Below, piece after piece: positions 1-64,000 of a DNA stretch of 64,000 bases. Each line of letters opens with the position of its first letter. Positions within the stretch are counted from its first letter, which is position 1. The notes beneath the pieces were generated by a model. The model was given only the letters and a program-made list of their open reading frames with translations, was not told the DNA's origin and did no database searches. The stretch is from the NCBI GenBank assembly GCA_040005095.1, contig JBDTZN010000003.1, forward strand, positions 12,089 to 76,088, given 5' to 3'. The position numbers were made by a program, and so were the translations under genes. This stretch comes from Thermoleophilia bacterium (lineage in GTDB: Bacteria; Actinomycetota; Thermoleophilia; Gaiellales; Gaiellaceae).

Positions 1-1155
1 GACCGCGGTGATCACGACGACCGTGGCCGCGCCCGCCCCCACGAGCAGTGTGTTCCAGACGGTGCGGAGGGTGGCCGGCTCGTCGAGCACCGAGCCGTAG
101 TTCGAGAGCGTCAGCCGCCTGAGGTCGTCTGCAGAAGCCGCTCCGTAGAAACGCTGGAGCGAGATCCAGCCCAGGGCGAGGACGGGAAGGGCGGCGGCGA
201 CGGACACATAGATCGCGGCGGCCAGGCCGGCGGGACGCCGCCAACGCCCCAGCTCGACGCGCGTTCCGCGGAAGCCCCGTCCGCTCACTGTCTGGAACCG
301 TCTCAGGCCTCGCGTCGCGCGCACGAGCACTGCGAGCCCGATCACGCAGGGCACGAGCAGCGTCACCGAGTAGGCGGCCGCCTGCCCGACGTCGGCCGGA
401 AAGATGCTCATCGCGCGCCAGACGCGCGACGTGAAGACCCAGATGCCGGCCGGAATGCCTACGAGCGCGGGCACCTCGAATGACTCGATCGTCCTGACCA
501 GGGTGACGACCGCCGCCCCGATCAGGGCAGGACGAACGAGCGGCAAGGTCACGCGCAGCGCGACCGCTCTCGGGCGCGCGCCGCTGAGTGTCGCCGCCTC
601 CTCGAGCGCCGGGTCGACCGACGTGAAGGCGGCGGCCATGAGCAGGAAGACGAGCGGGGCCAGGTGGAACCCCTCCGCGAGCACCATGCCCGGGCCGCTG
701 TACACGTTCAGGCCGACGCCGGGGATCGCGTTCAGGAGACCGGCTCGAGGGCTCGCAAGGAAGATCCACGCGACCGTGTAGAGGACGCCCGGTATGACGA
801 GCGGGGCGACTGAGCCCAGGAAGAGGAGACGGCGACCGGGCACGTCGGTTCGCACAACGAGATACGCCGTCAACGTTCCTGCGACGACTGCGACGGCGGA
901 TGACCCGAGCGCGAACCACAGGCTGTTGAACGCGAGCGTGCCGATGCCGACCGTCGAGTACGCAGATCGGTAGTGGTCGAGCGTGAACGCCCCGTTCTCG
1001 CTGAGGCTGCGCCAGACCAGATACGCGGTCGGCACGAGCGCGAGGGCGGCGACAACCGCCGCCACGGTGCCGACGAGCACGAGCTCGCCGGGAGCCGTTC
1101 GCCTCGGCGCGCCCGCGAAAGGCCCGCGGCGTACGCTCGGCGACAGATCGGTCAT
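1..1155 (-). CDS. ABC transporter permease, two-domain Fe(3+)/thiamine type (FbpB/ThiP-like); C-terminal part lies outside the window
   Basis: Absent from the ORF track because it runs off the left edge. My minus-strand translation from ATG 1155-1153 gives MTDLSPSVRRGPFAGAPRRTAPGELVLVGTVAAVVAALALVPTAYLVW..., with an EAA-type permease loop (EEAATLSGARPRAVALRVTLPLVRPAL) and the start of a second membrane domain. The frame is open to position 1. Confidence 0.8.
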   Translation of the reverse strand, partial: MTDLSPSVRRGPFAGAPRRTAPGELVLVGTVAAVVAALALVPTAYLVWRSLSENGAFTLDHYRSAYSTVGIGTLAFNSLWFALGSSAVAVVAGTLTAYLVVRTDVPGRRLLFLGSVAPLVIPGVLYTVAWIFLASPRAGLLNAIPGVGLNVYSGPGMVLAEGFHLAPLVFLLMAAAFTSVDPALEEAATLSGARPRAVALRVTLPLVRPALIGAAVVTLVRTIESFEVPALVGIPAGIWVFTSRVWRAMSIFPADVGQAAAYSVTLLVPCVIGLAVLVRATRGLRRFQTVSGRGFRGTRVELGRWRRPAGLAAAIYVSVAAALPVLALGWISLQRFYGAASADDLRRLTLSNYGSVLDEPATLRTVWNTLLVGAGAATVVVITAV

Positions 1156-1173
1156 AGGCAGATAATCGCCAAT
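1156..1173. promoter_or_regulatory. 18-bp divergent intergenic spacer with a palindromic AT-rich core (GATAATC) lying 6-7 nt from both start codons; candidate bidirectional leaderless -10 region
   Basis: The sequence cat-AGGCAGATAATCGCCAAT-atg reads GATAAT on plus 7 nt before ATG 1174 and GATTAT on minus 6 nt before ATG 1155. Confidence 0.35.
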
Positions 1174-2307
1174 ATGGCTCGCCTCCATGCGATCCGCCCC
1201 ACCCTCAGGCGGGTCGTCCTCCTCGGCTGCGCATCCCTGCTTGCCGTAGCGGCGGCCGGCTGCGGCAACGCCGGCTCGAAGACCTCGACCGGTAAGCGCG
1301 GTTCGGCCGTGAGCGGCTTCGAGCGCACTTTCGCTCAGACGAGACCCCTGACGGGCGCAGTCAGGCTTCGCAAGCTGAAGGCGCTCGCGGCGAAGGAGGG
1401 AAAGCTCACGCTCTACTCTTCGCTCAACGGCGAGCTGCTCGACAAGCTCACCGGCGCCTTCTCGGACAAGTACGGCGTGGACGTATCGGTCTACCGTGCT
1501 TCCGACGAAGATCTAGCGCGGCGCTTGCTCGAGGAGTCGCATGCGGGCTTCCACGGCGCGGACGTCGTGGAGACGAACGGTCCTGCGATGTTCGCTTTGA
1601 ACGACGCTCACGTGCTCGTCCCCTTCGGCCCCGCCGCTGCTTCGGCGCTCGTCGCCGGTGCCAAGTATCCCGGCTGGACCACCGATCGCTTCAACACGAT
1701 GCTCGTCGCCTGGAACACGAAGCGTGTTTCTCCGGGCGAACGCCCAACCCGCTGGGAAGACCTCGCCAACCCTCGCTGGAAGGGCAGGATCGCGCTCGAG
1801 CCAGGGGATTTCGATTGGTACAAGTCGCTCCGCGACTACTGGCTGTCCACCGGAAAGACGCCGGCTCAGGCGGACAGGCTGTTCGCGGCGATCGGTCGTA
1901 ACGGCGTCGTCTTCAAGGGACATACGCTGATCGTCCAGCTACTCGGTGCCGGCGAGTTCGACCTGGCGGCTTCCGCTTTCAGGCATCTCGTGCGGAACTC
2001 GGAAGCGGCGGGCGCGCCGGTCGCGTGGTCGCCTCCCGTGGAGCCCGTCTTTTCGCGCCCGGCGGGTGTCGCTCTCGTGCGCGGTTCCGAGCATCCGGCG
2101 GCCGCGATGGTCTTCGCGGAATGGTTGCTCTCCGACGGCCAGGAGCTCTACGGCGGCCTCGACCTCGAGCCGGCGCGTGCCGATCTGGCGCGCAAGCTGC
2201 CAGGGCGGAGGATCGTCGTCGACCTCCGGAGTCTGAGCGCAACCCAGCAGCGGTGGAGCGACATGTACGACCGCGTCGTCGCGCGCGCGGGCGGGGTCGG
2301 AAAGTAG
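1174..2307 (+). CDS. ABC transporter substrate-binding lipoprotein (family 1, Fe(3+)-type)
   Basis: Internal ATG of track ORF 973-2307 (residue 68). It gives MARLHAIRPTLRRVVLLGCASLLAVAAAGCGN, a lipoprotein signal with lipobox Cys. The periplasmic-binding-protein-like body is divergent from the permease gene. Confidence 0.8.
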   Translation: MARLHAIRPTLRRVVLLGCASLLAVAAAGCGNAGSKTSTGKRGSAVSGFERTFAQTRPLTGAVRLRKLKALAAKEGKLTLYSSLNGELLDKLTGAFSDKYGVDVSVYRASDEDLARRLLEESHAGFHGADVVETNGPAMFALNDAHVLVPFGPAAASALVAGAKYPGWTTDRFNTMLVAWNTKRVSPGERPTRWEDLANPRWKGRIALEPGDFDWYKSLRDYWLSTGKTPAQADRLFAAIGRNGVVFKGHTLIVQLLGAGEFDLAASAFRHLVRNSEAAGAPVAWSPPVEPVFSRPAGVALVRGSEHPAAAMVFAEWLLSDGQELYGGLDLEPARADLARKLPGRRIVVDLRSLSATQQRWSDMYDRVVARAGGVGK

Positions 2308-2309
2308 GC

Positions 2310-3149
2310 GTGGCCACCTTCCGCTACGCCGTCGCGGACGTTTTCACCAACCGGCCCCTCAGCGGCAATCAGGTCGCGGTCTTCACCGATGCTCGCGAGG
2401 TTCCCGAGAACTCGCTTCAGGCGATCGCGCGGGAGATGAACTACTCGGAGAGCGTGTTCGTCTATCCGCCCGAAGCCGGAGGCCACGTCCGGATTCGGAT
2501 CTTCACTCCGACGCTCGAGCTCCCCTTTGCCGGCCATCCCATCCTCGGCACCTCCTTCGTGCTCGGCGGCCCGCTGCAGCTCGGCGTGATCGTGATCGAG
2601 ACGCCGGCCGGGCTTGTACCGGTGGAGTTGGAGCGGGAGGGAGCGAGGATCGTTTTCGGACGAATGACGCAGCCGATCCCGACGTGGCGGCCGTTCGAGC
2701 GCGAGGGCGACCTGCTGCGTGCGCTCGGCGTCGAGCGCTCGGAGCTCCCGGTGGAGGTCTACGACCTCGGGCCCACGCACGTCTACGTTGTGCTCGGCTC
2801 GCGGGAGGAGGTGGCTGCGCTCGACCCCGACCTGCCCGCGCTCGCAGAGCTAGAGGTGGGGGCCAACTGCGTGGCCGGCTCCGGCGCGCGGTGGAAGACG
2901 CGCATGTTCGCGCCGTTCCACGGCGTCGCCGAGGATCCCGCCACCGGCTCGGCTGCAGGCCCGCTCGCCGTGCATCTCGCGCGCCACGGCCGCATCGCGT
3001 TCGGCGACGAGATCGAGATCGAGCAGGGCGCCGAGATCCAGCGGCCGTCGAAGCTGTTCGCCAGGGCCGACGGTTCCGCGGAGAAGATCGAGCACGTCGA
3101 GGTCGGCGGCTCGGCGGTGCTGGTCGCGCGCGGCGACCTGCAGATCTAG
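2310..3149 (+). CDS. PhzF-family isomerase
   Basis: The GTG at 2310 follows the upstream TAG. The product VATFRYAVADVFTNRPLSGNQVAVFTDA...HPILGTSFVL...EDPATGSAAGPLAVHL is typical of the PhzF/YddE family. The upstream part of the track ORF is Arg-rich shadow. Confidence 0.85.
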   Translation: MATFRYAVADVFTNRPLSGNQVAVFTDAREVPENSLQAIAREMNYSESVFVYPPEAGGHVRIRIFTPTLELPFAGHPILGTSFVLGGPLQLGVIVIETPAGLVPVELEREGARIVFGRMTQPIPTWRPFEREGDLLRALGVERSELPVEVYDLGPTHVYVVLGSREEVAALDPDLPALAELEVGANCVAGSGARWKTRMFAPFHGVAEDPATGSAAGPLAVHLARHGRIAFGDEIEIEQGAEIQRPSKLFARADGSAEKIEHVEVGGSAVLVARGDLQI

Positions 3150-3541
3150 CCCCGCAGTTCGACCGCGAGAATCTCGGGCAGCTCGAGCGTCAGTGCGCGC
3201 CAGAAGCGGCCGCCGTCCCGTGAGAGGAAGAGGCGGTTGCGGGCCGCGAAGAGAACGACGTCCGGATCGTCCTCGTCGATCGCCACAGCGACTCCGCGGG
3301 GGAGTCCGCCTCCCCGCTCGCGCCAGGTGCGACCCGCGTCGTGGGACACGGCGAGCGGAGGGCGGCGATCGACGATCGCGACGACGGTCGAGCCCACGGC
3401 GGCCACGGCAACGATCAGGGGAAGCGAGAGCTTCGGCGTCTCCGGGCGCTCGAGCCGTTCGTCCGCTGTGAAGTCGAGCAGCTCTTCCTCGTCGAGATCG
3501 ACCTCGAAAACGCCGTCGGCGGTCTCGACCGCTGCTTTCAC
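3146..3541 (-). CDS. Small membrane-anchored protein with two BNR/Asp-box motifs
   Basis: GTG 3541 overlaps the kinase stop (GTGA). It has one hydrophobic helix (LSLPLIVAVAAVGSTVVAIV) and Asp-boxes SHDAGRTW and SRDGGRFW (consensus S-x-D-x-G-x-T-W). Confidence 0.6.
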   Translation of the reverse strand: MKAAVETADGVFEVDLDEEELLDFTADERLERPETPKLSLPLIVAVAAVGSTVVAIVDRRPPLAVSHDAGRTWRERGGGLPRGVAVAIDEDDPDVVLFAARNRLFLSRDGGRFWRALTLELPEILAVELRG

Positions 3542-4353
3542 CGTGCCCGCCTGCCGAGCAACTCGCCGACCAGGGCAGTCGCGCGGCGCGCGGAGGCGAG
3601 CGGCGACTGGCCGCCCGCCCGCCCGGCCAGGTAGGCCGCTGCGAACGCATCCCCGGCGCCGGTCGGGTCGACCCGGTCTTTCGCGGCTCGCGCGGCCACC
3701 TGCTCCAGTCGCCCCCCTGCCAGGACGAGCGAACCGCGCGAGCCGAGCGTGACGACGACCTCGGGCACGCCGAGGCTCGCGAGCGAGGCCTCGTCCACGT
3801 CGCCGACGAGCACCCGCGCCTCCTCCTCGGCCAGCTTCAGGATCGAGACGGATCTGAGCAGGTCGGGGTCGAACTCGGCGTCGAGCTGCAGCGGGCCGAC
3901 CTCCGGGCGTCGCACGAGCCCCTGCCCGTCGAACGAGACCCGGCGACCGCGGGCAAGCTCGGCCAGCGTGTCGGCGGGAAAATCCGAGCGGAGGAGCGGC
4001 GCGGCGTGAACCCAGTCGCTGCGGCCGACCGCATCCCGGACCCAGCCACGAACATCGTCGGGCGTCCACGGATCGCCGACGGCCTCGACGCGCATCAGGC
4101 GCTGCTCGCCCTCGTAGTGGAAAGAAAATGTCGTCGTCACGGCGCAGGCGCGCCACGTCACGGGGATCCCGAGCGCGGAAAGCTTCGGCAGGAACGCCGC
4201 GCGGTCGTCGCGCGAGCAGCGCACGGCAAGCGCCGCGCGCCGCCCGAGCAGACGCAGAGCGCCGGCCGCGTAGTACGGCCCCCCACCGACGCGCGGCGGA
4301 GCGCGCCCGACGACGTCGCGCGAGAGATTCCCGATCACGCCGAGCGGCCGCAC
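3538..4353 (-). CDS. PfkB-family (ribokinase-like) kinase
   Basis: The C-terminal signature DPTGAGDAFAAAYLAG and N-terminal GVIGNLSRDVV match the family. I chose GTG 4353, 15 nt after the permease stop. The Arg-rich N-terminal 230 aa of track ORF 3538-5061 overlaps the permease gene and is rejected. Confidence 0.85.
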   Translation of the reverse strand: MRPLGVIGNLSRDVVGRAPPRVGGGPYYAAGALRLLGRRAALAVRCSRDDRAAFLPKLSALGIPVTWRACAVTTTFSFHYEGEQRLMRVEAVGDPWTPDDVRGWVRDAVGRSDWVHAAPLLRSDFPADTLAELARGRRVSFDGQGLVRRPEVGPLQLDAEFDPDLLRSVSILKLAEEEARVLVGDVDEASLASLGVPEVVVTLGSRGSLVLAGGRLEQVAARAAKDRVDPTGAGDAFAAAYLAGRAGGQSPLASARRATALVGELLGRRAR

Positions 4354-4367
4354 AGCCGTAGTTTCGG

Positions 4368-5696
4368 CTACGCGAGCGCGACGCGGCGGCGTGTGACGGA
4401 GCCCACGGCAAGTGCGAGCACGAAGGCGGTGCCGAAGCTCGGCAGCGACGCGCCGCCGAAGGGCAGGGCGCTCGGGTGGAAGTGCTCCACGATGCTGGTC
4501 CACCACGACGGGCCGACCGGCGCGAGCCACTGGTAGAGCGCGAAGCCGGCGAGCCACGACGCGATCAGCTCGGGCCGCACTGCCGGCCCGTCGAAGAGCA
4601 CGTCCACGTCGTAGTGCCGGCCGGCGAGCAGCCAGTCCGCGAGCAGGACGCCGAAGAGCGGGACGAAGAATGAGCCGAGCAGGAACAGGAAGTCCTGGTA
4701 GTTCCGCAGGTCGATCACGAGCGCCCCGGCCGTCGCGACCGCGGCCACGCCCGCGATGAGCAGCCGCTGGGGGGCGCGCGGGAACGCGTTCTGCAAGGAC
4801 ACGGCTCCCGAGTAGACGTTCGCGAACGCCTCGTCGCTCTCGTCCACGGTCAGGGCGAGCAGGGCCAGGATCGACGCCAGGCCGCCGGCCGCGACCACTG
4901 CGGGAATCGCGGCCGCGTCGCCGAGGTCGCGTGTCAGCAGGAGGATCGCGCCGAGCAAGAACAGGCCCACGGTCGGCAGGAGGTATCCGATCGCGACGCC
5001 CCAGAAGGCGCTGCGCCGGTCGCGTGCGAAACGGGTGTAGTCCGCTGCGAGCGGCGTCCACGAGACGATGCTCGCGAGCACGAGGTCGACGCCCGGCCAG
5101 AACGCATCATGCCCGGTCCCCGGCTTCGACCAAACCGCGCCGACGTGCTGCCCGTGAACGGCCCACCACGCCAGGTACGCGAGCGAGGCGACGACGACGT
5201 AGACGGCGAACTTGCGGACGTAGCGGCGCACGAACCCGACCGGGCCGACGAAGGCGAGGGCCGTCGCGATCGCGCCCATCGCGACCGTCCAGAGCGGCTT
5301 GCCGCCGAAGCCGAAGACCTCTTGCGAGAGCGCGCTCGCCGCGGTGGCGATGATGATCAACTCGAAGACCGACCAGCCGAGGCATTGCAGGACGTTGAGC
5401 GCAGTGGGGACGAGCGACCCGCGTCGTCCGAGCGGCGCGCGCAACACGACCATCGCCGGCACGCGCGCGTCGGCGCCGATCATCCCTGCGACGCCGAGCA
5501 TCGCGTTGCCGACGATGCCCGCGACGAGGATCGCAGCGAACGCCCCGCCGAGCGAGAGCGCCGGGACGAGGAACGCGCCGGCGACGATCACGAGCAGCGA
5601 GACGGACAGGTTGCCCCAGAGCAGGAACGTGTCCAGGAACCCGAGCACGCGCAAGCGCTCCGGAACGGGCTCGATTCCCCAGTTAGGCGTCGCCAT
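4368..5696 (-). CDS. NCS1 (purine-cytosine permease/CytX-like) transporter
   Basis: A 442-aa polytopic membrane protein (MATPNWGIEPVPERLRVLGFLDTFLLWGNLSVSLLV...). It lies directly downstream of a TPP riboswitch. Confidence 0.85.
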   Translation of the reverse strand: MATPNWGIEPVPERLRVLGFLDTFLLWGNLSVSLLVIVAGAFLVPALSLGGAFAAILVAGIVGNAMLGVAGMIGADARVPAMVVLRAPLGRRGSLVPTALNVLQCLGWSVFELIIIATAASALSQEVFGFGGKPLWTVAMGAIATALAFVGPVGFVRRYVRKFAVYVVVASLAYLAWWAVHGQHVGAVWSKPGTGHDAFWPGVDLVLASIVSWTPLAADYTRFARDRRSAFWGVAIGYLLPTVGLFLLGAILLLTRDLGDAAAIPAVVAAGGLASILALLALTVDESDEAFANVYSGAVSLQNAFPRAPQRLLIAGVAAVATAGALVIDLRNYQDFLFLLGSFFVPLFGVLLADWLLAGRHYDVDVLFDGPAVRPELIASWLAGFALYQWLAPVGPSWWTSIVEHFHPSALPFGGASLPSFGTAFVLALAVGSVTRRRVALA

Positions 5697-5697
5697 T

Positions 5698-5783
5698 CGC
5701 GCTCCCTTCGCCGGTACGAACCGGATCAGGTTCTACGGGTGTGATCTCAGCCCCGAGCGGGGCACCCCGGTCACCGGAACTCT
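5698..5783 (-). promoter_or_regulatory. TPP (THI-box) riboswitch in the 5' leader of the NCS1 permease operon
   Basis: The minus-strand RNA reads CCGGGGUGCCCCGCUCGGGGCUGAGAUCACACCCGUAGAACCUGAUCCGGUUCGUACCGGCGAAGGGAGCGCGAAUG. It carries the conserved GGGGUGC, CUGAGA, ACCC, AACCUGAUC-GG and GCGAAGGGA blocks. The GGGAG Shine-Dalgarno lies inside the 3' conserved block, 5 nt before the AUG. Confidence 0.85.
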
Positions 5784-5801
5784 AGCGATAGTGATGCACA
5801 G

Positions 5802-5819
5802 GTAATGCCTATGCATTAC
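5802..5819. promoter_or_regulatory. AT-rich inverted repeat GTAATGC-N4-GCATTAC, 11 nt upstream of the ModE-like gene; candidate operator/promoter element
   Basis: Seen directly in the sequence. Flanking ATGCA repeats lie at about 5794 and 5811. This is the lowest-GC stretch of the divergent intergenic region. Confidence 0.35.
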
Positions 5820-5829
5820 TCTCACGGAG

Positions 5830-6204
5830 ATGGCGAAAGCTGTGTACACGGCCGGCGAGGCAGCCCGGGCTCTCGGCGTCAGTCTCGACACCCTGCGGCG
5901 CTGGGACCGGCAGGGACGCATCCGCGTCACGCGTGACACCGCGAACCGGCGCGTCGTCTCGGCCAGGGAAATCGAACGGCTGCGCGGCTCCGAGAGCCAC
6001 GGGTTGAGCGCTCGCAACCGGCTGTCCGGAGTGGTCGAGTCTGTGCGCGTCGACGGCCTGCTCGCCGAGGTGAAGATCGCGGTCACCGAGCCGGCGTCGA
6101 TCACGGCGATCGTCACTGCAGACGCCGTCGCCGACCTCGGGCTCGAACCCGGGATGCCGGCTTCCGCAGTCGTGAAGTCGACGTCGATCATGGTCGAGCG
6201 ATGA
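5830..6204 (+). CDS. MerR/excisionase-type HTH plus TOBE (molybdate-binding) domain regulator, ModE-like
   Basis: The N-terminus YTAGEAARALGVSLDTLRRWDRQGRI is the HTH. The C-terminal SARNRLSGVVESVRVDGLLAEVKIAV...AVVKSTSIMVE is a TOBE/Mop-like fold. An ATGA overlap joins it to modA. Confidence 0.8.
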   Translation: MAKAVYTAGEAARALGVSLDTLRRWDRQGRIRVTRDTANRRVVSAREIERLRGSESHGLSARNRLSGVVESVRVDGLLAEVKIAVTEPASITAIVTADAVADLGLEPGMPASAVVKSTSIMVER

Positions 6205-6923
6205 GGCTCGTACTCGTCGCGGCGCTAGCGACTGGGCTCGCGCTCCCGAGTGCCACGACGGCCGCATCCCCGATCACCGTCTTTGCGGCGGCCTCGCTGA
6301 CCGCCGTGTTCCCGCGAATCGCGCCCGCGGCCCGGTACAGCTTCGCCGGCTCCGACCAGCTCGCGCTCCAGCTCCAGCAGGGTGCGCCCGCAGACGTCTA
6401 CGCCGCCGCGAGCCCGAAGTATCCCGAGCTGCTGTACCACCAGGGCCTCGTGCGGAAGCCCGTCGTATTCGCGACGAACCGGCTCGTCCTGATCGTCCCG
6501 CGCAACAATCCGGCCCGGATCGGCTCGGTCTACGACCTGCGGCGCAGCGGAATCAAGCTCGTGATCGGCGACAAGGGCGTTCCGATCGGAGCGTATACGC
6601 GGCAGATTCTCGACACGATCGGGATCTCGGCCGACGTGCTGAAGAACGTCGTGAGCGAGGAGACCGACGTGAAGGGGATCGTCGGGAAGGTCGCGCTCGG
6701 GGAGGCGGACGTCGGGTTCGTCTATGCGACCGACGCGCGACCGGTTGCGAGTCGCGTCAAGGTCGTCCCGCTGCCCGCGTGGGCACAGCCGCCGATTCGC
6801 TACGAGATCGCGGTTGTGAAGGGCGGCCGCGAGCCGGCGGCGCGCGGCTTCGTTGCGCGGGTCACTGGGAAGGCCGGCCGTGCGGTCATGAGCAAGGCCG
6901 GTTTCGGGCTGCCGAAGGGATGA
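6201..6923 (+). CDS. modA: Molybdate ABC transporter substrate-binding protein
   Basis: It has a signal peptide, then ITVFAAASL...AGSDQLALQLQQGAPADVYAAASPKY...GFVYATDA, typical of ModA. The operon context includes modB and modC. Confidence 0.9.
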   Translation: MRLVLVAALATGLALPSATTAASPITVFAAASLTAVFPRIAPAARYSFAGSDQLALQLQQGAPADVYAAASPKYPELLYHQGLVRKPVVFATNRLVLIVPRNNPARIGSVYDLRRSGIKLVIGDKGVPIGAYTRQILDTIGISADVLKNVVSEETDVKGIVGKVALGEADVGFVYATDARPVASRVKVVPLPAWAQPPIRYEIAVVKGGREPAARGFVARVTGKAGRAVMSKAGFGLPKG

Positions 6924-7732
6924 GGGCGCTCGCAGGCTTGGCGCTTGCGGTCGCGCTGGCGTTTCTGATCGTCCCCGTCGCCGCGCTCTTCCTGCGCGTC
7001 CCGCCGGGCGACCTGATCGCTGCCCTCGGGAGCGGCGTCTTCCGCGACGCGCTGGTCGTGAGCCTGAAGACGAGCGCGATCGCGCATCTCGCGGTGTTGG
7101 TCGTGGGCACGCCGGCGGCGTACGTCCTGGCGCGACGGCGCTTCCTCGGGCGCGGGCTCGTCCTCACGGTAATCGAGCTTCCGCTCGTGCTCCCGCCCGC
7201 GGTCGCGGGGATCGCACTGCTTGCCGCGTTCGGCCGCTACCAGCTGCTCGGCGGGACACTGAGCGCGCTCGGGATCTCCGTCGGGTTCACGCAGCTCGCC
7301 GTGATCCTCGCGGTCGCGTTCGTCGAGAGCCCGTTCTATCTTCGGGGAGCTGTCGCCGCGTTCGAAGCGGTGGACGGCACGCTGGTCGATGCGGCCCGGA
7401 CGCTCGGCGCCCCGCCGGCGCGCGTGTTCTTCCGTGTCGCGCTCCCGCTGGCTGCCGGTGGGCTCGGCGCAGCGTCGGCCCTCGCTTTGGCCCGGGGCCT
7501 CGGCGAGTTCGGCGCCACGATCATCTTCGCGGGGAGCCTGCAGGGCGTCACTCAGACCCTCCCGCTTGCGATCTACGCGCAGTTCGAGCAGGACTTTGAC
7601 CTTGCCCTCGCGATCGGCGCTTTGTTTGTCCTGCTGGGTGCCGTTCTGCTCCTCTTCCTCAAGTTGGTGCCCGGATGGACGCGCTCGAGCTCGAGCTCAC
7701 CGTTCCGCTTCGCTCCTTCGCGCTCGAGCTAG
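6920..7732 (+). CDS. modB: Molybdate ABC transporter permease
   Basis: ATG 6920 overlaps the modA stop (ATGA). The product has an EAA loop (VDAARTLGAPPARVFFRVALPLAAGGL). The 3' end overlaps modC by about 58 nt. Confidence 0.9.
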   Translation: MRALAGLALAVALAFLIVPVAALFLRVPPGDLIAALGSGVFRDALVVSLKTSAIAHLAVLVVGTPAAYVLARRRFLGRGLVLTVIELPLVLPPAVAGIALLAAFGRYQLLGGTLSALGISVGFTQLAVILAVAFVESPFYLRGAVAAFEAVDGTLVDAARTLGAPPARVFFRVALPLAAGGLGAASALALARGLGEFGATIIFAGSLQGVTQTLPLAIYAQFEQDFDLALAIGALFVLLGAVLLLFLKLVPGWTRSSSSSPFRFAPSRSS

Positions 7733-8700
7733 CGCTCGCGGCGGGCGCGGAGACTGTCGCGCTCGTCGGGCCGTCGGGTGCTGGGAAGACGACGCTGCTG
7801 CGTGCGGTTGCGGGGCTCGTGCGGCCCGCGCGTGGCCGTATCGCCTGCGGCGGCCGGGTCTGGTTCGACGGTGCCGGCGGTGTCGATCTCAGAGTGGAGG
7901 AACGCTCCGTCGGCTTCGTTTTTCAGGAATACGCGCTCTTCCCGCATCTCAACGTCGAGCGGAACGTCGCCTTCGGCGGCGCGCGCGACGGCATCCTCGC
8001 GCGGCTAGGGATTGCGCACCTGGCCAAGGCGCGGCCCGCGGACCTCTCTGGCGGCGAGCGCCAACGGGTTGCGCTTGCGCGCGCGCTCGCGCGAGGGCCG
8101 GAGGTGCTGCTGCTCGACGAGCCGATGGCCGCGCTCGACCCGCATACGCGCGGATCGGTGCGTGCCGAGCTGCACCAGCTCCTGCGCGAGCTCGAGCTGC
8201 CGGTGCTCCTCGTCACGCACGACTTCGAGGACGCCTGCTCGCTCGCCGAACGCGTCGGCGTGCTGGTCGACGGCCGGCTCCTCCAGCTCGCCACGCCCGA
8301 CGAGCTGCTGGCCGCTCCGGCCGACGCCTTCGTGGCGAGCTTCGCGGGCGGGAACGTCCTGCGCGGACACGTCAGGGGTCTGACCCCGGATGGCGCCCTG
8401 ACGGAGGTGACGCTCGCGGATGGGACGCTCGTGTACTCGACGGACCGGAGGGCGGCCGGCGAGGTCGCTCTGGTCGTGTATCCCTGGGCGGTCTCGGTCG
8501 CGCGCGAGGCCCCGGCCGACTCGGCGTTGAACCATGTCCGCGGCGAGATCGGGTCGCTCGTCACCATTGGCAATCGGGTGCGGGCTCGCGTCGGTCCGCT
8601 CACCGCCGAGGTCACGGTGGCATCCGTCGAGCGCCTCGGGCTCCGCGCCGGCGATCGCGTAGTCGCGAGCTTCAAGGCGACCGCAACCAGGCTCCTGTAG
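7675..8700 (+). CDS. modC: Molybdate ABC transporter ATP-binding protein with C-terminal TOBE domain
   Basis: It has Walker A GPSGAGKTT, the signature LSGGERQRVALARAL, Walker B LLLDEP and a C-terminal TOBE-like beta region. Confidence 0.9.
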   Translation: MDALELELTVPLRSFALELALAAGAETVALVGPSGAGKTTLLRAVAGLVRPARGRIACGGRVWFDGAGGVDLRVEERSVGFVFQEYALFPHLNVERNVAFGGARDGILARLGIAHLAKARPADLSGGERQRVALARALARGPEVLLLDEPMAALDPHTRGSVRAELHQLLRELELPVLLVTHDFEDACSLAERVGVLVDGRLLQLATPDELLAAPADAFVASFAGGNVLRGHVRGLTPDGALTEVTLADGTLVYSTDRRAAGEVALVVYPWAVSVAREAPADSALNHVRGEIGSLVTIGNRVRARVGPLTAEVTVASVERLGLRAGDRVVASFKATATRLL

Positions 8701-8723
8701 CCCGCCGAATAGGATCGCGGCAG

Positions 8724-9566
8724 ATGAGACGGCTCTCGTTCCTCGTGCTAGTCGCTGCGGCCTGCACTGCGTGCGGCAGCGGATCGGAGCCGCGGACGGT
8801 CACCATCACGACGACCGAGGCAGTCGCCCCGCCCACTACGACGGCTCAGGCTCCGACCGGCTCCACGGTCGTCCCCTACTTCGTCGAGGGCGACCAGGTG
8901 GCCGCGGGCGAGCCGGTGCAGACGCCCGAGCGAGGAGTTGCCGCCGCTGCACTGCGCGCGCTGCTCGACGGGCCGAACGGACGCGAGTTGGCGGCCGGGC
9001 TGACAACCGCGGTCCCGCGCAACACGCAACTCCTCGACCTCACGGTCACAGGCGGCCTCGCCCGCGTCGACCTTTCGGGACTGTTTCGCGAAGGTGAGGG
9101 CGTGCCGGCGACCCGCGAACGGCTCGCACAGGTCGTGTACACGCTCACCCAGTTCCCGACGGTGAAGAGCGTGCGGGTGCGGATCGACGGCCACACCGTG
9201 ACCGCGCTCGGCGACGTCAAACTCGACCGCGCGCTGACCCGCGCCGACTTCGAGGATCAGACGCCGGCCATCCTCGTCGAGTCGCCGGGCCTCGGGACGG
9301 CGGTGAGCAGCCTGTTCACGGCGCGCGGCACGGCGAACACGTTCGAGGCGACGTTCGAGTACGAGCTGCGTGACGCTGCCGGCAAGGTGCTCGCCCAGCA
9401 CTTCGAGACGGCAACGTCGGGAACCGGGACGCGCGGAACCTTCTCCTTCCGGGTTTCGTTCACGGTCACGCAGCCGACCGCGGGATCGCTCGTCGTGTTC
9501 GAACGCTCGGCCGCGGACGGCTCGCGCATCCATGTCCGCACCATCCCGCTCACGCTCCAGCCGTGA
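8724..9566 (+). CDS. Lipoprotein with GerMN and Gmad2 (immunoglobulin-like) domains
   Basis: ATG 8724 gives MRRLSFLVLVAAACTACGSG (lipobox). The GerMN-like segment is AAALRALLDGPNGRELAAGLTTAVP...VDLS. The Gmad2-like segment is ILVESPGLGTAV...ARGTANTFEATFEYELRD. Confidence 0.7.
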   Translation: MRRLSFLVLVAAACTACGSGSEPRTVTITTTEAVAPPTTTAQAPTGSTVVPYFVEGDQVAAGEPVQTPERGVAAAALRALLDGPNGRELAAGLTTAVPRNTQLLDLTVTGGLARVDLSGLFREGEGVPATRERLAQVVYTLTQFPTVKSVRVRIDGHTVTALGDVKLDRALTRADFEDQTPAILVESPGLGTAVSSLFTARGTANTFEATFEYELRDAAGKVLAQHFETATSGTGTRGTFSFRVSFTVTQPTAGSLVVFERSAADGSRIHVRTIPLTLQP

Positions 9567-9802
9567 CCGATCCCGACGAGAAGCTCAGGCGGATCCGGGC
9601 AACCGAGCGGTTCAAGGTCTACTGCGTGTGCGTGGACGAGGACTGCGAGGCCGAGGTCGAGCTGACACTGGATGAATGGGATGCGATTCGGGGACGTCCC
9701 GGCGCGTACCAGATCGCGCCAGGCCATCCGGTTGCCGAGGGCGAGCAGATCCTGGAGCGCAACGATCGCTTCGAGGTCGCCGGGCCTGCCGAGCCTAAGT
9801 AA
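9563..9802 (+). CDS. Small Cys-containing hypothetical protein (79 aa)
   Basis: The GTG start overlaps the upstream stop (GTGA). Its composition is non-shadow-like (KVYCVCVDEDCEAEVELTLDEWDAIRG). I recognise no family. Confidence 0.5.
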   Translation: MTDPDEKLRRIRATERFKVYCVCVDEDCEAEVELTLDEWDAIRGRPGAYQIAPGHPVAEGEQILERNDRFEVAGPAEPK

Positions 9803-9817
9803 CAGACTGTTACTTAG
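9795..9817. repeat. Perfect 23-bp AT-rich palindrome CTAAGTAACAG-A-CTGTTACTTAG containing the stop codons of both convergent genes; probable bidirectional terminator hairpin or protein-binding site
   Basis: Seen directly in the sequence. TAA 9800-9802 ends the plus gene and TTA 9814-9816 is the acnA stop on the minus strand. Confidence 0.7.
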
Positions 9818-12546
9818 TCCGCGAGGAGTCGGCGCAGGACGTAAAGCAGGATGCCGCCGTGGCGGAAGTAGTCGCGCTCGCGGGGCGTGTCGAGCCGGAC
9901 CCGGGCGCGGAACTCCTTGTCGTCGGCGCGCACCGTGACCTCGTCGGCCTCGCCGTTCTCGACCCCTTCGACCGAGAACTCCTCGCGTCCGGTGAGGCCC
10001 AGCGTGTCGGGCGTCTCGCCGTCCAGGAACTGCAGCGGCAGGATGCCCATCATGAGCAGGTTCGAGCGGTGGATCCGCTCGTAGCTCTCGGCGATCACCG
10101 CGCGTACGCCGAGCAGGTTCGGGCCTTTTGCCGCCCAGTCGCGCGACGAGCCGGAGCCGTACTCCTTGCCCGCGAGGAGGACGAGCGGCGTGCCCTCCGC
10201 CAGGTACCGCACCGCCGCGTCGTAGATCGTCAGCTCCTCGCCGCTCGGGACGTGCACGGTCCATGTGCCCTCGCTCCCCGGGACAAGCAGGTTCTTGAGG
10301 CGCACGTTGGCGAACGTCCCGCGGACCATCACCTCGTGATTCCCGCGCCTGGAGCCGTACGAGTTGAAGTCCTTGCGCTCCACGCCGTGCTCGGTCAGGT
10401 ACTTGCCTGCGGGTGAGTCGGGCTGGATTGCGCCCGCCGGCGAGATGTGGTCGGTCGTCACCGAGTCACCGAGCCGCACGAGAACGCGCGCGCCGTGGAT
10501 GTCCTCGACCGCGCCCGGCTCGCGTGACATCCCGTCGAAGTACGGGGGCTGGCGCACGTACGTCGAGGTGTCCTCCCACGCGAACAGGTCGCCCTCGGGG
10601 ACGGGCAGGTTGCGCCACGTCTCGTCGCCGCTGAACACGTCCGCGTAGGTGCGGCTGAACATCGACCCGTCGATCGAGCGCGCGATCGTCTCCTGAATCT
10701 CGTCCCCGCTCGGCCAGAGGTCGCGGAGGAAGACGTCGTTGCCGTCGGCGTCCGTCCCGAGCGGCTCCTCGTTCAGGTCGAGGTCCATGCGCCCGGCGAG
10801 CGAGTACGCAACCACGAGCGGCGGCGACGCGAGGTAGTTCGCCTTCACCTCAGGATGGATTCGCGCTTCGAAGTTGCGGTTTCCCGACAGGACGGAGCAG
10901 ACCACGAGCTCGCCTTCCTCGATCGCCGCGGAGATCGCTTCCGGCAGCGGCCCGGAGTTGCCGATGCAGGTCGTGCAGCCGTAGCCGACCGTGTGGAAGC
11001 CGAGCTCCTCGAGGAACGGCGTCAGGCCGGCTTTCTCGTAATACTCGGTCACGACGCGCGAGCCCGGGGCGAGGCTCGACTTGACCCACGGCTTGCGCTG
11101 GAGCCCTCGCTCCACAGCTTTTTTTGCCAGCAGGCCCGCGGCGATCATCACCTGCGGGTTCGACGTGTTCGTACAGCTCGTGATCGCGGCGATCACGACG
11201 GAGCCGTGCTCGAGCTCGTAGTCCTGACCTTCGACGGGGACCGACCGGCGCCGGGGATCCAGTGTCGCCACCGGAACCACCGGATCCTCGTCGGGAAGCG
11301 CTTTCGCGCCAGGCTGGCTCTCGCCCGGTGGATCGCTGGCCGGGAACGTGTCCGCGACGTCCTTGTCCTGCGAACCATTCGTGTAGTCGACGCCGAACGT
11401 GTTCAGCGCGTCGAGGAACGACTCCTTCGCGCGCGCGAGCGGGACGCGGTCCTGCGGGCGCCGCGGGCCCGCGAGGCTGGGCTCGACCGTGGAGAGATCG
11501 AGCTCGACCACCTGTGAGTACGTGGGCTCGTCGCTCGGGTCGTGCCAGAGCATGTTCTCCTTGCAATAGGCCTCGACGAGCGCGATCCGCTCGGCCGGCC
11601 GGCCGGTCAGCCGCAGGTAGGTCAGCGTCAGGTCGTCGACCGGGAAGAAGCCGCATGTCGCGCCGTACTCGGGGGACATGTTCCCGAGCGTCGCGCGGTC
11701 GGCGAGCGGCAGGGAGTCGAGCCCGTGGCCGAAGTACTCGACGAACTTCCCGACCACGCCGGTCTTCCGCAGGATCTGGGTGACGGTGAGGACGAGGTCG
11801 GTTGCCGTCGCGCCTTCCGGCATCGCGCCGGTGAGGCGGAAGCCGACGACCTGCGGCACGAGCATCGACAGCGCCTCCCCGAGCATGGCCGCCTCGGCCT
11901 CGATCCCTCCGACCCCCCAGCCCAGCACGCCGAGCCCGTTCACCATCGTCGTGTGCGAATCGGTGCCGACGAGCGTGTCGGGAAACGCCATGCCGTCGCG
12001 CGACTCGACCACCCGGGCCAGGTACTCCAGGTTGACTTGATGGACGATCCCGGTGCCGGGGGGCACGACCTTGAAGTCGTCGAAGGCGGACTGTCCCCAG
12101 CGCAGGAAGGCATAGCGCTCGCGATTCCGCTCGAACTCGCGCTCGACGTTGTGCTGGAACGCGAAGCGCGTGCCGAACTCGTCGACCTGCACCGAATGGT
12201 CGATCACGAGCTCGGACGGAACGAGCGGATTGATCTTTTGGGCATCGCCGCCGAGGTCGGCCATGGCGTTTCGCATCGCCGCGAGGTCGACGACCGCCGG
12301 GACGCCGGTGAAGTCCTGGAGCAGCGAGCGCGCAGGCATGAACGAGATCTCGCGGGAGGGCTCCTCGGTCGCCACCCAGGTCGCGATCGCCTCGACATCC
12401 TGCTCGTCGCCGGTGCGGAGCGCGTTCTCTAGGAGGATGCGAAGCGTGTACGGGAGCCGCGCAACGTCGTAGCTCGATTGCAGCGAGTCGAGCCGGAAGA
12501 TCGCGTAGCTCGTGTCGCCGACCGTCAGCTGCGAGCGCGCTTCCAC
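9814..12546 (-). CDS. acnA: Aconitate hydratase A
   Basis: A 910-aa product with unmistakable aconitase/IRP family sequence ([57 protein letters not shown]). Confidence 0.97.
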
Positions 12547-12658
12547 GACCTCGATTCTATGGCTAAGCGTCGCTCAGCCCGAGACGGCTACGTAGAACGC
12601 GTGATCCTCGCGCAGAGGGCGTCGCCGAGCTCGGTCGTGGGCGGGGGTGCCTCGGCCG

Positions 12659-13066
12659 CTAGGCCGGAGAGGACTGGTGGCGCCGCGCGCCGATCTCGAC
12701 AAGCGTCGGCACGAGCGTCTCCTGCATCTGCTCTTTCGGGATGTACCCCACGGCCCCGAGCTCGAAGGCTCGATCGGCGTCGGCGGGATCGTCTGACACC
12801 GTCAGCACGAGCACGGCCGCGGACGAGCCGAGCTCGCGCAGCCGGCGCATCGTCGCGAAGCCGTCGAGCACCGGCATGCGGATGTCGAGGACGATCACGT
12901 CCGGCTCGAGCGACAGAGCGAGCGCGATCGCCTCGCGGCCGTTCTCGGCGCGACCCACGACGTCGATCGAGCACTCCGTCGCGAGCACGGCCTCCAGCGC
13001 CTTCAGGTACGTCGCGTGGTCGTCGACGACCAGCACTCGAACCCGTAGCGGCGCCGCAGCCTCCAC
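12659..13066 (-). CDS. Stand-alone response-regulator receiver domain protein (CheY-like)
   Basis: RVLVVDDHATYLKALEAVL...PDVIVLDIRMPVLDG...VLVLTVSDD...GAVGYIPK. There is no output domain. Confidence 0.85.
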   Translation of the reverse strand: MEAAAPLRVRVLVVDDHATYLKALEAVLATECSIDVVGRAENGREAIALALSLEPDVIVLDIRMPVLDGFATMRRLRELGSSAAVLVLTVSDDPADADRAFELGAVGYIPKEQMQETLVPTLVEIGARRHQSSPA

Positions 13067-13286
13067 GTTTTGTCAACGCGGGAAGGCCCGTTTTAGGTGC
13101 GACGCAACCTGCGCTTAACAAAGGCGCAACCGGAGTTCAACATGCGGCGAGATACAACGAGATGCGATGCATGGGCAAAACCTCGGATGGCGCACCGGTC
13201 CTAGCGTCGACCGAAAGGACGGGCCCCGAACCCCTGGGGGCCTGCTTCCGCTCCGCCGCCTGCCAGCGCGGCAACCGGAAGCACGT

Positions 13287-13332
13287 TAGAGCCGGAAGCC
13301 CCCGCTTGCCTGCCACGGGGCTTCCGGCTCTA
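13287..13332 (-). terminator. Strong hairpin (16-bp stem, 14-nt loop) 15 nt downstream of the hxlR-like stop; putative intrinsic terminator without a clear U-tract
   Basis: TAGAGCCGGAAGCCCC-N14-GGGGCTTCCGGCTCTA, seen directly in the sequence. Confidence 0.55.
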
Positions 13333-13346
13333 GCTCTTCTCCGGCA

Positions 13347-13657
13347 CTAGCCGACCGCGACGCGTCTGAGCGCGTCCACGACGACCTTGAGGCGCTCGCC
13401 TTCGGCCGTGAGGCGGTACTCGACGCTCGGCGGGCGCGTGTCGTGGACGATCCGCTCGAGGACGCCGGCCTCCTCGAGCTCGCCCAGGCGCTGCGCGAGC
13501 GTGCGGGGCGGGATCGGGCCGACGACCTGGCGGAACTCGTTGAAGCGCACCGCACCGGTGTGCGAGGCATAAAGGATCGCGAGGAGCCAGCGCCGCCCGA
13601 GAAGCTCCGCTGTTACGCGGACCTCCTCGGGAACCGGGATGCAGCGCCGGCAGCGCA

Positions 13658-13658
<1 letters not shown>
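13347..13658 (-). CDS. HxlR-family transcriptional regulator
   Basis: ELLGRRWLLAILYASHTGAVRFNEFRQVVGPIPPRTLAQRLGELEEAGVLERIVH...VEYRLT matches the family. Its ATG overlaps the lon stop by 1 nt (TAATG). Confidence 0.85.
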
Positions 13659-15985
<2,327 letters not shown>

Positions 15986-16036
15986 TGGTAGTAACTATAC
16001 ATTTTGTACCTGCCTGAGCGCCACTAGACTTCCAGC

Positions 16037-17182
16037 GTGGAGGCGCTCGACCGCGCACGGAAGGTGCTCGTCCAATGGGACGAGGAGCTACAGCGCGAGC
16101 TGCCCGAGCGGGCGGAAGTGTTCGACGCCCACGTGCACCTCGGCGAGGACGTCGACGGCATGGTCGGGCGTTACGACGACCTGATCGACGTGATGGACCG
16201 GTACGGGATGTCGCGCTGCTTCATGTTCTGCCTCGACGAGCCCGATCGGCACCCGGCTTTCCGGGCGGCGAACGACCGCACCCTCGCTTTTGCGGCCCGC
16301 TCGGAGGGGCGAGTCATCCCGTTCGTGCGGCTCGACCTGAACGAGCAGCCTGTCGAGGAGGCGACCCGCTGCCTCGACCTCGGCGCCCGCGGGATCAAGC
16401 TGCATCCGCGGGCCCAAAAGTTCGACGCGAGCGACGACCGCCTTCGTCCTATATTCGAGCTCGCAGCTGAGCGGCGCGTGCCGATCCTCATCCACGGAGG
16501 CCGCGGGCTGCCGCCCATCGCCGATGGCCTGCGCCGTGTTTTCGAGGGCGCCCCCGGCTCGCAGCTGATCATCGCCCACGCAGGCATCGCCGACATGGCG
16601 TCCCTGGCGGATTGCTTCGCGGGCCGCGCGGGCGTCTTCTTCGACACCTCCGTCTGGAGCCCGGTCGACCTGCTCGAGTTCTACCGCCTCGTCCCGCCCG
16701 AGCAGGCCGTCTACGCCTCCGACTTCCCGTACGGCCAGCAGCCCTCGTCGCTCGTGCTCTCGCTGCGGACGGCGCAGCTCGCGGGGCTCGACGACACGCA
16801 GCTCCGGGACATGCTGGCCGGCAACGCGAAGCGGATCGCGGACGGCGAGGAGCCGAAGCAGCCGTCCAAGCCGGTCGGCTCCGACACGTTTTCGCAGCCG
16901 ATGGTCTTCGCCCGGATTCACCAGTACCTGTCGATGGCGACGCCGCTCCTCTGGACGCGCCAGGCGGACCACGTCGGCGTGCTCGGGCTCGCGCTGAACG
17001 CAACCGACGACCGCAACGGCCGGCCCGAAGAGCTCGACCGGATTCGCGAGCTGATCGCCACCGCGCAGACGCTCTGGTCGGAATCGCAGCAGATCGAGGA
17101 CGAGGCCGAACGGTGGAGCACGAACCGCGTCACGTTCCGGCTCATCCATCTCGCGGACATCCTCGCGGTGACGACTCCGTGA
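16037..17182 (+). CDS. Amidohydrolase-family (TIM-barrel metal-dependent hydrolase) protein
   Basis: Motifs DAHVHLGED, GIKLHPRAQKF, ILIHGGRG, IIAHAGIAD and YASDFPYG match the family. The gene is coupled by a GTGA overlap to the following 2Fe-2S subunit gene. Confidence 0.8.
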   Translation: MEALDRARKVLVQWDEELQRELPERAEVFDAHVHLGEDVDGMVGRYDDLIDVMDRYGMSRCFMFCLDEPDRHPAFRAANDRTLAFAARSEGRVIPFVRLDLNEQPVEEATRCLDLGARGIKLHPRAQKFDASDDRLRPIFELAAERRVPILIHGGRGLPPIADGLRRVFEGAPGSQLIIAHAGIADMASLADCFAGRAGVFFDTSVWSPVDLLEFYRLVPPEQAVYASDFPYGQQPSSLVLSLRTAQLAGLDDTQLRDMLAGNAKRIADGEEPKQPSKPVGSDTFSQPMVFARIHQYLSMATPLLWTRQADHVGVLGLALNATDDRNGRPEELDRIRELIATAQTLWSESQQIEDEAERWSTNRVTFRLIHLADILAVTTP

Positions 17183-17616
17183 TCGAGCTCGACGTCAACG
17201 GCCAGCGGTACGAGCTCGAGGCGCCGGTCGGACGCTCGCTGGCCGACGTCCTGCGCGACGACCTCGGGCTGATCGGGACGAAGATCGCGTGCGGAGAGGG
17301 CCACTGCGGCGCGTGCACAGTGCAGCTCGACGGCGTCCCGGTGCTGTCGTGCATCACGCTCGTCCACACCGTCGGCTCGCGCAAGATCACGACCATCGAA
17401 GGGCTGCGCGACCATCCGCTCGTGGACGCATTCGTCGTTGCCGACGCGCTGCAATGCGGCTTCTGCACGCCGGGCCAGATCGTCTCGGCGAGCGCGCTCG
17501 TAGCCGCGAATCCCAGCCCTTCGAAGGACGAGATCCGGCACGCGATGGCCGGAAACCTCTGCCGCTGCGGCACCTATCCGAAGATCGAGGAGGCGATTCA
17601 AGCTTGGCAAGGCTGA
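17179..17616 (+). CDS. (2Fe-2S)-binding small subunit of a xanthine dehydrogenase-family molybdenum hydroxylase
   Basis: It starts at GTG 17179. Cys clusters are CGEGHCGACTV and QCGFCTPGQI...CRCGTY. Confidence 0.9.
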   Translation: MIELDVNGQRYELEAPVGRSLADVLRDDLGLIGTKIACGEGHCGACTVQLDGVPVLSCITLVHTVGSRKITTIEGLRDHPLVDAFVVADALQCGFCTPGQIVSASALVAANPSPSKDEIRHAMAGNLCRCGTYPKIEEAIQAWQG

Positions 17617-19865
17617 TCAAGACCGAGAAGGAAGTCGAAGGCCGCTACACCGAGCAGTGGATCGTCGTCGACGAGGATGCGCTCGACCAGTGGCCTGAAG
17701 GGCCGCTCGAGGTCGTGGGTCAGGCGGTGCCGCGCATCGACGGGCACGACCGCGCGCGCGGTCTCGCCGGCTACACCGCCGACGTGCGCCTGCCCGGCCT
17801 CCTCCAGGCAGCCGTGCTCCGCAGTCCTCACGCGCACGCGCGCGTGAGGAGCATCGATCTCTCGCGGGCGCTCGCCGCCGACGGCGTTCGCGCCGCGATC
17901 GGCCCGGACGACATCGAAGGGCTCACAGACGAGCCGGCCTACATGGGCGCGCCGGTCGCCGCGGTTGCAGCCGACACGTTCGGCCAGGCGCGGGCGGCGG
18001 TCTGGCTGATCGAGGTGGAGTGGGAGGAGCTGGAGCCGCTTCTGGATCCCGACGAGGCGGTCAAGCAGGGCTCGCTCCTCGACGAGTCGGAGACGTACGA
18101 GCGCGGAGACTTCGAACGTGGACTGGTGGAGGCGGACGCCGTCGTCGAGGCGGAATACCGCACGCAGGTCGTCCTCCACAACGCGTTGGAGACGCATCAG
18201 TCGATCGCACACTGGGAGGACGGCGGGGTCACGATCTACATCTCGACCCAGTACATCTGGGGTGTGCGGGCCGCCGTCGCCAAGCTGACCGGCCTGCCGC
18301 AGGACAAGGTGCGCGTCATCTGCCTCGCGATGGGAGGCGGCTTCGGCGCGAAGAACAGCCCCGGCGACTACACGCCGATCGCAGTTGAGCTCGCGAAGCG
18401 GACGGGGCAGCCGGTGCGCTGCGCGCTCACGCGGCGCGAGGAGAACGTCGCGGCCGGCAACCGGAACGCGACGATCCAGCGGATCACCGCCGCGGCTCGC
18501 GCGGACGGCATCCTCACCGCGCTCGGCGGCGAGTTCGTGAACGCGATCGGACACGGCGGTTGGTCGTCCTCCACCGAGGGCCCGATGCAGATGCTCTACG
18601 CCTGCGAGAACATGCGGACCGTCAAGCACAGCGCGAAGCTGAACCTGCCGCCGATGGCGGCGTTCCGCGCGCCGGGCTTCGTCGAGGGGACGTTCGGCCT
18701 CGAGTGCCTGCTGGACGAGCTCGCGGCGAAGCTCGACATCGACCCGCTCGAGCTGCGCCGGCGGAACTACGCGGACTCGGACCGCCTGGACGAGCGTCCG
18801 TTCTCGTCGAAGCAGCTCGCGGAGTGCTACCGCCGCGCCGAGCCGCACTGGGCGCGGCGCGACGAGGTGCGCGCGAGCTCCTTCGGCCCGTGGAAGCGCG
18901 GCGTCGGGCTGGCAAGCCAGATCTGGTACGGCGGCGGCGGCCCTCCGTCCTATGCGTGGGTTCGCGTCGGGTCCGACGGTCATGCACAGGTCGTCACGGC
19001 GATGCAGGACATCGGCACGGGATCCCGGACCGCGATGGCGCAGATTGCCGCGGAGGAGCTCGGGATCCCGATCGACCACGTCCACGTCTCGCTCGGCGAT
19101 TCCGCGCGGGGGCCGTACTCGACCCTCTCCGCCGGCTCCTCGACCATCCCGTCGATGGGACCGGCGACGCGCGCAGCCGCTGCGGACGCGAAGCGCCAGA
19201 TCATCGAGATCGCCGCGCAACGCTTCGACGTCGAGGAGCGCGTGCTCGATCTCAAGGGCGGGAAGATCGTCTCCGCGGACGGCGGATCATGGGATCTGAC
19301 CGAGATCACCGGGCTGCTCGAGGACGCGCAGATTCTTGGCAAAGGGGCGCGCGGGCCGAACCCGACCGGGATGCGTGTGCTCACCTTCGGCGTGCAGGTC
19401 GCGGAGGTCGCGGTCGACGTAGAAACCGGCGAGGTTCGGGTCGACAAGATCGTCGCGATCCACGACGTGGGCCGCGTGATCAACACGCTCGGCGCGTCGA
19501 GCCAGGTCGAGGGAGGAATCATCCAGGGCCTCGGGCATACGCTCTCGGAAGAGCGACTGATGGATCCCGCGAGCGGGCGGATCCTGACCCAGACGCTCGA
19601 CACGTACAAGCTGCCGACGATCGCCGACGTGCCCGAGATCGTCATCGACCTCGTCGACGTGCCCGACCCGCACCTGACGAACCTCGGAGCCAAGGGTCTC
19701 GGCGAGCCGCCGATCATCCCCGTCGCCGCAGCGATCGCCAACGCGATCCGCGACGCGACCGGCGCCGACGTGCGCTCGCTGCCGATCAGCCGCGAGGAGC
19801 TGCTGAAGGCGCTACGCGAGGCCGAAGCCAAGAAGCGCGAGCCGGTTGGAACTGCTGCGTCCTAG
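17604..19865 (+). CDS. Molybdopterin-binding large subunit of a xanthine dehydrogenase/aldehyde oxidase-family hydroxylase (start uncertain)
   Basis: Motifs GGGFGAK, AAFRAPGF and AKGLGEPPIIPVAAAIANAI match the family. Candidate starts are TTG 17604, CTG 17613 or GTG 17715 (MGQAVPRIDGHDRARG...). The upstream part of track ORF 17289-19865 overlaps the 2Fe-2S gene. Confidence 0.9.
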   Translation: MARLIKTEKEVEGRYTEQWIVVDEDALDQWPEGPLEVVGQAVPRIDGHDRARGLAGYTADVRLPGLLQAAVLRSPHAHARVRSIDLSRALAADGVRAAIGPDDIEGLTDEPAYMGAPVAAVAADTFGQARAAVWLIEVEWEELEPLLDPDEAVKQGSLLDESETYERGDFERGLVEADAVVEAEYRTQVVLHNALETHQSIAHWEDGGVTIYISTQYIWGVRAAVAKLTGLPQDKVRVICLAMGGGFGAKNSPGDYTPIAVELAKRTGQPVRCALTRREENVAAGNRNATIQRITAAARADGILTALGGEFVNAIGHGGWSSSTEGPMQMLYACENMRTVKHSAKLNLPPMAAFRAPGFVEGTFGLECLLDELAAKLDIDPLELRRRNYADSDRLDERPFSSKQLAECYRRAEPHWARRDEVRASSFGPWKRGVGLASQIWYGGGGPPSYAWVRVGSDGHAQVVTAMQDIGTGSRTAMAQIAAEELGIPIDHVHVSLGDSARGPYSTLSAGSSTIPSMGPATRAAAADAKRQIIEIAAQRFDVEERVLDLKGGKIVSADGGSWDLTEITGLLEDAQILGKGARGPNPTGMRVLTFGVQVAEVAVDVETGEVRVDKIVAIHDVGRVINTLGASSQVEGGIIQGLGHTLSEERLMDPASGRILTQTLDTYKLPTIADVPEIVIDLVDVPDPHLTNLGAKGLGEPPIIPVAAAIANAIRDATGADVRSLPISREELLKALREAEAKKREPVGTAAS

Positions 19866-20679
19866 CTCGCTCGAGGAGGCCACGGCCTCGCTCGGCAACG
19901 GCGCGCGTGCGCTTGTCGGCGGGACGGAGCTCGTGCCGCTCGTCCGCGCCGGGCTCGTTCAGGCGGACACGCTCGTCGACGTCAGCGCGCTGATTCCGCG
20001 TGGCGTCGACGGCTCGCGGATCGGCGCGGCTACCACGCTCGCCGAGCTCGAGGTCGATCCCCAGATCCCCGATGCCCTGCGCGAGGCGTGCCGGCTCGCG
20101 GCGTCCCCGCAGCTCCGCAACATGGGCAGTGTCGGCGGGAACCTCCTCCAGGCGACCCGTTGCTGGTACTGGCGGCTGAAGTACCCGTGCTACCTCCACG
20201 GCGGCGACGTGTGCCATGCGAAGGCGGGCGAGCACCGCGAGCACGCGATCTTCGGCAACGAGGGCTGCGCGTCGGCGCATCCCTCCGATGTGGCCGCGGC
20301 GCTCGTCGCCCTCGGCGCCTCGCTGCGCACGACGAGCCGCGAGCTCTCGGTGGCCGACCTGTATCGCCTGCCGACCGACGACGACCGAGAGCTCACGACG
20401 CTCGAGCCGGGCGAGCTGATCCTCGAGCTGGATGTACCCGCTCCCGATTCGAGCGTCTATCTCAAGGCGATGGAGCGCCAGCGTTTCGCGTTCCCGATCG
20501 TCGGGGTCGCGGCGGCGCGCACTGGGGACATGACGCGGATCGCCCTCGCCGGCGTCGCGCCGATCCCGTGGCTGCTCGCCTCCCCAGAGGCGCTTGACGA
20601 GGCGACGCCGCTGCTGCGGACCGGATACAAGGTAGACATCGCGCGCGCGCTCGTCCGGCGAGCCCTCGAAGCGCTGTGA
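19846..20679 (+). CDS. FAD-binding medium subunit (CoxM/XdhB-like)
   Basis: It starts at TTG 19846. ALVGGTELVPLVRAG, NMGSVGGNL and the CO-dehydrogenase flavoprotein-like C-terminus support the call. Confidence 0.85.
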   Translation: MELLRPSSLEEATASLGNGARALVGGTELVPLVRAGLVQADTLVDVSALIPRGVDGSRIGAATTLAELEVDPQIPDALREACRLAASPQLRNMGSVGGNLLQATRCWYWRLKYPCYLHGGDVCHAKAGEHREHAIFGNEGCASAHPSDVAAALVALGASLRTTSRELSVADLYRLPTDDDRELTTLEPGELILELDVPAPDSSVYLKAMERQRFAFPIVGVAAARTGDMTRIALAGVAPIPWLLASPEALDEATPLLRTGYKVDIARALVRRALEAL

Positions 20680-21359
20680 CGCGGGTTGCGATGCTGGTCG
20701 CGCTGGCCGTTCTCCTGGCCGGATGTGGCGGGACGACCAAGTCGGCGGGCGGAGCTTCTTCGACGACGTCGGCCGAGCCGGCCACGACGACGGCCACGGC
20801 CGCGCCGGGCGGTTGCAAGGCCGTCGCGGCGCCGCAGCCGAAGCCGGACGGCGGCCGCAAACCGCCCAGGGCGGCGCTCGACCTCGCGAAGTCCTACACG
20901 GTCACGATCGAGACGAACTGCGGCAGCTTCACGATCACGCTCGACCAGAAGCAGTCCCCGCACGCCGCCGCGGCGTTCGTTTCGCTGGCGAAGTCCGGAT
21001 TCTTCGACCACACGACCTTCCACCGGATCGTGCCCGGCTTCGTCATCCAGGGCGGCGATCCGACCGGTACGGGCACGGGTGGGCCGGGGTTCTCGACGCT
21101 TGATCCGCCGCGGCCGACGGCCCGCTACACGCGCGGCGTCGTGGCGATGGCGAAGACCGGCGCCGAGCCGCCCGGAACGGCTGGGAGCCAATTCTTCGTC
21201 GTCACCGCCGACGATGCCGGGCTTCCTCCGGACTACGCGGTGATCGGCACGGTGACGAAAGGATTGCCCATCGTGATGCGCATCGGCGCGCTCGGGAACG
21301 CTCAGGAGCAGCCGACCCAGCCCGTCGTGATCTCCCGCACGACCGTCGCGGGGGCCTAG
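20676..21359 (+). CDS. Cyclophilin-type peptidyl-prolyl isomerase, lipoprotein
   Basis: The signal with lipobox is LLAGCGG. The catalytic core is FFDHTTFHRIVPGFVIQGGDPTGTGTGGPGF...GVVAMAKTG...GSQFFV. Confidence 0.9.
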   Translation: MTRVAMLVALAVLLAGCGGTTKSAGGASSTTSAEPATTTATAAPGGCKAVAAPQPKPDGGRKPPRAALDLAKSYTVTIETNCGSFTITLDQKQSPHAAAAFVSLAKSGFFDHTTFHRIVPGFVIQGGDPTGTGTGGPGFSTLDPPRPTARYTRGVVAMAKTGAEPPGTAGSQFFVVTADDAGLPPDYAVIGTVTKGLPIVMRIGALGNAQEQPTQPVVISRTTVAGA

Positions 21360-21374
21360 ACGACCGTCGGCGCG

Positions 21375-21860
21375 GTGCTTTTGGCGGCCGGCGCGGCGAC
21401 GCGGTTCGGCTCGCCCAAGCAGCGTCTCTTGCTGCCGGGGATCCTCGAGCGGGTGCGCGCGAGTTGCGTCGACGACGTGGTCGTCGTGGTCGGCGCGCAC
21501 GACGTGGATACCGAGGCGCGCACCGTTCGCGCCGACGAATGGGAACGCGGGCCGGGTGCGTCGCTGCGCGCCGGCCTCGACGCGCTGTCGCCCGAGACCG
21601 AGGCGGCGGTGGTCATCCTCGCGGACGGTCCGAATCTCGCCTCGGCGGCGATCGATCGTGTCGTCGAGGCGTGGCGCGCGGACGGTTCGCCGGTGCTCGC
21701 CGCGAGCTACGGCGGCGTGCGCGGCCATCCCGTCCTCCTCGCCCGCGCGGTCTGGGCGAGCGTGCCCGACGAAGGGGCTCGGGCGCTCGAGCCGCAGCTC
21801 GTCCCGTGCGACGACCTGGGCGCTCCAGGCGACGTCGATTCTGCCGATGATCTTCAATAG
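21375..21860 (+). CDS. MobA/MocA-like nucleotidyltransferase (molybdenum cofactor cytidylyltransferase-like)
   Basis: The N-terminus is LLAAGAATRFGSPKQ. ILADGP and GHPVLL are typical of MocA-type proteins encoded next to Mo hydroxylases. GTG 21375 is the first start after an in-frame TAG. Confidence 0.75.
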   Translation: MLLAAGAATRFGSPKQRLLLPGILERVRASCVDDVVVVVGAHDVDTEARTVRADEWERGPGASLRAGLDALSPETEAAVVILADGPNLASAAIDRVVEAWRADGSPVLAASYGGVRGHPVLLARAVWASVPDEGARALEPQLVPCDDLGAPGDVDSADDLQ

Positions 21861-21884
21861 CAGGTTCCTCGTCCCTCCCGCAGA

Positions 21885-22577
21885 ATGACGAAAGCCCACA
21901 TGGCCGTCGCCCGCCAACCCGATCGAAGTCCCGACGAGTCGCCGTTCGCCCGGGCTCGGCTCCAGCGACAGTTGACGGTCGAGGCGGCTGCGCAGCGAGC
22001 CGGTTTGAGCCCCGATCAGGTCGAGTGGCTCGAGGACGGGCGGGTCTACCGCTTCCCGTCGACCGACGACGCGCTGGTCGCCGCGCTGTTGTATGCGACC
22101 GCCCTCGGCATCGACCAGCGGGAGGCGCGTGCGCTCGCCGGCCTGCCGGTCACCCCGCTCGTCGGAGGGAGCTCGCAGGCCAGGCTGATCGGTGTCGCAG
22201 CGTTGCTGGCCGCCCTCGCGGCGCTCGCCGGCGTGTTCTGGCTCCAGAGCGGGAGCGGGCCGAGCGGACGCTCGACGGCGGTGGTGACGCTGCCCCCCTC
22301 GTGGAAGATCTCGGTGGACGTCCTGAACGGCAGCGGCGACATCACCTGGACGCGCCAGATGGCGAGCCGGGTCGGTGCGCTCGCTTACCACGTCCAGCAC
22401 GTCGGACGCGCGGACAAGTTCGACTACCGGCGGACAGCGGTCTACTACGAGCCGGGCGGAGTTGCGGTGGCGATCCGCCTCGCGCGGCAGCTCGGCGTGG
22501 TGACGAAGCCGCTACCCGGTGGCTCGGACCCGCACCACGTCGTCGTGATCGTCGGCCCGCACCGCGGTCCGGCTTAG
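21885..22577 (+). CDS. HTH plus transmembrane plus LytR_C domain protein
   Basis: The RodZ/XRE-like HTH is RARLQRQLTVEAAAQRAGLSPDQVEWLE. A single TM helix follows. The C-terminal segment is VDVLNGSGDITWTRQMASRVGALAYHV...TAVYYEPG. Confidence 0.7.
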   Translation: MTKAHMAVARQPDRSPDESPFARARLQRQLTVEAAAQRAGLSPDQVEWLEDGRVYRFPSTDDALVAALLYATALGIDQREARALAGLPVTPLVGGSSQARLIGVAALLAALAALAGVFWLQSGSGPSGRSTAVVTLPPSWKISVDVLNGSGDITWTRQMASRVGALAYHVQHVGRADKFDYRRTAVYYEPGGVAVAIRLARQLGVVTKPLPGGSDPHHVVVIVGPHRGPA

Positions 22578-22586
22578 AGCAGAGGA

Positions 22587-22660
22587 GCTAAGGCGCCGCT
22601 TGCGGCGCCGTCTCAGGATTCGCGGCTCGGCCGCGGATCCGTCCGGGCTCCTTACCTCGC
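22587..22660 (+). repeat. Diverged third copy (plus orientation) of the stop-codon-proximal structured element
   Basis: The sequence is UAAGGCGCCGC-UU-GCGGCGCC GUCUCAGGAUU CGCGGC-UCG-GCCGCG GAUCC GUCCGGGCUCCUUACCUCG. It shares UAAGGCGCCGC, the two-hairpin layout and the G(U)C.G.GCUCC(C)UUACC tail with copies at 24.3 and 55.7 kb. Confidence 0.4.
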
Positions 22661-22669
22661 CGCCCGCCG

Positions 22670-22903
22670 TTAGAGCAACGGCGTGCGCAGAGCCGACAGC
22701 TTTTCCTTTAGCTGCGGCGGCATCTGCTCGGCGGCGGCCTGCCGCACGTAGCGGCGCAGGTTCACCTCGAAGCGATAGCGCTTGCGGCAGTACGAGCAGA
22801 GCTCGAGATGGGCTTCGGCCTCCAGCATCTCCGCGTTGGACAACTCACGGTCGAGGTACGGCTGAAGTACCTCCTCGCACTTCGCGCACGGATCAACGGC
22901 CAT
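22670..22903 (-). CDS. ZAS-family anti-sigma factor, RsrA/RshA-like
   Basis: Residues C6, C9, H32-x3-C36-x2-C39 (DPCAKCEE...HLELCSYC) match the family. The Cys-to-His spacing of 26 is as in RsrA. The gene overlaps the sigma gene 3' end by 11 nt. Confidence 0.8.
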   Translation of the reverse strand: MAVDPCAKCEEVLQPYLDRELSNAEMLEAEAHLELCSYCRKRYRFEVNLRRYVRQAAAEQMPPQLKEKLSALRTPLL

Positions 22904-23498
22904 CGGTCCCTCCTACCGCTTCCTCTGCCAGCTCGCGTTTCAGGATACGCCGTCCCCGGTGCAAACGCGACATGACGGTGCCGATCGGAATGTCGAGGAT
23001 CTGGGCGGCGTCGGCGTATGTGAAATCGCCGATGTCGACGAGAACGACGACGTCCCGGAAGTCATGCGGAACTGCAGAAAGCGCGGAGACCACGTCGTCC
23101 TGCGAGAGCCGCTCGACCACGCGCTCCTCGTCCTGCGCGGGACCGTTCGACTCCTCGAGCTTGTTGTAGAGGAAGTAGTCGCCTTCCTCGAGCGGCTGCG
23201 TGTCTGGCGTCCGCTGCTTCTTGCGGCCGCGGTCGATGTTCAGATTCGTGAGGATCCGCAGGAGCCAGGCGCGGAGATTGGTGCCCGGGGTGAACGACCG
23301 CCAGCTCCGGAACGCCCGCGCATAGGCCTCCTGCATCAGGTCTTCCGCCTCCTCTCTCGAGCCGGCGAGATGGCGGGCCACGCGGTACACCTGATCGGAC
23401 AACTCGAGCGCCTCCTCCTCGAATCGCACGCGGTCGCGCGACTCGGTTGCCAGGCGCCGCGCGTCGGTTTCGGGGCTGGTCTCGCTCATCCCGAGCAC
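22893..23498 (-). CDS. ECF RNA polymerase sigma factor, SigR/SigH-like
   Basis: Region 2 is EDLMQEAYARAFRSWRSF...NLRAWLLRILTNLNID. Region 4 is FTYADAAQILDIPIGTVMSRLHRGR. A GGGAAT-N18-GTT promoter lies upstream. The start is GTG 23498, or alternatively ATG 23489. Confidence 0.85.
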   Translation of the reverse strand: MLGMSETSPETDARRLATESRDRVRFEEEALELSDQVYRVARHLAGSREEAEDLMQEAYARAFRSWRSFTPGTNLRAWLLRILTNLNIDRGRKKQRTPDTQPLEEGDYFLYNKLEESNGPAQDEERVVERLSQDDVVSALSAVPHDFRDVVVLVDIGDFTYADAAQILDIPIGTVMSRLHRGRRILKRELAEEAVGGTDGR

Positions 23499-23524
23499 CC
23501 TAGCAGCGCCCTTCTGAAGGCTTG

Positions 23525-23551
23525 AACGCTGTGAAAAGGCCCTGCATTCCC
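23525..23551 (-). promoter_or_regulatory. SigR/SigH-type promoter GGGAAT-N18-GTT upstream of the ECF sigma gene (autoregulatory layout)
   Basis: The minus strand reads acGGGAATgcagggccttttcacagcGTTcaag. The GTT lies 27 nt upstream of GTG 23498. Confidence 0.65.
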
Positions 23552-23607
23552 GTTAGCTATCGCGCTGAAACGGGTACACGGGATGACCTACCGACGAGGG
23601 GGGACAG

Positions 23608-24081
23608 ATGCAGGGGTACACGGTCGTGACGAGCGACGACGCAAAGGTGGGACACGTCGTCGGCGAGGTTGGCGAGAACCTCATTGTCGAGCAGGGGCAC
23701 CTGATGAAGTCGCGGCATCCGTTGCCGCGGGCGTTCGCTCACGCCGACGACGAGGCGCAGGTCGTCAGGACGACCGTGTCGAAGTCGATCCTCCAGGACG
23801 CGCCCAAGGTCGAGGCCGACGGCAGCGATCTGGACGAGGCCGAAGTCGCGCGCTATTACGGGCTCGCCTCCGGCGATCCGGCGCCCGAGACGCTGGGCGA
23901 CGGGGCCCTGGCGCCGGACGATCCCGCGCGCTCGATCGAAGCCGATCGCGAGGCGGCAGGGATGCCGGCTCCCGAGGAAGAGCGGATCGCGGCGCGCCAG
24001 AATCTGGAGGGTGGCGAGCCGATCGGGCGGCCGTCGCCTGGGCTGCTCGGGGACCGAACGCCCGAGAACCCGGTGTCTTAG
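23608..24081 (+). CDS. Hypothetical protein with PRC-barrel/DUF2171-like N-terminus and acidic disordered C-terminus
   Basis: MQGYTVVTSDDAKVGHVVGEVGENLIVEQG resembles PRC-barrel small proteins. RBS GAGGGGGGA lies upstream. Confidence 0.5.
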   Translation: MQGYTVVTSDDAKVGHVVGEVGENLIVEQGHLMKSRHPLPRAFAHADDEAQVVRTTVSKSILQDAPKVEADGSDLDEAEVARYYGLASGDPAPETLGDGALAPDDPARSIEADREAAGMPAPEEERIAARQNLEGGEPIGRPSPGLLGDRTPENPVS

Positions 24082-24296
24082 ACCGCGACGACCTCGCGGA
24101 AGCCCGCCTTGGCCATCGCGCCGAGGATGGCGTCACGGTCAGTGTGCTCGTCGTCCCAGGCGAGCATGACCTGGCCCATCAGGTTCGCGTTGGCCGCTTC
24201 GAGCCCATCGTGGCTTTCCAGCGCGTGCGCGAGCCGCATCACGCAGCGCTCGCAGCGGATGCCGCTCACCTGGACGGTCTCGCTCTGCGTGGCCAC
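24078..24296 (-). CDS. Heavy-metal-associated (HMA) domain protein, CxxC retained (GIRCERC)
   Basis: A 72-aa ferredoxin-like HMA pattern: VQVSGIRCERCVMRLAHALESHDGLEAANANL...AILGAMAKAGF. It has a GTG start and no obvious SD. Confidence 0.75.
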   Translation of the reverse strand: MATQSETVQVSGIRCERCVMRLAHALESHDGLEAANANLMGQVMLAWDDEHTDRDAILGAMAKAGFREVVAV

Positions 24297-24317
24297 GCTG
24301 AGAGTCTAGGGGCCGAA

Positions 24318-24409
24318 GCGCCGCTCACGCTTGGCGGATCGATAAGGGAGCGCAGACGGGCAGGCGGCAAGCCACCTGCCCTGAAACGGCGTCGCCGAGT
24401 CGACGCCTA
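24318..24409 (-). repeat. Structured non-coding element, copy A, beginning at the TAG of the GCS2 ligase gene and ending about 20 nt before the HMA gene
   Basis: The sense (minus) RNA reads UAG-GCGUCGACUCGGCGACGCC GUUUCA GGGCAGGUGGC-UU-GCCGCCUGCCC GUCUGCGCUCCCUUAUCGAUCCGCCAAGCGUGAGCGG.... A near-identical copy lies at 55700-55791. Confidence 0.7.
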
Positions 24410-25474
24410 GGCAAACGTTCTGGCCACAAGATCCGCCGCCGCTGCATGCGGATCGAGCGCGAGTTGGAGGTCGCCCTCGCACGACTCGGGGTCCAGCGCG
24501 TCGAGCAGCGGCTCGCCGGCGAGGAAACCGCGGAGCTCTTCCCACAGCTCGGGCACGTCGACGGCGCGGTCGCCGTCGGGATGGATCAGCTCGGCACGGG
24601 GCCCGAACCGCGATGCGGCCCAGCGATTCTGCGCGTAGTCGCCGCGCTGAGCGGGATCGACGGCGGCCGGCTCCTGGTCGAGCGCCCAGCGGCAGAGCTC
24701 GCGGATCAGGGCAACGAACGCGGTGGAGTGCGCGAGCGAGGTCGGCTGGTCGGGCATCCTGATCTCCAGCGTCCCGAGCTTGGGATGTGGGCGGACGTCC
24801 CACCAGATCCGCGTGTAGTCGGCGGTCACGCCGATCCGCATCAGCCGCTCGACCCAACTCTCCCACCCGGCGTAGGTGCCGAAGGGCGGGGGCCCTCCTG
24901 AGCGCGGCAGCTCCGCGAGGAGGAGGGCGCGGTTCGAGGCCATCCCCGTTGCACGCCCGACGAGGTACGGCGAGTTCGCGGAGAGCGCGAGCACGAGCGG
25001 CAGCCACGGGAGGATCGCCTCGAGCGCGGCGTAGCACTCGTCGGGGCCAGGCATCGCGACGTGGACGTGGAGGCCCTGCACCCCCTGGCGACGCGCAGAC
25101 ACGCCCGCGTAGTCGGCGAAGTCGGTGTAGCGCGGCTCCTGCACCACCGGCTGCTCCTCGGGGTCGGCGAATGGATGCGAGCCGGCGGCGGCGACCGTGA
25201 GCCCGTTCGCGGCGGCTGCGTCACGGGCTGCCAGCCTTAGCCCTCCGAGCGCGGCACCCGCCTCCGTGGCATCGGCGCACGGCTCGGTCGCGAGCTCGCA
25301 GACCGATGCGAAGAGCTCGGTCTTGACGACGCCGGGCAGGCCGCTCCCATCGAGCGAGCCGATCAGCTTGTCGACCTCGCCGACCTGCGCAAACGTGGTC
25401 GCGTCGAGGATCATCAGCTCCTCCTCGGCGCCGACCGACAGCGTCGGCCACGTGCCCCAACCGGCTTGGATCAT
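24407..25474 (-). CDS. Carboxylate-amine ligase, glutamate-cysteine ligase family 2 (YbdK-like)
   Basis: ATG 25474 overlaps the upstream stop (ATGA). LSVGAEEELMILD...GLHVHVAMP...SANSPY...WWDVRPHPKLGTLEIRMPD is typical of GCS2. Confidence 0.85.
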   Translation of the reverse strand: MIQAGWGTWPTLSVGAEEELMILDATTFAQVGEVDKLIGSLDGSGLPGVVKTELFASVCELATEPCADATEAGAALGGLRLAARDAAAANGLTVAAAGSHPFADPEEQPVVQEPRYTDFADYAGVSARRQGVQGLHVHVAMPGPDECYAALEAILPWLPLVLALSANSPYLVGRATGMASNRALLLAELPRSGGPPPFGTYAGWESWVERLMRIGVTADYTRIWWDVRPHPKLGTLEIRMPDQPTSLAHSTAFVALIRELCRWALDQEPAAVDPAQRGDYAQNRWAASRFGPRAELIHPDGDRAVDVPELWEELRGFLAGEPLLDALDPESCEGDLQLALDPHAAAADLVARTFA

Positions 25475-25833
25475 CGGGCGCGGATCCCGTGCACCGGCCG
25501 TCCGGCTGCCTCCCACGCGTAGTAGGACGCGCTCGGGCCGTACGAGGACTGGTAGTCGGTCACGCGAGGATTGCGGCCGACCTCCTTCGCACGCTGGGCG
25601 TGGCGAAGCAGGTTCGGGTCGTCGCGCTCCTCCCAGACGAGGACAAGGTGGGCGGCGGTCATGAAGTCCGCGACGAAGGTGCAGGCCGCGGCCGGACACG
25701 GGAACGGATCGGTCGACACGCAAAACCAGCCGGAGTGGTCCGCGTCGGCGTCGTCGGTCCAGAGCTCCTCCTCCTCGACGAGCCCCTCATCTTCGAGCAG
25801 GAGGCGTCCCCGCTGCGGCAGCTCGGGTTCCAT
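25471..25833 (-). CDS. Hypothetical Cys-containing protein (120 aa), translationally coupled to the GCS2 ligase
   Basis: Its composition is non-shadow-like (WFCVSTDPFPCPAAACTFVADFMTAAHLVLVWEERDDPNLL). I recognise no family. Confidence 0.5.
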   Translation of the reverse strand: MEPELPQRGRLLLEDEGLVEEEELWTDDADADHSGWFCVSTDPFPCPAAACTFVADFMTAAHLVLVWEERDDPNLLRHAQRAKEVGRNPRVTDYQSSYGPSASYYAWEAAGRPVHGIRAR

Positions 25834-25842
25834 CCTGGAACT

Positions 25843-26094
25843 CTAGGGGCGCGGTGTGAAGCTACGGAATGCTTCGACCAAGCCGTGCCGCGTCTCGGCG
25901 GGGAGCGAAGCCGCGTCGAGCCGGCCGACCAGGCGCATCGTCGTGCGGATCTGGTCGAGGTAGGCGTCGCATTTCGTGCAGCCGGCGAGGTGCTGTTCGA
26001 CGCGCGCGTGCTCCTCCGCCTCGAGGGCGCCCTCGAGATAGTCGGTGACGAGCTCGACGATCTCCTGGCAGCTGAGTGCTTCGACGGTGCTCAC
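25843..26094 (-). CDS. ZAS-family anti-sigma factor (zf-HC2)
   Basis: Residues C9 and H35-x3-C39-x2-C42 (HLAGCTKC) have the same 26-residue Cys-His spacing as the other pair. The gene overlaps the sigma gene stop by 4 nt. Confidence 0.8.
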   Translation of the reverse strand: MSTVEALSCQEIVELVTDYLEGALEAEEHARVEQHLAGCTKCDAYLDQIRTTMRLVGRLDAASLPAETRHGLVEAFRSFTPRP

Positions 26095-26732
26095 GGTTCC
26101 TCCACGTACTCCTCGATCGCCTTGCGCACCTTGGCGCGCGCCCGGTGCAGGAGCACTCGTTGATTGGACTCGGAGACCTCGAGGGCGTTACGGACCTCCT
26201 CCGCGCTCCAGCCCTCGACGTCACGCAGGGTGATCACAGCGCGCTGGCTCGGTGGGAGCTCGTCGATGGCGCGCTCGATAACGAGGCGGGTCTCGTCGCC
26301 GAGCAGCCGTTCCTCCGGCAGCGTGTCCCATCGGGTCGGCGGCGAGGCCCAGTGACCAGGCCAGCGCGCGTGAGCCGCATCGAGGAAGCGGTCGGGGTCG
26401 ACCGCGGGCTCCGGCACGCGGGCGGGATCACGCAGCGCCGAGAAGGGAATCGTGCGGCCCTCGCGCTGGGCGCGCGTCTTGGCCGTGTTCGTGAGGATGC
26501 GGAAGACCCAGGTGCGCAGCATCGAGCGACCCTCGAACTGGGGCAGGCCGCGCACGACGGCTAGCCAGGTCTCCTGCACGACTTCCTCCGCCACGGCGCG
26601 AGAGGAGACGTAGATCTGGGCGACGCGGAGCATCGACCCGGACCACTCGTCGACGATACGAGCGAAGGTCGCCTCGTCCCCTGCGCGCACCGCGGCGACG
26701 AGTTGCGCGTCGTCGGCGGCGACCTCGACCAC
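26091..26732 (-). CDS. ECF RNA polymerase sigma factor
   Basis: Region 2 is EEVVQETWLAVVRGLPQFEGRSMLRTWVFRILTN. Region 4 is WSAEEVRNALEVSESNQRVLLHRARAKV. A long linker joins the regions. Confidence 0.85.
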   Translation of the reverse strand: MVEVAADDAQLVAAVRAGDEATFARIVDEWSGSMLRVAQIYVSSRAVAEEVVQETWLAVVRGLPQFEGRSMLRTWVFRILTNTAKTRAQREGRTIPFSALRDPARVPEPAVDPDRFLDAAHARWPGHWASPPTRWDTLPEERLLGDETRLVIERAIDELPPSQRAVITLRDVEGWSAEEVRNALEVSESNQRVLLHRARAKVRKAIEEYVEEP

Positions 26733-26786
26733 GCCCGGAATCTACCGGGGACGTAACGAACCGGGGCACCGCGGCGTCAAAGCCGC

Positions 26787-28154
26787 ATGAGCAACGACCA
26801 TTTCGATCTGATCGCGATCGGGGGCGGCTCTGCTGCCCGCGACGGCGCACGCAAGGCGAAGGACGAGTTCGGCGCACGCGTGGCGCTGATCGAGAGCACT
26901 CGGTGGGGCGGCGACTGCCCGAACGTCGCTTGCCGCCCGACGAAGGCCTACCTCGTCGCCGCCGATCTCCTTCACGACATACAGACGCTGGCCGAGAAGG
27001 CTGGGATCGAGGTAGGCCCGGCCCGCGCCGACCTCGCCAAGGTGAAGGCGCGCAAGGACGCGCTCCGATCGACGCAACAGCAGTGGGTCGAGCGTTTGCA
27101 GGCCCAGGGCTTCGCGACCTACGACGGGGTCGCGAGCTTCGTGGACGCGCACACGCTACGCGTCGGCAAGAATGAGCTCACCTCCGAGCGGATCCTGATC
27201 GCTACGGGCTCTGAGACCGCGGTTCCACCGATCGAGGGACTCGCGGAGGTCGGCTTCGTCGACCATGTGACCGCGCTTGACCTCGAGGAAGCCCCCGAAT
27301 CGCTGCTCGTGCTGGGGGGCGGTCCGGTCGGGCTCGAGTTCGCGCAGATCTTCGCGCGGTTCGGCTCGCGCGTCACGCTGGTTCAGACCGCAGAGCGGAT
27401 CTCGCCGCGCTCGGACGCGGAGGCGGCGGCTGAGGTGGCGCGGGCACTCGAGGAGGACGGGATCGAGATCCTGACGTCGACGACCGCGACCCGGTTCGCT
27501 CGTGACGGAGACGAAATCGTGGCGACGCTCGATCCAGCCGGCCAGCGTCGGGTTGCGCTCGTGCTCGTCGCGACGGGGCGCAAGCCGGACCTCGACCAGC
27601 TCGAACTCGATCGCGCGGGTGTCGCCTACGAGCGGCGCGGCATCGTCGTGGACAAGCATTTGCGGACGAGCGCCCCCGGGATCTGGGCGGCCGGCGACGT
27701 GGCGACGCGGTACCAGTTCACCCCGATCGCCCAGTACGAGGCTCGCCTCGCGGTGCTCGACATGTTCACCGACGATGCGCCGGCCACCGACTACGCCGCG
27801 CTGCCGACCGCGATCTTCACCGACCCGGAGCTCGCAAGCGTCGGGCTGACCGAGGAGGCCGCGCGCGAGCAAGGTCTCGAGTTCGGGACGGCGACGCATC
27901 CGCTCGCGAGCGTGACCCGCGCTCAGTACTACGACGCCAAGCACGGCCTCTACAAGCTCGTCTTCGACTCGGGAAGCGGGAAGGTGCTCGGGATCCACGT
28001 TGTCTGCCGCGGTGCGAGCGACGTGGTACAGGGCCTCGCGCCGGCTTTGCGGCTGGGGGTGACCGTCGACGATCTCGCCCGCGCGCATCACACGTATCCA
28101 AGCTTCGGCGAGGGCGTGAAGGCGGCCGCAGAGCGCGCGCTCGCGTCGATGTAG
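26787..28154 (+). CDS. Class I pyridine nucleotide-disulfide oxidoreductase (dihydrolipoamide dehydrogenase / mycothione or mercuric reductase-like)
   Basis: It has the FAD motif DLIAIGGGSA, the redox pair GGDCPNVACRPTK, the NAD motif VLGGGPVGLEFA and the C-terminal HTYPSFGE dimerisation motif. Confidence 0.85.
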   Translation: MSNDHFDLIAIGGGSAARDGARKAKDEFGARVALIESTRWGGDCPNVACRPTKAYLVAADLLHDIQTLAEKAGIEVGPARADLAKVKARKDALRSTQQQWVERLQAQGFATYDGVASFVDAHTLRVGKNELTSERILIATGSETAVPPIEGLAEVGFVDHVTALDLEEAPESLLVLGGGPVGLEFAQIFARFGSRVTLVQTAERISPRSDAEAAAEVARALEEDGIEILTSTTATRFARDGDEIVATLDPAGQRRVALVLVATGRKPDLDQLELDRAGVAYERRGIVVDKHLRTSAPGIWAAGDVATRYQFTPIAQYEARLAVLDMFTDDAPATDYAALPTAIFTDPELASVGLTEEAAREQGLEFGTATHPLASVTRAQYYDAKHGLYKLVFDSGSGKVLGIHVVCRGASDVVQGLAPALRLGVTVDDLARAHHTYPSFGEGVKAAAERALASM

Positions 28155-28164
28155 GATCCGCGAT

Positions 28165-29307
28165 GTGCCCGACGTCCTGATCTTCGGCGACACCGACCGC
28201 TCCCCCGAGCTGCGTCACGAGGTGCCGCTGCTGATCGGCGACCCGTTCTTCTACGCGGAGCGCGACGGGAAGCAGACGATCGTGATCGGCGCGATGGAGT
28301 GGCCGCGGATCCGCGAGGTCGCTCCACAGATCGAGCTGCTGCCCCCAGAAGAGTTCGGCTCGGACGAGCTGGTCGCCGGTGGGATCGGCAGCCTCGACGA
28401 GTTGCAGATCGAAATTGCGCTGCGCGCTTGCCGGAAGCTCGGGATCGAGCGCGCGACCGTCCCGCACATGTTCCCGCTCGAGCTCGCGGACGTCCTGCGC
28501 GCCGGCGGCGTCGAGCTCAACCCCGATCGCGACTTCTTCGAGCAGCGCCGGCGCGTCAAGAACGAGTCCGAGCTCGCCGGGATCAGGCGCGCCCAGCAGG
28601 CGGCGAACGCCGGGATGGGCGCGGCGGCGGCGCTGTTGCGCTCGGCGAAGTCGAACGGCGGCGTGCTCGAGGTGGACGGCAAGCCCCTGACCGTCGAGCG
28701 GGTCAAGCGGGTGATCGGCGATGCGTTCGCCGACCACGACTGTGCCGCCGACGAGTTCATCGTCTCGCATGGTCCGCAGTCGGCAATCGGTCACCACATG
28801 GGCGAGGGCGTTATCCAGGCCAACGAGCCGATCGTGATCGACATCTGGCCGCAGGATCGCGAGTCCTCCTGCTTCGCCGACATGACGCGGACGTTCGTCG
28901 TCGGCGAGCCCTCGGACGAGGTGCGCGAGTGGCACCGCCTCTGTAAGGAGGCGCTCGACCGCTCCCACGCGCAGGTGCGCGCCGGCGCGAGCGGCCAGGC
29001 GATCAACAAGTCGGTCTGCGAGATCTTCCAGGCAGCGGGGTACAAGACCGCGCTGACGAAGGAGCCGGGAGAAGTGTTGCAGGACGGGTTTTTCCACGGC
29101 CTCGGTCATGGAGTCGGGCTCGAAGTGCACGAAGCCCCGATGCTGAGCCGACTCGGGACACCGCCGCTCGTTGCAGGCGATGTCGTCACGCTCGAGCCGG
29201 GCTTGTACCGCCGGGGCTACGGCGGGCTGCGCCTCGAGGACCTCGTCGTCGTCACCGAGGACGGGGGAGAGAACCTCACCGACTTCCCGTACGACCTGCA
29301 GCCGTAG
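28165..29307 (+). CDS. M24-family Xaa-Pro aminopeptidase
   Basis: Motifs VIDIWP, HGLGHGVGLEVHEAP, TLEPGLY and LEDLVVVT match the family. It has a GTG start. Confidence 0.85.
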   Translation: MPDVLIFGDTDRSPELRHEVPLLIGDPFFYAERDGKQTIVIGAMEWPRIREVAPQIELLPPEEFGSDELVAGGIGSLDELQIEIALRACRKLGIERATVPHMFPLELADVLRAGGVELNPDRDFFEQRRRVKNESELAGIRRAQQAANAGMGAAAALLRSAKSNGGVLEVDGKPLTVERVKRVIGDAFADHDCAADEFIVSHGPQSAIGHHMGEGVIQANEPIVIDIWPQDRESSCFADMTRTFVVGEPSDEVREWHRLCKEALDRSHAQVRAGASGQAINKSVCEIFQAAGYKTALTKEPGEVLQDGFFHGLGHGVGLEVHEAPMLSRLGTPPLVAGDVVTLEPGLYRRGYGGLRLEDLVVVTEDGGENLTDFPYDLQP

Positions 29308-29408
29308 CGTCCGCCGCATACCGCGGCGGGAGGAGCTAGAGTCCCTGAGCATTTTTCCGGCCCGGACGCCTGCCCCACATTGGGACAGACCTTCTCTAGG
29401 AGGTTGAT

Positions 29409-30083
29409 ATGGCGGTAGTGGAGGAACGGCCCGCGCTTTCCGTGGCGGACCCGGCCCCGTTGGGACTCGCAGCCTTCGCGCTGACGACGTTCCTACTCAG
29501 CGGTCACAACGCGACGTTCATTCCCGACCTGATCTGGATCGGGCCCGCGCTGTTCTACGGCGGTCTTGTCCAGCTGTTCGCGGGAATGTGGGAGTTCCGC
29601 AACCGAAACGTATTCGGCGCCACCGCGTTCTCGACCTACGGCGGCTTCTGGCTCGGGCTCGGAATCTTCGTCACCCTGCTCGTGCTGTCGAAGTCGTTCG
29701 CCGGGGCGCTCTCGGCCAACAAAGCGGACATCCCGAACGCACTGGCCTGGTTCCTGTTCGCGTTCGCGGTCTTCAATCTCTACATGCTGCTCTGGAGCCT
29801 CCGGGTGAGTATCGGCGTCTTTCTGGTCTTTCTGACGCTGCAGATCACCGAGATCCTGCTCGTGATCGGCTTCTTCTCCGAGGCGCACGGGCACGCGAAC
29901 AACGGATGGATTCACGCCGGCGGTTGGATGGGTGTCCTCACGGCGGCGGTCGCCTGGTACACATCGGCGGCCCTCGTCTCCGGAGGGATGAACGACGGCA
30001 AGCCGATCCTTCCTGTCGGTCGTCCCCTCTGGACCGGCACGAAGCTCGGCATGGAACGACCGGCCGCGGCGAGGGTGAGGTAG
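29409..30083 (+). CDS. GPR1/FUN34/YaaH-family acetate (succinate-acetate) channel
   Basis: ADPAPLGLAAFALTTFLLS...NVFGATAFSTYGGFWL is the family signature. RBS AGGAGG is present. The gene lies immediately upstream of acs. Confidence 0.9.
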   Translation: MAVVEERPALSVADPAPLGLAAFALTTFLLSGHNATFIPDLIWIGPALFYGGLVQLFAGMWEFRNRNVFGATAFSTYGGFWLGLGIFVTLLVLSKSFAGALSANKADIPNALAWFLFAFAVFNLYMLLWSLRVSIGVFLVFLTLQITEILLVIGFFSEAHGHANNGWIHAGGWMGVLTAAVAWYTSAALVSGGMNDGKPILPVGRPLWTGTKLGMERPAAARVR

Positions 30084-30087
30084 CCGG

Positions 30088-32052
30088 ATGGCGCAGTCGA
30101 CGCAGCAGACGATCGAGACCATCCTCCTCGAAGAGCGCCGTTACCCGCCTCCGGAGGACTTTGCGCGGCAGGCCAACGCGCAACCTGACATCTACGAGCG
30201 TGACTTCGACGAGCTCTGGGAGACCGAGGGACGCGAGCGTGTCAGCTGGTTCGAGCCGTTCACGAAGCTTTACGAGTGGGAGCCGCCGTACGCGAAGTGG
30301 TACCTGGGCGGAAAGCTCAACGTGTGCTTCAACTGCGTCGACCGGCACGTCGCGTCAGGCAAAGGCGACAAAGTCGCCTACTACTGGGAGGGCGAGCCTG
30401 AGGACGAGCGGCGAGAGATCTCCTTCGCCGAGCTGCAATCCGACGTCGTCCGCTTCGCGAACGCGCTGAAAAAGCTCGGCGTGAAGAAGGGGACGCCCGT
30501 CGGGATCTACATGGGCATGGTTCCCGAGCTCCCTGTGGCGATGCTCGCGTGCGCCCGACTCGGGGCGCCGCACACCGTTGTTTTCGGCGGTTTTTCGGCC
30601 GACTCGCTCTCCGGCCGGCTGAACGACATGGGCTGCGAGCTCCTGATCACACAGGACGAGGGCTGGCGCGCGGGCAAGCGCGTGCCGCTGAAGGACAACG
30701 CAGACGCGGCGCTCGACCTGGCGCCGGGTGTGAAGACATCGGTGGTCTTCCGCCGGACCGGCGGCGAGGTTGCCTTCCAGGAGGGCCGCGACCGCTGGTG
30801 GCACGACGTCGTCGACGGTGAGCCCGACGACGCCGAATCGTGCCCATGCGAGCCGATGGACGCGGAGGACCTGCTCTACCTCCTCTACACATCGGGCACC
30901 ACCGCCGCGCCGAAGGGGATCATCCACACGACCGCCGGCTACCTCGTCGGCGTCGCGACGACCCACCATTACATCTTCGACGTCAAGCCAGACTCGGTCT
31001 ACTGGTGCGCGGCCGACATCGGCTGGGTGACCGGACACAGTTACATCGTCTACGGCCCGCTGTGCAACGGTACGACCGGCATTATCTACGAGGGCGTCCC
31101 CAACTTCCCGGACAAGAATCGCTGGTGGCAGATCGTCGAGCGGTACAAGCCCGACATCCTCTACACCGCGCCGACGGCGATCCGGACGCACATGAAATGG
31201 GGGCCGGAGTACGCCGAGAGCCATGACCTCTCCTCGCTGCGACTGCTCGGGACGGTGGGCGAGCCGATCAATCCTGAGGCCTGGATGTGGTACCGCGAGC
31301 ACGTCGGCGGCGACCGCGCGCCGATCGTCGACACTTGGTGGCAGACCGAGACCGGGATGATCCTGATCACGCCGCTGCCTGGGGTGACGACGACCAAGCC
31401 AGGCTCGGCGACGAAGCCGTTCCCGGGCGTGGACGCGGCCGTCTACAGCGAAAGCGGCGAGGAGGTCGGCCCGGGCGGCGGCGGCTACCTCGTGCTCAAG
31501 CGGCCTTGGCCGGCGATGCTGCGCGGTATCCACAACGACGACGCGCGATACCGCGAGACCTACTGGTCAAAGTACGAGGACATCTACTTCGCGGGCGACG
31601 GCGCCCGGATCGACTCCGACGGTGATTTCTGGCTGCTCGGCCGCGTCGACGACGTGATGAACATCTCGGGGCACCGGATCTCGACGATCGAGGTCGAGAG
31701 CGCGCTCGTCGACCACCCCAAGGTCGCCGAGGCGGCGGTCGCCGCGCGGGCAGACGCGACAACGGGCCAGGCGATCGTCGCCTACGTGACGCTGAAGGGC
31801 GACGAGCAGGGATCCGTCGAGATGCTCGAGGAACTGCGGAACCACGTCGCCAAGGTGATCGGGCCGATCGCGAAGCCGGCGAACATCGTCTTCACGCCGG
31901 AGTTGCCCAAGACTCGAAGCGGCAAGATCATGCGGCGTCTGCTCCGCGACGTTGCAGAGAACCGGCCGCTCGGCGACACCACCACCCTCGCCGACCCCGC
32001 GGTCGTGGAGGAGATCAAGGAGCGCGCGGTCGGCGAGCCTACCGAGGAGTAG
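30088..32052 (+). CDS. acs: Acetyl-CoA synthetase
   Basis: A 654-aa product with YTSGTTAAPKG, WWQTETG and the canonical C-terminal PKTRSGKIMRRLLR. Confidence 0.97.
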   Translation: MAQSTQQTIETILLEERRYPPPEDFARQANAQPDIYERDFDELWETEGRERVSWFEPFTKLYEWEPPYAKWYLGGKLNVCFNCVDRHVASGKGDKVAYYWEGEPEDERREISFAELQSDVVRFANALKKLGVKKGTPVGIYMGMVPELPVAMLACARLGAPHTVVFGGFSADSLSGRLNDMGCELLITQDEGWRAGKRVPLKDNADAALDLAPGVKTSVVFRRTGGEVAFQEGRDRWWHDVVDGEPDDAESCPCEPMDAEDLLYLLYTSGTTAAPKGIIHTTAGYLVGVATTHHYIFDVKPDSVYWCAADIGWVTGHSYIVYGPLCNGTTGIIYEGVPNFPDKNRWWQIVERYKPDILYTAPTAIRTHMKWGPEYAESHDLSSLRLLGTVGEPINPEAWMWYREHVGGDRAPIVDTWWQTETGMILITPLPGVTTTKPGSATKPFPGVDAAVYSESGEEVGPGGGGYLVLKRPWPAMLRGIHNDDARYRETYWSKYEDIYFAGDGARIDSDGDFWLLGRVDDVMNISGHRISTIEVESALVDHPKVAEAAVAARADATTGQAIVAYVTLKGDEQGSVEMLEELRNHVAKVIGPIAKPANIVFTPELPKTRSGKIMRRLLRDVAENRPLGDTTTLADPAVVEEIKERAVGEPTEE

Positions 32053-32540
32053 ACGCCGCGGCGTCGAGCTTGCGCCGGATTCGCTGCGAGCAGGGGATGT
32101 CGGGATGGCCGCCGTCGTTCGGGCTGAAGTCGTTCGGCGAGGACGGAATTGACCTGACGTCGGTCAGGTTCAGGAAGCGGAAGCCGTGCCGCTCGAACAG
32201 CGTCGCAACTCGGCGCTGATAGTCGCGGTAGAGGCCGCGAGTCTCGCTCTCCGATCCGAGGCGCTGCACGAGCGTGGGTGAGAAGGGCGGCGCGAACCCG
32301 ACGACGTTCCAGCCGTACGAGCGCGCGGCGCCGAGCGCTTCGCAGGCCAGGCTGAGATCTTCGCGACGCGGCTCGTCCCAACGACGGCTCTTCGAACGGC
32401 GTGCGCTTGGCAAGGTCGAGCTTGTACGCAGCCCACGAGCGCGGGCGGAGCACGGCCCACGAGATCGAGCAGGGAGGATTCTGGGGGAGCGCCTGCGAGA
32501 GGAACCGCGAGTGGTACTGGTCGGCGAGCGGGAAGAGCAC
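32039..32540 (-). pseudogene. Frameshifted gene for a small hypothetical protein (possibly SGNH-hydrolase-related)
   Basis: The 5' part sits in one frame (from GTG 32540: LFPLADQYHSRFLSQALPQNPPCSISWAVLRPRSWAAYKLDLAKRTPFEEPS). The 3' part sits in another (WDEPRREDLSLACEALGAARSYGWNVVGFAPPFSP...NDGGHPD...). The switch lies at about 32380-32388. Outside those segments both frames become Arg-rich. Confidence 0.5.
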
Positions 32541-32581
32541 GGCCGGCCGAGTCCAAGCCGGGGCCGGGACGGTTCCTCGTA

Positions 32582-33844
32582 CTAGCCGAGCAGCTTCTCG
32601 AACCGGTCGGCGTCGTCGAACGGCCCGATCAGCGCCAGCCGAAGCCGCTTGGAGTCGATCAGGTCCCCGGCCACACGCTGCACGTCGTCTCCCGTCACCT
32701 TGTCCAGCTCGGCGAGCACCTCCGCGGGGTCGACGGTCTGACGTTCGAGCACTTCCTTCCGCAGGCCGTACATGATCAGTCCGTGCGGGTTCTCCAGCTG
32801 GAGGACGAACCGGCCTTTGGCGAAGTTGCGCGCCTTCTCGAGCTCGTCGGCGGGTACTGCCTCCTCCGCGATCTTGCTGAGCTCGGCGGCGACGGTGGAG
32901 ACCGCGTCGTCGATCCGGTTGATGTCGACGCCTGCCTGCGCGTAGAGCGAGCCCGCGTCGGTGTAGCTGTGGTTCGTGCCGAAGACGTAGTAGGCAAGCC
33001 CGCGCCGCTCGCGTACCTCGGTGAAGAGGCGTGAGGACATCCCGCCACCGAGCACGGTCGCGAGCAGCTGGAGTGCGTAGCGGTCTGGATGCGTGATCGG
33101 ATAGCTCGGGACGCCGAGAGCGATGTGCGCCTGGTCGGACGGCTTGGTGTGGACGCGCACGCGCGAGCCGTTTCCGTTCACGGAGACCGGATCGGGCTCG
33201 CCGGTCTGGGCGGGCTCGAGATCCCCGAGGTGCCGCTCGATCGCCTCGGTCACGTCGCCTTCGATCTTGCCGCCGATTCCGACCACGAGCCGCTCGGGCT
33301 TGTACCAGCGGTCCATGTACTCGATGAACTCGTCCCGCGTCGCGCCGCGGACCGTCTCCTTGCGGCCAATGATGTCCCAGCCGAGCGGCTGGTCGCCGTA
33401 GAGGAGGTCCTCGTAGACGCCGCCGATGTAGTCGCGCGGCGTGTCGAAGTACATGTTCATCTCCTCGATGATCACGCCCTTCTCGCGGTCGATCTCTTCG
33501 GCCTCGAACTTGGAGTGGCGCAGCATGTCGACGAGCACGTCCATGGCCGTGTCGCGATGCTCGGCGGCGCAGCGGACGTAGTAGCCCGTGTACTCCTTGC
33601 CGGTGAACGCGTTGAACTCACCGCCGATCGCGTCGATCTCCCCGGCGATGTCGCGCGAGGTCGGGCGGTTCTCTGTCCCCTTGAAGAACATGTGCTCGGC
33701 GAAGTGCGCGATGCCGTTCGTCTCGCGAGTCTCGTAGCGCGACCCGGCTGCGTACATCAGCGCAACCGTCACGGACTGCGCCTGCGGCATCGGCGCGAGG
33801 ACGATGCGGACGCCGTTCTCCAGCGTGTGCTTCTCGTAGCTCAC
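32582..33844 (-). CDS. M16-family (pitrilysin-like) zinc peptidase
   Basis: GTG 33844 overlaps the thioesterase stop (GTGA). It has the inverted zinc motif HFAEHMFFKG and a length of about 420 aa. The N-terminal 144 aa of the track ORF is shadow. Confidence 0.9.
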   Translation of the reverse strand: MSYEKHTLENGVRIVLAPMPQAQSVTVALMYAAGSRYETRETNGIAHFAEHMFFKGTENRPTSRDIAGEIDAIGGEFNAFTGKEYTGYYVRCAAEHRDTAMDVLVDMLRHSKFEAEEIDREKGVIIEEMNMYFDTPRDYIGGVYEDLLYGDQPLGWDIIGRKETVRGATRDEFIEYMDRWYKPERLVVGIGGKIEGDVTEAIERHLGDLEPAQTGEPDPVSVNGNGSRVRVHTKPSDQAHIALGVPSYPITHPDRYALQLLATVLGGGMSSRLFTEVRERRGLAYYVFGTNHSYTDAGSLYAQAGVDINRIDDAVSTVAAELSKIAEEAVPADELEKARNFAKGRFVLQLENPHGLIMYGLRKEVLERQTVDPAEVLAELDKVTGDDVQRVAGDLIDSKRLRLALIGPFDDADRFEKLLG

Positions 33845-34233
33845 GCGGCCAGGCTTTCGCGCCAGGTTTCCGGGATCGCGATCGTCTCGTTCGCGTCGTA
33901 GTCGAAGCCGACCTGCACGCTCTTGGCGCTCGCGACGAGGCGCTCGCCCGACCGAATCTCGTACTCGAAGTCGAAGCTCTTCGTCCCGAAGCGCGCGGCG
34001 CGGACGCCGACCTCGAGCTCTTCGCCGACCCCGACCTGGCCGCGGAAGTCGATCTCGACGCGGGCGAGGATCATGCGGATATCCGCAATCGTGCGGATCA
34101 GTCCGAGCTTGCGGAGAAAGGCGTTCCGCGCGTCCTCGAGGTAGGTGGCGTAGACGGCGTTGTTCACGTGACCGAAGGCGTCGAGGTCGTTGAAGCGGAC
34201 CGTGTCGCGATAGACGAACGGGAATCCTTCCAT
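33841..34233 (-). CDS. Acyl-CoA thioesterase, 4HBT/YbgC hotdog family
   Basis: MEGFPFVYRDTVRFNDLDAFGHVNNAVYATYLEDAR matches the family. The start is taken as ATG 34233, residue 16 of the track ORF. Confidence 0.85.
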   Translation of the reverse strand: MEGFPFVYRDTVRFNDLDAFGHVNNAVYATYLEDARNAFLRKLGLIRTIADIRMILARVEIDFRGQVGVGEELEVGVRAARFGTKSFDFEYEIRSGERLVASAKSVQVGFDYDANETIAIPETWRESLAA

Positions 34234-34258
34234 GGGCGGCCATGGTATAGACGCGCCT

Positions 34259-35146
34259 ATGGCGAACGGAGAGCACACGCGGGCGGCGATCGCAGCCCAG
34301 CCCGAGTGGCTGCGGCAGGTGCCGGCCGACCGCCGGCTACCGGATGGGACGCATGTGATCTACACGGGGTGTGGGACGTCGTTCCACGCCGCGCAGACCG
34401 CCGGCGACGCTGTGCAGGCGCTCGAGCTCGTCCTGCGTCCGCGGCGCGATGCCGACGTGCTCGTTTGCGTCAGCCACGAGGGCGACACGCCGCTCACGCT
34501 CGAGGCTGCTCAGGCGTTCGACGGGCAGAAGTGGCTCGTGACCGGCAAGGCTGACTCGCCGCTCGGGGAGCTTTGCGACGAGGTTGTCGTCTGCACACCC
34601 GCGGTCGAGGTGAGCTGGTGCCACACGGCGAGCTACACGTGCGCCATCGCGGCTCTCGCCGCGCTGCGTGGCGAGGACATCTCGCGGCTCGCGGGCGCGG
34701 TGGAAGACGCGCTCGGCGCGCGGGAGCCCGTGCCGGAGCAAGAGCGGATCATGGTCGTAGGCGCCGGCCGCGACTGGCCGACGGCGCAGGAGGCGGTGCT
34801 GAAGATCCGGGAAGGCTCGCACCTCCCGGCTGCCGCCCACCAGACGGAGCAGCTGCTGCACGGCCATCTCGCCGCCGTGGACGAGCGCGTGCGCGCGTTC
34901 GTGCTCGAGTGCGAGGGGCGCGCCGCCGAGCGCGCGCACGAGGCGGTCGCCGCACTCGAGGTGCTCGGCTGCGAGACGACGCTCGTCCCGACGGTCCATC
35001 CCGTCGTGGACATCGTCCGCTTCCAGCTCCTCACCGTCGACCTGGCCGAGAAGCGCGGCGTCGATCCGGACGCGATCCATCGTGACGACCCGCTCTGGGC
35101 CACGGCGGCGCGCGCGCACGGGTCGACCGGGACGGGCCCGGAGTAA
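34259..35146 (+). CDS. SIS (sugar isomerase) domain protein
   Basis: VIYTGCGTSFHAAQ...VLVCVSHEGDT supports the call. The start is taken as ATG 34259 (MANGEHTRAAIAAQPEWL), preceded by TATAGA 8 nt upstream, so the transcript may be leaderless. Confidence 0.7.
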   Translation: MANGEHTRAAIAAQPEWLRQVPADRRLPDGTHVIYTGCGTSFHAAQTAGDAVQALELVLRPRRDADVLVCVSHEGDTPLTLEAAQAFDGQKWLVTGKADSPLGELCDEVVVCTPAVEVSWCHTASYTCAIAALAALRGEDISRLAGAVEDALGAREPVPEQERIMVVGAGRDWPTAQEAVLKIREGSHLPAAAHQTEQLLHGHLAAVDERVRAFVLECEGRAAERAHEAVAALEVLGCETTLVPTVHPVVDIVRFQLLTVDLAEKRGVDPDAIHRDDPLWATAARAHGSTGTGPE

Positions 35147-35153
35147 AGGCGTC

Positions 35154-35540
35154 GTGGCGCCGATCGTTCCGATCGCGGTCGATCTGCTCGTCGCCGTGTG
35201 CCTCCTGCTCGCCGTTCTCGTCGCTCAGCCGAGTTGGCGGCCGGCTCGTCTGCTGCCGGCATTTCCGCTCGTCTGCGTCGCGTTACTCGTGGCGTACGTC
35301 CTCGGTACGGACACGTATCGCGGCAACGGGATCACGCGTTGGGAGGCCTATCGAGATCCACACAACAATCTCGAGCTGATGTTCTACGCCACCGTCGCGT
35401 TGCTCACAGTGGCCGCAGGATTGATGACGCTCGCCCTCGTGCAGCAACACCGCGGGCTGCTGCGAGCCTCGGCGCTGGGAGCCGCCACCGTCGCGGTCCT
35501 GCTCGGGATCCCAACGATCGTGGGCTTCACCGCGAACTGA
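35154..35540 (+). CDS. Hypothetical integral membrane protein (about 4 TM helices)
   Basis: GTG 35154 follows AAAGG. The product has hydrophobic segments (VAPIVPIAVDLLVAVCLLLAVLVA...). Confidence 0.5.
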   Translation: MAPIVPIAVDLLVAVCLLLAVLVAQPSWRPARLLPAFPLVCVALLVAYVLGTDTYRGNGITRWEAYRDPHNNLELMFYATVALLTVAAGLMTLALVQQHRGLLRASALGAATVAVLLGIPTIVGFTAN

Positions 35541-35645
35541 CGCGGTCGGCGAGCCTGTTAGACGAACCGCACCGCCTGCCAGCCGTCGTCGATCGCGGCG
35601 CTCTTGTTGTCGACGAGGCCCGTGTCTAGTAGTCGCGCTCTGGGC

Positions 35646-36608
35646 TCAACTGCGCTTGCGCCAGGCCTCGAGCAGCTCCGCCTCGCGCTCGGGCGTGAGC
35701 CCTGCAGCGAGGACGCCCTCGCCACGGGCAGCGTCCCATCGCTCCGTGTCGCGAATCGTCTCGTCGAGGGGGCGGAACGTCAGGCCGGCCTCGACCGCGC
35801 GGGACACGTCGGTGCGCGCGTGTCCGGCGAACGCCGGGTCGGCGATCCAGAGCGGGAGCTCCATCCACTCGCCGACGCCCTGCTCGAGCAGGAACGAGGA
35901 GTCGACCCAGGTCACGTCGGCGCCTGCGAGCAGCTCTGACCAGGGGAGGCGTTCGTTGATCGCGTTGAAGGTGCCGGTGCGTCGTTCCTCGACCATGCGC
36001 ACGATCCACTCCCCGAGGTCGCGCACGTCGATGAACTGCACGGGCTCGTCCGCGGGTGCCGGGGCGAGGATCTCGCCGCCGCGCTCGAGCCGGCGCGGCC
36101 AGTACGTGAAGCGGTCGGTCGGGTCGTGCGGCCCGACGATCAGCCCCGGCCTGACGATCAGCGCGCGACCCGGGAACGCGCGTTCGACCTCCGCCTCGCA
36201 CAGCGCTTTCAGCGGCCCGTAGTACTGGAACTCGTCACCCATCTCCTCGAGTGTCTCGTCCTCCATCGTCCCGACCGGGCTCGACTCGTTCGGTGGGGTC
36301 GAGAGGTCGGCATAGACGGAGACGCTCGAGATGAATGCGTAGTGCTCGACACGGCCCGCGAGCAGCTCCACCGAAGCGCGCACGATGCGCGGGTAGTAGC
36401 CGCAGGTGTCGATCGCGGTGTCCCAGCGGCCTCCCTCGAGCGCGGCGAGGTCGCCGTCGCGGTCGCCAACCAGGTGCTCGGCCTCCGGGGAGAGGTCGGA
36501 ATTCGTCTGCCCGCGCGTGAAGATCGACACCTCGTGGCCGGCGGCCAGTGCGGCCGCGACGATTGCCCGTCCAAGAAACCTCGTCCCGCCGAGGACGAGC
36601 AGCTTCAC
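35646..36608 (-). CDS. NAD-dependent epimerase/dehydratase (NmrA/SDR-extended) family protein
   Basis: GTG 36608 overlaps the upstream stop (GTGA). The Rossmann N-terminus is VKLLVLGGTRFLGRAIVAAALAAGHEV. The body continues ...YGPLKALCE. Confidence 0.85.
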   Translation of the reverse strand: MKLLVLGGTRFLGRAIVAAALAAGHEVSIFTRGQTNSDLSPEAEHLVGDRDGDLAALEGGRWDTAIDTCGYYPRIVRASVELLAGRVEHYAFISSVSVYADLSTPPNESSPVGTMEDETLEEMGDEFQYYGPLKALCEAEVERAFPGRALIVRPGLIVGPHDPTDRFTYWPRRLERGGEILAPAPADEPVQFIDVRDLGEWIVRMVEERRTGTFNAINERLPWSELLAGADVTWVDSSFLLEQGVGEWMELPLWIADPAFAGHARTDVSRAVEAGLTFRPLDETIRDTERWDAARGEGVLAAGLTPEREAELLEAWRKRS

Positions 36609-37765
36609 AGCCGTGCGAGCTCGGCGAGCAGCCGATCGACCTCGTCGGCGGTGTTGTAGTGGACGATCCCCGCGCGAACCGCACCTTCGGGGAGGCCGAG
36701 CCGTTCCATGGCCTCCAGCGCGTAGTAGTTGCCCTGCCAGACCGCGAAGCCGCGCTCGCCGAGAATCGTCGCCGTCTCGCGCGGGCCGTGGCCCTCGATG
36801 TTGAACGCGAACGTCGCGACGCGGCCGTCCATCGTCGGCAGCCCGTACAGGCTGCAGCTGTCCGGCAGCCCGGCGAGGAAGCGCTCGCCGAGGTCGCGCT
36901 CGTGCGCCTGGATCGCGTCCCAGCCGATCGACTCGACGTAGCGCACCGCGGCGACGAAGCCCGCGAGCAGCTCGTGCGGCAGCGTGCCCGTCTCGAAGCG
37001 GTGACCGAGCGGCTCGTTCGCGGCCGGACGCACCTTGTAGGGGCGCCAGCTCTCGAGCAGCTCGCGCCGGCCGTACGCCAGGCCGAGGTGCGGGCCGAAG
37101 AACTTGTACGGCGAGCAGAGCAGCACGTCGACGCCCAGCTCCGCGACGTCGATCGGCCCGTGTGGCCCGTAATGGACCGCGTCGGCCCAGCAGAGCGCTC
37201 CGGCCTCGCGCGCGAGCTCGACGATTCGCTTCGCGTCGGTGGTCGTCCCAACCGCGTTCGAAGCGAGTGGGAAGGCGACGACACGGGTGCGGTCGCCGAG
37301 CTGGCGCTCCAGGTCGTCCAGATCGAGGGTGGTGTCGTCGTTGATGTCGACGAAGCGCACGACCAGGTCGAGATCGTGGGCGAGCTCGAGCCAGGGTGCG
37401 ACGTTCCCGTCGTGATCGAGCTTCGTGACGAGGATCTCGTCGCCGGCGCGCCACTCGCGGGCGGCCGTCCTCGTGAGCGCGAAGTTGAGCGTGGTCATGT
37501 TGGCGCCGAAGGCCACCTCGTCGGGCGAGCAACCGAGGAACCGGCCTGCGGTCGCCCGAGACTCGTCGACGAGCACTTCGGTTCGGCGGCTCGACTCGTA
37601 CGGCCCGCTGACGTTCGCGTTCGACTCGCGCAGGTAGGACGAGATCGCGTCGATCACTTCGTCGGGAACCTGCGTCCCGCCCGGCCCGTCGAAGAGCGCC
37701 GTCGGCGTCTGCAGCGCGGAGAACCGCGCGCGAACCGCGGCGACGTCGAGGGCGACCGTGCTCAC
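36605..37765 (-). CDS. Class V aminotransferase / cysteine desulfurase-like PLP enzyme
   Basis: GTG 37765 overlaps the OsmC stop (GTGA). ALFDGPGGTQVPDEVIDAI...ADAVHYGPHGPIDV...LLCSPYKFFGPHLG (PLP Lys region) matches the family. Confidence 0.85.
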   Translation of the reverse strand: MSTVALDVAAVRARFSALQTPTALFDGPGGTQVPDEVIDAISSYLRESNANVSGPYESSRRTEVLVDESRATAGRFLGCSPDEVAFGANMTTLNFALTRTAAREWRAGDEILVTKLDHDGNVAPWLELAHDLDLVVRFVDINDDTTLDLDDLERQLGDRTRVVAFPLASNAVGTTTDAKRIVELAREAGALCWADAVHYGPHGPIDVAELGVDVLLCSPYKFFGPHLGLAYGRRELLESWRPYKVRPAANEPLGHRFETGTLPHELLAGFVAAVRYVESIGWDAIQAHERDLGERFLAGLPDSCSLYGLPTMDGRVATFAFNIEGHGPRETATILGERGFAVWQGNYYALEAMERLGLPEGAVRAGIVHYNTADEVDRLLAELARL

Positions 37766-38181
37766 GCTTGGGAACCTACCGGAGCGCCGTTGACGCGCCA
37801 CCGGTATGCGGGCTTGGCCGTGAGCGACGCGCCGACGAAGCAGTCGCGCTCGGCCTTCGCCAGCAGTTCCGCGACGTCGTCCGGCTGCGGGTCGAGCTCG
37901 AGCTCGAAATCCACGACGATCTCCGCGAAGGCATAGCGCTCATCGCTGTCGCGCCGTGTGACGATGGCCGTCGCGTTTGCACTCGCGACGAAGTCGAGTC
38001 CAACGCGGCTCGCATGGAAGCGCAGGCTCTCGAGCGTGCAGCGAACGAGGCCCGCGAGAACGAGATGCTCGGGCTTCCATTCGGCACCGAGCTCAAGCTC
38101 CGCGTCACCGTCCGCGGATACCCGCGCGGCGCGATCCTGGGCCACCGAATAGTGGAATGTGCGCGAGGGTCTCGTGCTCAC
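37762..38181 (-). CDS. OsmC/Ohr-family peroxiredoxin-like protein
   Basis: WKPEHLVLAGLVRCTLESL...AERDCFVGASL carries the two conserved Cys. It has a GTG start. Confidence 0.8.
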   Translation of the reverse strand: MSTRPSRTFHYSVAQDRAARVSADGDAELELGAEWKPEHLVLAGLVRCTLESLRFHASRVGLDFVASANATAIVTRRDSDERYAFAEIVVDFELELDPQPDDVAELLAKAERDCFVGASLTAKPAYRWRVNGAPVGSQA

Positions 38182-38228
38182 ACGGCGGACGGTATAGCGC
38201 TGTCCGCAAGGCGGCGTAGTGTCCGGCC

Positions 38229-38414
38229 ATGCGGCGCCTCCGGCCCCTCAGCGAAGCGGAGTGCTATGCCCGTTGCTACGGCTCGAGCGACGACACGGTG
38301 CGGCTTCTCGAGCTTGAGCCTCGCCGGCCGCGCCACGGCGCGCGGATCTCAGGCGAGCAACTGCGGGCCTACTTCGAGCTTCGCCTCGACGCGCGCGAAC
38401 CCGAAGCGGCATAG
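38229..38414 (+). CDS. 61-codon ORF of uncertain reality directly upstream of, and overlapping the open frame of, the Mug-NUDIX gene
   Basis: Track ORF MRRLRPLSEAECYARCYGSSDDTVRLLELEP.... It ends at TAG 38412-38414, in the frame one base downstream (the +1 frame) of the Mug frame, so a -1 ribosomal slip would be needed to join it to Mug. Confidence 0.3.
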   Translation: MRRLRPLSEAECYARCYGSSDDTVRLLELEPRRPRHGARISGEQLRAYFELRLDAREPEAA

Positions 38415-38434
38415 CTTCTTCGGCCCCGAGCGCG

Positions 38435-39394
38435 ATCCCCGACATCCTCGGGCCAGGGCTGCGCGTCATCTTCTGCGGGATCAACCCCGGTCGGGTCTCG
38501 GCGGCCGCGGCCGCTCACTTCGCGAATCCGCGGAACGACTTCTGGCGGTTACTGCGCGCGGCTGCTTTCACGCCGCGCCTGCTCGATCCCGGTGAGCAAT
38601 GGGAGCTGCTCGAGCACGGGATTGGCGTCACCAATGCGGCCTATCGCACGACGCCGGGCTCCGGCGACCTCCGGCGCGCCGACTTCGCAGGCTCTGCCGA
38701 ACGTCTGGAGCGGCTCGCCCACGACCTTCGTCCAGAGTGGATCGCGTTCGTCGGCAAGGAGGCCTACCGAGGCGCGTTCAACGAACGGCCGGACCTCGGG
38801 GTCCAGGAGCGGACACTCGGCGACACGAAGCTGTTCGTCCTGCCCTCGACCTCGCCGGCGAACGCGGCCGTGCCCTGGCTCGAGCGGGAGCGCTGGTTTT
38901 TGGAGCTTGCCGGCAGGGCGAGCGGACTACGGCTTCGTCCGGCGGCGCGGGCGATCGTGCTCGACCCCGCCGACCGGATCCTGCTCGTGCGCTTCGAATG
39001 GCCGGACAGGACCGTCTGGGCTCCGCCCGGGGGCGGCCTGGAGGGCGACGAGACGCATGAGCAGGCGATCGTGCGCGAATTGGCGGAGGAGTCCGGGCTC
39101 AACGACTTCGAGCTCGGACCGTGCATCTGGACGCGTGAGCACTGGTTCCCGGACATGGCCGGCTGGGGCGGGCAGGCGGAGCGGCAGTATCTCGTGCGGA
39201 CGGCGGCCTTTGAGCCCGCGCCGGAGTGGACCGCGGAGGAGCTGCGCGCCGAGGGCATCGCGGGCCAGCGCTGGTGGACGCTCGAGGAGCTCGAGGCATC
39301 GGACGCGATCTTCTCCCCGCGGCGGTTGCCCGAGCTCGTCAGGGACCTCATCGAGACCGGCCCTCCACCCGAGCCTCGCGACGTCGGCGTTTAG
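38435..39394 (+). CDS. Mug-family G/U mismatch uracil-DNA glycosylase fused in frame to a NUDIX hydrolase (start codon unresolved)
   Basis: My translation of the frame upstream of track ORF 38870-39394 gives DILGPGLRVIFCGINPGRVSAAAAAHFANPRNDFWRLL...FVLPSTSPANA, a full Mug domain. It continues without a stop into the NUDIX box GGGLEGDETHEQAIVRELAEESG. The frame is open from 38318. The first ATG/GTG/TTG is at 38870. Confidence 0.6.
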   Translation: MPDILGPGLRVIFCGINPGRVSAAAAAHFANPRNDFWRLLRAAAFTPRLLDPGEQWELLEHGIGVTNAAYRTTPGSGDLRRADFAGSAERLERLAHDLRPEWIAFVGKEAYRGAFNERPDLGVQERTLGDTKLFVLPSTSPANAAVPWLERERWFLELAGRASGLRLRPAARAIVLDPADRILLVRFEWPDRTVWAPPGGGLEGDETHEQAIVRELAEESGLNDFELGPCIWTREHWFPDMAGWGGQAERQYLVRTAAFEPAPEWTAEELRAEGIAGQRWWTLEELEASDAIFSPRRLPELVRDLIETGPPPEPRDVGV

Positions 39395-39509
39395 ACCGCG
39401 TCCCCAACCACCCCCAAGGGATTCCCCGAATCCCTGAAGACACGGTATCGCGAGAAAACGCTCGTGTCTGTGTCGGCTTCGAGTCGAAAGTCGAACGTGC
39501 GCGTCGAGG

Positions 39510-41225
39510 CTAGCCGCGCCAGCGATTCGTGATTGGCGTCCTGCGGTCGCGGCCGAACGCCTTGGGGCGCAGCTTCACGCCGGGCGGCGCCTGCCGGCGC
39601 TTGTACTCCGCGCGATCGATCAGCGCGAGCGCGCGCTCGACGACGTCGTGGTCGAAGCCGTCGCTCATCAGCTCCTCGCGCGAGCGGTCCTCCTCGACGT
39701 ACGCCTCCAGCACCTGGTCGAGCTTGGGGTACGGCGGCAGGGAGTCCTCGTCGAGCTGATCGTCGCGGAGCTCGGCGCTCGGCGCGCGCTCGATGATGCT
39801 CTGCGGAATCAGCCCCGTGCCCGCATGCTCGTTGAGGTAAAGGGCGAGCCGGAACACGTCCGTCTTGAACACGTCCTTCAAGAGCGCGAAGCCGCCGGCC
39901 ATGTCGCCGTACAACGTCGCGTAGCCGACGGAGAGCTCCGACTTGTTCCCGGTCGCGACGACGAGCCAGCCGAACTTGTTCGAGAGTGCCATCAGCAGGA
40001 CGCCGCGAATCCGCGCCTGCAGGTTCTCCTCCGTGAGATCCGGCTCCCGCCCCTCGAAGTGCGGCCCGAGGACGCGGTCGAACGTCTCCGCGAGCTCGCC
40101 GATCGGGATCTCGCGAAAATCGGTCCCGAGAGTCTCTGCGAGCCGCCGCGCATCACCGCGCGTTCCCTCCGACGAGTACCGGGACGGCATCGACACGCAG
40201 TGCACGCGCTCCGCCCCGACCGCCTCGACCGCGAGCGCCGCTGTGAGCGCGGAGTCGATTCCGCCCGAGACCCCGATCACGACGTCGCCGAAGCCGTTCT
40301 TCTCCACGTAGTCGCGCAAGCCGAGCTCGAGCGCGAGCCGCATCTGCTCCAGGTCGTCCTCGGGCGGCGCGATGCTGCCCGCCGCCACCTCGGTTTGCGC
40401 GTGTGCAACTCCCACGTGGATGGGCTCGAGCATCGGCACGCCGCCGCGTTCCCGCGCGAGGGAGCGGCGGCGCACGTCCGAGAGCCGCCGACCAATCGCC
40501 TCGGCCGGCTCGACGTCGACGACGAGCAGGCATTCCTCGAACCCGGGTGCGCGCGCGATCACCTCGCCCTCGTCGTCGAGCACGAGCGAATGGCCGTCGA
40601 AGATCAGCTCGTCCTGGCCGCCGACCGCGTTGCAGAACGCGAGGAAGCACGAGTTGTCACGCGCGCGGGTGACGAGCATGGCCTCCCGCTCGCGGTCCTT
40701 GCCGACGTGGAAGGGCGAGGCGGAGATATTCGCGATCAGCTCGGCGCCGGCCAGTGTGAGGTCGGTCGCGGGCGGGCCGGGCTGCCAGACGTCTTCGCAA
40801 ACCGTGGGGCCGATCAGCACGCCGCCGTGCTCCAGCAGGACGAGCTCGCGGCCGGGCGCGAAGTACCGGTCCTCGTCGAAGACGCCGTAGTTCGGCAGAA
40901 AGCGCTTGTGGTAGATCGCGCGCACCTCGCCGCCTGCGCAGACGGCGCAAGCGTTGTAGAGGTCTCGGTCGAAATGCGGGACGCCGACCAGCGCGACGAT
41001 GCCGCGGCATGCGCGGGCGACCTCCTCGAGCGTCTGCTCGGCAGCGCGAATGAAGCCTGGCCGCAAGAGCAGATCCTCCGGCGGGTAGGACGTGATCGCG
41101 AGCTCGGGGAAGAGAACGACGTCGGCGCCCGCATCCTTGGCCTCCTGAAGCCGTCCGAGGATCCGGTCGCGGTTCCCGTCGAGGTCGCCGACGACGGTGT
41201 TGATCTGGGCGAGCGCGAGTCTCAT
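39510..41225 (-). CDS. nadE: Glutamine-dependent NAD(+) synthetase
   Basis: A 571-aa product with an N-terminal CN-hydrolase domain (FPELAITSYPPEDL, ...CEDVW) and a C-terminal NAD synthase domain (GVSGGIDSALTAALA). Confidence 0.97.
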   Translation of the reverse strand: MRLALAQINTVVGDLDGNRDRILGRLQEAKDAGADVVLFPELAITSYPPEDLLLRPGFIRAAEQTLEEVARACRGIVALVGVPHFDRDLYNACAVCAGGEVRAIYHKRFLPNYGVFDEDRYFAPGRELVLLEHGGVLIGPTVCEDVWQPGPPATDLTLAGAELIANISASPFHVGKDREREAMLVTRARDNSCFLAFCNAVGGQDELIFDGHSLVLDDEGEVIARAPGFEECLLVVDVEPAEAIGRRLSDVRRRSLARERGGVPMLEPIHVGVAHAQTEVAAGSIAPPEDDLEQMRLALELGLRDYVEKNGFGDVVIGVSGGIDSALTAALAVEAVGAERVHCVSMPSRYSSEGTRGDARRLAETLGTDFREIPIGELAETFDRVLGPHFEGREPDLTEENLQARIRGVLLMALSNKFGWLVVATGNKSELSVGYATLYGDMAGGFALLKDVFKTDVFRLALYLNEHAGTGLIPQSIIERAPSAELRDDQLDEDSLPPYPKLDQVLEAYVEEDRSREELMSDGFDHDVVERALALIDRAEYKRRQAPPGVKLRPKAFGRDRRTPITNRWRG

Positions 41226-41273
41226 GGTTTACGACTCAGAGTCGAAAACTAGTCTAGCAGCGAGAATGGCGCT

Positions 41274-41954
41274 ATGAGCGAGACCGTGACGATCGAGGCG
41301 CGCTTCAACGGGCCCGAGGGCTCCGGCAACGGCGGCTACACGTGTGGCCTGGTGGCGCAGGAGCTCGGCGGCGAGTCGGAGGTCACGCTGCGGCTGCCCC
41401 CGCCCCTCGACCGCCCGCTCGCGCTCGTCCGCGAGGAGGAGCGGATCTGCCTGCTCGACGGCGAGCTGCTGGTCGCGGAGTGTCGTGTAGGCCGAGTCGA
41501 CCTCGACCCGCCGGCGCCGCCGAGCTTCGCCGAGGCCGAGGCAGCCTCGCGGGGCTATGCCGGATTCGTCAGTCACGCGTTTCCGACCTGCTTCGTGTGC
41601 GGACCGGATCGTGCGGACGGCCTGCGGATCTTCGCGGGGCCGCTCGAGGATCGAGAGGTGGTCGCAGCGCCGTGGGTCCCCGACGGTGCCGGCGATCGGG
41701 TCGCGGAAGAGCTCGTCTGGGCCGCACTCGACTGTCCGGGTGCTTTCGCCGTCGGCTTCTCGGAGCGCGGCGAGGCGGTGCTGGGACGGATGGCCGCCCG
41801 CATCGACGCCAGGCCGCGGGTCGGCGAGCGGCATGTCGTGATCGCCTGGCCGCTCGGCGAGGACGGGCGGAAGCTCTACGCCGGGACGGCGCTCTTCACG
41901 GAGAGCGGCGACCTGCTCGGCGTCGCCCGCCAGACCTGGATCGTGCCGCGCTAA
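41274..41954 (+). CDS. Hotdog-fold thioesterase-like protein
   Basis: FNGPEGSGNGGYTCGL...FPTCFVCGPDRADGLRI and the C-terminal hotdog-like region support a family-level call only. Confidence 0.55.
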   Translation: MSETVTIEARFNGPEGSGNGGYTCGLVAQELGGESEVTLRLPPPLDRPLALVREEERICLLDGELLVAECRVGRVDLDPPAPPSFAEAEAASRGYAGFVSHAFPTCFVCGPDRADGLRIFAGPLEDREVVAAPWVPDGAGDRVAEELVWAALDCPGAFAVGFSERGEAVLGRMAARIDARPRVGERHVVIAWPLGEDGRKLYAGTALFTESGDLLGVARQTWIVPR

Positions 41955-42472
41955 CGACGGCGGCCGAACTGCGACACCCAGACCGTGACGTGGGCGCGCC
42001 CGAAGAGCCCGTCCGCCTGGAGCAGCGCGATCCCGCCGTCCCGCCACGACGGCGTGAACAGGATGTGTTGGTGCGGCGGCGAGGCCAGCCAGCCTGCAAC
42101 GGTCTCGCGCGGGGAGGAAGTGGGGAGGTCGGCCCAGGCCAGGTTTTCTCCGACCGCGACGTTGCCGCGCCAGTAGCCGACCTGGGCGAAGACAGACACG
42201 AACGGCGAACCGCAGGGTGAGTGGGAGAAGTCGCCGCAGCTTCTGATCGCCTCGGCACGCAGCGCGGCCGACCGGTCGAGCAGCACAGAGGCTCGCACCG
42301 GCGCAAGACCATGCCGCCGGCGCACGAAGTTCACGAGGCAGCGCATCGCGCGTTGCTCGACCCCGGCAGGGGCGCCCGCAGCCGTCTGGCCGGCGCACAC
42401 GGTCGTCGGCGGGAGGGGGTCGCGTCCAGCCGCAGTCGCGTTCATGCAGCTGCCCGCCGCGGCCATTGCCAC
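41951..42472 (-). CDS. CAP/SCP (PR-1-like) domain secreted protein; true start probably upstream (CTG 42514)
   Basis: The CAP-like region is VNFVRRRHGLAPV...AIRSCGDFSHSPCG...GENLAW...WLASPPHQHILF. The GTG 42472 start would bisect a lipoprotein-type signal peptide. Confidence 0.7.
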   Translation of the reverse strand: MAMAAAGSCMNATAAGRDPLPPTTVCAGQTAAGAPAGVEQRAMRCLVNFVRRRHGLAPVRASVLLDRSAALRAEAIRSCGDFSHSPCGSPFVSVFAQVGYWRGNVAVGENLAWADLPTSSPRETVAGWLASPPHQHILFTPSWRDGGIALLQADGLFGRAHVTVWVSQFGRRR

Positions 42473-42588
42473 CAGCGCGCCTACAGCGACCTGTCTCCCG
42501 ACACGCGTGCGCAGCGTTCGACCCCCCGGATTGTTGGATCCCCCTGCCCAGAGGACGCCGGGAGGCGGCGAACCTCACGCTCTGCTTG

Positions 42589-43356
42589 TCAGCGCTGCAG
42601 GCGAATCGCGTTCAGGTCGCCGTCTCGGATCTCGTCGGCGCGGAAGATCAGGTCCTCGACGTCGTCGTGCTCGGCGTGGATGTAGCGTCCCGCGAGCGCG
42701 TCGGCCCGCCCCGACGCCAGCACACGGACGAGCGCCGGCGCGAGCTCCGGCGGGGTCCACGGCGCATTGTCGGGGAACGAGCCGGTCATGTCCGTCTTGA
42801 CGAGACCGGGCGAGATGACGAAGACGGCGATCTTGCCCTCCAGCTCGTTCGCGAGCGTCTCGCCGTAGCGGCCGACGGCCGCCTTGCTCGCCGAGTAGGC
42901 AGTCGAGGTCAAGCCTGGGAGATGCGAGGCGCCGCTCCCCGTGATCACGATCCGCCCGGCGCCCCGCTCGAGCATCCCCGGGATCACCGTCCTGCAGGAA
43001 AGATGGACGCCGAGGACGTTCACCTCGAACGTGTTCCACCAGTCGTCGATGGGCTGCTGCCAGGTCGCCGCGTCCGATTCGGGCGTGCGACCCGCGTTCG
43101 CGGCGAGGAAGTCGATCGGCCCGAGCTCGGTCTCCGTGCGCTCCACCCATTCCTCGACCGTCGCCCGGTCGGAGACGTCACCGACGAGAGCGAGTCCACC
43201 GATGTCTCGCGCGACCGCTTCGACCTGCTCGGCCGTACGGCCCGTGAGCGCCACGCGCATGCCCGCGTCGGCGAGCTCGCGTGCGACCGACTCGCCGATT
43301 CCACGACCCCCGCCGGTGACGAGCGCGACCTGGCCTTCCATTCGATCAGACGACAT
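42589..43356 (-). CDS. Short-chain dehydrogenase/reductase (SDR)
   Basis: Motifs ALVTGGGRGIG, NAG and YSASKAAV match the family. I prefer ATG 43356 because GAGGAG lies 7 nt upstream. The alternative is ATG 43341. Confidence 0.9.
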   Translation of the reverse strand: MSSDRMEGQVALVTGGGRGIGESVARELADAGMRVALTGRTAEQVEAVARDIGGLALVGDVSDRATVEEWVERTETELGPIDFLAANAGRTPESDAATWQQPIDDWWNTFEVNVLGVHLSCRTVIPGMLERGAGRIVITGSGASHLPGLTSTAYSASKAAVGRYGETLANELEGKIAVFVISPGLVKTDMTGSFPDNAPWTPPELAPALVRVLASGRADALAGRYIHAEHDDVEDLIFRADEIRDGDLNAIRLQR

Positions 43357-45241
43357 TGGCGATCTCCTCGAGCGCTTCGGGGTTCTCGAGCGACGATAGG
43401 TCCCCGGCATCCTGCCCTAAAGCGCGTGCCCGGACCGCGCGTCGCACGATCTTGGCGCTGCGGGTCTTCGGCAGAGCTCCGACGAAGAGGATTCGCGCCG
43501 GCTTGAACGCCTTCCCGAGCTCCGCCGCTACCGTGTCCGCGATCTCCTGCGCTGCTTGGTCGCCCGCCTCGTACCCGGGCTTCAAGACGCAGAAGATCCA
43601 GGCAACCTCGCCTTTCACTTCGTGCGGAACGCCGATCGCCGCCGACTCGGCGACGCCGGGGTGCTCGATCGCGGCCGACTCGAGCTCGGCGGGCCCGATC
43701 CGCTTCCCGGCGATGTTGAGCGTGTCGTCCGAGCGCCCGTGCAGGAACCAGTAGCCGTCCTCGTCGACGGAGGCCCAGTCCCCGTGCGTCCACACGCCCG
43801 GGAAGCGCCGCCAGTACGCGTCGAAGTAGCGCTCGGGATCGCGCCAGACGCCACGCGTCATCCCGGGCCAGGGGCTGCGGCAGACCAGCTCGCCGACCTC
43901 GCCCCGCACCGACTTTCCGGCCGCGTCCACGACGTCCATGTCCTCGCCGAGCGCAGGGAAGCCGAGCGAGACCGCTTTCGTCGGCAGGACCGGCGTGACC
44001 GAGAGGAAGCAGGCGCCGACCTCGGTGCCGCCGGAAAGGTTGATGATCGGCGCCCCGCCCTGCGAAGCAACGTGATCGTGGAGCCAGAGGTACGGCGCGC
44101 GGTTCCAGGGCTCGCCGGTCGTCGCGATCGCGCGCAGTGAGGACATGTCGGCGGTGGGCTCGCCCTTCGGGATCAGCGCGCGCACAAGCGTCGGCGAGAG
44201 GCCGAGCATCGTCACGCGCTCAGACTCGACCGTCCGCCAGATCCGGTCGTCCGGCCAGTCGGGTGCGCCCTCGGTGAACACGATCTTGGCGCCGACCGCA
44301 CCCGCGCCGACCACCGTCCACGGCCCCATGATCCAGCCCATGTCGGTGGCAAACAGCACGTGGTCGCCGGCGTGAATGTCGGTCTGGTAGGCGGCCTCCC
44401 GCGCGATCGAGACGAGGAACCCGCCGTGGACGTGGACGGCCCCCTTCGGCTTGCCGGTCGTCCCCGACGTGTACGCGAGGAGATACGGATGCTCGGCGTC
44501 GACCTCGAGCGGCGGAAGCGTTGCCGGATGCGCGCGGACCGCCTCCGACCAGTCGCCGGTGGCCCGATCCCACGTGAACACCTCCTCGACCGACGGTGCG
44601 TCGCGCAGCGCCTCCTCGAGGATCCCCGCCATGTCCACGCGCTTGCCCCGGCGGAGCGACCAGTTCGCCGCGAGGACGGCCTTCGCCTCCGCGTCCTGCA
44701 GGCGCGCGGCGATCGCGGCCGGAGCGAATCCGGAGAAGATCGGCACCTGCACCGCACCCACGTGGGCGCAGGCGTTGGAGGCGATCGCCGCGGCCGGGCT
44801 CATCGGCATGAAGATCCCGACCCGGTCGCCGGGCTCGATTCCCGCCGCGACGAGCGCTTCGGCGAGCTTGGTGACCGCCCGCGAGACCTGAGCCCAGGTC
44901 AGCGAGGCGCGAACGCCGTCCTCGCCCAGGAACACCGCGGCTTCCTCGTCCGCCCGCGCGCCCTGGGCCCACTTGTGGACGCAGTTCCACGCCAGATTGA
45001 GCCGGGCGCCGACGAACCACGTGGCCCACTCGATCCCGCGTGAAGTGTCGAGCACGCGATCCCACGGCGTCGAGAACTCGATCCCCAGATCGTCGACGAC
45101 CTCGGGCCAGAACCGCTCCGGATCCCGCACCGATAGTCGCTGGAGCTCGTGGTAGTCCGCGCAGCCGAGCCGCCGGATCAGGCGGGTGACATTCGCCTGC
45201 TCGACCTGCTCGGGCGTGGGCGTCCAGACGTACTCGGGCAT
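43346..45241 (-). CDS. AMP-forming acyl-CoA synthetase (acetyl/propionyl/acetoacetyl-CoA synthetase-like)
   Basis: Motifs YTSGTTGKPKG and SGGTE, plus the C-terminal PKTRSAKIVRR, match the family. The start is taken as ATG 45241 (MPEYVWTPTPEQ). Confidence 0.9.
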   Translation of the reverse strand: MPEYVWTPTPEQVEQANVTRLIRRLGCADYHELQRLSVRDPERFWPEVVDDLGIEFSTPWDRVLDTSRGIEWATWFVGARLNLAWNCVHKWAQGARADEEAAVFLGEDGVRASLTWAQVSRAVTKLAEALVAAGIEPGDRVGIFMPMSPAAAIASNACAHVGAVQVPIFSGFAPAAIAARLQDAEAKAVLAANWSLRRGKRVDMAGILEEALRDAPSVEEVFTWDRATGDWSEAVRAHPATLPPLEVDAEHPYLLAYTSGTTGKPKGAVHVHGGFLVSIAREAAYQTDIHAGDHVLFATDMGWIMGPWTVVGAGAVGAKIVFTEGAPDWPDDRIWRTVESERVTMLGLSPTLVRALIPKGEPTADMSSLRAIATTGEPWNRAPYLWLHDHVASQGGAPIINLSGGTEVGACFLSVTPVLPTKAVSLGFPALGEDMDVVDAAGKSVRGEVGELVCRSPWPGMTRGVWRDPERYFDAYWRRFPGVWTHGDWASVDEDGYWFLHGRSDDTLNIAGKRIGPAELESAAIEHPGVAESAAIGVPHEVKGEVAWIFCVLKPGYEAGDQAAQEIADTVAAELGKAFKPARILFVGALPKTRSAKIVRRAVRARALGQDAGDLSSLENPEALEEIANVV

Positions 45242-45294
45242 CGGCTGGCAGGGTACGGGAATGGCCCGGTCGCGACCCACGTTCGGAAGCTGAG

Positions 45295-46728
45295 ATGAAA
45301 GCTCGAATCCTCGCCCCCGAATTCCGCAAGTGGTGGACGCTCGGGGCCGTCTCTTTCGGCCTCTTCATGATCATGCTCGACAACACGGTCGTGAACGTCG
45401 CGCTGCCGGCGATCCAGCGGGATCTGAATATCGGCGTCTCGGAGCTCGAATGGGTCGTCAACGGCTACGCGCTGACGTTCGCGGTCCTGATGCTGACCGG
45501 CGGGAAGCTCGCCGACATGCTCGGACGCCGGCGGATGTTCATCGTCGGCCTCGCGATCTTCACCCTCGCCTCGCTCGCCTGCGGCCTGGCGAACTCGGCG
45601 GGCGTCCTGATCGGGGCGCGGATCGTCCAGGGCATCGGCGCGGCGCTGATGAACCCGGCCACCCTCTCGATCATCACCGCCACGTTCCCGCCCAGGCAGC
45701 GCGGGATGGCGATCGGGATCTGGGCCGGCGTGTCGGCCATGGCCCTCGCGATCGGCCCACTGCTCGGCGGCATCCTGACTCAGGACATCAGCTGGGGCTG
45801 GGTCTTCTTCGTGAACGTTCCGGTCGGGATCCTCGCGATCCTCGTCGCGCGCATCGCGATCGACGAGTCGCGCGACACGTCGCATGAGCAGAAGCTCGAT
45901 CTGCCCGGTTTGCTCAGCTCGGCGGTGGGCCTCTTCGCGCTCACCTACGGCCTGATCGAGGCCAATAAGTACGGGTGGACCTCCGGACGGATCCTCGGAC
46001 TGTTCGCGCTCTGCGTGGTGGCGCTCGCGATCTTCGTCGTGATCGAGCTGCGCTCGCGCCTCCCGATGCTCGACCTGGCGCTGTTCAAGAACCCGACCTT
46101 CGCCGGGGCGAACGTCGTGATGCTGCTCGTCGCGCTCGCGATGTTCGGCGTCTTCTTCTTCATCTCGATCTACATGCAGAACGTTCTGGGCTACTCGCCG
46201 AAGCAGGCGGGAGCCGCCTTCCTGCCTATGACGATCCTGATCGTGCTGTTCGCGCCGATCGCGGGGAAGCTGTCCGACCGCGTGGGATCGCGCTGGCTGA
46301 TGGGAACCGGGATGATCCTCGTCTCCACCTCGCTCCTGATCTTCTCGCGGCTCGGGCTCGGCTCGAGCTACTGGCACATCTTCCCCGGGCTGATCGTGGG
46401 TGGTCTCGGGATGGCGATGACGATGACGCCGACCACTGCCGCGGCGATGGGCTCGGTGGCCGTCGACAAGGCCGGAGTGGGCTCTGCAGTGCTCAACTCG
46501 ATGCGCCAGATCGGCGGCTCGCTAGGAATCGCCCTGATGGGCGCGATCGTCGTCAGCTACGTGTCTGCCCCCGTCGGGACTCCTCAGGCCCTGCCGCAGT
46601 TCGTCGACGGCCTCCAGCGCGCCCTGCTGGTAGCCGCAGCGATCGCGTTCGTCTCAGCGATCGTCGCAGTGTCGCTCGTGAGGCAGGTACGTCATGCCCC
46701 CGAGACGACGCTCGCCGAAGCGGCGTAG
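45295..46728 (+). CDS. MFS transporter, DHA2 (EmrB/QacA, 14-TMS) family
   Basis: LDNTVVNVALPAIQRDL, GKLADMLGRRRMF and about 14 hydrophobic segments match the family. Confidence 0.9.
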   Translation: MKARILAPEFRKWWTLGAVSFGLFMIMLDNTVVNVALPAIQRDLNIGVSELEWVVNGYALTFAVLMLTGGKLADMLGRRRMFIVGLAIFTLASLACGLANSAGVLIGARIVQGIGAALMNPATLSIITATFPPRQRGMAIGIWAGVSAMALAIGPLLGGILTQDISWGWVFFVNVPVGILAILVARIAIDESRDTSHEQKLDLPGLLSSAVGLFALTYGLIEANKYGWTSGRILGLFALCVVALAIFVVIELRSRLPMLDLALFKNPTFAGANVVMLLVALAMFGVFFFISIYMQNVLGYSPKQAGAAFLPMTILIVLFAPIAGKLSDRVGSRWLMGTGMILVSTSLLIFSRLGLGSSYWHIFPGLIVGGLGMAMTMTPTTAAAMGSVAVDKAGVGSAVLNSMRQIGGSLGIALMGAIVVSYVSAPVGTPQALPQFVDGLQRALLVAAAIAFVSAIVAVSLVRQVRHAPETTLAEAA

Positions 46729-46748
46729 GTTTTCGTCGTAGAAAAGGA

Positions 46749-46776
46749 GAAGCCCCGGCTGCGGCTCCGGGGCTTC
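46749..46776 (+). terminator. Hairpin GAAGCCCCGG-N8-CCGGGGCTTC, 20 nt after the MFS stop; putative intrinsic terminator
   Basis: Seen directly in the sequence. It is followed by GATCCGTTTGG. Confidence 0.6.
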
Positions 46777-47090
46777 GATCCGTTTGGCGCTTGTCGGGGC
46801 GATTCTCCCGGAAGCCTTGGCTCTGCGGCCCAGCCACGCTTCCGAGCTTTGTACCGCCTCGGCTTTGGTGCGCCCATGCAGTCGGACTGGCGTCTGACCG
46901 GCTGCAAGTGGGCTCACCATAGGCCGTGTCCGTCGGTCCGTCAAGTACCTCAGTCAAGTGATCTTGCAATTTGTGAGTTCACCGAGAAGGTGACTCCATA
47001 TGCCCCTTTAGGGGGATGGCCCGAACGGACGACTTGCAGTTTTGTGAAGTATAGGTTTCACTTCCCCTGAGGAACCTGCACTCGACCGCA

Positions 47091-48437
47091 ATGAGCACGC
47101 GCACTGACACCCGTCAGCACCGCCAGACCCAGCCCTCGGGGCTGCGCCTGGGCGAGCGCCTGCGGCAGCTCCGGGTTTCGGCGAATCTGACCCAGACCGA
47201 CGTGGCCGGCGAGCGCTTCTCCAAGGAGTACGTCAGCCAGATCGAGCGAGGGAAGACCCGTCCCACGCGCGAGACGATCGAATGGCTCGCCGAGCGGCTG
47301 AGCGTCGACGCGAGCTTTCTCGCCAACGGCGTCTCCGCCGACGAGCGCGGCCGGGTCGACGCGGTTCTGACGCGCGCCGAAGCGCTTGTCGAGGCCGACC
47401 AGAACGACGAGGCGCTCGAGCAGCTCGACGGCGTCCACTCGGCGGTTCTCGCCACCGGACTGCCGGAGCTCGAGGTCAAGCATCTGACGCTCGCCTCGCG
47501 TGCGCGTCTGACCAACGGCGACGTCCGCGGCGCGATCGAGCTGCTCACGCAGGCACGCTCGCTCAGCGAAGCACCCGAGTTTTCCGACGTCGACCGCGCC
47601 GAAGTCCTGTTCCGGCTCGGCACCTGCCGCTATGCGCTCTCGAGCATCGCGACGGCAGTCGGCCTCTTCAACGAGGCACTCACGCTTGCAGAGCGCTCGG
47701 GCCTGCCGTGCGACCTGCTCCGCTCGAACATTCTCGGCTACCGCTCCCGGTGCTATCGCCGGCAGCGCGACTTCGAGGCCGCGCGTGAGGACGTCGAGCG
47801 CGCGCTCGAGCTCGCCGAGGCCGTCGACGACCCCCGCGCCGTCGCCCGCGTCTACTTCAACGCCTCGCTCGTCGCCGAGCGCCAGGGCCACTGGGTGCTC
47901 GCCCGCTCGTACGCAGAGCGCGCGAAGGCGCAGTACGAGGAGCTCTCGGACCGGCTGAACGTCAGCCGGCTCATGAACAACCTCGGTGGCCTCAACTTCC
48001 TCCTCGGCAAGCCCGAGGACGCGATCGTCCATCTCAAGGACGCCTTCCGCGTCGCCCTCGACATGGGCGAGAACGCCGAGGCTGCGCAGGCCGTGTCCTC
48101 GCTTGCCCAGGTGCATCTGCGCACCGGCGAGGTTCAGATCGCCGAGGAGCAGGCGCGCCATGCGCTGGAGCTGCTCGACGGCCGCGAGGATTTCCTCGAC
48201 GAGATCGGCAACGCCCGCCTCGTGCTCGGCCGCTCGCTGCTCGAGCAGGGCCGGCTCGACGAGGCCGAGGCTGCATTCGCAGAGGCTGACTCGAGCTTCG
48301 AACAGCTTTCTTCCGCAAGTCACCGCGCACTCGCCTGGGTCGCCATGGGCGATCTCGCGACGCGCCGCGGGGACGACCGCGGAGCCGCCCACCATTACCG
48401 CAACGCAGCCGAAGCGCTGCAGGACTTCCGTTTCTAA
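47091..48437 (+). CDS. XRE-family HTH transcriptional regulator with C-terminal TPR-like repeats
   Basis: The HTH is LGERLRQLRVSANLTQTDVAGERFSKEYVSQIERGKTRPT. Repeated A..L..LG......G....A helical-repeat patterns run to residue 448. Confidence 0.85.
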   Translation: MSTRTDTRQHRQTQPSGLRLGERLRQLRVSANLTQTDVAGERFSKEYVSQIERGKTRPTRETIEWLAERLSVDASFLANGVSADERGRVDAVLTRAEALVEADQNDEALEQLDGVHSAVLATGLPELEVKHLTLASRARLTNGDVRGAIELLTQARSLSEAPEFSDVDRAEVLFRLGTCRYALSSIATAVGLFNEALTLAERSGLPCDLLRSNILGYRSRCYRRQRDFEAAREDVERALELAEAVDDPRAVARVYFNASLVAERQGHWVLARSYAERAKAQYEELSDRLNVSRLMNNLGGLNFLLGKPEDAIVHLKDAFRVALDMGENAEAAQAVSSLAQVHLRTGEVQIAEEQARHALELLDGREDFLDEIGNARLVLGRSLLEQGRLDEAEAAFAEADSSFEQLSSASHRALAWVAMGDLATRRGDDRGAAHHYRNAAEALQDFRF

Positions 48438-48456
48438 GGGAAGGGAGGTGAACTTC

Positions 48457-48576
48457 TTGACTCAGGCTCGCCTCATCTACGTGATCCTCCTCGTCTGTCT
48501 CGTCGCGTCTCTCGTCGCGTCCCTCATGGGCAAAAGTGCTCCGGGACTCGGGATGTCGGACGGTCCGAGGGGCTAG
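48457..48576 (+). CDS. Candidate 39-aa secreted/membrane mini-protein (possible signalling propeptide)
   Basis: TTG 48457 lies 8 nt after GGGAGG, with an alternative in-frame GTG at 48448. The product is MTQARLIYVILLVCLVASLVASLMGKSAPGLGMSDGPRG. It is hidden in the tail of shadow ORF 47986-48576. Confidence 0.4.
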   Translation: MTQARLIYVILLVCLVASLVASLMGKSAPGLGMSDGPRG

Positions 48577-48586
48577 GCTCTTCGGG

Positions 48587-49474
48587 GTGCATGCGGCAGG
48601 ACCTGCGGCCTTACTCGTCGCGCTGGTTGCGACGGGCTGCGGATCGAGCGGCGGTACCACCCTTCAGAGCTTGTGGCGACAGCCCGGCGAAAGCGTCGGT
48701 CTGGTTCCGGGCACGTCGGATTACGCCGCCGGCTCGATCAGAGTCTCCTTCCTCGTCATCGGACACGACGGACGCCCGGTTAATCGGCCAGAGGCCCGTC
48801 TCTGGCTCGCGCGTTCGCGAGAGGCCACCCCTCTCGCGAGCGCGACGGCCTCCCTCGAGTCGGTGGGCAGCCCAGGGGCCGTCACCGACGCGGGGGATGT
48901 GACCCATCTCTACGTCGGCCGGATCCGTGTCGACAAGCCCGGCCGCTACTGGCTGCTGGCCGAGCCGGTCGGGGGAACGCCGATCCGGGCGCTCGGGACG
49001 ATCGACGTTAAATCCCGGAGCGTCTCGCCGGCCCTCGGCGCGCGCGCGTACCCGTCGCGGACGCCGACGCTCGCCGCCGTGGGAGGACGCGCCGCCCTCA
49101 TCACGACGCGCCGACCCCCGGACCGCGCCCTCCTCCGCGACTCGATCGCGGGCTCGCTCGCGAGTCACGCACCGTTCGTGGTCGTCTTCGCCACGCCCAA
49201 GTTCTGCACGAGCCGGGCGTGCGGCCCGGTCGTGGACGTGGTCGACTCGGTGCGCAAGCGATTCGCAGGGCGGGGCGTCCGCTTCATCCACGTTGAGATC
49301 TACCGCGGAAACGATTCGCAGAACGGTCTCAACCGGTGGGTGCGCGAGTGGTGCTTGCCCAGCGAGCCGTGGACGTTCGTCGTCGGCCGCGACGGCCGGA
49401 TCAAGGCGAAGTTCGAGGGTTCCGTATCGGCCGGCGAGCTCGCATCGGCCGTGCGGATTCTCCTCACGCATTAG
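48587..49474 (+). CDS. Putative lipoprotein with C-terminal thioredoxin-like region (FATPKFCTSRACGP)
   Basis: The lipobox is LVALVATGCGSS. The track start GTG 48536 would overlap the mini-ORF. GTG 48587 is the alternative, so the start is uncertain. Confidence 0.55.
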   Translation: MHAAGPAALLVALVATGCGSSGGTTLQSLWRQPGESVGLVPGTSDYAAGSIRVSFLVIGHDGRPVNRPEARLWLARSREATPLASATASLESVGSPGAVTDAGDVTHLYVGRIRVDKPGRYWLLAEPVGGTPIRALGTIDVKSRSVSPALGARAYPSRTPTLAAVGGRAALITTRRPPDRALLRDSIAGSLASHAPFVVVFATPKFCTSRACGPVVDVVDSVRKRFAGRGVRFIHVEIYRGNDSQNGLNRWVREWCLPSEPWTFVVGRDGRIKAKFEGSVSAGELASAVRILLTH

Positions 49475-49492
49475 TGGGCATCATCCGCGCCT

Positions 49493-50793
49493 ATGGGTGC
49501 GCGGATCGAGCGGCTGAAACGGACGTTGCATGTGGGGCGCGTCGCGCGGCAGAGTGGTTTGCTGCGCGTGCTCGGCGAGATCGGCGTCGTCGGCGACCGG
49601 CCCGCCACGCGCGAAGGCGCGCGCAGGTTCCGGCTCGCGCTCGAGGAGCTTGGCACGACCTACATCAAGCTCGGCCAGCTCCTCTCGTCCCGTCCCGACC
49701 TGCTCCCAGACGTTTACATCGAGGAGCTCGACCGGCTCGTCGACCAGGTGCCACCCGTTCCGTTCGCGGAGATCGACCGGACGATTCGTGAGGAGCTGCC
49801 GGACGACGTGTTCACGAGCGTCGATCCGGAGCCGCTCGCGACCGCGGCCCTGGGTGACCGAGCGGGTGCTCGTGCTCGAGCGGATCGACGGCGAGAAGGT
49901 CAGCGAGGGCCACGGGCTCTCGGAGGAGAGGAGCCGCGACCTGGCGCGTTCCTTCTTCCGCGCGTACGTGCACCAGGTGACCGTCGACGGCGTCTACCAC
50001 GCTGATCCGCACCGCGGAAACGTGCTCCTGACGCCCGACGGCCGGCTGGCGCTGCTGGACTTCGGCCTGCTCGGGCGGCTCGACGACGACACGCGGAGGA
50101 ACCTCGCCCTGCTCCTGATGGCGGTGGCACAGAACCGCGCGGACGACGTCGCGGATCTCATCCTCTCCTTTCGCTCACCGACCTGTCCTCCAACGAGGCC
50201 GGTTTTCGCGCCGAGCTGCGCAGGAAGCTCCCCCGGTACCAGTGGCGCCCGCTCTCCGGGATTCAGGCGGGAGAGGCACTCGCCTACCTCCAGCGCATCT
50301 CGGTGCGGTATGCGATCCGCCTCCCGCCGAGCTTCGCACTCGTAGGGAAGACGCTGTCTCAGGCGACTCGATCGCGCGGATGCTCGACCCGGCGCTCGAC
50401 CCGATTCAGTTGCTCGAGGAGGACGCGCTCGAGGGGATGATTATGGAGGCGGAGCGGCGCCTGGAGCCAGGCTCGCTCTTCTCGCTGCTCTTCACGCAAC
50501 TCGAGCCGCTCGTGAAGATGCCACGGCACGTCAGCCACCTCGTCGGCCAGCTCGAGACCGGGACGATGAAGGTCGGGATCGTCCCGACCGACCTGGGCGA
50601 GATCGAGGCGGTCGCGCGGTCGGCGGCGAACCGGATTGGCGCAGCGCTGATCGTCGTGGGCCTGCTGATCTCGTCGGCCCTCCTCGCGCGTGTCCACGAC
50701 CTGCCGTGGGTCGCGGCCGTCGGTTTCGTCCTCGCATCCGTCCTCGGGCTGTACATGGTCTGGAAGATCATTCGAACGCCCGGCGAGCTCTAG
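49493..50793 (+). pseudogene. UbiB/ABC1-family atypical kinase gene inactivated by an internal deletion and at least two further frameshifts
   Basis: Homology runs through four frame segments. Segment 1 is ELGTTYIKLGQLLSSRPDLLPDVYIEELDRLVDQVPP...DPEPLATAA. Segment 2 is WVTERVLVLERIDG...GVYHADPHRGNVLL...LLDFG...ADDVADLILS. Segment 3 is LTDLSSNEAGFRAELRRKLPRY...IRLPPSFALVGKTLSQA. Segment 4 is DSIARMLDPALDPIQ... with two TM helices. The VAVKV/ATP-lysine region is missing. Confidence 0.75.
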
Positions 50794-50863
50794 GAGGGCT
50801 TCCGACCCGAATCACGAACCTGACCGCGGGGGTGCCTACCAAGGCTCCTCCTCTCCCCTGACA

Positions 50864-50890
50864 GCGACGGCGGCCTATGGTCGCCGTCGC
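50864..50890 (+). terminator. Hairpin GCGACGGCG-N9-CGCCGTCGC followed by CTTGTTCTGG; putative intrinsic terminator
   Basis: Seen directly in the sequence, about 70 nt after the UbiB-like stop. Confidence 0.55.
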
Positions 50891-51033
50891 CTTGTTCTGG
50901 GTCAGCCCCTCCGCCGTCCTCCGCCGTCAAGCGTCGCCTTTTGTCTGCGGGAATACTCGCGAACCGCGTAACGTCTCTAGACGAAACACGTCCGTATCCC
51001 TAGATTCTCAGTCCCCCAGTCCTGGAGACACGC

Positions 51034-52071
51034 GTGGAAGCTCACACCAGCGACGTCAAGCTCACCGACCTGGCCTCCTGCGGCGGTTGCGCCGCCAAGT
51101 ACTCGGCAGCCCGCCTCGAACAGCTGCTGGCCGGCTTCGTGCCGATGGACGAGGAGAACCTGCTCGTCGGACTCGCGCCTGCCGACGACGCTGCCGTCTA
51201 CCGCCTCGACGAGGAGCGCGCGCTGATCTTCACGCTCGACTTCTTCCCACCCGTCGTCGACGACCCCGGCGACTACGGCGCGATCGCCGCGACGAACGCG
51301 CTCAACGACGTCTTCGCGATGGGCGGCACGCCGCTCCTGGCCCTTTCGATCGCCGCGTTCCCCGAGGAGCTACCGGTTGAGATGCTCGGCGCGATCTTCG
51401 CTGCCGCGGACGCGCAGGTACGCGCGGCCGGCGGGCTGCTCGCGGGCGGGCACACGATTCGCGACGCCGAGCCGAAGTACGGGCTCGCGGTGGTCGGGAC
51501 CGTCCACCCTGACGGGATCTGGCCGAAGAACGGCGCGCAGCCGGGCGACGCCTTGTTCGTGACCAAGCCGCTCGGGACCGGGCTGATCATGACCGGCTGG
51601 AAGAAACAGCTCGCCGGCTCGCAGCAGCTCGAGCGCGCGATCGGCTGGATGCGCACGCTGAACAAGGATGCCGCCGAGGTCCTGCGCGGGCTCGCGCCGA
51701 ACGCCGTAACCGACGTCACCGGCTTCGGGCTCTTCGGCCACGCCCACGAGGTCGCCGAGCGGAGCGGCGTGCAGATCCGGCTCGAGTCTGGGCGATTCCC
51801 GGCGATCGACGGTGCGCTCGACATGGCGCGCAAGGGTGTGCGGACGAGCGGCGATCCGCGGAACCGCGACTTTGCGGCTCGACACGTTTCCTCCGAAGGC
51901 GTCTCGGAGGTGCTCGTCGCGCTCGGCTACGACCCGCAGACGGCCGGCGGGCTGCTGGTCTCGCTCCCGGCGGAGAAGTCTGCGGCGCTGGAGGCAGAGT
52001 TCGAGGGTCGCGGGCTCTTCCTGCGGCGCATCGGCTCGGTGGAAGAAGGATCCGGCGTCGTCGTCGAGTGA
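51034..52071 (+). CDS. selD: Selenide, water dikinase (selenophosphate synthetase), Cys form
   Basis: KLTDLASCGGCAAKYSAARLEQLL holds the active-site Cys/Lys loop, and the product has the AIR-synthase-like PurM fold. The start is a GTG with GGAGA 5 nt upstream. Confidence 0.92.
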   Translation: MEAHTSDVKLTDLASCGGCAAKYSAARLEQLLAGFVPMDEENLLVGLAPADDAAVYRLDEERALIFTLDFFPPVVDDPGDYGAIAATNALNDVFAMGGTPLLALSIAAFPEELPVEMLGAIFAAADAQVRAAGGLLAGGHTIRDAEPKYGLAVVGTVHPDGIWPKNGAQPGDALFVTKPLGTGLIMTGWKKQLAGSQQLERAIGWMRTLNKDAAEVLRGLAPNAVTDVTGFGLFGHAHEVAERSGVQIRLESGRFPAIDGALDMARKGVRTSGDPRNRDFAARHVSSEGVSEVLVALGYDPQTAGGLLVSLPAEKSAALEAEFEGRGLFLRRIGSVEEGSGVVVE

Positions 52072-52595
52072 CTCGCGGCATGGTGCATGGGCGGTTCCAG
52101 CCCTTCCATAACGGCCATCTCGAGTACCTGCACGGCGCAGCCGAGCGCTCGGACGAGGTCTTCGTCGGGATCACGAATCCCGACCCGAAGCGGATCAAGC
52201 CGGAACCCAGCGATCCTCTGAGGCATCTGCCCGAGTCGAACCCGTACTCCTACGCCGAGCGCCTGCTGATGGTGAAAGCGGCCGCCGGCGACCTCGGTCT
52301 CGATTCGGCGCGTGTCCACGTGATCCCGTTCCCGGTCAACGAGCCGGAGCTCTGGCCTGCCTATGTGCCCGCGGGCGTCACGCAGTACTTGCGCCTGTTC
52401 TCGGAGTGGGGTGGGACGAAGCTCGAGCGCATGCGGGAAGCGGGCTATGAGGTCGTCATCCTCGACGAGGGCGCGGAGAAGGAGATCTCCGGCGCGGTCG
52501 TGCGGGCCGCGCTCCGGGACGGCGGCGACTGGGAGAGCCTCGTGCCCCCCGGTGTGGCGCGCGTCCTCCGCTCACTCGAAGCGATTCCCGCTTAG
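52068..52595 (+). CDS. Cytidylyltransferase-fold nucleotidyltransferase, NadM-type NMN adenylyltransferase-like
   Basis: It carries the GRFQPFHNGH motif. Its start overlaps the selD stop (GTGA). Confidence 0.8.
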   Translation: MTRGMVHGRFQPFHNGHLEYLHGAAERSDEVFVGITNPDPKRIKPEPSDPLRHLPESNPYSYAERLLMVKAAAGDLGLDSARVHVIPFPVNEPELWPAYVPAGVTQYLRLFSEWGGTKLERMREAGYEVVILDEGAEKEISGAVVRAALRDGGDWESLVPPGVARVLRSLEAIPA

Positions 52596-52604
52596 GCTCA
52601 TCGA

Positions 52605-53852
52605 GTGCTTCCGATCGTCGTGATCCTGCTGGACGGGCTGGGCGACCGCGCGCATGCGGTGCTCGGCGGACGGAGCGGGAACGAAGCCGCGGAGACGCCG
52701 AACCTCGACCGGCTGTGCGCCTCAGGATCGTGCGGCCTCCTGTATGCCGTAGGCCCCGGGCGAGCGCCGTCGAGCGAGGTCGCGCACTGGTCGATGCTCG
52801 GGTACCGGCCGGAGGAATTTCCGGGCCGCGCCGTCTTCGAGGCCTTCGGCCGCGGCCAGGAGGTCGACCCTGCCGAGGTGCTCGCCTACGCTGCACTGCG
52901 CCCCGCCGAGCGTCGGGCTGACGGCCTCTGGCTGACCGGCCGGCCCGATCCGAAGGCCGATGCGGACGAGGCCTCACGGCTCGTCGAGCGCTGCAACGGA
53001 CTGGAATTTGAAGGGCTTCGCTTCTCGCTCGAACATGTGTGGCGCGGCGAGGCGATCCTCCGCGTCTCCGGCGGCGCGGACGACCGGGTCACCGACACCG
53101 ATGCGTTCTTCCGCGACCGCCACCCCGTCCTGCGCCCGCAGCCGCTCGCCCCGGAAGCCGAGCGCACGGCGCGCGCGGCCGAGGCGTGGACCCGGCGCGT
53201 GCTGGAGCTCCTCGACGGCGAACGCTTCAACGTGATCACGCTCAAGTGGTGGGGCCGGCTTCGCGAGCACCCGAGCTTCCTCGAACGACACGGGATCACG
53301 GGCGCGTTTGTCGCCGAATCGGCGTTCCTGCGCGGGCTCGGACACGCGCTCGGCCTCGAGGCGGTCGAGGAGCCCGAGACGGACGATCCGGTCGCGGACC
53401 TGCAGCGCCGCCTGGAGCACGTTCGCAAACGGCTCGACGCGGGCGACACGTTCGTCTTCATCCACCAGAAGACGACCGACGCGGCTGGGCACACGAAGGA
53501 TCCGCGGATCAAGCAGCAGACGATCGAGACCCTCGATGCGGCGCTCGCCGAGCTGCCGACCGACCGCGCGATCGTCTGCTTGACCGGTGACCACGCGACG
53601 CCCGCATCCCCTGACGTGATCCATTCGGGCGACCCTGTGCCGCTTGTCGTTGCCGGGCCTGGAGTGCGCGCCGACGGGGTCACGGAGTTCGGCGAGACGA
53701 CGTGTGCCGGGGGGATCCTCGGGCAGCTGCGCGGCCCCGACCTGATGCCGGTGCTTCTGAACGCGGCCGACCGTCCGCTCTTCCTGGGGTCGCGGCCGAC
53801 GCCGTACGACGGCGCCGACGGGTACCCGGCTCTGCTCGAACCCCTTCTCTAG
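52605..53852 (+). CDS. Archaeal-type cofactor-independent phosphoglycerate mutase-like metalloenzyme (ApgM family, alkaline phosphatase superfamily)
   Basis: ILLDGLGD...NLD, DAAGHTKD and LTGDHATP match the family. A 415-aa product lying 9 nt after the previous stop. Confidence 0.85.
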   Translation: MLPIVVILLDGLGDRAHAVLGGRSGNEAAETPNLDRLCASGSCGLLYAVGPGRAPSSEVAHWSMLGYRPEEFPGRAVFEAFGRGQEVDPAEVLAYAALRPAERRADGLWLTGRPDPKADADEASRLVERCNGLEFEGLRFSLEHVWRGEAILRVSGGADDRVTDTDAFFRDRHPVLRPQPLAPEAERTARAAEAWTRRVLELLDGERFNVITLKWWGRLREHPSFLERHGITGAFVAESAFLRGLGHALGLEAVEEPETDDPVADLQRRLEHVRKRLDAGDTFVFIHQKTTDAAGHTKDPRIKQQTIETLDAALAELPTDRAIVCLTGDHATPASPDVIHSGDPVPLVVAGPGVRADGVTEFGETTCAGGILGQLRGPDLMPVLLNAADRPLFLGSRPTPYDGADGYPALLEPLL

Positions 53853-53862
53853 ACTCGAACCG

Positions 53863-54780
53863 ATGGCCGTCGAGACATCCCGGCTCGCCCGGCTCCGGGC
53901 GGTCGAGCTCTCACCCGCGGGCTTCCGGAGGCTCGCCGCTCTGAGCGCGCTGATGCTGTTCGCGATCGTCTCGACCGGAGCGACGGTGCGCCTGACCGCG
54001 TCCGGCCTCGGCTGCGAGCACTGGCCGGGCTGCCAGGCGGGCAATCCGTTTCCGGCCAGCGGCGTCCACTCCTACATCGAGTTCGGGAACCGGATGGTCG
54101 CCGGCGTCACGATCTTCGTCACGCTGTTGCTTGCGGTCGCTGCGTTCTCGACGCCGGGCCTGTCGCGCCGGACGGCTTGGCTCACGCTGGCCGTCTTCGT
54201 CGGCACGCTTGCCCAGGCGCCGCTGGGCGCGATCACCGTCTATCTGAACCTCCATCCGCTGATCGTGATGCCGCACCTGATGCTCTCGATGGTGCTGCTC
54301 GCCTGGGCGGTGATCGTGCTGCTCGACGCCCTGCGGCTCGAGCGCGGGGAAGCGCCGCCGACGCTTCCCGAGGAGGTCCGTCGCTTTGTGCCCGCTCTGC
54401 CGGTCGCGTGCTTCGGCCTGCTCGTCTCGGGTGCGTTCGCGACCGCGGCCGGCCCGCACTCAGGTGGCGATGAGGTCGCGCGCTTCGGCACGCTCGACGT
54501 CGCGCTGGTGTTCCATGCCGCGTCGGTTGCCGCGTTCGGTCTCGGGCTGATCTTCCTGCTCGGCTATCTCGTCGCCCGACGCGACCGCTCACCACTCGCT
54601 TTCCGCGGAGCGGCCGTCGTGGTCTTTCTCACTTTGGTCCAGATGGGGCTCGGCGAGCTGCAGTACCGAACGCATCTCCCGTGGGGGCTCGTCCTGGCGC
54701 ACGTGGCGGTCAGCGCGGCTGTCTGGAGCAGCGCCGTTGCGCTCGCGAGCCTGATTCGGCGGCCGCTGAGAGCCACGTAG
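53863..54780 (+). CDS. ctaA: Heme A synthase (COX15/CtaA)
   Basis: GATVRLTASGLGCEHWPGC and HSYIEFGNRM plus multiple TM helices with conserved His match the family. Confidence 0.85.
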   Translation: MAVETSRLARLRAVELSPAGFRRLAALSALMLFAIVSTGATVRLTASGLGCEHWPGCQAGNPFPASGVHSYIEFGNRMVAGVTIFVTLLLAVAAFSTPGLSRRTAWLTLAVFVGTLAQAPLGAITVYLNLHPLIVMPHLMLSMVLLAWAVIVLLDALRLERGEAPPTLPEEVRRFVPALPVACFGLLVSGAFATAAGPHSGGDEVARFGTLDVALVFHAASVAAFGLGLIFLLGYLVARRDRSPLAFRGAAVVVFLTLVQMGLGELQYRTHLPWGLVLAHVAVSAAVWSSAVALASLIRRPLRAT

Positions 54781-54790
54781 ACTTTCCGGG

Positions 54791-55690
54791 GTGGCGGAAG
54801 AGATCCGAATCTCGCGTCGGCCGAGCCTGAACGAACCGGTGTTGATCACTGCGTTTCGGGGCTGGAACGACGGCGGCCAGGGCGCTTCGCTTGCCGGCGG
54901 ATATCTCGCAAAGGTCTGGCGGGCGGCGCGGTTCGCCGAGATCGAGCCCGAGACCTTCTTCGACTTCCAGGCGACGCGGCCGCAAGTCTCGCTCGTCGAC
55001 GGGCTGACGCGGAAGATCGAATGGCCTGACAACGCCTTCTATCACGCGCGCATTCCGGGAACGGACCGCGATGCGGTCCTCCTGCTGGGGATCGAGCCGA
55101 ATCTCCGCTGGCGGACGTTCACCGATCTCATCGTCAGCCTCTCCACCGAGCTCGGCGTCGAGCTGGCGATCACGCTCGGCTCGCTCCTCGCCGACGTTCC
55201 GCACACGCGTCCGGCGCCGGTGACCGGGAGCGCGAGCGACCAGGCGCTCGTCGAGTCGATGGGCCTGCAGGCGTCGCGCTACGAGGGGCCGACCGGCATC
55301 GTCGGCGTGCTGCACGACGCGTGCAAGCAGTCAGGCATCCCGTCAGTCAGCCTCTGGGCCGCGGTACCGCATTACGTCTCGCTCGCGCCGAGCCCGCGGG
55401 CCGCGCATGCGCTCTGCGTGCGCCTCGGCGAGCTGCTCGAGGTGGAGGTCGAGACTGGAGAGCTGGCGGAGGCAGCCGAGACCTATTCGGAGCAGGTCAG
55501 CGAGGCGGTCGCCTCGGACGTCGACACCCAGACGTACGTCGAGGAGCTGGAGCAGCGCAGCGACGCGATCGACGAGGTCACGGAGGCGGAGATCCCCTCC
55601 GGCGACTCCCTCGCCGCCGAGCTGACGCGGTTCCTGCGCGAGCGCGAAGCGGGCGGCGAGTCGGATCCTCCGCGCGACCCGCCTTCCTAG
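54791..55690 (+). CDS. PAC2-family (proteasome assembly chaperone 2-like) protein
   Basis: LITAFRGWNDGGQGAS, LLLGIEPNLRW and YEGPTGIVGVL followed by an acidic C-terminal tail match the family. Confidence 0.8.
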   Translation: MAEEIRISRRPSLNEPVLITAFRGWNDGGQGASLAGGYLAKVWRAARFAEIEPETFFDFQATRPQVSLVDGLTRKIEWPDNAFYHARIPGTDRDAVLLLGIEPNLRWRTFTDLIVSLSTELGVELAITLGSLLADVPHTRPAPVTGSASDQALVESMGLQASRYEGPTGIVGVLHDACKQSGIPSVSLWAAVPHYVSLAPSPRAAHALCVRLGELLEVEVETGELAEAAETYSEQVSEAVASDVDTQTYVEELEQRSDAIDEVTEAEIPSGDSLAAELTRFLREREAGGESDPPRDPPS

Positions 55691-55699
55691 AGCCGTCTC

Positions 55700-55791
55700 G
55701 ACGCTCCCGCTTCGCGGCCCGGTAAGGGAGCGCAGACGGACAGGCGGCGGAGCCACCTGCCCTGGAACGACGCCGCAGAGGCGGCGCCTTA
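55700..55791 (-). repeat. Structured non-coding element, copy B, beginning at the TAA of dipZ in the convergent gap with the PAC2 gene
   Basis: The sense (minus) RNA reads UAA-GGCGCCGC-CUCU-GCGGCGUC GUUCCA GGGCAGGUGGC-UCC-GCCGCCUGUCC GUCUGCGCUCCCUUACCGGGCCGCGAAGCGGGAGCGUCGAGACGG. Confidence 0.7.
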
Positions 55792-57447
55792 GCCGAAGGT
55801 GAATGCGTAAGCCGAGAGGCCGGGCGAGAACCGCAGCTCGAGCACACCCTCCGTAGGCTTCGGGAGCGCCAGGAGGGTGTAGAGCCGGTCACCGTTGACG
55901 GCGATCATCCCTGAGGGGCGGCCGTCCACGAGCTTCTCGACCCGGCCTTTCCCGCCGAGCACGAGGTAGACCCGCTGAGCCTGGAAGTGCAGCCGCAGCC
56001 CTGCACCCGAGCCGGCGACGATCCGCTGCGGGCCGACAGTCCAGCCACCGTCATACGCCAGCTCGTTCAGCGCGAGCGACCGCGGGAACGCATAGCGGGC
56101 GGGCTTGTCCTCCTGCACGGGGAGACCCGCGTACCGGTCGAGCCGCTGGTAGCCGAGGTACGACTCCGGCGTCACCAGCTCGTGCGGGGTCTGGTCCGCC
56201 TTCGGGACGGCGACTGGGAGCCTCGTGCCCGGCCGCTCCGCGAGGAGCCGCCGGATCAGTCCCTCCGTCTGCGCGTACTCGCCTTCGCCGAAATGCGCGT
56301 GGCGCACGTGTCCGCGCCGGTCGATCAGGTACTCCGCGGGCCAGTACTGGTTCGCGTACGCGTTCCAGGTCCCGTAGTCGTTGTCGAGCGGCACCGGGTA
56401 GCGGACGCCGTAACGCTTCGCAGCAGAGCGAACGTTCGAGACGTCGTGCTCGAAGGAGAACTCCGGAGTATGCACGCCGACGACGACCAGACCGCTGGAG
56501 CGGTAACGGTCGTACCAGGCTGTCACGTGCGGCAGCGTCCGAAGACAGTTGATGCAGGAGTACGTCCAAAAGTCGATCAGGACGACCTTGCCACGCAGTC
56601 CCTTCAGCGTCAGCGCGCGGTCTCCCGGTGTGTTCAGCCAGTGCGAGATCCGTTGGAAGTCGGACGCTGCGCCGTAGTCGGCCAACTGCGCTCCGTGCGG
56701 CGAAGCGGCGCGCGCGACGCCGGCGGAGCCGCCGCGCAGAGAAGCCAGCTTCTTGCGGGCGGTCCCGTTCCGCTCGATCTTCCCCTGCAGGTAGTTCGTG
56801 TAGTCCCCGAGCGCGAGCTGGGCCTTCGTATCGAGGTGGAAGATGATCGCAAACGCCGAGGCGGCGATCAGGACACCGGCGGCGACCCGAACCTGCTGCG
56901 CGCGAGGCCGGATCGCACGGGCGGCGCGCTGCCCGCCGACGGCGATCGCGAGCATCGGAACCGCGGCTCCGGCCGCATATGCGATCGTCAGGAGGATCGT
57001 GTCGAGGCCGACGTGCATGCTCGCCGCCTTGACCGTGATGACGGCCAGGACGGGGCCGGCGCACGGCACGAAGACGAGCCCGAGGCTGGCGCCGAGTAGG
57101 AAGCCGCCGCCGAGGTTCCGTCCCGAGCGCCGGCCGAGCCGGGCAAATGGTCGCTCCAGCAGCAAGCCGAGCTGTGGGATCAGCAGTGACGCGGCGAGCA
57201 CGAAGAGCAAGGCCAGCGCCAGGTTGCGGAGAAACGTCTCCGGGAGCCCGAGCTGGTCGAGTAGCCAGGCGGCGACCAGCGTGAACACGGTGAAGCTCGC
57301 GGCGAGGCCGGCGACGATCGCGTAGGGCCGGCGAGGCTCGTCATCCGTTGCGCTGCCGGCGAGGAGGATCGGCAGGACGGGGAGGACGCACGGGGAGATC
57401 GCTGTGACCACGCCCGCGAGGAAGCCGATTCCGAGGAGAAGGAGCAT
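55789..57447 (-). CDS. dipZ: DipZ-like fusion: CcdA/DsbD-type thiol-disulfide transporter plus thioredoxin-like (CxxC) plus C-terminal beta domain
   Basis: The N-terminal CcdA membrane domain has AISPCVLPVLP and FVPCAGPVL. The redoxin domain has FWTYSCINCLRTLPHV. The product is 552 aa. Confidence 0.85.
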   Translation of the reverse strand: MLLLLGIGFLAGVVTAISPCVLPVLPILLAGSATDDEPRRPYAIVAGLAASFTVFTLVAAWLLDQLGLPETFLRNLALALLFVLAASLLIPQLGLLLERPFARLGRRSGRNLGGGFLLGASLGLVFVPCAGPVLAVITVKAASMHVGLDTILLTIAYAAGAAVPMLAIAVGGQRAARAIRPRAQQVRVAAGVLIAASAFAIIFHLDTKAQLALGDYTNYLQGKIERNGTARKKLASLRGGSAGVARAASPHGAQLADYGAASDFQRISHWLNTPGDRALTLKGLRGKVVLIDFWTYSCINCLRTLPHVTAWYDRYRSSGLVVVGVHTPEFSFEHDVSNVRSAAKRYGVRYPVPLDNDYGTWNAYANQYWPAEYLIDRRGHVRHAHFGEGEYAQTEGLIRRLLAERPGTRLPVAVPKADQTPHELVTPESYLGYQRLDRYAGLPVQEDKPARYAFPRSLALNELAYDGGWTVGPQRIVAGSGAGLRLHFQAQRVYLVLGGKGRVEKLVDGRPSGMIAVNGDRLYTLLALPKPTEGVLELRFSPGLSAYAFTFG

Positions 57448-57482
57448 CGCTTCCTTCTTCGACTACGAGGTCGCCCCGGTTG

Positions 57483-60110
57483 TTACGCCGGTTCTTCGGC
57501 CGGAGGCGTTGCGGGCGGCGCTTCGGCGGTCGCGGTGGCGGGCTTCCGCCGCCGGCGCCTGCGTGGCTTCGGCGGAGCGCCGTTCTCCGCCGCCGCCTCG
57601 GGGCCGGATCCGTTCTGCGAGGCCTGCTGCTGCCCCGCGGTCGCCGGCTGCTGTGTCTGGTTCTTGCGCTTGCGGCGGCGCCGGCGGCGTGATCGTCCTG
57701 GCTGGACCTTCGGCGCCGGCAGGTTCTCGGCCAGCGCGGCCGCGACTTCGGGCAGCGTTCCGAGCCGCTCACGCGCCGCCTCGATCAGCTGTGTCGAGCG
57801 CGGCGTATAGCCCTCCGCCGAGGCCAGCAATGCAACGCCGACCTCGCGTGGCAGCTCGATCGACGCGTTGACGAGCTTCGCGGCGTTCTCCTCGTGCCGA
57901 TGGCCGCGGGAGTTGGCAAGCGCGCCGAGCAGCCGTTTGGCCTCGGGGAACTCCGAGCTGGCGCGGCGGTCCTGCACCTTGCGCGTGGCTCGTGCGAGCT
58001 TCCAGGTCCAGCGGGCGATGATCTGGTCGGGCGCGTTCGCCTTTCCATCGGCGATTGCTCGCAGCAGGATCCGCACGCCCTGGATCCGATCCTTGTCCCA
58101 CGTCGGCGCCTGGGTGACGAGCGTGACGAGGTCGTCGAAGTCTGCGCGCTCGACGGTCATGGAAACCCGGTCGGCGAGCGCGATCATGCGCAGCCTGCGA
58201 TTGGGATTCTCGGCAGCGCAGGTGGCTAGGAACTGCTCGAGGCAGCCCTTTGAGGCGCGGCCGTCCGTCAGCTTGGTCACGAAGTCGACGCGCTCCTCGA
58301 ACCGGACCTGGCGCCCGGCGATCGAGGCCCAGTACCGCTGCTCCTCCTCGTCGAGGTAGCGCGGATCGACGCGCTGCCACTCGCGCGCGATCACGGCGAG
58401 ACGGCGCGCGACGTTCGGCGTCACCGGGACGAGCCACGGTGCAGGCGTGAGGCGTCGGCGTGCACGGCGTTGGACGCGGCGGCGCGGCGCGGGCGTGACC
58501 CGTGCGCCTTCGCGGTAGAAGTCGGCTTCGAGCAGCGAGTGGAGCGAGACGACGCGGTCGTTGTGCGTTGCGCTTTTCGGGACGAAGTCGACGACGATGC
58601 CCGCCTCCTTGCGCGGGTGCGTACGCATGATCCGCCCGATGCGCTGCTGGTACACGCGCTTCGACGCGGTCGGCGCGAGGTGCATGCAGACCGTCGCGCG
58701 CGGCGAGTTCCAGCCCTCGGCGAGCAGCATCGCGTTGATCAGCACGTTGATCTCGCCGCGCTCGTAGGCTGCGAGCGTTTCGGCGAGCTGCACCGGCGGC
58801 GTGCGGCCGGAGACGGCCTCGGCCTTGAGGCCGGCGGCCCGGAACTCCTTCGCGAGGTTGTACGCGTGATCGACGCCGGCCGCGTAGACGATCCCGGGAG
58901 TCGACTCGAACCGGTCGCGGTAGAGGCTCGCCGCGGCCTGGTTCAGGGCTTGGTGGTCGAGCGTCTTGGCCAGCGCTTCCTGGTCGAAGTCGCCGCCGAC
59001 GATCGGCACCTGGTTGATCGCTGCGACCGGTGGGACGCGCAGACAGCGGAGCGGCGCGATCAGTCCGCGACGGGCGGCGTCGGCGAGTGGCAGGTCGTCC
59101 ACCGATGCTGGGAAGACGTCCGAGACCTGTTTCGCGATCAGCTCCTCGGTCGCGGTCATCCCGATGTAGATCGGCTCCGGGAAGCTCCGGATCGCCGCGC
59201 TCGTCTTCTCGCCGAGGGCCGTATGCGCCTCGTCGCAGATCACGAGCTGGTAGGCCTCGCGGCTGACGTCGCCCACGTGCCGCGCGAACCAGGCGTAGGT
59301 CTGGATCGTGAGGGGGTTCTCCTTGAGCGGCTCCATGCCCGTCACGATCGCCGGGTGGAAGCGGTCCGCGTAGCCCTCGTGGGTCAGGTCGCGGTCGAAC
59401 TGCGAGACGAGTAAGCGGCGGTGGGTGAGGATCAGGACGCCGAGCGTGCGGGCCGCCTCGACGAAGCCCGCGGCGGCGATCGTCTTGCCCGACGCGGTGG
59501 GGTGCCGGAACCGGAACCGTCTGGCCGCGCCCGGGTCCTCGCCGACGAACTCTTCCTCGTCGTCTTCCTCCTCGGCCTCGTTCGCTTCCTCGAGCGCCGG
59601 AGTCTCTTCGTCATCCTCGTCCGCCTCCGGAAGCTCGTCGGCGTGCGCGCCGTTGCCGTTCCCGTTCCCGTTCACCGCGGCCTGCTGCTCGTTGTACGCG
59701 ATCAGCTCCGTCAGCATTCCGGCCAGCGCGTCGATCTGGTGCCGGCGCAGCTCGGTGCCTGAAGCGAGGTGCGGCGGGCGCTCGCTCAGGACGCGCTCGA
59801 GGCCGAGCATAAGGCCGAAGCGCGTCTTCCAGGCCGGGGACGGGGAGCGCCGGCCGGCGGCGATCTCGGCGAGCGCTTCGTCCAGCGCGCGGCGCCGGGA
59901 CGTTCCCGGAGCAAGCGCGGCCGCCGGGTCCTCGTCGGCCCGTAGGAAGGGCTCGCCGGCCCATGCTTCGGCCTGAAGGGCGGCGGCGGCGAGGCCGTCC
60001 GTCTCCTCCGGCGCAGTCGTCGGATGCTTGGTCGTTTCCTGCATGTGCGCAGCACGATCCACGTGCTGCAACTTCGCGAGGTGGCGCGCTCGCTCAACTT
60101 CCCCTAGCAA
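57483..60110 (-). CDS. Superfamily 2 DEAD/DEAH-box helicase (ResIII-like) with acidic N-terminal insert and highly basic C-terminal tail
   Basis: Walker A is HPTASGKTIAA and motif II is VICDEAH, followed by a helicase C domain. An NGNGNGNG plus Asp/Glu run and a C-terminal RRRRRRKRK...PRRRRRRK are present. An alternative start is ATG 60044. Confidence 0.85.
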   Translation of the reverse strand: MLGEVERARHLAKLQHVDRAAHMQETTKHPTTAPEETDGLAAAALQAEAWAGEPFLRADEDPAAALAPGTSRRRALDEALAEIAAGRRSPSPAWKTRFGLMLGLERVLSERPPHLASGTELRRHQIDALAGMLTELIAYNEQQAAVNGNGNGNGAHADELPEADEDDEETPALEEANEAEEEDDEEEFVGEDPGAARRFRFRHPTASGKTIAAAGFVEAARTLGVLILTHRRLLVSQFDRDLTHEGYADRFHPAIVTGMEPLKENPLTIQTYAWFARHVGDVSREAYQLVICDEAHTALGEKTSAAIRSFPEPIYIGMTATEELIAKQVSDVFPASVDDLPLADAARRGLIAPLRCLRVPPVAAINQVPIVGGDFDQEALAKTLDHQALNQAAASLYRDRFESTPGIVYAAGVDHAYNLAKEFRAAGLKAEAVSGRTPPVQLAETLAAYERGEINVLINAMLLAEGWNSPRATVCMHLAPTASKRVYQQRIGRIMRTHPRKEAGIVVDFVPKSATHNDRVVSLHSLLEADFYREGARVTPAPRRRVQRRARRRLTPAPWLVPVTPNVARRLAVIAREWQRVDPRYLDEEEQRYWASIAGRQVRFEERVDFVTKLTDGRASKGCLEQFLATCAAENPNRRLRMIALADRVSMTVERADFDDLVTLVTQAPTWDKDRIQGVRILLRAIADGKANAPDQIIARWTWKLARATRKVQDRRASSEFPEAKRLLGALANSRGHRHEENAAKLVNASIELPREVGVALLASAEGYTPRSTQLIEAARERLGTLPEVAAALAENLPAPKVQPGRSRRRRRRKRKNQTQQPATAGQQQASQNGSGPEAAAENGAPPKPRRRRRRKPATATAEAPPATPPAEEPA

Positions 60111-60283
60111 GCGTCGCTTGTCAGAGCATACCCGATTTTTGGCGTTTCGCGGGCTCTCCGAGGCGCTGTGGAGGAATCGTCACCCACGCGTGCGATTTTC
60201 GGCGATACGCTCACGCCATGGGGAGGGAGGTGGGGTTCCCGGAGTTAGACGCGTGTGCCTAGAGAGGCGCTCGGGCGAAGGTT

Positions 60284-60880
60284 CTAGATCGGAGTGCCCG
60301 TCCCGCCCATGCCGCCGAAGATGGCGAACGGGTTCCCGGGGAAGGCCTCCCACACGAGCTCGCCGCCGGCCTCGACCTCGCCGTGGACTCGCTCGGCGAG
60401 CGCCTTCGCCTCCTCGCGCGTGCTCGTCCCCGCGATGACGTAGCGGAACTGCCGCACGACGCCGTAGCCCTCCGACTCGAGCTGCTCCGCCAACTCGCGC
60501 GCGGCTTCGCGAGACTCGCACTCGACGCGCACCTCCCACGGCGCATAGCCCTCCGCGAGCAGCTTCTCGTCGACGGATGGCCCGGGCAACTCGTCAGACC
60601 AGTGACCCTCCTCCTCGAGCCAGTGCTGGACGCGGCTCGTGCGCGCCTGCAGGCCCTCGTCGGCGAGCTCGGCCTCGATCACCTCGCGAGCTCGTTCCGC
60701 CTCGCGGCGCGTCGCGGCGTAGACGAAGAGGTCGCCGTCGTCCTGGGACACCGCGAGCCGGCGTCCTTCGAGCTCGCGCGCGAGGTCGCGCGCCTGCGAC
60801 CCGAGCTGGAGCCCGAGCCTCGAGAGCAGCCCTTCCGACTCCTCAGGGAGCTCGACGTGGATGCGCCAGTCGTCGGCCAC
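60284..60880 (-). CDS. Hypothetical protein with three internally repeated beta-alpha-beta modules
   Basis: GTG 60880 lies 15 nt after the fadB stop. The repeats are LFVYAATRREAERAREVIEAEL, VRVECESREAARELAEQLESEG and VIAGTSTREEAKALAERVHGEV. I recognise no family. Confidence 0.5.
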   Translation of the reverse strand: MADDWRIHVELPEESEGLLSRLGLQLGSQARDLARELEGRRLAVSQDDGDLFVYAATRREAERAREVIEAELADEGLQARTSRVQHWLEEEGHWSDELPGPSVDEKLLAEGYAPWEVRVECESREAARELAEQLESEGYGVVRQFRYVIAGTSTREEAKALAERVHGEVEAGGELVWEAFPGNPFAIFGGMGGTGTPI

Positions 60881-60894
60881 GGCGAAAGACCTAG

Positions 60895-62871
60895 CTAGGC
60901 CGGCGCCGCGGCGCGGACATCGGCGAGCGGTTGCCCGAACATCCGCTCCGACACGCCGGTCTGATCGAGGTACTTCGTGATCCCGCCGAGGAAGAACGGC
61001 CAGCCCGCTCCGAGGATCAGACACGCGTCGACATCCGCAGCGTCAGCCACGACGCCCTCTTCGAGCACGCGGTGGATCTCGTCGGCAACGGCCTCGAGCG
61101 CCGCTTCGGTGATCTCCTCGACACTCTTACGCGCATCCTCGAGGATGACGATTTCGTCGCGCCCCCCGGCGAACCCCGCCAGGGTCGGCGAGAGCGCGAA
61201 GCGGTCGGGGAATGCCTCGTGCATGGTCTCGAGCACGTGGTTCGCCACCCGCGGACCGACCATCTGGAGTAGGACGGAAGGCGCCATCGGCATCCCGAGC
61301 CGCATGATCGCCTCGTCGGTCTCCTCGACCGAGTTGCCGCGCTCCAGCGCGTCCATCAGCACGCGCGTCATCCGGGTAAGCACGCGGTTGACGACGAAGC
61401 CAGGCGCGTCCCGCACAACTACGGCGCGCTTCCGCAGCTTCTTCGAGACATCCCAGGCGGTCGCGAGCGTCACATCGTCGGTCTTGGCAGCCCGCACGAG
61501 CTCGACGAGCGGCATGAGTGCGACCGGGTTGAAGAAATGCATGCCCACGACGCGCTCGGGGTGCTCCAGGCCCGACGCCATCTCGGTGACCGAGAGCGAT
61601 GACGTGTTGGTGGCGAGGACGCACTCGGCCGGAACGACGCGCTCGAGCTCGGCGAAGACCTCTTGCTTGACGGCCAGCTCCTCGAAGACCGCTTCGAGAA
61701 CGAGATCGCAACCGCCGAAAACGTCGTAGGACGTCGAGCCGGAGACGAGCGAGGCGAGGAACCGTGCCTTGCCGTCGTCGTAACGGCCCTTCGAGACCTG
61801 CAGCGCCAGCTCGTCGCGGATGGACTCCACGGCGCGGTCGACGGTCGGCTGGTCGAGGTCGCGCAGGACGATCGGCACCTCGAGCCGCCTGAGGAACAGC
61901 GTGGCCAGCTGGGTCGCCATCAGGCCCGCGCCGACGATGCCCACTCGCTCGATCCTGCGCGGCTTCGCCTCGGGAACGCCGACGCCACGCTTGATCCTGC
62001 GCTCGACGAGGTCGAACGCGTAGATCGACGCCTGGGCCTGCCGGCTCGGCAGCAGCTCCGCGATCGCGTCTTCTTCGGCGCGATACCCCTCCTCCAGCGA
62101 CCACGTGGCTGCGCCCTCGATCAGGTCGAGCGCGCGGTACGGACCGGGTGCGGCGCCGTGGACCGAGTCGTCGACGTCGCTGCGTGCGCGCCGGAGGATC
62201 GTCTCGAGCTCCGAGAAGTCCGGCACCGGCCGCTCGATGCCGTCGCGCTCGGCGAGATCGCGGGCGAACGCGATCGACTCGTCGAGGAACTCGACCGGCG
62301 CGTACAGCGCATCGGCGAAGCCGAGCTCGAGCGCCTTGCGGGCATCGAGCATCCGGTTCTGCTTGAGGGGGTTCGCGACGATGAACTTGACCGCCGTCTC
62401 CGGCCCGACGAGCCGCGGAATGATTTGGGTTCCGCCCCAGGCCGGGAAGATCCCGAGGAACACCTCGGGGCACGCGAAGTGGCGGACGCCGGCGGAGATC
62501 GTGCGCGCATCGCAGTGCAGCGCGATCTCGACTCCGCCGCCGAGGCACGCGCCGTTGATCGCCGCGACGGTGGGGTACGGGAGCGCCGCGAGGCGCGCGA
62601 ACAGCTCGTGTCCCGCGTGCGAGCCCTCGCGCGCGAGCTCGGGCGAGACGTCGGGGAACTCGGTCACGTCGGCTCCCGCCGCGAAGACGAACGGCTTGCC
62701 TGTGAGCACGAGCGCCGCAAACTCCGTGCGCTCCAGTTCGCCGAGGACGCGGTCGAGCGACTCGAGCGCGCCCCGTGAGAAGAATGTCGGCTTCGTGTGG
62801 TCGGCGCCGTTGTCGATGGTGACCACCGCGACGTCGCCGGCGCGCGCCAGCTTGAACTCGGTGTCAGGCAC
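60895..62871 (-). CDS. fadB: Bifunctional enoyl-CoA hydratase / 3-hydroxyacyl-CoA dehydrogenase
   Basis: A 658-aa product with an N-terminal crotonase fold (FVFAAGADV...GGGVEIALHCD) and a central NAD-binding segment, VGIVGAGLMATQLA. Confidence 0.95.
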   Translation of the reverse strand: MPDTEFKLARAGDVAVVTIDNGADHTKPTFFSRGALESLDRVLGELERTEFAALVLTGKPFVFAAGADVTEFPDVSPELAREGSHAGHELFARLAALPYPTVAAINGACLGGGVEIALHCDARTISAGVRHFACPEVFLGIFPAWGGTQIIPRLVGPETAVKFIVANPLKQNRMLDARKALELGFADALYAPVEFLDESIAFARDLAERDGIERPVPDFSELETILRRARSDVDDSVHGAAPGPYRALDLIEGAATWSLEEGYRAEEDAIAELLPSRQAQASIYAFDLVERRIKRGVGVPEAKPRRIERVGIVGAGLMATQLATLFLRRLEVPIVLRDLDQPTVDRAVESIRDELALQVSKGRYDDGKARFLASLVSGSTSYDVFGGCDLVLEAVFEELAVKQEVFAELERVVPAECVLATNTSSLSVTEMASGLEHPERVVGMHFFNPVALMPLVELVRAAKTDDVTLATAWDVSKKLRKRAVVVRDAPGFVVNRVLTRMTRVLMDALERGNSVEETDEAIMRLGMPMAPSVLLQMVGPRVANHVLETMHEAFPDRFALSPTLAGFAGGRDEIVILEDARKSVEEITEAALEAVADEIHRVLEEGVVADAADVDACLILGAGWPFFLGGITKYLDQTGVSERMFGQPLADVRAAAPA

Positions 62872-64000
62872 GTTCCCAGAGCACCGCGGCGCCCATTCCC
62901 ATCCCCACGCAGAGTGCGGTCAAGCCGTACTGGACGTCCGGCCGCTCTTTGAAGCCGTATGCGAGCTGCGCCATCAGGCGCACGCCCGTCGCAGCCAGTG
63001 GATGGCCGAAGGCGATCGCGCCGCCGTACGGGTTCAGCCGCTCATCCTCTGGAGCGACGCCGAAAGCATCGCACCAGGTCAGCACCTGAACGGCGAACGG
63101 CTCGTTCAGCTCCAGCAGGCCGACGTCGTCGAGCGTGAGCCCGGCTTGGTCGAGCACTCTTTCGGTCGCGGGGATCGGTCCGATGCCCATCAGCTCGGGC
63201 TCGACGCCCGCGAACGCGAAGGCGACGAGGCGCATCTTTGGCTCGAGGACGAGTTCTTCCACGGCCGCGTCGGAGGCGAGGAAGCACGCGGTGGCCCCGT
63301 CGGTCAGTCCGGCCGAGTTGCCGGCCGTGACCCGGCCTCCGGGCCGGAAGGGCGTGCGCAGCTCGGCGAGGCCCTCGAGCGTCGTGTCCGGACGCAGGAA
63401 CTCGTCGCGGCCGGCCACGCGCCAACCTTCCTCGGTGAAGACGGACATCGGGACGACGGTCTCGCGCATGACGCCGTTCTGCCAGGCCTCGGCTGCACGC
63501 TGCTGCGACTGAACCGCGAAGAAGTCGGCGCGCTCCTTCGTGATTTCAGGGAGGCGGTCGTGGAGGTTCTCCGCAGTAGCGCCCATCGTGACGGCCGAGT
63601 TGTCGACGAGGCGCTCGGAGACGAAGCGCGGGTTGAAGTCGACGTCCTCTCCCATCGGGTGGTGGCCCATGTGCTCGACGCCGCCGGCGAGCACGATGTC
63701 GGCCGCCCCTAGCGCGAGCTCGCCCGCGCCCACGGTGACGGCCGTGAGCGCGCCGGCGCACATGCGGTCGACGGCAAAGCCCGGGACGCTGTGCGGAATG
63801 CCGGCGAGGAGCCCGACGTCGCGTCCGAGCGTGAGCCCCTGGTCGCCGACCTGCGCCGTCGCGGCCATGATCACGTCGCCGATCCGCTCGGGCGGGATGG
63901 CCGGGTTCCGCCGCAGCAACTCCCGAACGACCTTGACGGCCATATCATCCGCGCGCGTCGACCAGAACATCCCCTTGGGCCCGGCCTTGCCGAACGCCGT
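62864..64000 (-). CDS. fadA: Acetyl-CoA C-acyltransferase (thiolase); N-terminus outside the window
   Basis: The active-site regions are VDRMCAGALTAV and GHPLAATG...LCVGMGMGAA. The frame stays open to the right edge (..RTAFGKAGPKGMFWSTR..). Confidence 0.95.
   Translation of the reverse strand, partial: TAFGKAGPKGMFWSTRADDMAVKVVRELLRRNPAIPPERIGDVIMAATAQVGDQGLTLGRDVGLLAGIPHSVPGFAVDRMCAGALTAVTVGAGELALGAADIVLAGGVEHMGHHPMGEDVDFNPRFVSERLVDNSAVTMGATAENLHDRLPEITKERADFFAVQSQQRAAEAWQNGVMRETVVPMSVFTEEGWRVAGRDEFLRPDTTLEGLAELRTPFRPGGRVTAGNSAGLTDGATACFLASDAAVEELVLEPKMRLVAFAFAGVEPELMGIGPIPATERVLDQAGLTLDDVGLLELNEPFAVQVLTWCDAFGVAPEDERLNPYGGAIAFGHPLAATGVRLMAQLAYGFKERPDVQYGLTALCVGMGMGAAVLWERA

Follow-up and report, generated by a model that had tools for sequence, protein, structure and literature searches.

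The locus described here lies in a 64-kb stretch of DNA, the whole of which was analysed and is called the window. It comprises a regulator gene, a mini-ORF immediately downstream and a candidate small RNA that is transcribed divergently from both. The regulator gene (47091..48437, plus strand) encodes a protein of 448 aa, as supported by Pfam, an AlphaFold2 model and orthologues, and ends in a TAA stop codon (48435-48437). The initial annotation had described an XRE-type HTH followed by TPRs toward the C-terminus, and both the coordinates and the Pfam matches agree with that description. The HTH occupies residues 19-74 (nt 47145-47312, plus strand), where Pfam places HTH_31 with an E-value of 5.6e-12 and HTH_3 with one of 3.3e-8. 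It is followed by nine TPR-like helix pairs on residues 83-444 (nt 47337-48422, plus strand), which are seen in the model and in the Pfam matches to TPR_12 (1.5e-33), TPR_2 (2.5e-21), TPR_MalT (2.7e-14) and TPR_1 (1e-13) that extend to residue 444. The AlphaFold2 model has a pLDDT of 90.6 and contains 5 HTH helices and 18 TPR helices; as modelled, the regulator is an N-terminal XRE HTH joined to a nine-repeat TPR superhelix, a type of fold whose groove accommodates extended peptides. Orthologues in Gaiellaceae and Gaiellales MAGs share 63-96% identity with the regulator at a length of about 448 aa, and full-length homologues in the homology search are mostly 445-474 aa long. The TPR domain is unusually conserved, with a mean column identity of 74-78%, and the invariant positions of its groove include N296, N297 and N374.

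The best structural match of the regulator is the TPR domain of LGN/Pins (4wnd, 4wne and 3ro2, E about 1e-10; query-normalised TM 0.59-0.60, target-normalised TM 0.78-0.80), which is also the top natural-protein match in the sequence-profile search. Like the regulator, LGN/Pins forms a superhelix, in its case of 8 TPRs, and binds extended peptides in the inner groove, but it is eukaryotic, has no HTH and belongs to an unrelated biology, so that the match concerns the fold class and not the function. The RRNPP receptors are not the nearest folds, with Rap and NprR ranking 35-50, after LGN/Pins, designed consensus TPRs and OGT. The Rap-Phr complexes 4gyo and 8rsv reach TM values of 0.54-0.58 (query) and 0.64-0.69 (target), and NprR (5dbk) reaches 0.55 and 0.66, respectively. 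At the sequence level the regulator stays below the homology threshold of RRNPP_detector (default setting, E <= 1e-5, identity >= 20%, coverage >= 60%) for Rap, NprR, PlcR, PrgX/Rgg, AimR and ComR. When PDB sequences were searched with a profile, the hits to ComR (E 1.6e-5) and PlcR (E 1.6e-3) were confined to the HTH at residues 17-73, and Rap (6t3h) gave a weak, partial match to residues 280-359 (E 8e-4).

The mini-ORF (48457..48576, plus strand), a candidate gene for a secreted propeptide, consists of 39 codons between a TTG start and a TAG stop (48574-48576). Its TTG at 48457 lies 19 nt past the TAA of the regulator and 8 nt after a Shine-Dalgarno sequence, GGGAGG (48443..48448, plus strand), exactly as the initial annotation had it. 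The predicted product is MTQARLIYVILLVCLVASLVASLMGKSAPGLGMSDGPRG. Residues 1-25 (48457..48531, plus strand) resemble a signal peptide and comprise the n-region MTQAR, a hydrophobic core of 19 residues, LIYVILLVCLVASLVASLM, and a G, whereas residues 26-39 (48532..48573, plus strand) form a polar tail of about 15 residues, KSAPGLGMSDGPRG, which is the predicted exported part; the hydrophobic stretch and polar tail that had been reported are thus both found. Within the tail, residues 32-37 (48550..48567, plus strand) form the core motif G-M-S-D-G-P, a candidate for the mature signal unit. The mini-ORF also carries a 12-nt tandem duplication that encodes VASL-VASL (48502-48513 and 48514-48525); this duplication is absent from the closest relatives (L001-L003), which have a single VASL. 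The mini-ORF was said to lie within the tail of a shadow ORF of 196 aa and to have a third-position GC of about three quarters, and it does indeed occupy the tail of such a frame (47986-48576) and has a GC3 of 0.769.

A 39-codon open frame is unremarkable at 69% GC, and therefore a stricter combination of features was scanned, namely an ORF of 25-70 codons with a Shine-Dalgarno sequence and a start codon, whose product has a basic N end, includes a hydrophobic window and shows hydrophobic-x-D-G within its last 14 residues. Across 1.47 Mb, made up of the related loci and the window on both strands, this combination gives 57 on-site occurrences and none elsewhere, which is far more than chance would produce. 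Neither Pfam nor NCBIfam has a precursor family that the mini-ORF matches, and a profile of the 57 peptides retrieves small proteins annotated as hypothetical, to E 1e-7, from a database of 5.8 billion sequences. Judged on such sequence evidence, the mini-ORF at 48457-48576 is a real gene.

Conservation of the pair

The comparison of orthologous loci that the initial annotation had proposed bears out the pairing, with conservation at the amino acid level, purifying selection and a shared C-terminal motif. In 81 of 81 Gaiellales loci the gene for the orthologous HTH-TPR regulator is followed by an equivalent of the mini-ORF, which starts 8-43 nt past the regulator stop; two copies are disrupted, and in both of these the motif is still present downstream. 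The start is preceded by an A/GGGAGG(TG) box in the related loci, the spacing between Shine-Dalgarno sequence and start being 4-15 nt in 76 of the 81 loci and most commonly 5-8 nt, and the intact peptides are 29-68 aa long. Among 13 independent pairs of sequences, substitutions in the mini-ORF are distributed over the three codon positions as 45/31/131, and the codon changes comprise 112 synonymous against 62 non-synonymous ones. The changes fall mainly on third positions, and by this measure the mini-ORF is under purifying selection. The short spacing of 8-43 nt implies that regulator and mini-ORF are almost certainly co-transcribed. An RNA element at the mini-ORF was considered as well and rejected, since the folding z-score is 0.04 and nothing is found in Rfam.

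The pairing persists in distant relatives whose regulators are 45% and 44% identical, where the gaps between regulator and peptide gene are 22 nt and 151 nt; the 151-nt gap belongs to the locus with 44% identity and contains a hairpin. At a locus with 38% identity the peptide gene is convergent to the regulator. A 32%-identical regulator homologue (L081) is followed by a gene for a soluble SHOCT-domain protein, and a 27%-identical homologue on a Streptomyces plasmid (H1, the one neighbourhood inspected) has no annotated mini-ORF and no downstream room for one. Judging from these two loci, the system seems to be confined to a clade with about 38% or more regulator identity. Plasmid records yield only 27%-identical Streptomyces proteins for the regulator, and there is no match to it in 50,697 phage records. 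The pair is a syntenic, single-copy chromosomal core module across Gaiellales and is neither accessory nor mobile; the related locus L069, for instance, lies on the chromosome OY970285.1.

The neighbours of the pair are housekeeping genes (acs, an MFS transporter, TetR, ubiB and selD), and no conserved modification, immunity or export gene was found among the neighbouring genes examined in the window and the related loci. The ubiB-like region of the window (49493-50793) contains in-frame stops. A lipoprotein gene downstream, the product of which holds the Cys-x4-Cys sequence FCTSRAC, is present in just 33 of 80 loci, and it is regulator and mini-ORF that form the linked unit. The possibility that the mini-ORF is a leader or coupling peptide for this lipoprotein gene was rejected on the same count.

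Export features and the tail motif

The N end of the peptide is basic in 80 of 81 cases. For the 79 intact peptides the median length of the hydrophobic core is 15 residues (IQR 15-18), the mean charge is +2.25 in the N-flank and +0.30 in the C-flank, with the N-flank being the more positive of the two in 70 peptides, and 72 have a site near the end of the core that agrees with the (-3,-1) rule. Three peptides (L023, L026 and L076) carry canonical AxA signal peptides (..LAQA|K or ..ALA|K) with long polar pro-regions, and behind the signal peptide there are 2-4 tandem SMFDGG/SNFDGG units. All of these features fit export of the mini-ORF product via Sec, as far as primary structure can tell, but the peptide might stay anchored in the membrane instead of being cleaved.

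The tails of the family follow the consensus G/S-[FMWLY]-x-D-G-x. Of 81 peptides, 62 carry the hydrophobic-x-D-G motif and 69 do so if a relaxed form is allowed, and at least 90% of alignment A3 retains its D and G. The motif is located 5-12 residues from the C terminus and 1 to 6 residues follow the D-G core. Within each regulator clade the peptide varies least over its last 6-10 residues. The two to four tandem repeats of SMFDGG point to a functional entity that is probably a short released peptide. The tail variants track the regulator tree and are fixed within clades, which makes phylogeny inseparable from co-adaptation. The tail reads MSDGPRG in the window and L003, and FADGPR in L001 and L002; four regulator positions (5, 104, 368 and 414) split the two groups, which are too few to infer a binding pocket.

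A candidate divergent small RNA and the upstream boxes

A candidate small RNA of about 175 nt (46741..46915, minus strand) is divergent from the regulator and was delineated by promoter and terminator scans and by covariation. Consensus scans place its promoter, TTGACG-17-TATGGT, at 46944..46916 and the stem of its intrinsic terminator at 46776..46749, both on the minus strand, and two of its hairpin loops carry the sequence GCCGCAG. The element could be extracted from 72 of the 81 loci. In an alignment of 50 sequences with 49 pairs, 78.9% of the cells are paired compared with at most 51% when the partners are slid; 33 of the 49 pairs change on both sides, and the observed value is reached by 0 of 500 shuffles. 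RNAalifold likewise reports compensatory changes, and the folding z-score is -2.4. The small RNA is without a match in Rfam, and it also adjoins regulators that are 45-48% identical to that of the window. It is plausible that it constitutes an output of the regulator.

The region between the two divergent genes contains a direct repeat, GTCAAGT-N6-GTCAAGT(GA), which reads as ACTTGAC twice on the minus strand (46940..46959) and is, by its conservation, a candidate operator. The columns of the repeat are at least 90% conserved among 79 upstream regions, and the -35 element of the small-RNA promoter shares nucleotides with the copy at 46940-46946. GTSAAGT sites occur nine times in the 64-kb window and three of them cluster here, at 46940, 46953 and 47044. 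Alignment of the 79 upstream regions reveals two further conserved non-coding features on the plus strand, the palindrome ATGCCCCTTTAGGGGGATG (47000-47018) and the block CTTGCA...GTGAAGT...TTTCACTT (47033-47063), which together (47000..47063) lie between the small-RNA promoter and the start of the regulator. Inspection by eye yielded no confident promoter for the regulator itself. It was considered whether the upstream block could be the leader of a minus-strand gene, and this was rejected as the block faces the 3' end of the neighbouring gene, which is a plus-strand TetR-family gene in L033 and L016 and the MFS gene in the window. The TCAAGT boxes are presumably bound by the regulator; if they are its targets, then the outputs would be the small RNA and the regulator's own operon.

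An RRNPP-type reading and its alternatives

RRNPP systems are recognised operationally by a propeptide of 10-100 aa that is secreted via Sec (SignalP SP/SPI) or PptAB, and by a receptor of 250-500 aa with TPRs (HMM E < 1e-5) whose gene lies -60 to 400 bp from that of the propeptide (PMC10075063). The locus agrees with four of these five points, namely propeptide size (39 aa in the window and 29-68 aa in relatives), receptor length (448 aa), TPRs and direct adjacency (19 nt in the window). The RRNPP-type pair that the initial annotation had envisaged therefore stands as regards these four and the HTH, but not in terms of descent, as homology to the characterised receptors is not detectable. The reading favoured here, at about even chances, is that the locus is a peptide-signalling module which is of RRNPP type by its logic, not by descent, and which is conserved across Gaiellales; the regulator would, we infer, sense the peptide.

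In the proposed mechanism the pre-peptide would be exported via Sec with its N end in the cytoplasm and its tail outside, and would be cut by signal peptidase I. The released pro-peptide may then be trimmed to about 6-8 residues around the hydrophobic-x-D-G core (GMSDGP in the window), build up with cell density and re-enter the cell through an oligopeptide permease; no such permease is encoded within the 64-kb window. Inside the cell the peptide would sit in the TPR groove of the regulator and alter its DNA binding, the likely targets being the conserved TCAAGT boxes of the divergent promoter region, and the outputs would comprise the adjacent small RNA together with the regulator-peptide operon itself.

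The layout is reminiscent of several known systems, each of which differs from it in some respects. Like the locus, NprR-NprX and PlcR-PapR of the Bacillus cereus group combine a gene for a cytoplasmic receptor that has an N-terminal XRE HTH, C-terminal TPRs and a length of about 300-450 aa with a small co-directional gene directly downstream, which encodes a pre-peptide of Sec type with a C-terminal active part (both of these are predictions here). Unlike in these systems, there is no detectable sequence homology past the HTH, the TPRs are canonical (TPR_12, TPR_1 and TPR_2) instead of degenerate, and the host belongs to Thermoleophilia, not Bacillota, with the regulator being a syntenic single-copy core gene across the order. 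The arbitrium system AimR-AimP-aimX of Bacillus phages has an adjacent small RNA as its output, and its propeptide of about 40 codons gives rise to a C-terminal hexapeptide signal ending in small residues. It shares with the locus an HTH-TPR receptor, a downstream gene of about 40 codons for the propeptide, a unit of about six residues and a flanking small RNA. In contrast to arbitrium, the locus is chromosomal and not phage-borne, in keeping with the phage records, the small RNA is upstream and divergent where that of arbitrium is downstream, and no homology of the regulator to AimR was detected. Rap-Phr cassettes likewise consist of a TPR receptor gene and a small co-transcribed pre-peptide gene, but Rap is without an HTH and acts on proteins, and the cassettes are accessory, multi-copy and often located on mobile elements. 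In the staphylococcal agr system the P2 peptide-signal operon and P3-RNAIII diverge from a shared control region with repeated boxes. The locus resembles this arrangement of a peptide operon and a divergent RNA around repeated boxes as an architectural analogy only, since agr employs a membrane histidine kinase and a cyclic thiolactone peptide and not a cytoplasmic TPR receptor. In classical RRNPP systems receptor and peptide diversify together, whereas here the TPR domain is strongly conserved while the tails differ between clades, and in contrast to most RRNPP systems the regulator is a single-copy, syntenic core gene.

This mismatch between a highly conserved TPR domain and variable tails also speaks for a different explanation, in which the peptide is a product or effector with a function of its own, be it surface-active, antimicrobial, metal-binding or envelope-associated, that is encoded in an operon targeted by the regulator, while the TPRs sense another ligand or a protein partner. 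Such an effector would account equally well for co-transcription and conservation; His/Gly/Asp-rich inserts in some tails, such as GHGHDHGGGGGGGG (L079) and HGHGGDNGHGGG (L037), could bind metals, and the FCTSRAC lipoprotein gene is next in line in 33 of 80 loci. However, the association of regulator and peptide outlives the operon structure, as is seen from the hairpin-containing 151-nt gap at 44% identity and the convergent arrangement at 38%, which would be expected of a functional partnership more than of a regulated cargo gene. Moreover, the sole constrained part of the peptide is a unit of about six residues that can be repeated in tandem, as is typical of released signal peptides, and the pair is not accompanied by any conserved modification, immunity or export gene. 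The effector explanation is for these reasons regarded as rather unlikely.

Alternatively, the mini-protein could be a single-pass membrane protein whose C-terminal motif is bound by the TPRs in the way that TPR clamps bind EEVD or PTS1 C-termini, so that the regulator is tethered to or released from the membrane by a sequestration switch and no diffusible signal is involved. C-terminal peptides are classical ligands of TPR domains, the conserved motif lies close to the C terminus (5-12 residues) and the 19-residue hydrophobic segment in the window is near transmembrane length. The charges, which predict an N end inside and a tail outside in 70 of 79 peptides, nevertheless make a tether improbable, as do the median core of 15 residues, which is short for a transmembrane helix, the cleavable signal peptides and long polar pro-regions of L023, L026 and L076, and the 1 to 6 residues after D-G, which put the free carboxyl end at a varying distance from the core. 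Some RiPP precursors carry tandem repeats of the core unit, and the tandem units seen here, together with a weak NCBIfam match of the regulator to HaaT, a TPR protein associated with RiPPs (38 bits, the cut-off being 1125), could be taken to mean that the mini-ORF is a RiPP precursor and the TPR protein a pathway regulator or scaffold. This is very improbable, given that the HaaT score reflects generic TPR similarity far under the cut-off, that the pair has no conserved gene for a radical-SAM enzyme, cyclase, protease or transporter among the neighbours examined, which are of housekeeping type, and that the mini-ORF belongs to no NCBIfam or Pfam precursor family. As to an untranslated chance frame in GC-rich DNA, stop-codon frequencies suggest that a frame of about 40 codons is open about half the time at 69% GC, and the position in the tail of the shadow ORF would agree with this. 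The comparative data effectively refute it: all 81 loci retain the mini-ORF with a Shine-Dalgarno sequence and a start codon, third codon positions carry an excess of substitutions, the amino acid motif is conserved, the strict scan gave 0 false positives elsewhere, and the folding of the region's RNA is unremarkable (z = 0.04).

Going beyond the signalling module favoured above, Gaiellales may possess an ancient, vertically inherited quorum-sensing circuit composed of an exported hydrophobic-x-D-G signal, an HTH-TPR receptor and a small RNA as its main output, which would represent either an independent invention or a very deep RRNPP-type branch outside Bacillota, coupled to a small-RNA effector in the manner of agr-RNAIII or arbitrium-aimX. 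This wider proposition is tentative and, as matters stand, doubtful. Peptide quorum sensing through intracellular RRNPP receptors is considered a feature of Bacillota and of the mobile elements they carry, and Actinomycetota are described as users of small-molecule signals (PMC10075063). No report of an RRNPP-type pair in Actinomycetota was found in the searchable literature. Among soil Actinomycetota, Gaiellales rank with the most abundant and the least cultured, and a pair with an RRNPP signature and clade-specific tails is fixed across this whole order of dominant soil bacteria. Now available are a defined receptor, candidate signals that can be synthesised (GMSDGP, SWFDGH, SMFDGG and GFWDGP) and, as a candidate target, the divergent promoter of the small RNA and the TCAAGT boxes that it carries. 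If the signalling reading is true, it would widen the phylogenetic range of RRNPP signalling logic and bear on its evolutionary origin, add a new family of structured small RNAs and offer an experimental handle on the biology of a largely uncultured group. Should the peptide not be the ligand of the regulator, the locus would still define a conserved, unannotated family of micro-proteins predicted to be secreted, and a new small RNA.

The regulator and its companion gene

The regulator is a 448 aa protein encoded on the plus strand at 47091-48437, ending in a TAA codon (48435-48437) that is followed by a GGGAGG box at 48443-48448 and a TTG start codon at 48457, all in agreement with the initial annotation, which had proposed an RRNPP-type pair of a cytoplasmic TPR receptor and an adjacent secreted propeptide. 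The TTG opens a mini-ORF of 39 codons which ends at 48576 and encodes MTQARLIYVILLVCLVASLVASLMGKSAPGLGMSDGPRG; it is masked in a plain ORF list, where it lies within the tail of a 196 aa ORF (47986-48576). Its third-position GC content is coding-like as had been estimated, 0.77 versus 0.88 in the regulator, in a window with a GC content of 67-72%. The predicted domain architecture is likewise borne out by Pfam, with HTH_31 and HTH_3 at residues 19-76 and TPR_12 (1.5e-33), TPR_2, TPR_1 and TPR_MalT extending up to residue 444.

A comparison of orthologous loci, suggested in the initial annotation, was carried out on the best 80 of 594 relatives (63-95% identity) from a scan with one genome per species, the close homologues carrying the names Gaiellaceae, Gaiellales or Thermoleophilia. 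An ORF is present 8-43 nt past the regulator stop codon in all 81 loci including the window, starting with GTG (38), ATG (33) or TTG (10), and 76 of them have an A/GGGAGG box ahead of the start codon at a distance of 4-15 nt, most commonly 5-8 nt. The ORF is intact in 79 of the 81 loci and damaged in L006 (frameshift) and L050 (in-frame TAG), both of which still encode the C-terminal motif downstream. Besides this conserved motif, conservation at the amino acid level is evident from 13 phylogenetically independent close pairs, where differences by codon position amount to 45/31/131 and codon changes to 112 synonymous and 62 non-synonymous; all four changes between the mini-ORFs of L033 and L034 are synonymous. 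The RNA of this region has no special structure (folding z = 0.04). A strict search of 1.47 Mb for a Shine-Dalgarno box and start codon, 25-70 codons, a basic N-terminus, a hydrophobic window and a hydrophobic-x-D-G motif close to the C-terminus returned 57 matches at the mini-ORF site and none elsewhere. The mini-ORF is a genuine gene that is conserved and linked to the regulator; the existence and coupling of the two genes are established, and the reading of the mini-ORF as a chance ORF has next to no probability. A profile of 57 peptides retrieves many hypothetical proteins of 34-67 aa among 5.8 billion sequences (JGI, ENA and NCBI; E-values down to 1e-7), none of them with a Pfam family; members are sometimes called by gene finders, and the family has never been described.

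The regulator sits in a chromosomal housekeeping neighbourhood of conserved gene order: acs on the minus strand, an MFS transporter, in most cases a TetR gene, the regulator, variably a lipoprotein gene and ubiB, and then selD. A comparison with 50,697 phage records gave no match for the regulator, and its plasmid matches are only Streptomyces proteins at 27% identity; at H1, the sole such plasmid locus inspected, the regulator has no annotated small gene beside it and its 3' end is overlapped by a convergent gene. The 295 aa lipoprotein (48587-49474, plus strand), whose gene begins 10 nt past the mini-ORF, has the lipobox LVATGC and a Cys-x4-Cys sequence (FCTSRAC) and matches no Pfam or NCBIfam family. 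As only 33 of the 80 related loci have its gene after the pair, it lies outside the conserved unit. The ubiB/ABC1-kinase-like gene (49493-50793, plus strand) looks disrupted, with six in-frame stops in frame 1 and three ORFs that overlap one another in different frames (49493-50005, 49530-50345 and 50242-50793), and is shorter than its counterpart in relatives; either pseudogenisation or an assembly error could account for this. Elsewhere in the window, a TPP riboswitch (RF00059; 64 bits, above the gathering threshold) is located at 5687-5779 on the minus strand, immediately upstream of ORF 4368-5696 on the same strand.

Depth of the pairing and fold of the regulator

Representative loci of more distant relatives were also examined. 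In L082 (regulator 45% identical) a 33 aa peptide with the tail ..GGHGHGGGFVGH is encoded 22 nt downstream, in L085 and L086 (44%) the peptide MINKGTLARLFVSVAAFASLASLAGGFFDGH is found 151 nt downstream, past a hairpin, and in L084 (38%) the peptide gene is convergent with the regulator and its product has the tail ..GGGWFDGS. The pairing therefore outlasts operon structure, which argues for functional coupling and against hitch-hiking. In L081, the place of the peptide is taken 11 nt past a 32% identical HTH-TPR homologue by a soluble SHOCT-domain protein of 95 aa (2199-2486) that is not a hydrophobic mini-peptide and may represent another type of partner, used by a sister family.

The AlphaFold2 model of the regulator (64-sequence alignment; mean pLDDT 90.6) has five HTH helices followed by 18 helices arranged as nine TPR-like pairs, and displays a predicted receptor fold. 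The closest structural matches in the PDB (Foldseek) are peptide-bound TPR superhelices of LGN/Pins, with TM-scores of about 0.6 (query-normalised) and 0.8 (target-normalised); Rap-Phr complexes (4gyo, 8rsv, 8rst) and apo NprR (5dbk) also match, at ranks 35-50 (0.54-0.58 query-normalised and 0.64-0.69 target-normalised). At the sequence profile level, the matches to the TPR part are LGN and kinesin light chain, with Rap weakly similar (E 8e-4), while PlcR and ComR matches are confined to the HTH. In both architecture and fold class the regulator corresponds to an HTH-type RRNPP receptor, without specific homology to one.

A divergent small RNA and conserved boxes

Upstream of the regulator, a region of 362 nt contains blocks of at least 90% conservation. 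Conserved non-coding boxes lie between the small RNA and the regulator, namely a direct repeat, GTCAAGT-N6-GTCAAGTGA (46940-46959), a palindrome, ATGCCCCTTTAGGGGGATG (47000-47018), and CTTGCA..GTGAAGT..TTTCACTT (47033-47063), and probably serve as operator, promoter or 5'-UTR sequences. On the minus strand, the repeat reads ACTTGAC-N6-ACTTGAC and provides the -35 element of a near-consensus promoter, TTGACG-17-TATGGT (46944..46916; TTGACT-17-TATAGT in the consensus of relatives), for the candidate small RNA, which is about 175 nt long (46741-46915, minus strand), is divergent from the regulator and has a strong intrinsic terminator (46776..46749). The small RNA could be extracted from 72 of the 81 loci and also lies beside regulators of 45-48% identity. 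Covariation supports the structure predicted for it, with 78.9% of cells paired as against no more than 51% for slid partners, 33 of 49 pairs changed on both sides, and none of 500 shuffles reaching the observed value. Two hairpin loops carry an invariant GCCGCAG. The small RNA has no Rfam match, and no minus-strand gene follows it among the ORFs listed for the window, L033 and L016. In many relatives the MFS transporter gene is separated from the small RNA by about 1 kb (equivalent to 46729-46740 in the window), and in both relatives inspected this gap contains a TetR-family regulator gene (L033, 2903-3511; L016, about 2850-3500); its absence from the window and its closest relatives is a lineage-specific deletion.

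GTSAAGT sites in the window cluster only here (46940, 46953 and 47044). We infer that the HTH-TPR regulator binds the TCAAGT boxes and controls the small RNA, which would parallel the arbitrium output RNA (AimR-aimX) and the divergent layout of agr P2/P3-RNAIII.

The peptide and its possible function

The peptide N-terminus is basic, with a net charge of at least +1 in 80 of the 81 loci, and precedes a hydrophobic core with a median of 15 residues (IQR 15-18). In the window, a 12-nt tandem duplication (48502-48525; GTCGCGTCTCTC/GTCGCGTCCCTC, VASL-VASL) that is absent from its closest relatives L001-L003 extends the core from 15 residues, as in these relatives, to 19. The mean charge of the N-flank is +2.25 and that of the C-flank +0.30, the former being more positive in 70 of 79 peptides, and the predicted topology therefore places the N-terminus inside and the tail outside. 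Textbook signal peptides (..PGLAQA|K, ..GAALA|K) are seen in L023, L026 and L076, and the family as a whole displays export-type sequence features. The tail (median 15 residues) has G/S-[FMWLY]-x-D-G-x as its sole strongly conserved feature; hydrophobic-x-D-G occurs in 62 of the 81 peptides, with D and G retained in at least 90% of the aligned sequences. Variants include SWFDGH, GFFDGH, GMSDGG, G[ML]WDGP, GFSDG[AP], GFFDNW and GFQHGH. Tail variants are fixed inside regulator clades of about 80% identity or more and differ from clade to clade. L023, L026 and L076 contain two to four tandem SMFDGG/SNFDGG units with variable linkers, so the functional unit is probably a released peptide of about six residues. 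In some tails (L079, L037, L012/L013, L082) the core is preceded by His/Gly/Asp-rich inserts such as GHGHDHGGGGGGGG and HGHGGDNGHGGG, which could bind metal or may simply be flexible spacers.

The best-supported reading, with roughly an even chance of being correct, is RRNPP-like peptide signalling, for which we infer export, processing, uptake, binding and regulon alike. The precursor would be exported via Sec, cleaved and trimmed to a peptide with the hydrophobic-x-D-G core, which upon re-import would bind in the TPR groove of the regulator and change its binding at the TCAAGT boxes. Counting against this model, the TPR domain is unusually conserved and the core-gene lifestyle of the pair is atypical of RRNPP systems. 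That the peptide is an effector or cargo rather than a ligand of the regulator is a less probable but serious alternative. Tethering of the regulator to the membrane via a cytoplasmic peptide C-terminus is improbable, being disfavoured by both the flank charge bias and the AxA signal peptides, and a RiPP precursor, for which no modifying enzymes are encoded nearby, is very unlikely.

The RRNPP-type pair of the initial annotation holds with regard to the HTH and to four of five operational criteria (PMC10075063), the fifth, Sec secretion, being plausible from the peptide sequences; homology-based membership of known receptor families failed by sequence profile and fold comparison. In the searchable literature RRNPP systems are reported only from Firmicutes and their mobile elements, and Actinomycetota are stated to use small-molecule signals (PMC10075063). 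On account of the four criteria, the failed receptor homology and the restriction of the literature to Firmicutes, the pair is rated as RRNPP-like in its logic and located in a phylum new to such systems, with the regulator as a new receptor lineage and the peptides as a new family; a new small RNA is probably linked to it.

Follow-up and report, generated by a model that had tools for sequence, protein, structure and literature searches.

A nucleotidyltransferase and ApgM-like enzyme pair beside selD probably marks an undescribed selenium pathway

What is a gene for selenophosphate synthesis doing in tight linkage with a nucleotidyltransferase and a phosphotransferase? To our knowledge, selenophosphate has just four established fates. 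It is used to make selenocysteine (Sec) and 2-selenouridine, it supplies certain Mo hydroxylases with their labile selenium cofactor, and it feeds the selenosugar pathway through SenB, which ends in selenoneine and ovoselenol. Since 2008, orphan selD genes in some organisms have hinted at more. The locus considered here lies in a stretch of 64,000 nucleotides (the window) from a metagenome-assembled genome (MAG) of the Gaiellaceae, and comprises the following features.

50864..50890, + strand: terminator-like hairpin called from the sequence, 12-bp stem with 10 G-C pairs, lying after a broken UbiB-like gene
51034..52071, + strand: selD, selenide, water dikinase, Cys-type, 345 aa (TIGR00476; AIRS and AIRS_C domains)
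52068..52595, + strand: NT, NadM-like HxGH nucleotidyltransferase, 175 aa (PF01467), in GTGA overlap with selD
52605..53852, + strand: APGM, ApgM-like phosphotransferase of the alkaline phosphatase superfamily, 415 aa (Metalloenzyme, PF01676; PhosphMutase, PF10143)
53863..54780, + strand: COX15/CtaA-like membrane protein, a backbone gene, found immediately after selD in Gaiellaceae without NT-APGM
54791..55690, + strand: PAC2-family (proteasome-assembly-chaperone-like) protein, a backbone gene and the final gene of the likely operon

The selD of the window is, as judged from its sequence, a genuine selenophosphate synthetase. The protein scores 334.9 bits on TIGR00476 (cut-off 125), carries the PurM-like AIRS (PF00586) and AIRS_C (PF02769) domains, and falls slightly short of the equivalog model NF002098 (290.5 bits against 299). 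Cys19 and Lys22 correspond in alignment to Cys17 and Lys20 of the E. coli enzyme (3u0o); the catalytic loop reads ...KLTDLASCGGCAAK..., and its G-C-A-A-K loop also occurs in Aquifex chain 2yye. This is the only selD match in the genome. NT carries the motif GRFQPFHNGH and a C-terminal SGxxVR (ISGAVVR), has the archaeal NMN adenylyltransferases (NMNATs) 1f9a and 1ej2 as its closest solved structures, and belongs to a family that also includes the Fom1 cytidylyltransferase. The motifs DGLGD, SSE, TDAAGH, GDHATP and HSGDPVP of APGM align with Thermoplasma ApgM (3idd), which together with 2zkt is its closest solved structure. The initial annotation had called selD, a nucleotidyltransferase sharing a GTGA stop-start overlap with it, and a 415-aa enzyme of the archaeal iPGM type nine nucleotides further on, and all of these calls held.

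The selD stop codon (TGA, 52069-52071) overlaps the GTG start of NT at 52068, an overlap predicted to couple NT translationally to selD, with an alternative ATG start 12 nt downstream, and APGM begins 9 nt past the NT stop codon TAG. The three genes are predicted to form a real, tightly coupled operon segment. Because the gaps along selD-NT-APGM-ctaA-like-PAC2 are only -4, 9, 10 and 10 nt, the transcription unit likely comprises all five genes. Its start is likely marked by the hairpin at 50864-50890, and no strong terminator hairpin was found between selD and PAC2. The ctaA-like gene is thus predicted to be co-transcribed with selD, while lying outside the module of interest.

NT and APGM are predicted to be something other than a housekeeping NMNAT and phosphoglycerate mutase, since both score below the NCBIfam cut-offs, both functions are predicted to be covered elsewhere in the genome, and their distribution is patchy. 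On the NadM models (TIGR01527 / NF002243), NT reaches 73.7 bits where the cut-off is 181.2 and 77.1 bits where it is 127; APGM reaches 240.7 bits on TIGR00306 (cut-off 320) and 224.3 on NF003104 (cut-off 489). The genome has GpmI on another contig (590.9 bits) and a full-length NadD-like gene. NT is present in 12 of 151 sampled genomes of the class and 4 of 23 of the family. In the alignment, an 11-residue insert with an invariant ITNPD, together with R52, distinguishes NT from archaeal NMNAT.

More than 3000 NT homologues occur in a collection of 5.8 billion proteins. NT and APGM are adjacent or fused in every mapped locus, family f6 homologues aside. Those homologues (L024, L025; about 40% identity) have no adjacent APGM and probably represent another subfamily. 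Single-protein NT-APGM fusions are 618-619 aa long (P0295, P0302), and P0295 scores 193.7 bits on the PhpG model NF038358, on which APGM scores 151 bits (cut-off 545). In P0356 an NT is joined to a PEP-synthase-like dikinase, and other NT relatives are fused to HAD proteins or STAND NTPases. P0267, an 834-aa protein that looks like a SelD-NT fusion, was set aside, its SelD match being partial (124.1 bits against 125); it may be a gene-calling artefact of GTGA-overlapping genes.

Does the window organism need a further client for its selenophosphate? A complete selenocysteine set, comprising selA (523.8 bits), selB (317.6 bits) and tRNA-Sec (66.2 bits, anticodon tca), is present on contigs C63 and C12 (the window being part of C45), so selD needs no further client here and is explained, on these gene matches, by selenocysteine synthesis. 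Neither the window genome (85% complete) nor any of 14 others gave a match to selU (TIGR03167), and none to YqeB (TIGR03309) at E<=1e-5 was found in the window genome and the same number of others; the best SenB (TIGR04348) match in the window genome is 55.5 bits against 300, with none above the cut-off in 15 genomes. The window itself lacks canonical selenium-utilisation partners, as had been noted, and holds the Mo hydroxylase cluster previously placed at 16-22 kb.

17289-19865: Mo-binding subunit
19846-20679: FAD subunit
21375-21860: MobA-like gene

The suggestion of a new selenophosphate-consuming route made from this locus thus loses force in the window genome itself, where Sec synthesis accounts for selD. 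It draws its support from selD linkage in other genomes and from carriers that lack selA.

Within the Gaiellaceae, the pair has a simple history. It is found in 4 of 23 sampled genomes besides the window genome and is missing from 19; selD is present in 20 of the 23, whereas an ApgM-like gene at E<=1e-10 is absent from 19 of them. In most of ten pair-less genomes examined, selD directly precedes ctaA-PAC2. Since selD abuts ctaA-PAC2 in these genomes, the sequences place an insertion of NT-APGM at the precise selD-ctaA junction, directly next to the resident selD, in the ancestor of one Gaiellaceae subclade. SelD sequences from genomes with the pair group in a single derived clade (100/99), which lies within those from genomes without it. 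The 80 closest loci are all from Gaiellaceae (76-91% identity), with no independent lineages among them; selD lies upstream in 78 of the 80 and APGM downstream in 78, and all four gaps fall at or near contig ends. The same conserved block also joins selD to the unrelated ctaA-like and PAC2 genes. Conservation of the trio, which the initial annotation had proposed to examine, is therefore real in this family, and there it reflects vertical inheritance of a larger block after one event. Sec machinery is present in every pair-bearing Gaiellaceae genome tested. In G016, the end of selD and the start of an APGM-like gene both fall at coordinate 72430 of different contigs, a coincidence and not an adjacency.

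The trio also extends beyond this one lineage, where the linkage of NT-APGM to selD takes several independent forms. In gene-order maps built by tblastn, NT-APGM neighbours selD in five or more different arrangements, spread over three or more lineages, and the APGM tree requires at least four changes of selD adjacency. Outside the Gaiellaceae, the pair is usually accompanied by a gene for an acyl-CoA-dehydrogenase-like (ACAD) flavoprotein; Gaiellaceae are without such a partner, the best match in the window genome being 34% identical. The gene orders are listed below.

selD>ACAD convergent with NT>APGM: 11 loci of a second Thermoleophilia family
divergent form of selD>ACAD and NT>APGM: L130
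NT>APGM>selD>ACAD: L129
selD> <APGM <NT <ACAD: L023
ACAD>selD>NT>APGM: L176 and L177, two Pseudonocardiaceae

The sequences mark NT-APGM as a mobile two-enzyme module. The clade-II modules (Actinomycetospora, Pseudonocardia, a Burkholderiales MAG and four metagenome contigs) are mostly not adjacent to selD. Cultured carriers include Actinomycetospora cinnamomea and the organism of the complete genome CP002593.1 (locus L172), which we take to be Pseudonocardia dioxanivorans CB1190. Only two more carriers appeared among 400 genomes sampled phylum-wide: G342, with ACAD>APGM>NT at a contig end, and one partial match. The four-gene cluster is flanked by unrelated housekeeping genes (LexA, SecG, GH15, GNAT, BBE), among which neither a transporter nor another conserved partner was found. 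Module genomes carry selD in 12 of 12, 29 of 31 and 11 of 11 cases in three samples, counts that are not phylogenetically independent, that stand against high selD base rates (50-78%), and that come in many cases from MAGs. For the Pseudonocardiaceae, selD occurs in all 11 genomes with NT and in 124 of 190 without it.

The second Thermoleophilia family offers the clearest view of selD without selA. Among its 111 sampled genomes, the module is present in 31, selD in 55 and selA in 43. The two of the 31 module genomes in which selD was not found are 73% and 80% complete; selD is present in 26 of the 80 genomes without the module. Thirteen genomes have selD and no selA, of which 11 carry the module, ten of them with selD within 4 kb; the other two, G091 and G537, have selD yet no module. 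One genus has selA in none of nine genomes, and selD and the module in the identical five. Searches for selU, SenB and YqeB found none in all 13 selA-less genomes and two others searched alongside, and no tRNA-Sec was found in four selA-less genomes tested. Matches of 46-53 bits to the tRNA-Sec model in selA-less genomes were rejected, as ARAGORN calls them tRNA-Ser, while the control G570 has tRNA-SeC.

The SelDs linked to the module form one clade (100/99), separate from the selA-linked SelDs, and retain the catalytic Cys and Lys. Three genomes (G570, G781 and G666) have two selD copies each, one of them inside the module. In genomes with selA from the Gaiellaceae and from genus g299, the module-adjacent selD is the sole selD found; these organisms use Sec, and their module-adjacent SelD therefore makes selenophosphate, a selenium rather than a sulfur compound.

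These observations are best explained if the NT-APGM module, working by a logic like that of PhpF and PhpG, is a selenophosphate-consuming pathway, a reading that we hold at slightly better than an even chance. It draws on the co-occurrence of the module with selD across Actinomycetota and one Burkholderiales MAG, on its repeated adjacency to selD, on its presence in genomes without a detectable known user of selenophosphate, and on the sometimes dedicated second selD. NT-APGM beside selD thus probably marks an undescribed selenium pathway, and the module is most likely a candidate fifth SelD-dependent trait. Several findings weigh the other way. Sec machinery is found in all tested pair-bearing Gaiellaceae, the linkage in that family is a single event, and that family has no ACAD; most clade-II modules lie away from selD; and the counts are affected by shared ancestry, high selD base rates, the two module-less genomes with selD and no selA, and the many MAGs. 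The analogy to PhpF/PhpG is weakened by the model scores of APGM, which are 241 bits for ApgM and 151 bits for PhpG.

PhpF is the CTP:phosphonoformate nucleotidyltransferase of phosphinothricin tripeptide biosynthesis, and PhpG is the CMP-5'-phosphonoformate--3-phosphoglycerate phosphonoformyl transferase. By analogy with this pair and with ATP sulfurylase-type HxxH enzymes, we infer substrates, an order of steps and a product. SelD would make selenophosphate. NT would join it to an NTP, giving an NMP-selenophosphate anhydride and PPi. The ApgM-like enzyme would pass the selenophosphoryl group, or selenium, to a hydroxy-acid or similar acceptor, and the product would be oxidised by the ACAD-like flavoprotein where one is present. 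That the module is a fifth selenophosphate-dependent trait in just this form, with the NMP-selenophosphate anhydride as its committed step and ApgM-like transfer providing the Actinomycetota of soils with a new class of selenium metabolite or cofactor (Se-P or Se-C), is a tentative proposal, possible but on balance doubtful.

Could the enzymes instead act upstream of or beside SelD, supplying, salvaging or detoxifying selenium, for example by setting selenide free, by buffering it or by dealing with a toxic selenium species? The Gaiellaceae, genus g299 and many clade-II carriers already have a client for selenophosphate in Sec, and the ACAD fold is shared by C-S-cleaving desulfinases and by DszC/SfnB-type oxygenases, found among the weak matches. 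There would be nothing to supply, however, in the eleven module genomes that have selD and lack selA, selU, SenB and YqeB, the four tested of which also lack tRNA-Sec. A nucleotidyltransferase with a phosphotransferase suggests activation and transfer, not release, and a module-dedicated SelD paralog argues for local use of its product. We consider this explanation improbable. Quite improbable, too, is chemistry that does not involve selenium, in which a PhpF/PhpG-like pair activates a phosphorus or sulfur anion or a phospho-metabolite, and the linked SelD makes thiophosphate or another compound, or the selD link is regulatory or historical. A SelD-like family has been proposed for sulfur metabolism (PMC4210487), the window SelD misses the NF002098 cut-off, clade-II modules are mostly apart from selD, and the fusion partners of NT relatives are disparate. 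Against these points stand the sole, module-adjacent SelD of Sec-using Gaiellaceae and g299, which must make selenophosphate, the catalytic Cys and Lys kept in module-adjacent SelDs, and the near-constant presence of selD in module genomes of the three samples.

That chance alone placed a standard NMN adenylyltransferase and a standard cofactor-independent phosphoglycerate mutase after selD, an outcome the initial annotation had allowed for, was not borne out and is strongly disfavoured, to the point of being very improbable. Archaeal NMNAT and ApgM are indeed the best solved relatives, close homologues are named NMNAT in JGI annotations, and selD of Gaiellaceae adjoins other unrelated genes too. 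Yet both proteins score under the family cut-offs, GpmI and a NadD-like gene are found elsewhere, the pair is absent from most sampled family genomes, its two genes stay together, and the selD linkage recurs in different orders and lineages.

The pathway reading gives the orphan-selD question a concrete, testable candidate in a compact module of two to four genes, abundant in soil Gaiellaceae. If true, it would extend the chemistry of Se-P or Se-C bonds and provide a new marker by which selenium use in soils could be traced. Should the selenium reading fail, there is nonetheless a widespread, uncharacterised enzyme pair of the PhpF/PhpG type outside phosphonate metabolism.

Several known systems resemble the module in part. 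NT shares its fold, HxGH and SGxxxR with archaeal NadM (MJ0541, 1f9a), and APGM its fold, metal ligands and Ser-containing loop with archaeal ApgM (3idd, 2zkt). They differ in falling below equivalog and subfamily cut-offs, in the ITNPD insert and Arg52 of NT, and in being patchy, accessory and tied to selD beside housekeeping GpmI and NadD-like genes. A selD without Sec and selenouridine has been taken to indicate another selenium trait (Haft and Self 2008, Zhang et al. 2008, Peng et al. 2016; PMC2276186, PMC2432076, PMC5029168). The candidate neighbours named in those studies are isochorismatase-like, ABC ATPase and cysteine-desulfurase-like proteins, not NT, APGM or ACAD, and the orphan-SelD/YqeB-YqeC trait differs in that YqeB is absent from the window genome and the selA-less genomes. 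Our literature search found no published description of a selD-linked NT-APGM module.

The sen/ovs clusters (SenC, which is SelD, with the selenosugar synthase SenB and with SenA) are alike in placing selD, sometimes as a dedicated second copy, in a small cluster of small-molecule enzymes, whether or not the genome has the Sec trait. Their partner enzymes are entirely different, and SenB was not found in the window genome. The sen cluster was discovered through genes overlapping selD (10.1101/2022.04.13.486033), and the ten selD-overlapping families that this study lists as commonest do not include NT, APGM or ACAD. Among the annotated neighbours (about 45-58 kb of the window) and at related loci, no PEP mutase, other phosphonate genes or enolase-like PhpH were found, and the partner of the module is selD, elsewhere also the ACAD-like flavoprotein; in these respects, and in the distance of APGM from the PhpG cut-off, it departs from PhpF/PhpG. 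The likeness lies in the architecture, an HxGH nucleotidyltransferase of PF01467, to which PhpF also belongs (PMC6697681), and an ApgM-homologous transferase, encoded by adjacent genes and fused in relatives. The chemistry may be alike too: the substrate that PhpF activates is a small phosphorus oxyanion (activity in 10.1101/2025.05.01.651723). PhpG is itself an ApgM homologue (NF038358).

The selD gene of the window is followed by a NadM-like nucleotidyltransferase gene (NT) and an ApgM-like phosphotransferase gene (APGM), in a region of about 70% G+C whose nearest protein relatives are Gaiellaceae bacterium entries. The source genome is a 2.49-Mb MAG, 85% complete, with the window on its contig C45. 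The initial annotation had named the three genes, the GTGA in which the selD stop overlaps the GTG start of NT, and the 9-nt gap between NT and APGM; domain and profile matches, motifs and the sequence bore out every detail. In an alignment, the catalytic Cys17/Lys20 of E. coli SelD (3u0o) correspond to Cys19/Lys22 of the window SelD.

Features of the selD locus
50864-50890, strong terminator-like hairpin upstream of selD
51034-52071, + strand, selD (TIGR00476, 334.9 bits against a cut-off of 125; AIRS and AIRS_C domains)
52068-52595, NT, 175 aa, PF01467 nucleotidyltransferase with motifs GRFQPFHNGH and SGxxVR
52605-53852, APGM, 415 aa, Metalloenzyme and PhosphMutase domains
10 nt past APGM, COX15/CtaA-like backbone gene
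10 nt past the COX15/CtaA-like gene, PAC2 backbone gene

No strong terminator-like hairpin was found inside the run from selD to PAC2. Upstream of selD, a UbiB/ABC1-like kinase gene (49493-50790, + strand) is split across three reading frames, with residues ~121-218 unmatched. Its counterpart in the relative G063 is one 532-aa ORF; the split reflects either gene decay to a pseudogene or errors in the MAG assembly.

NT and APGM are predicted not to be the housekeeping NMNAT and phosphoglycerate mutase. NT reaches 73.7 and 77.1 bits on NMNAT models that require 181.2 and 127, and APGM stays at 240.7 bits where the cut-off is 320. The genome also encodes a GpmI of the bacterial type (590.9 bits) and a NadD-like protein of full length. 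Unlike archaeal NMNAT (1f9a), NT carries an 11-residue insert with a family-invariant ITNPD and Arg52. NT was found in 12 of 151 genomes of the class and in 4/23 genomes sampled from the window's family, the same four having the orthologous APGM; selD is present in 20 of those 23. NT relatives at 36-45% identity are fused to NB-ARC/STAND NTPases, HAD hydrolases or a PEP-synthase-like dikinase (P0356, P0247, P0252, P0266, P0365); the NT fold has evidently been reused across quite different contexts.

Having recognized no established user of selenophosphate in the window, the initial annotation suggested an undescribed selenophosphate route. The rest of the genome contains selA on contig C63 (523.8 bits), selB directly downstream of it (317.6 bits), and tRNA-Sec at the start of contig C12 (66.2 bits; SeC with anticodon tca by ARAGORN). 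Because all three are present, selD in this organism is explained by selenocysteine, and the suggestion is supported in part, through an uncharacterized module linked to selD. The 2-selenouridine enzyme SelU and YqeB, marker of the Se-dependent Mo hydroxylase trait, had no match in this genome, and the best match to the selenosugar synthase SenB was 55.5 bits against a 300-bit cut-off. The Mo-hydroxylase cluster reported in the window is real, at 17.3-20.7 kb, and is without a tie to the known selenium-cofactor trait because the genome lacks YqeB.

Mo-hydroxylase genes and the MobA-like gene
17289-19865, + strand, xanthine-dehydrogenase-family Mo hydroxylase large subunit
19846-20679, + strand, Mo hydroxylase FAD subunit
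21375-21860, + strand, MobA-like NTP transferase

The history of the pair within Gaiellaceae can be read from ten genomes that lack it. These share the backbone genes MFS, HTH-TPR, selD and PAC2, and in nine of the ten a ctaA-like gene directly follows selD, with no space for a further gene in eight. The presence or absence of the NT-APGM pair thus reflects an indel precisely at the selD/ctaA junction. In a SelD tree the pair-bearing Gaiellaceae group as a single derived clade (100/99) that falls among the pair-less genomes, which indicates a gain of the pair. The initial annotation had left open that the adjacency is fortuitous. The order selD>NT>APGM is kept in 80 further Gaiellaceae loci wherever the contig permits (selD upstream in 78, APGM downstream in 78, all four gaps at or near contig ends), but this conservation counts as a single event because it lies inside a larger syntenic block. 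selA was present in all four pair-bearing family genomes tested.

Some of these loci vary in detail. About 20 of the 80 loci (L029-L108), and also L016 (8982-9866, -), carry a ~1-kb gene for a 294-aa cupredoxin-like protein in the space separating NT from APGM, which puts these two ~1000-1190 nt apart. Pair-bearing Gaiellaceae SelDs read S-C-G-G-C-A-A-K (window 51076-51099), with an extra Cys three residues ahead of the catalytic Cys, and most pair-less ones read A-G-G-C-A-A-K; the extra Cys is already there in the nearest pair-less relative, at locus L117.

In a second Thermoleophilia family the pair adjoins a gene for an acyl-CoA-dehydrogenase-like flavoprotein (ACAD), and the gene orders of the four-gene cluster, mapped by tblastn, differ among loci. 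Eleven loci have selD>ACAD convergent with NT>APGM, one (L130) is divergent, L129 is co-directional as NT>APGM>selD>ACAD, L023 reads selD> <APGM <NT <ACAD, and seven have ACAD and NT-APGM without selD. In most of the 11 convergent loci selD and ACAD overlap or are at most ~12 nt apart.

Presence and absence were counted in all 111 genomes of this family; these counts, like our other co-occurrence counts, are not phylogenetically independent, and many of the genomes are MAGs. The module, scored by NT, was present in 31, selD in 55 and selA in 43. selD occurred in 29/31 module genomes (the remaining two are 73% and 80% complete) vs 26/80 without the module. Thirteen genomes had selD and no selA; 11 of them carried the module, 10 with selD less than 4 kb from NT, and none of the 13 had selU, YqeB or SenB above cut-off. 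One genus has selA in 0/9 genomes, and selD and the module in the same five of nine. In four selA-less genomes (94-97% complete) the best matches to the tRNA-Sec model were tRNA-Ser, and the control genome G570 has tRNA-SeC beside selA. The SelDs linked to the module group together in one clade (100/99), apart from the selA-linked SelDs of the family, and G570 (100% complete, three contigs) encodes one of each type. A selD with neither selA nor module occurs at L155 (G537:C6:53000-57000); its loop, G-A-G-C-G-C-T, has Thr in place of the catalytic Lys, and the gene may be a decaying remnant after loss of the Sec trait.

Outside Thermoleophilia, NT was found in 11 of 201 sampled Pseudonocardiaceae genomes, with selD in 11/11 of these vs 124/190 without NT. 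Two of them have an operon ACAD>selD>NT>APGM and a second selD elsewhere. ACAD>NT>APGM without selD in the run occurs in two cultured carriers, Actinomycetospora cinnamomea and the strain of the complete genome CP002593.1, which we take to be Pseudonocardia dioxanivorans CB1190, and in a Burkholderiales MAG; the two of these carriers searched for selD, A. cinnamomea and the MAG, both have it. Four further metagenome contexts hold the coupled trio with no adjoining selD. One of the four, the metagenome contig L183, has a selA gene (1-1176, -) located upstream of ACAD>NT>APGM at a distance of two genes, another physical link of the module with selenium genes. An isochorismatase-family gene stands divergently upstream of the trio in A. 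cinnamomea (L174:5166-5681, -) and on a metagenome scaffold (L182:3068-3583, -).

The APGM tree requires at least four changes of selD adjacency, which is found in both major clades. The cluster at L129 (G557:C5:50000-69000) is chimeric. Its NT-APGM half falls in APGM clade II and is ~40% identical to NT-APGM of the window, and its selD-ACAD half is 69-77% identical to the clade I type; each half seems to travel independently of the other. NT-APGM also exists as single-chain fusions of 618-619 aa, and one NT (P0356) is fused to a PEP-synthase-like dikinase.

Four observations together make a functional link between SelD and NT-APGM(-ACAD) a prediction we hold with considerable confidence: adjacency that recurs in different arrangements, a SelD paralog dedicated to the module, co-occurrence that is nearly perfect, and selD genomes with no known client. 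The selA-less genomes have no other known selenophosphate user, which argues for a module that consumes rather than supplies selenophosphate. Sec-using cells of Gaiellaceae and of one genus in the second family were found to have no SelD other than the one next to the module, which argues for work with selenium, not sulfur. Papers on orphan SelD, the 2016 survey among them, name isochorismatase-like genes as selD neighbors, along with ABC-ATPase and cysteine-desulfurase-like genes (PMC5029168), and the ten commonest selD-overlapping families of Kayrouz et al. exclude NT, APGM and ACAD (10.1101/2022.04.13.486033). A full-text literature search, not exhaustive in coverage, found no description of a selD-NT-APGM(-ACAD) cluster. 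Uncharacterized and linked to selD, the NT-APGM module makes a credible candidate for a pathway of a new kind that depends on selenophosphate.

The chemistry can be sketched by analogy. SelD would make selenophosphate, NT would convert it to an NMP-selenophosphate, APGM would pass this on to an acceptor, and ACAD, where present, would oxidize the product. This specific scheme is more likely wrong than right. It was drawn from the phosphinothricin-pathway pair PhpF and PhpG and from ATP sulfurylase-type HxxH enzymes, which likewise adenylylate a bare oxyanion. Alternatively, NT could activate a phospho-metabolite whose nucleotide selenophosphate would go on to replace in a SenB-like step. For the tentative scheme in which NT acts on selenophosphate itself, the closest parallel is PhpF, a CTP:phosphonoformate nucleotidyltransferase within PF01467 (PMC6697681; 10.1101/2025.05.01.651723). 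Its partner PhpG is an ApgM homologue (NF038358), so PhpF/PhpG shows the same pairing of families as NT/APGM.

What the first reader, a model, noticed from the sequence alone, without database searches (positions are those of the whole stretch)
55700..55791. Copy B of the structured element: wobble pairs assign the functional strand, and both strong copies trail thiol/redox genes
In hairpin 2, plus-strand pairs c24365/a24374 (copy A), and a55740/c55760 and c55745/a55755 (copy B), are C-A mismatches on the plus strand. They become G-U wobbles on the minus strand. Hairpin 1 of copy B likewise has one G-U only in the minus sense. The RNA structure is therefore better on the minus strand, the coding strand of the upstream genes.

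Copy B starts at the TAA of dipZ (thiol-disulfide transporter/thioredoxin fusion). It lies in a convergent gap, so it is not a 5' leader there. Copy A starts at the TAG of a glutamate-cysteine-ligase-family gene.

This suggests a 3'-UTR module, such as a terminator, a processing site or a 3'-UTR-derived sRNA, rather than a riboswitch. The conserved single-stranded GCUCCCUUA tract resembles an anti-Shine-Dalgarno-like sequence.
Basis: inference. Interest (0 to 1): 0.6.

Follow-up and report, generated by a model that had tools for sequence, protein, structure and literature searches.

The report
Small mobile hairpin repeat, not regulator
The 98-base structured stretch after the dipZ-like gene is one copy of a roughly 100-base mobile repeat that has landed on stop codons throughout the genomes of some uncultured soil Gaiellaceae; its hairpins do fold better on one strand, but it is not tied to thiol or redox genes.

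Summary
Copy B (55691-55788) exactly fills a convergent gap.

The strand bias holds across the family. Wobbles possible only in that sense outnumber the opposite kind 33:9 in this genome and 73:5 in relatives. That sense is more stable in 99 of 125 cores. Both stems covary strongly.

- The element has at least 39 copies here and occurs in 48 of 150 other Gaiellaceae genomes sampled. None of 16 genomes from other families of the order has it.
- It lies in either orientation relative to its neighbour genes (tandem 13 versus 13).
- Its neighbour genes have unrelated functions.
- Copy A is missing from the same gene junction in two congeners.
- Copy B's site is empty in one congener and holds a remnant in another. 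Forty-eight other dipZ loci lack it.
- About 20 of 29 sites filled in congeners are empty here.

It is therefore a MITE-like mobile repeat that targets TA/CTAG stop codons. An earlier agent of this scan reached the same reading for copy A.

Two things remain open. No mobilising enzyme was found. The strand bias is independent of gene direction and of chromosome position, and is unexplained.

The parts
55691..55788 (-). Copy B of the repeat (type I), filling the whole gap between two convergent stop codons. The minus strand is the better-folding ('R') sense.
   Evidence: (CM 72.8 bits)
55769..55788 (-). Hairpin 3: 7 bp, first hairpin in the minus sense, directly after the dipZ-like TAA. Contains a55770/c55787, which is G-U on the minus strand.
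55738..55762 (-). Hairpin 2: 10-11 bp, the most strongly covarying stem of the family. Contains a55740/c55760 and c55745/a55755, which are G-U on the minus strand.
55733..55737 (.). CAGAC motif (GUCUG on the minus strand) at the foot of hairpin 2. CAGAC or a single-base variant (CGGAC in copy C, CCGAC in one other copy) is present in all 30 aligned copies of this genome, of both subtypes.
55723..55731 (.). TAAGGGAGC, the type I module. It is GCUCCCUUA on the minus strand (anti-SD-like) and SD-like on the plus strand. In copy B it pairs with 55702-55708.
55693..55739 (-). Left arm, forming hairpin 1 in a long form specific to copy B. It has one G-U in the minus sense only.
55688..55690 (+). TAG stop of the PAC2-family gene 54791-55690, at the left edge of the element.
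55789..55791 (-). TAA stop of the DsbD_TM-thioredoxin fusion gene 55789-57447, at the right edge of the element.
24306..24411 (-). Copy A: insert 24311-24406 flanked by a direct repeat CTAGG (24306-24310 and 24407-24411). It lies between the GCS2 gene and the HMA gene on the minus strand.
22574..22677 (+). Copy C: insert 22582-22669 flanked by an 8-bp direct repeat TTAGAGCA (22574-22581 and 22670-22677). Here the better-folding sense is the window plus strand. It sits in a convergent gap between the LytR_C and zf-HC2 genes.

Best explanation
Copy B is one insertion of a non-coding, non-autonomous mobile repeat of about 100 bp, of the MITE/REP kind. The family is confined to part of the uncultured soil family Gaiellaceae.

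Shown:
- The family has dozens of copies per genome, in two subtypes. The subtypes share hairpins 2 and 3 and differ in the left module.
- It is patchily distributed among genera and also forms head-to-tail arrays.
- Copies sit on stop codons, at tandem or convergent gene junctions and in either orientation.
- Insertion is polymorphic between congeneric genomes. Filled sites carry a short direct repeat of the target that usually includes the TA(G/A) of the stop codon, so both neighbouring reading frames stay closed.
- The two internal stems are kept by compensatory changes. They tolerate almost only those mismatches that are G-U (G-T) on one strand, the minus strand for copies A and B. This holds whatever the direction of neighbouring genes.

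Inferred:
- Copies land at stop codons because TA, and especially CTAG, is very rare in this 70% G+C genome and is concentrated at stops.
- The strand-specific fold is a property of the element's own life cycle, that is, a step in which that strand is single-stranded. It does not come from co-transcription with a particular host gene.
- Any effect on dipZ or the PAC2 gene is a by-product: a GC-rich double hairpin added to the mRNA 3' end.

The mobilising enzyme is unknown.
For: Copy number: 32 copies by nhmmer and 39 by the covariance model in the 2.49-Mb draft.

Distribution:
- 12 of 24 and then 48 of 150 genomes of the family have it.
- 0 of 16 genomes in other families of the order have it.
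- Counts per genome run from 0 to at least 108.

Tandem arrays have periods of 102-103 nt and 151 nt.

Covariation: 15 of 19 pairs show double changes, with 0 of 500 shuffles as high.

Wobble bias:
- 33:9 in this genome and 73:5 in 97 distinct cores of relatives, the same in both tandem-gene settings.
- 68:14 when counted by distinct stem haplotypes.
- One sense is more stable in 99 of 125 cores, by a mean of 3.2 kcal/mol.

Empty sites:
- Copy A is absent in G001 and G002, which have a single CTAGG there.
- Copy B's site is empty in G002 and holds a truncated remnant in G001.
- Copy C is filled in G001 and empty in G002 and G003.
- Of 29 collinear sites filled in congeners, 5 are filled and about 20 are empty here. 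The size difference is about 80-105 nt, mostly 96-105.

Stop codons abut both termini.

CTAG occurs at 0.2 of expectation, and 29% of CTAGs lie on predicted stops.

The organism is Gaiellaceae, from record titles of the closest dipZ loci.
Against: - No cognate autonomous element was found.
  - IS630-type DDE_3 is absent from five element-rich genomes, one of them 98% complete.
  - IS5/IS4-type and rve genes are sporadic, and the IS5/IS4-type ones examined have unrelated ends.
- Terminal inverted repeats are short and imperfect: 11 of 13 in one array unit, 8 of 12 in copy A, weak in copy B.
- Flanking direct repeats vary in length: 5, 5, 8, 9 and about 15 nt. A single DDE transposase would not give this.
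- A cut-and-paste MITE gives no reason for strand-specific wobble or for covarying internal stems.
- No expression data could be consulted.
Confidence: 0.8

Rival explanations
1. One reading: a minus-sense 3'-UTR module (terminator, processing site or 3'-UTR-derived small RNA) that serves the thiol/redox genes it trails, with an anti-SD-like effector tract.
For: - Copies A and B follow GCS2 and dipZ-like genes on the strand that folds better.
- The tract GCUCCCUUA resembles the 16S rRNA 3' end (own knowledge).
Against: - Orientation relative to genes is random.
- Neighbour genes are unrelated in function.
- Both insertions are missing from orthologous sites in congeners, and from 48 other dipZ loci.
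- The tract is limited to one subtype and is often paired.
- There is no U-tailed terminator.
Confidence: 0.04
2. A host-selected RNA structure. The repeat spreads as mobile DNA, but its hairpins are maintained in place because they stabilise or terminate transcripts. This would be a REP/ERIC-like role, acting mainly in the better-folding sense.
For: - Copies lie at gene 3' ends and are rare between divergent genes: 4 of 46 called contexts in relatives, 2 of about 27 here.
- One orthologous pair shows an A-T to C-G double change in hairpin 2. Two orthologues each acquired a different wobble of the favoured kind.
- GC-rich hairpins without U tails can end transcripts in actinobacteria (own knowledge).
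Against: - The wobble bias is equally strong where both neighbours run in the opposite sense: 10:1 and 8:3. There the favoured strand would be antisense.
- Only five orthologous pairs were compared.
- About two thirds of sites filled in congeners are empty here, so most copies are dispensable.
Confidence: 0.2
3. The element moves through a single-stranded intermediate of the favoured strand. This could be single-stranded DNA handled by an HUH/Y1 enzyme of the IS200/IS605-RAYT kind, or RNA copied by a reverse transcriptase. That would explain both the strand-specific fold and the variable flanking repeats.
For: - The strand bias is intrinsic to the element.
- Flanking repeats vary in length.
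- Y1_Tnp genes are present in all 10 genomes with 7 or more copies.
Against: - The eleven Y1 genes examined carry no copy of this element next to them. Nine have their own, unrelated palindromes beside them, on both flanks in three. The genes also occur in 8 of 12 element-free genomes of the family.
- Orientation alternates all round two closed chromosomes, 27:23 and 18:16. There is no two-domain pattern such as lagging-strand targeting would give.
- There is no link to local GC skew.
- Reverse transcriptase was found in only 1 of 12 element-bearing relatives, and not in this genome.
- TnpB was found in none of the element-bearing genomes.
Confidence: 0.1
4. A multicopy small-RNA gene family transcribed from its own promoter.
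For: - Conserved structure and strand bias.
- Invariant unpaired CAGAC/GUCUG motif.
Against: - No promoter-like site in or beside the three window copies.
- No conserved sequence upstream of the favoured sense, because that flank is the neighbouring gene's stop codon.
- No Rfam family matches.
Confidence: 0.03

Closest known systems
Correia elements (CREE/NEMIS) of Neisseria, and similar bacterial MITEs such as RUP and ERIC (review PMC10969869; PMC2229807)
   Same: - About 100-150 bp, non-coding, with dozens to hundreds of dispersed copies.
- Inverted termini.
- TA-containing target whose duplication leaves TAG/TAA at the ends.
- Insertion polymorphism between strains.
- Transcripts fold into stable hairpins that can alter mRNA fate.
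   Different: - 70% G+C host.
- Termini are only weakly inverted.
- The two conserved hairpins are internal, not formed by the termini.
- Stems covary and show a one-strand wobble bias.
- Flanking repeats vary from 5 to about 15 nt.
- Two subtypes share a core but differ in the left module.
IS630/Tc1-mariner elements and their MITEs, which insert at TA within CTAG (Tenzen and Ohtsubo 1991, as cited in PMC2170065)
   Same: CTAG/TA at the junctions of the cleanest filled and empty pairs: copy A and L036.
   Different: - No DDE_3 transposase in five element-rich genomes.
- Several insertions have repeats longer than TA.
REP/BIME and REPIN elements with their RAYT (Y1) transposases (PMC2817692, PMC3116915)
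   Same: - GC-rich extragenic palindromes at gene 3' ends, forming arrays.
- TAG next to a hairpin at each end.
- RAYT-like genes are present in the same genomes.
   Different: - Nine of the eleven RAYT-like genes examined have other palindromes beside them, for example GGGGACTGTCCCC and GGTGACTGTCACGTGACAGTCACC. None carries a copy of this element next to it.
- The unit is about 100 nt with three different hairpins, not a doublet of one REP.
Mycobacterial interspersed repetitive units (MIRU; own knowledge, Supply et al. 1997)
   Same: - Actinobacterial.
- Units sit between genes of operons, overlap the stop codon of the upstream gene, and occur as tandem arrays.
   Different: - MIRUs are oriented with the operon and carry small ORFs. 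This element lies in either orientation.
- This element is strongly structured and is shown here to be gained or lost at single sites.

Membership tests
MITE (miniature inverted-repeat transposable element) | Small (under about 300 bp), non-coding, many dispersed copies | tested here: met
   About 100 nt. 39 copies in this genome and up to at least 108 in a relative.
MITE (miniature inverted-repeat transposable element) | Presence/absence polymorphism at orthologous sites | tested here: met
   Copies A, B and C, plus about 20 of 29 congener sites.
MITE (miniature inverted-repeat transposable element) | Terminal inverted repeats | tested here: inconclusive
   11 of 13 in the G007 array unit, 8 of 12 in copy A, weak in copy B and in type II copies.
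MITE (miniature inverted-repeat transposable element) | Target-site duplication of fixed length | tested here: not met
   Flanking direct repeats of 5, 5, 8, 9 and about 15 nt. Many junctions are too diverged to read.
MITE (miniature inverted-repeat transposable element) | Cognate autonomous IS with the same ends | tested here: not met
   Not found among the DDE_3, DDE_Tnp_1, DDE_Tnp_1_2 and rve loci examined. Most genomes are incomplete drafts, but one is 98% complete.
IS630/Tc1-mariner-derived MITE | TA duplicated at insertion, with a DDE_3 transposase in the host | tested here: not met
   CTAG/TA is seen at some junctions, but there is no DDE_3 in 5 genomes and some repeats are longer.
REP/REPIN mobilised by RAYT | The RAYT gene is flanked by the same repeat | tested here: not met
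   No copy of this element lies next to any of the 11 Y1 genes examined in 6 genomes. Nine have unrelated palindromes beside them.
IS200/IS605-type single-strand transposition | Orientation bias relative to replication direction | tested here: not met
   Strands alternate along two closed chromosomes, 27:23 and 18:16. There is no link with GC skew.
Intrinsic (Rho-independent) terminator | GC-rich hairpin followed by a U tract | tested here: not met
   No such site on either strand in copies A, B or C.
Any Rfam family (riboswitch, sRNA, ribozyme) | Covariance-model match | tested here: not met
   No match at gathering score in the window. Only chance-level hits at E up to 10 on copy B.
3'-UTR cis element or 3'-UTR-derived sRNA | Constant sense relative to the upstream gene, and conservation with that gene | tested here: not met
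   Tandem contexts 13 versus 13. Absent from 48 dipZ orthologue loci.

The most novel reading that the evidence does not exclude
The repeat may represent a kind of small mobile element whose spread depends on one specific strand folding into two hairpins. It has no transposase of any tested family, no link to replication direction and no reverse transcriptase. It inserts with a variable-length target duplication that rebuilds the stop codons, and even the last codons, of the genes it lands in. That would point to a mobilisation mechanism not yet described for bacterial MITE-like repeats.
Probability: 0.15. Interest if true: 0.7.

Novelty: new member of a known kind. Interest (0 to 1): 0.4.

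Why it matters
For annotation:
- These roughly 100-nt structured stretches in Gaiellaceae genomes should be masked as repeats. They should not be read as gene-specific regulators.
- They also break assemblies; many copies lie at contig ends.

For mobile-DNA biology, the family is a clean case of three things:
- A stop-codon-seeking repeat in a high-G+C genome.
- Abundant filled and empty site pairs among uncultured congeners.
- A strong one-strand wobble signature that none of the tested explanations (co-transcription with neighbour genes, replication direction, reverse transcription) accounts for.

If that signature reflects the mobilisation step, it could lead to the still unknown enzymes that move orphan MITEs.

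Tried and rejected
- **Rfam:** nothing at gathering score or at permissive thresholds.
- **RAYT/Y1 transposase as mobiliser:**
  - Five Y1 genes here and others in relatives carry no copy of this element next to them; most have unrelated palindromes beside them.
  - They also occur in element-free genomes.
- **IS630 DDE_3:** none found.
- **IS5/IS4-type:** found only in G009 and G016, with unrelated ends.
- **rve:** sporadic. One copy lies near an rve gene, but as an ordinary convergent-gap insertion.
- **Reverse transcriptase:** in 1 of 12 element-bearing relatives; none in this genome.
- **TnpB (omega-RNA idea):** none.
- **Replication-strand bias:**
  - Local GC skew and gene-strand fraction are uninformative in G016 and in this genome.
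  - Two closed genomes show alternating strands.
- **Long target duplications as a general rule:** only a modest excess over shuffled pairings once arrays are set aside.
- **Promoter and U-tailed terminator scans:** negative.
- **Partial copies as ends of a longer autonomous element:** nothing found.
- **Hammerhead-like reading of CUGA/GUC:** considered by eye and dropped, because the core is incomplete.
- **Earlier-findings look-up by sequence:** returned nothing.

Full report
**Terms.** "F sense" is the window plus strand of copies A and B. "R sense" is its complement. G000 is the genome the window comes from. G001-G003 are genomes of the same genus.

**1.

Copy B occupies 55691-55788. It lies exactly between two stop codons:
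- TAG 55688-55690 ends a PAC2-family gene on the plus strand.
- TAA 55789-55791 ends a DsbD_TM/AhpC-TSA/Thioredoxin_10 fusion, the dipZ-like gene, on the minus strand.

Copy A (24306-24411) follows the TAG of a GCS2 gene. It precedes an HMA-domain gene on the same minus strand.

The three listed C-A mismatches are at the stated coordinates, in an otherwise Watson-Crick hairpin 2. Copy B has a further one in hairpin 3, a55770/c55787.

| Copy | Minus sense | Plus sense |
|---|---|---|
| B | -57.3 kcal/mol (z -2.68) | -48.4 (z -0.87) |
| A | -49.0 (z -2.50) | -47.6 (z -1.36) |

No Rfam family matches.

**2. It is a large repeat family**

- Iterated nhmmer finds 32 copies in the 2.49-Mb, 208-contig, 69.5% G+C draft genome.
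- A covariance model (R1) finds 39 copies.
- A third window copy lies at 22574-22677 in the opposite orientation.

There are two subtypes. Both share hairpin 2, hairpin 3 and a CAGAC motif.
- Type I has the left module GGTAAGGGAGCG, as in copies A, B and C.
- Type II has the palindromic module TCGACCGGTC.

The stems covary strongly. Fifteen of 19 pairs show changes on both sides, in 72 cells, and none of 500 shuffles reaches this. Sliding the 3' partners drops pairing from 88% to about 37-43%.

**3. The strand call generalises**

Mismatches that can be G-U only in the R sense, against those that can be G-U only in the F sense:

| Data set | R only | F only |
|---|---|---|
| This genome | 33 | 9 |
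| 97 distinct cores from relatives | 73 | 5 |
| Distinct stem haplotypes | 68 | 14 |

- The R sense is more stable in 99 of 125 distinct cores, by a mean of 3.2 kcal/mol.
- One position of hairpin 2 is C-A in 35 of 105 relatives' copies, on 22 different stem backgrounds.

**4. The strand is not tied to the neighbouring genes**

I called coding strands with a codon log-odds score. Contexts by the sense of the two neighbour genes:

| Context | This genome | Relatives |
|---|---|---|
| Tandem, both F | about 10 | 13 |
| Tandem, both R | 7-9 | 13 |
| Convergent | 6 | 16 |
| Divergent | 2 | 4 |

The wobble bias is the same where both neighbours run F (10:1 and 8:3) as where both run R (11:1 and 8:0).

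So copies prefer gene 3' ends but take either orientation. The fold bias belongs to the element itself.

**5. There is no thiol theme**

- Genes abutting ten other copies encode HD, MFS, glutamine synthetase, epimerase, aminotransferase III, CoA ligase, CorC/CBS, M48 peptidase, ABC permease and ATP sulfurylase domains.
- The closest dipZ relatives are labelled Gaiellaceae MAGs.
- Forty-eight such loci from Gaiellaceae/Gaiellales have no copy within 1.5 kb.

**6. It is, or recently was, mobile**

*Distribution*
- 12 of 24 and then 48 of 150 genomes of the family have it, in 32 of 89 genera.
- None of 16 genomes from other families of the order has it.
- Counts per genome run from 0 to at least 108.
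- Head-to-tail arrays occur, with periods of 102-103 nt and 151 nt. One array mixes type I and type II units.

*The three window copies*
- **Copy A.** G001 and G002 have ...AGTCTAGGCAAAGG... at the GCS2-HMA junction. The window has CTAGG, a 96-nt insert, then CTAGG again.
- **Copy B.** G002 has only TAGCCGGCTCTTAGCCG between the two stops. G001 keeps just the hairpin 3 end.
- **Copy C.** It is filled in G001 and empty in G002 and G003. It is flanked by an 8-bp repeat TTAGAGCA that restores both overlapping stop codons.

*Sites filled in congeners*
- Of 29 collinear sites, 5 are filled and about 20 are empty in this genome.
- The size differences are about 80-105 nt, mostly 96-105.

**7. Why stop codons**

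- TA occurs at 0.45 of expectation and CTAG at 0.2 of expectation.
- 29% of all CTAGs lie on predicted stop codons.
- Gene stops lie at both termini in most copies.
- The junctions read TAG, TAA or TGA on whichever strand a gene arrives.
- Preference for TA within CTAG is known for IS630 (Tenzen and Ohtsubo 1991, cited in PMC2170065).

**8. What does not fit a plain MITE**

- Termini are only weakly inverted.
- Flanking repeats vary: 5, 5, 8, 9 and about 15 nt.
- In one case both copies of the repeat encode Gly-Ser-Val-Lys-stop, with synonymous differences between them.
- No mobiliser was found:

| Candidate | Result |
|---|---|
| DDE_3 (IS630 type) | absent from five element-rich genomes |
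| IS5/IS4-type | sporadic, with unrelated ends |
| rve | sporadic; one lies beside a copy as an ordinary convergent-gap insertion |
| RAYT-like Y1 genes | common, but none has a copy of this element next to it; most have other palindromes beside them; also in element-free genomes |
| Reverse transcriptase | in 1 of 12 element-bearing relatives; none in this genome |
| TnpB | in none of the element-bearing genomes |

- Orientation alternates around two closed chromosomes, 27:23 and 18:16.
- Orientation does not follow local GC skew.

The cause of the one-strand fold bias is therefore unresolved.

Five orthologous filled pairs hint at some maintenance in place: one compensatory double change, and several new wobbles of the favoured kind. 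The numbers are small.

**9. Limits**

- Gene calls are my own crude ones.
- Most genomes are fragmented MAGs.
- Copies are related by descent, so the counts overstate independence.
- The relatives' alignment was fitted to a model built from this genome's copies.

**10. Verdict**

- The proposed function is not right.
- Copy B is an ordinary insertion of a previously undescribed MITE-like repeat family of Gaiellaceae. An earlier agent of this scan gave the same reading for copy A.
- The strand-specific wobble, independent of gene context, and the variable flanking repeats are the parts worth a specialist's attention.

Noticed in passing
G000 contigs C182:3458-3985, C40, C36, C33, C99 (loci L001-L005); relatives L079-L085: Five RAYT-like Y1_Tnp genes in a 2.5-Mb genome. 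Three of the five, and six of the seven examined in relatives, have their own REP-like palindromes beside them, for example GGGGACTGTCCCC, GTGCCTGGCAC and GGTGACTGTCACGTGACAGTCACC. Several REP/RAYT systems seem to coexist in these Gaiellaceae.
   Followed up: partly
G016 contigs C6 420-520 kb, C7 415-545 kb, C3 75-135 kb, C5 225-265 kb (loci L152-L171): In this 7-contig genome the copies cluster in a few regions and keep one orientation within each region, for example 5 of 6 loci minus on C6 and 6 of 6 plus on C7. Neither GC skew nor gene strand explains this. Two closed genomes do not show it.
   Followed up: partly
L047 (G009:C63:55699-56090), L039 (G007:C41:4216-4511), L041 (G016:C6:504991-505380): Head-to-tail arrays of three or four units. 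The G007 array joins three type I units to one type II unit. The G016 units carry about 50 extra bases. The G009 array ends directly at an AAGGAGG Shine-Dalgarno and GTG start of the next gene.
   Followed up: partly
L121 (G003:C62) against G000:C155:7019-7086: The element is flanked by two copies of the last four codons plus stop of an ABC permease gene (GSVK-stop). The two copies differ only at synonymous sites, so the duplicated gene end next to the element is under protein-level constraint.
   Followed up: no
G002:C386 about 5932-5943 (L064); G000:C172:22236-22293; G000:C155:21424-21474; G000:C101:3895-3948: Several 'empty' sites carry the target motif twice a few bases apart: TAGCCG..TAGCCG, CTAGG-GAT-CTAGG, CTAGCTAG and TCGAGA-TCTAAA. 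These may be excision footprints rather than never-occupied sites.
   Followed up: no
Type II copies, e.g. G000:C137:6035-6116 and C98:23126-23213: Read in the better-folding sense, type II units start at a TGA stop and end with GGAGG or GGAAG 12-15 nt before the ATG of the next gene. In that orientation the unit supplies a ribosome-binding site to the downstream cistron.
   Followed up: no
G000:C43:4430-4514: A diverged copy lacking the GUCUG motif sits between a 321-aa gene and a downstream run whose N-termini look like the glycolytic gap-pgk-tpi genes (by eye; no family search was run).
   Followed up: no
G009:C137:27416-27583 (L149): In this relative the gap between the PAC2 and dipZ orthologues is about 1 kb and holds a partial DDE_Tnp_1 transposase match. 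The same convergent junction has therefore been hit by a different mobile element.
   Followed up: no
window 5687-5779 (-): TPP riboswitch at 64 bits, the only Rfam match in the window.
   Followed up: no
L063 (G003:C68 about 8262-8511): At copy B's site this congener has about 250 nt of unrelated sequence that includes a masked run of N. Its state could not be read.
   Followed up: no
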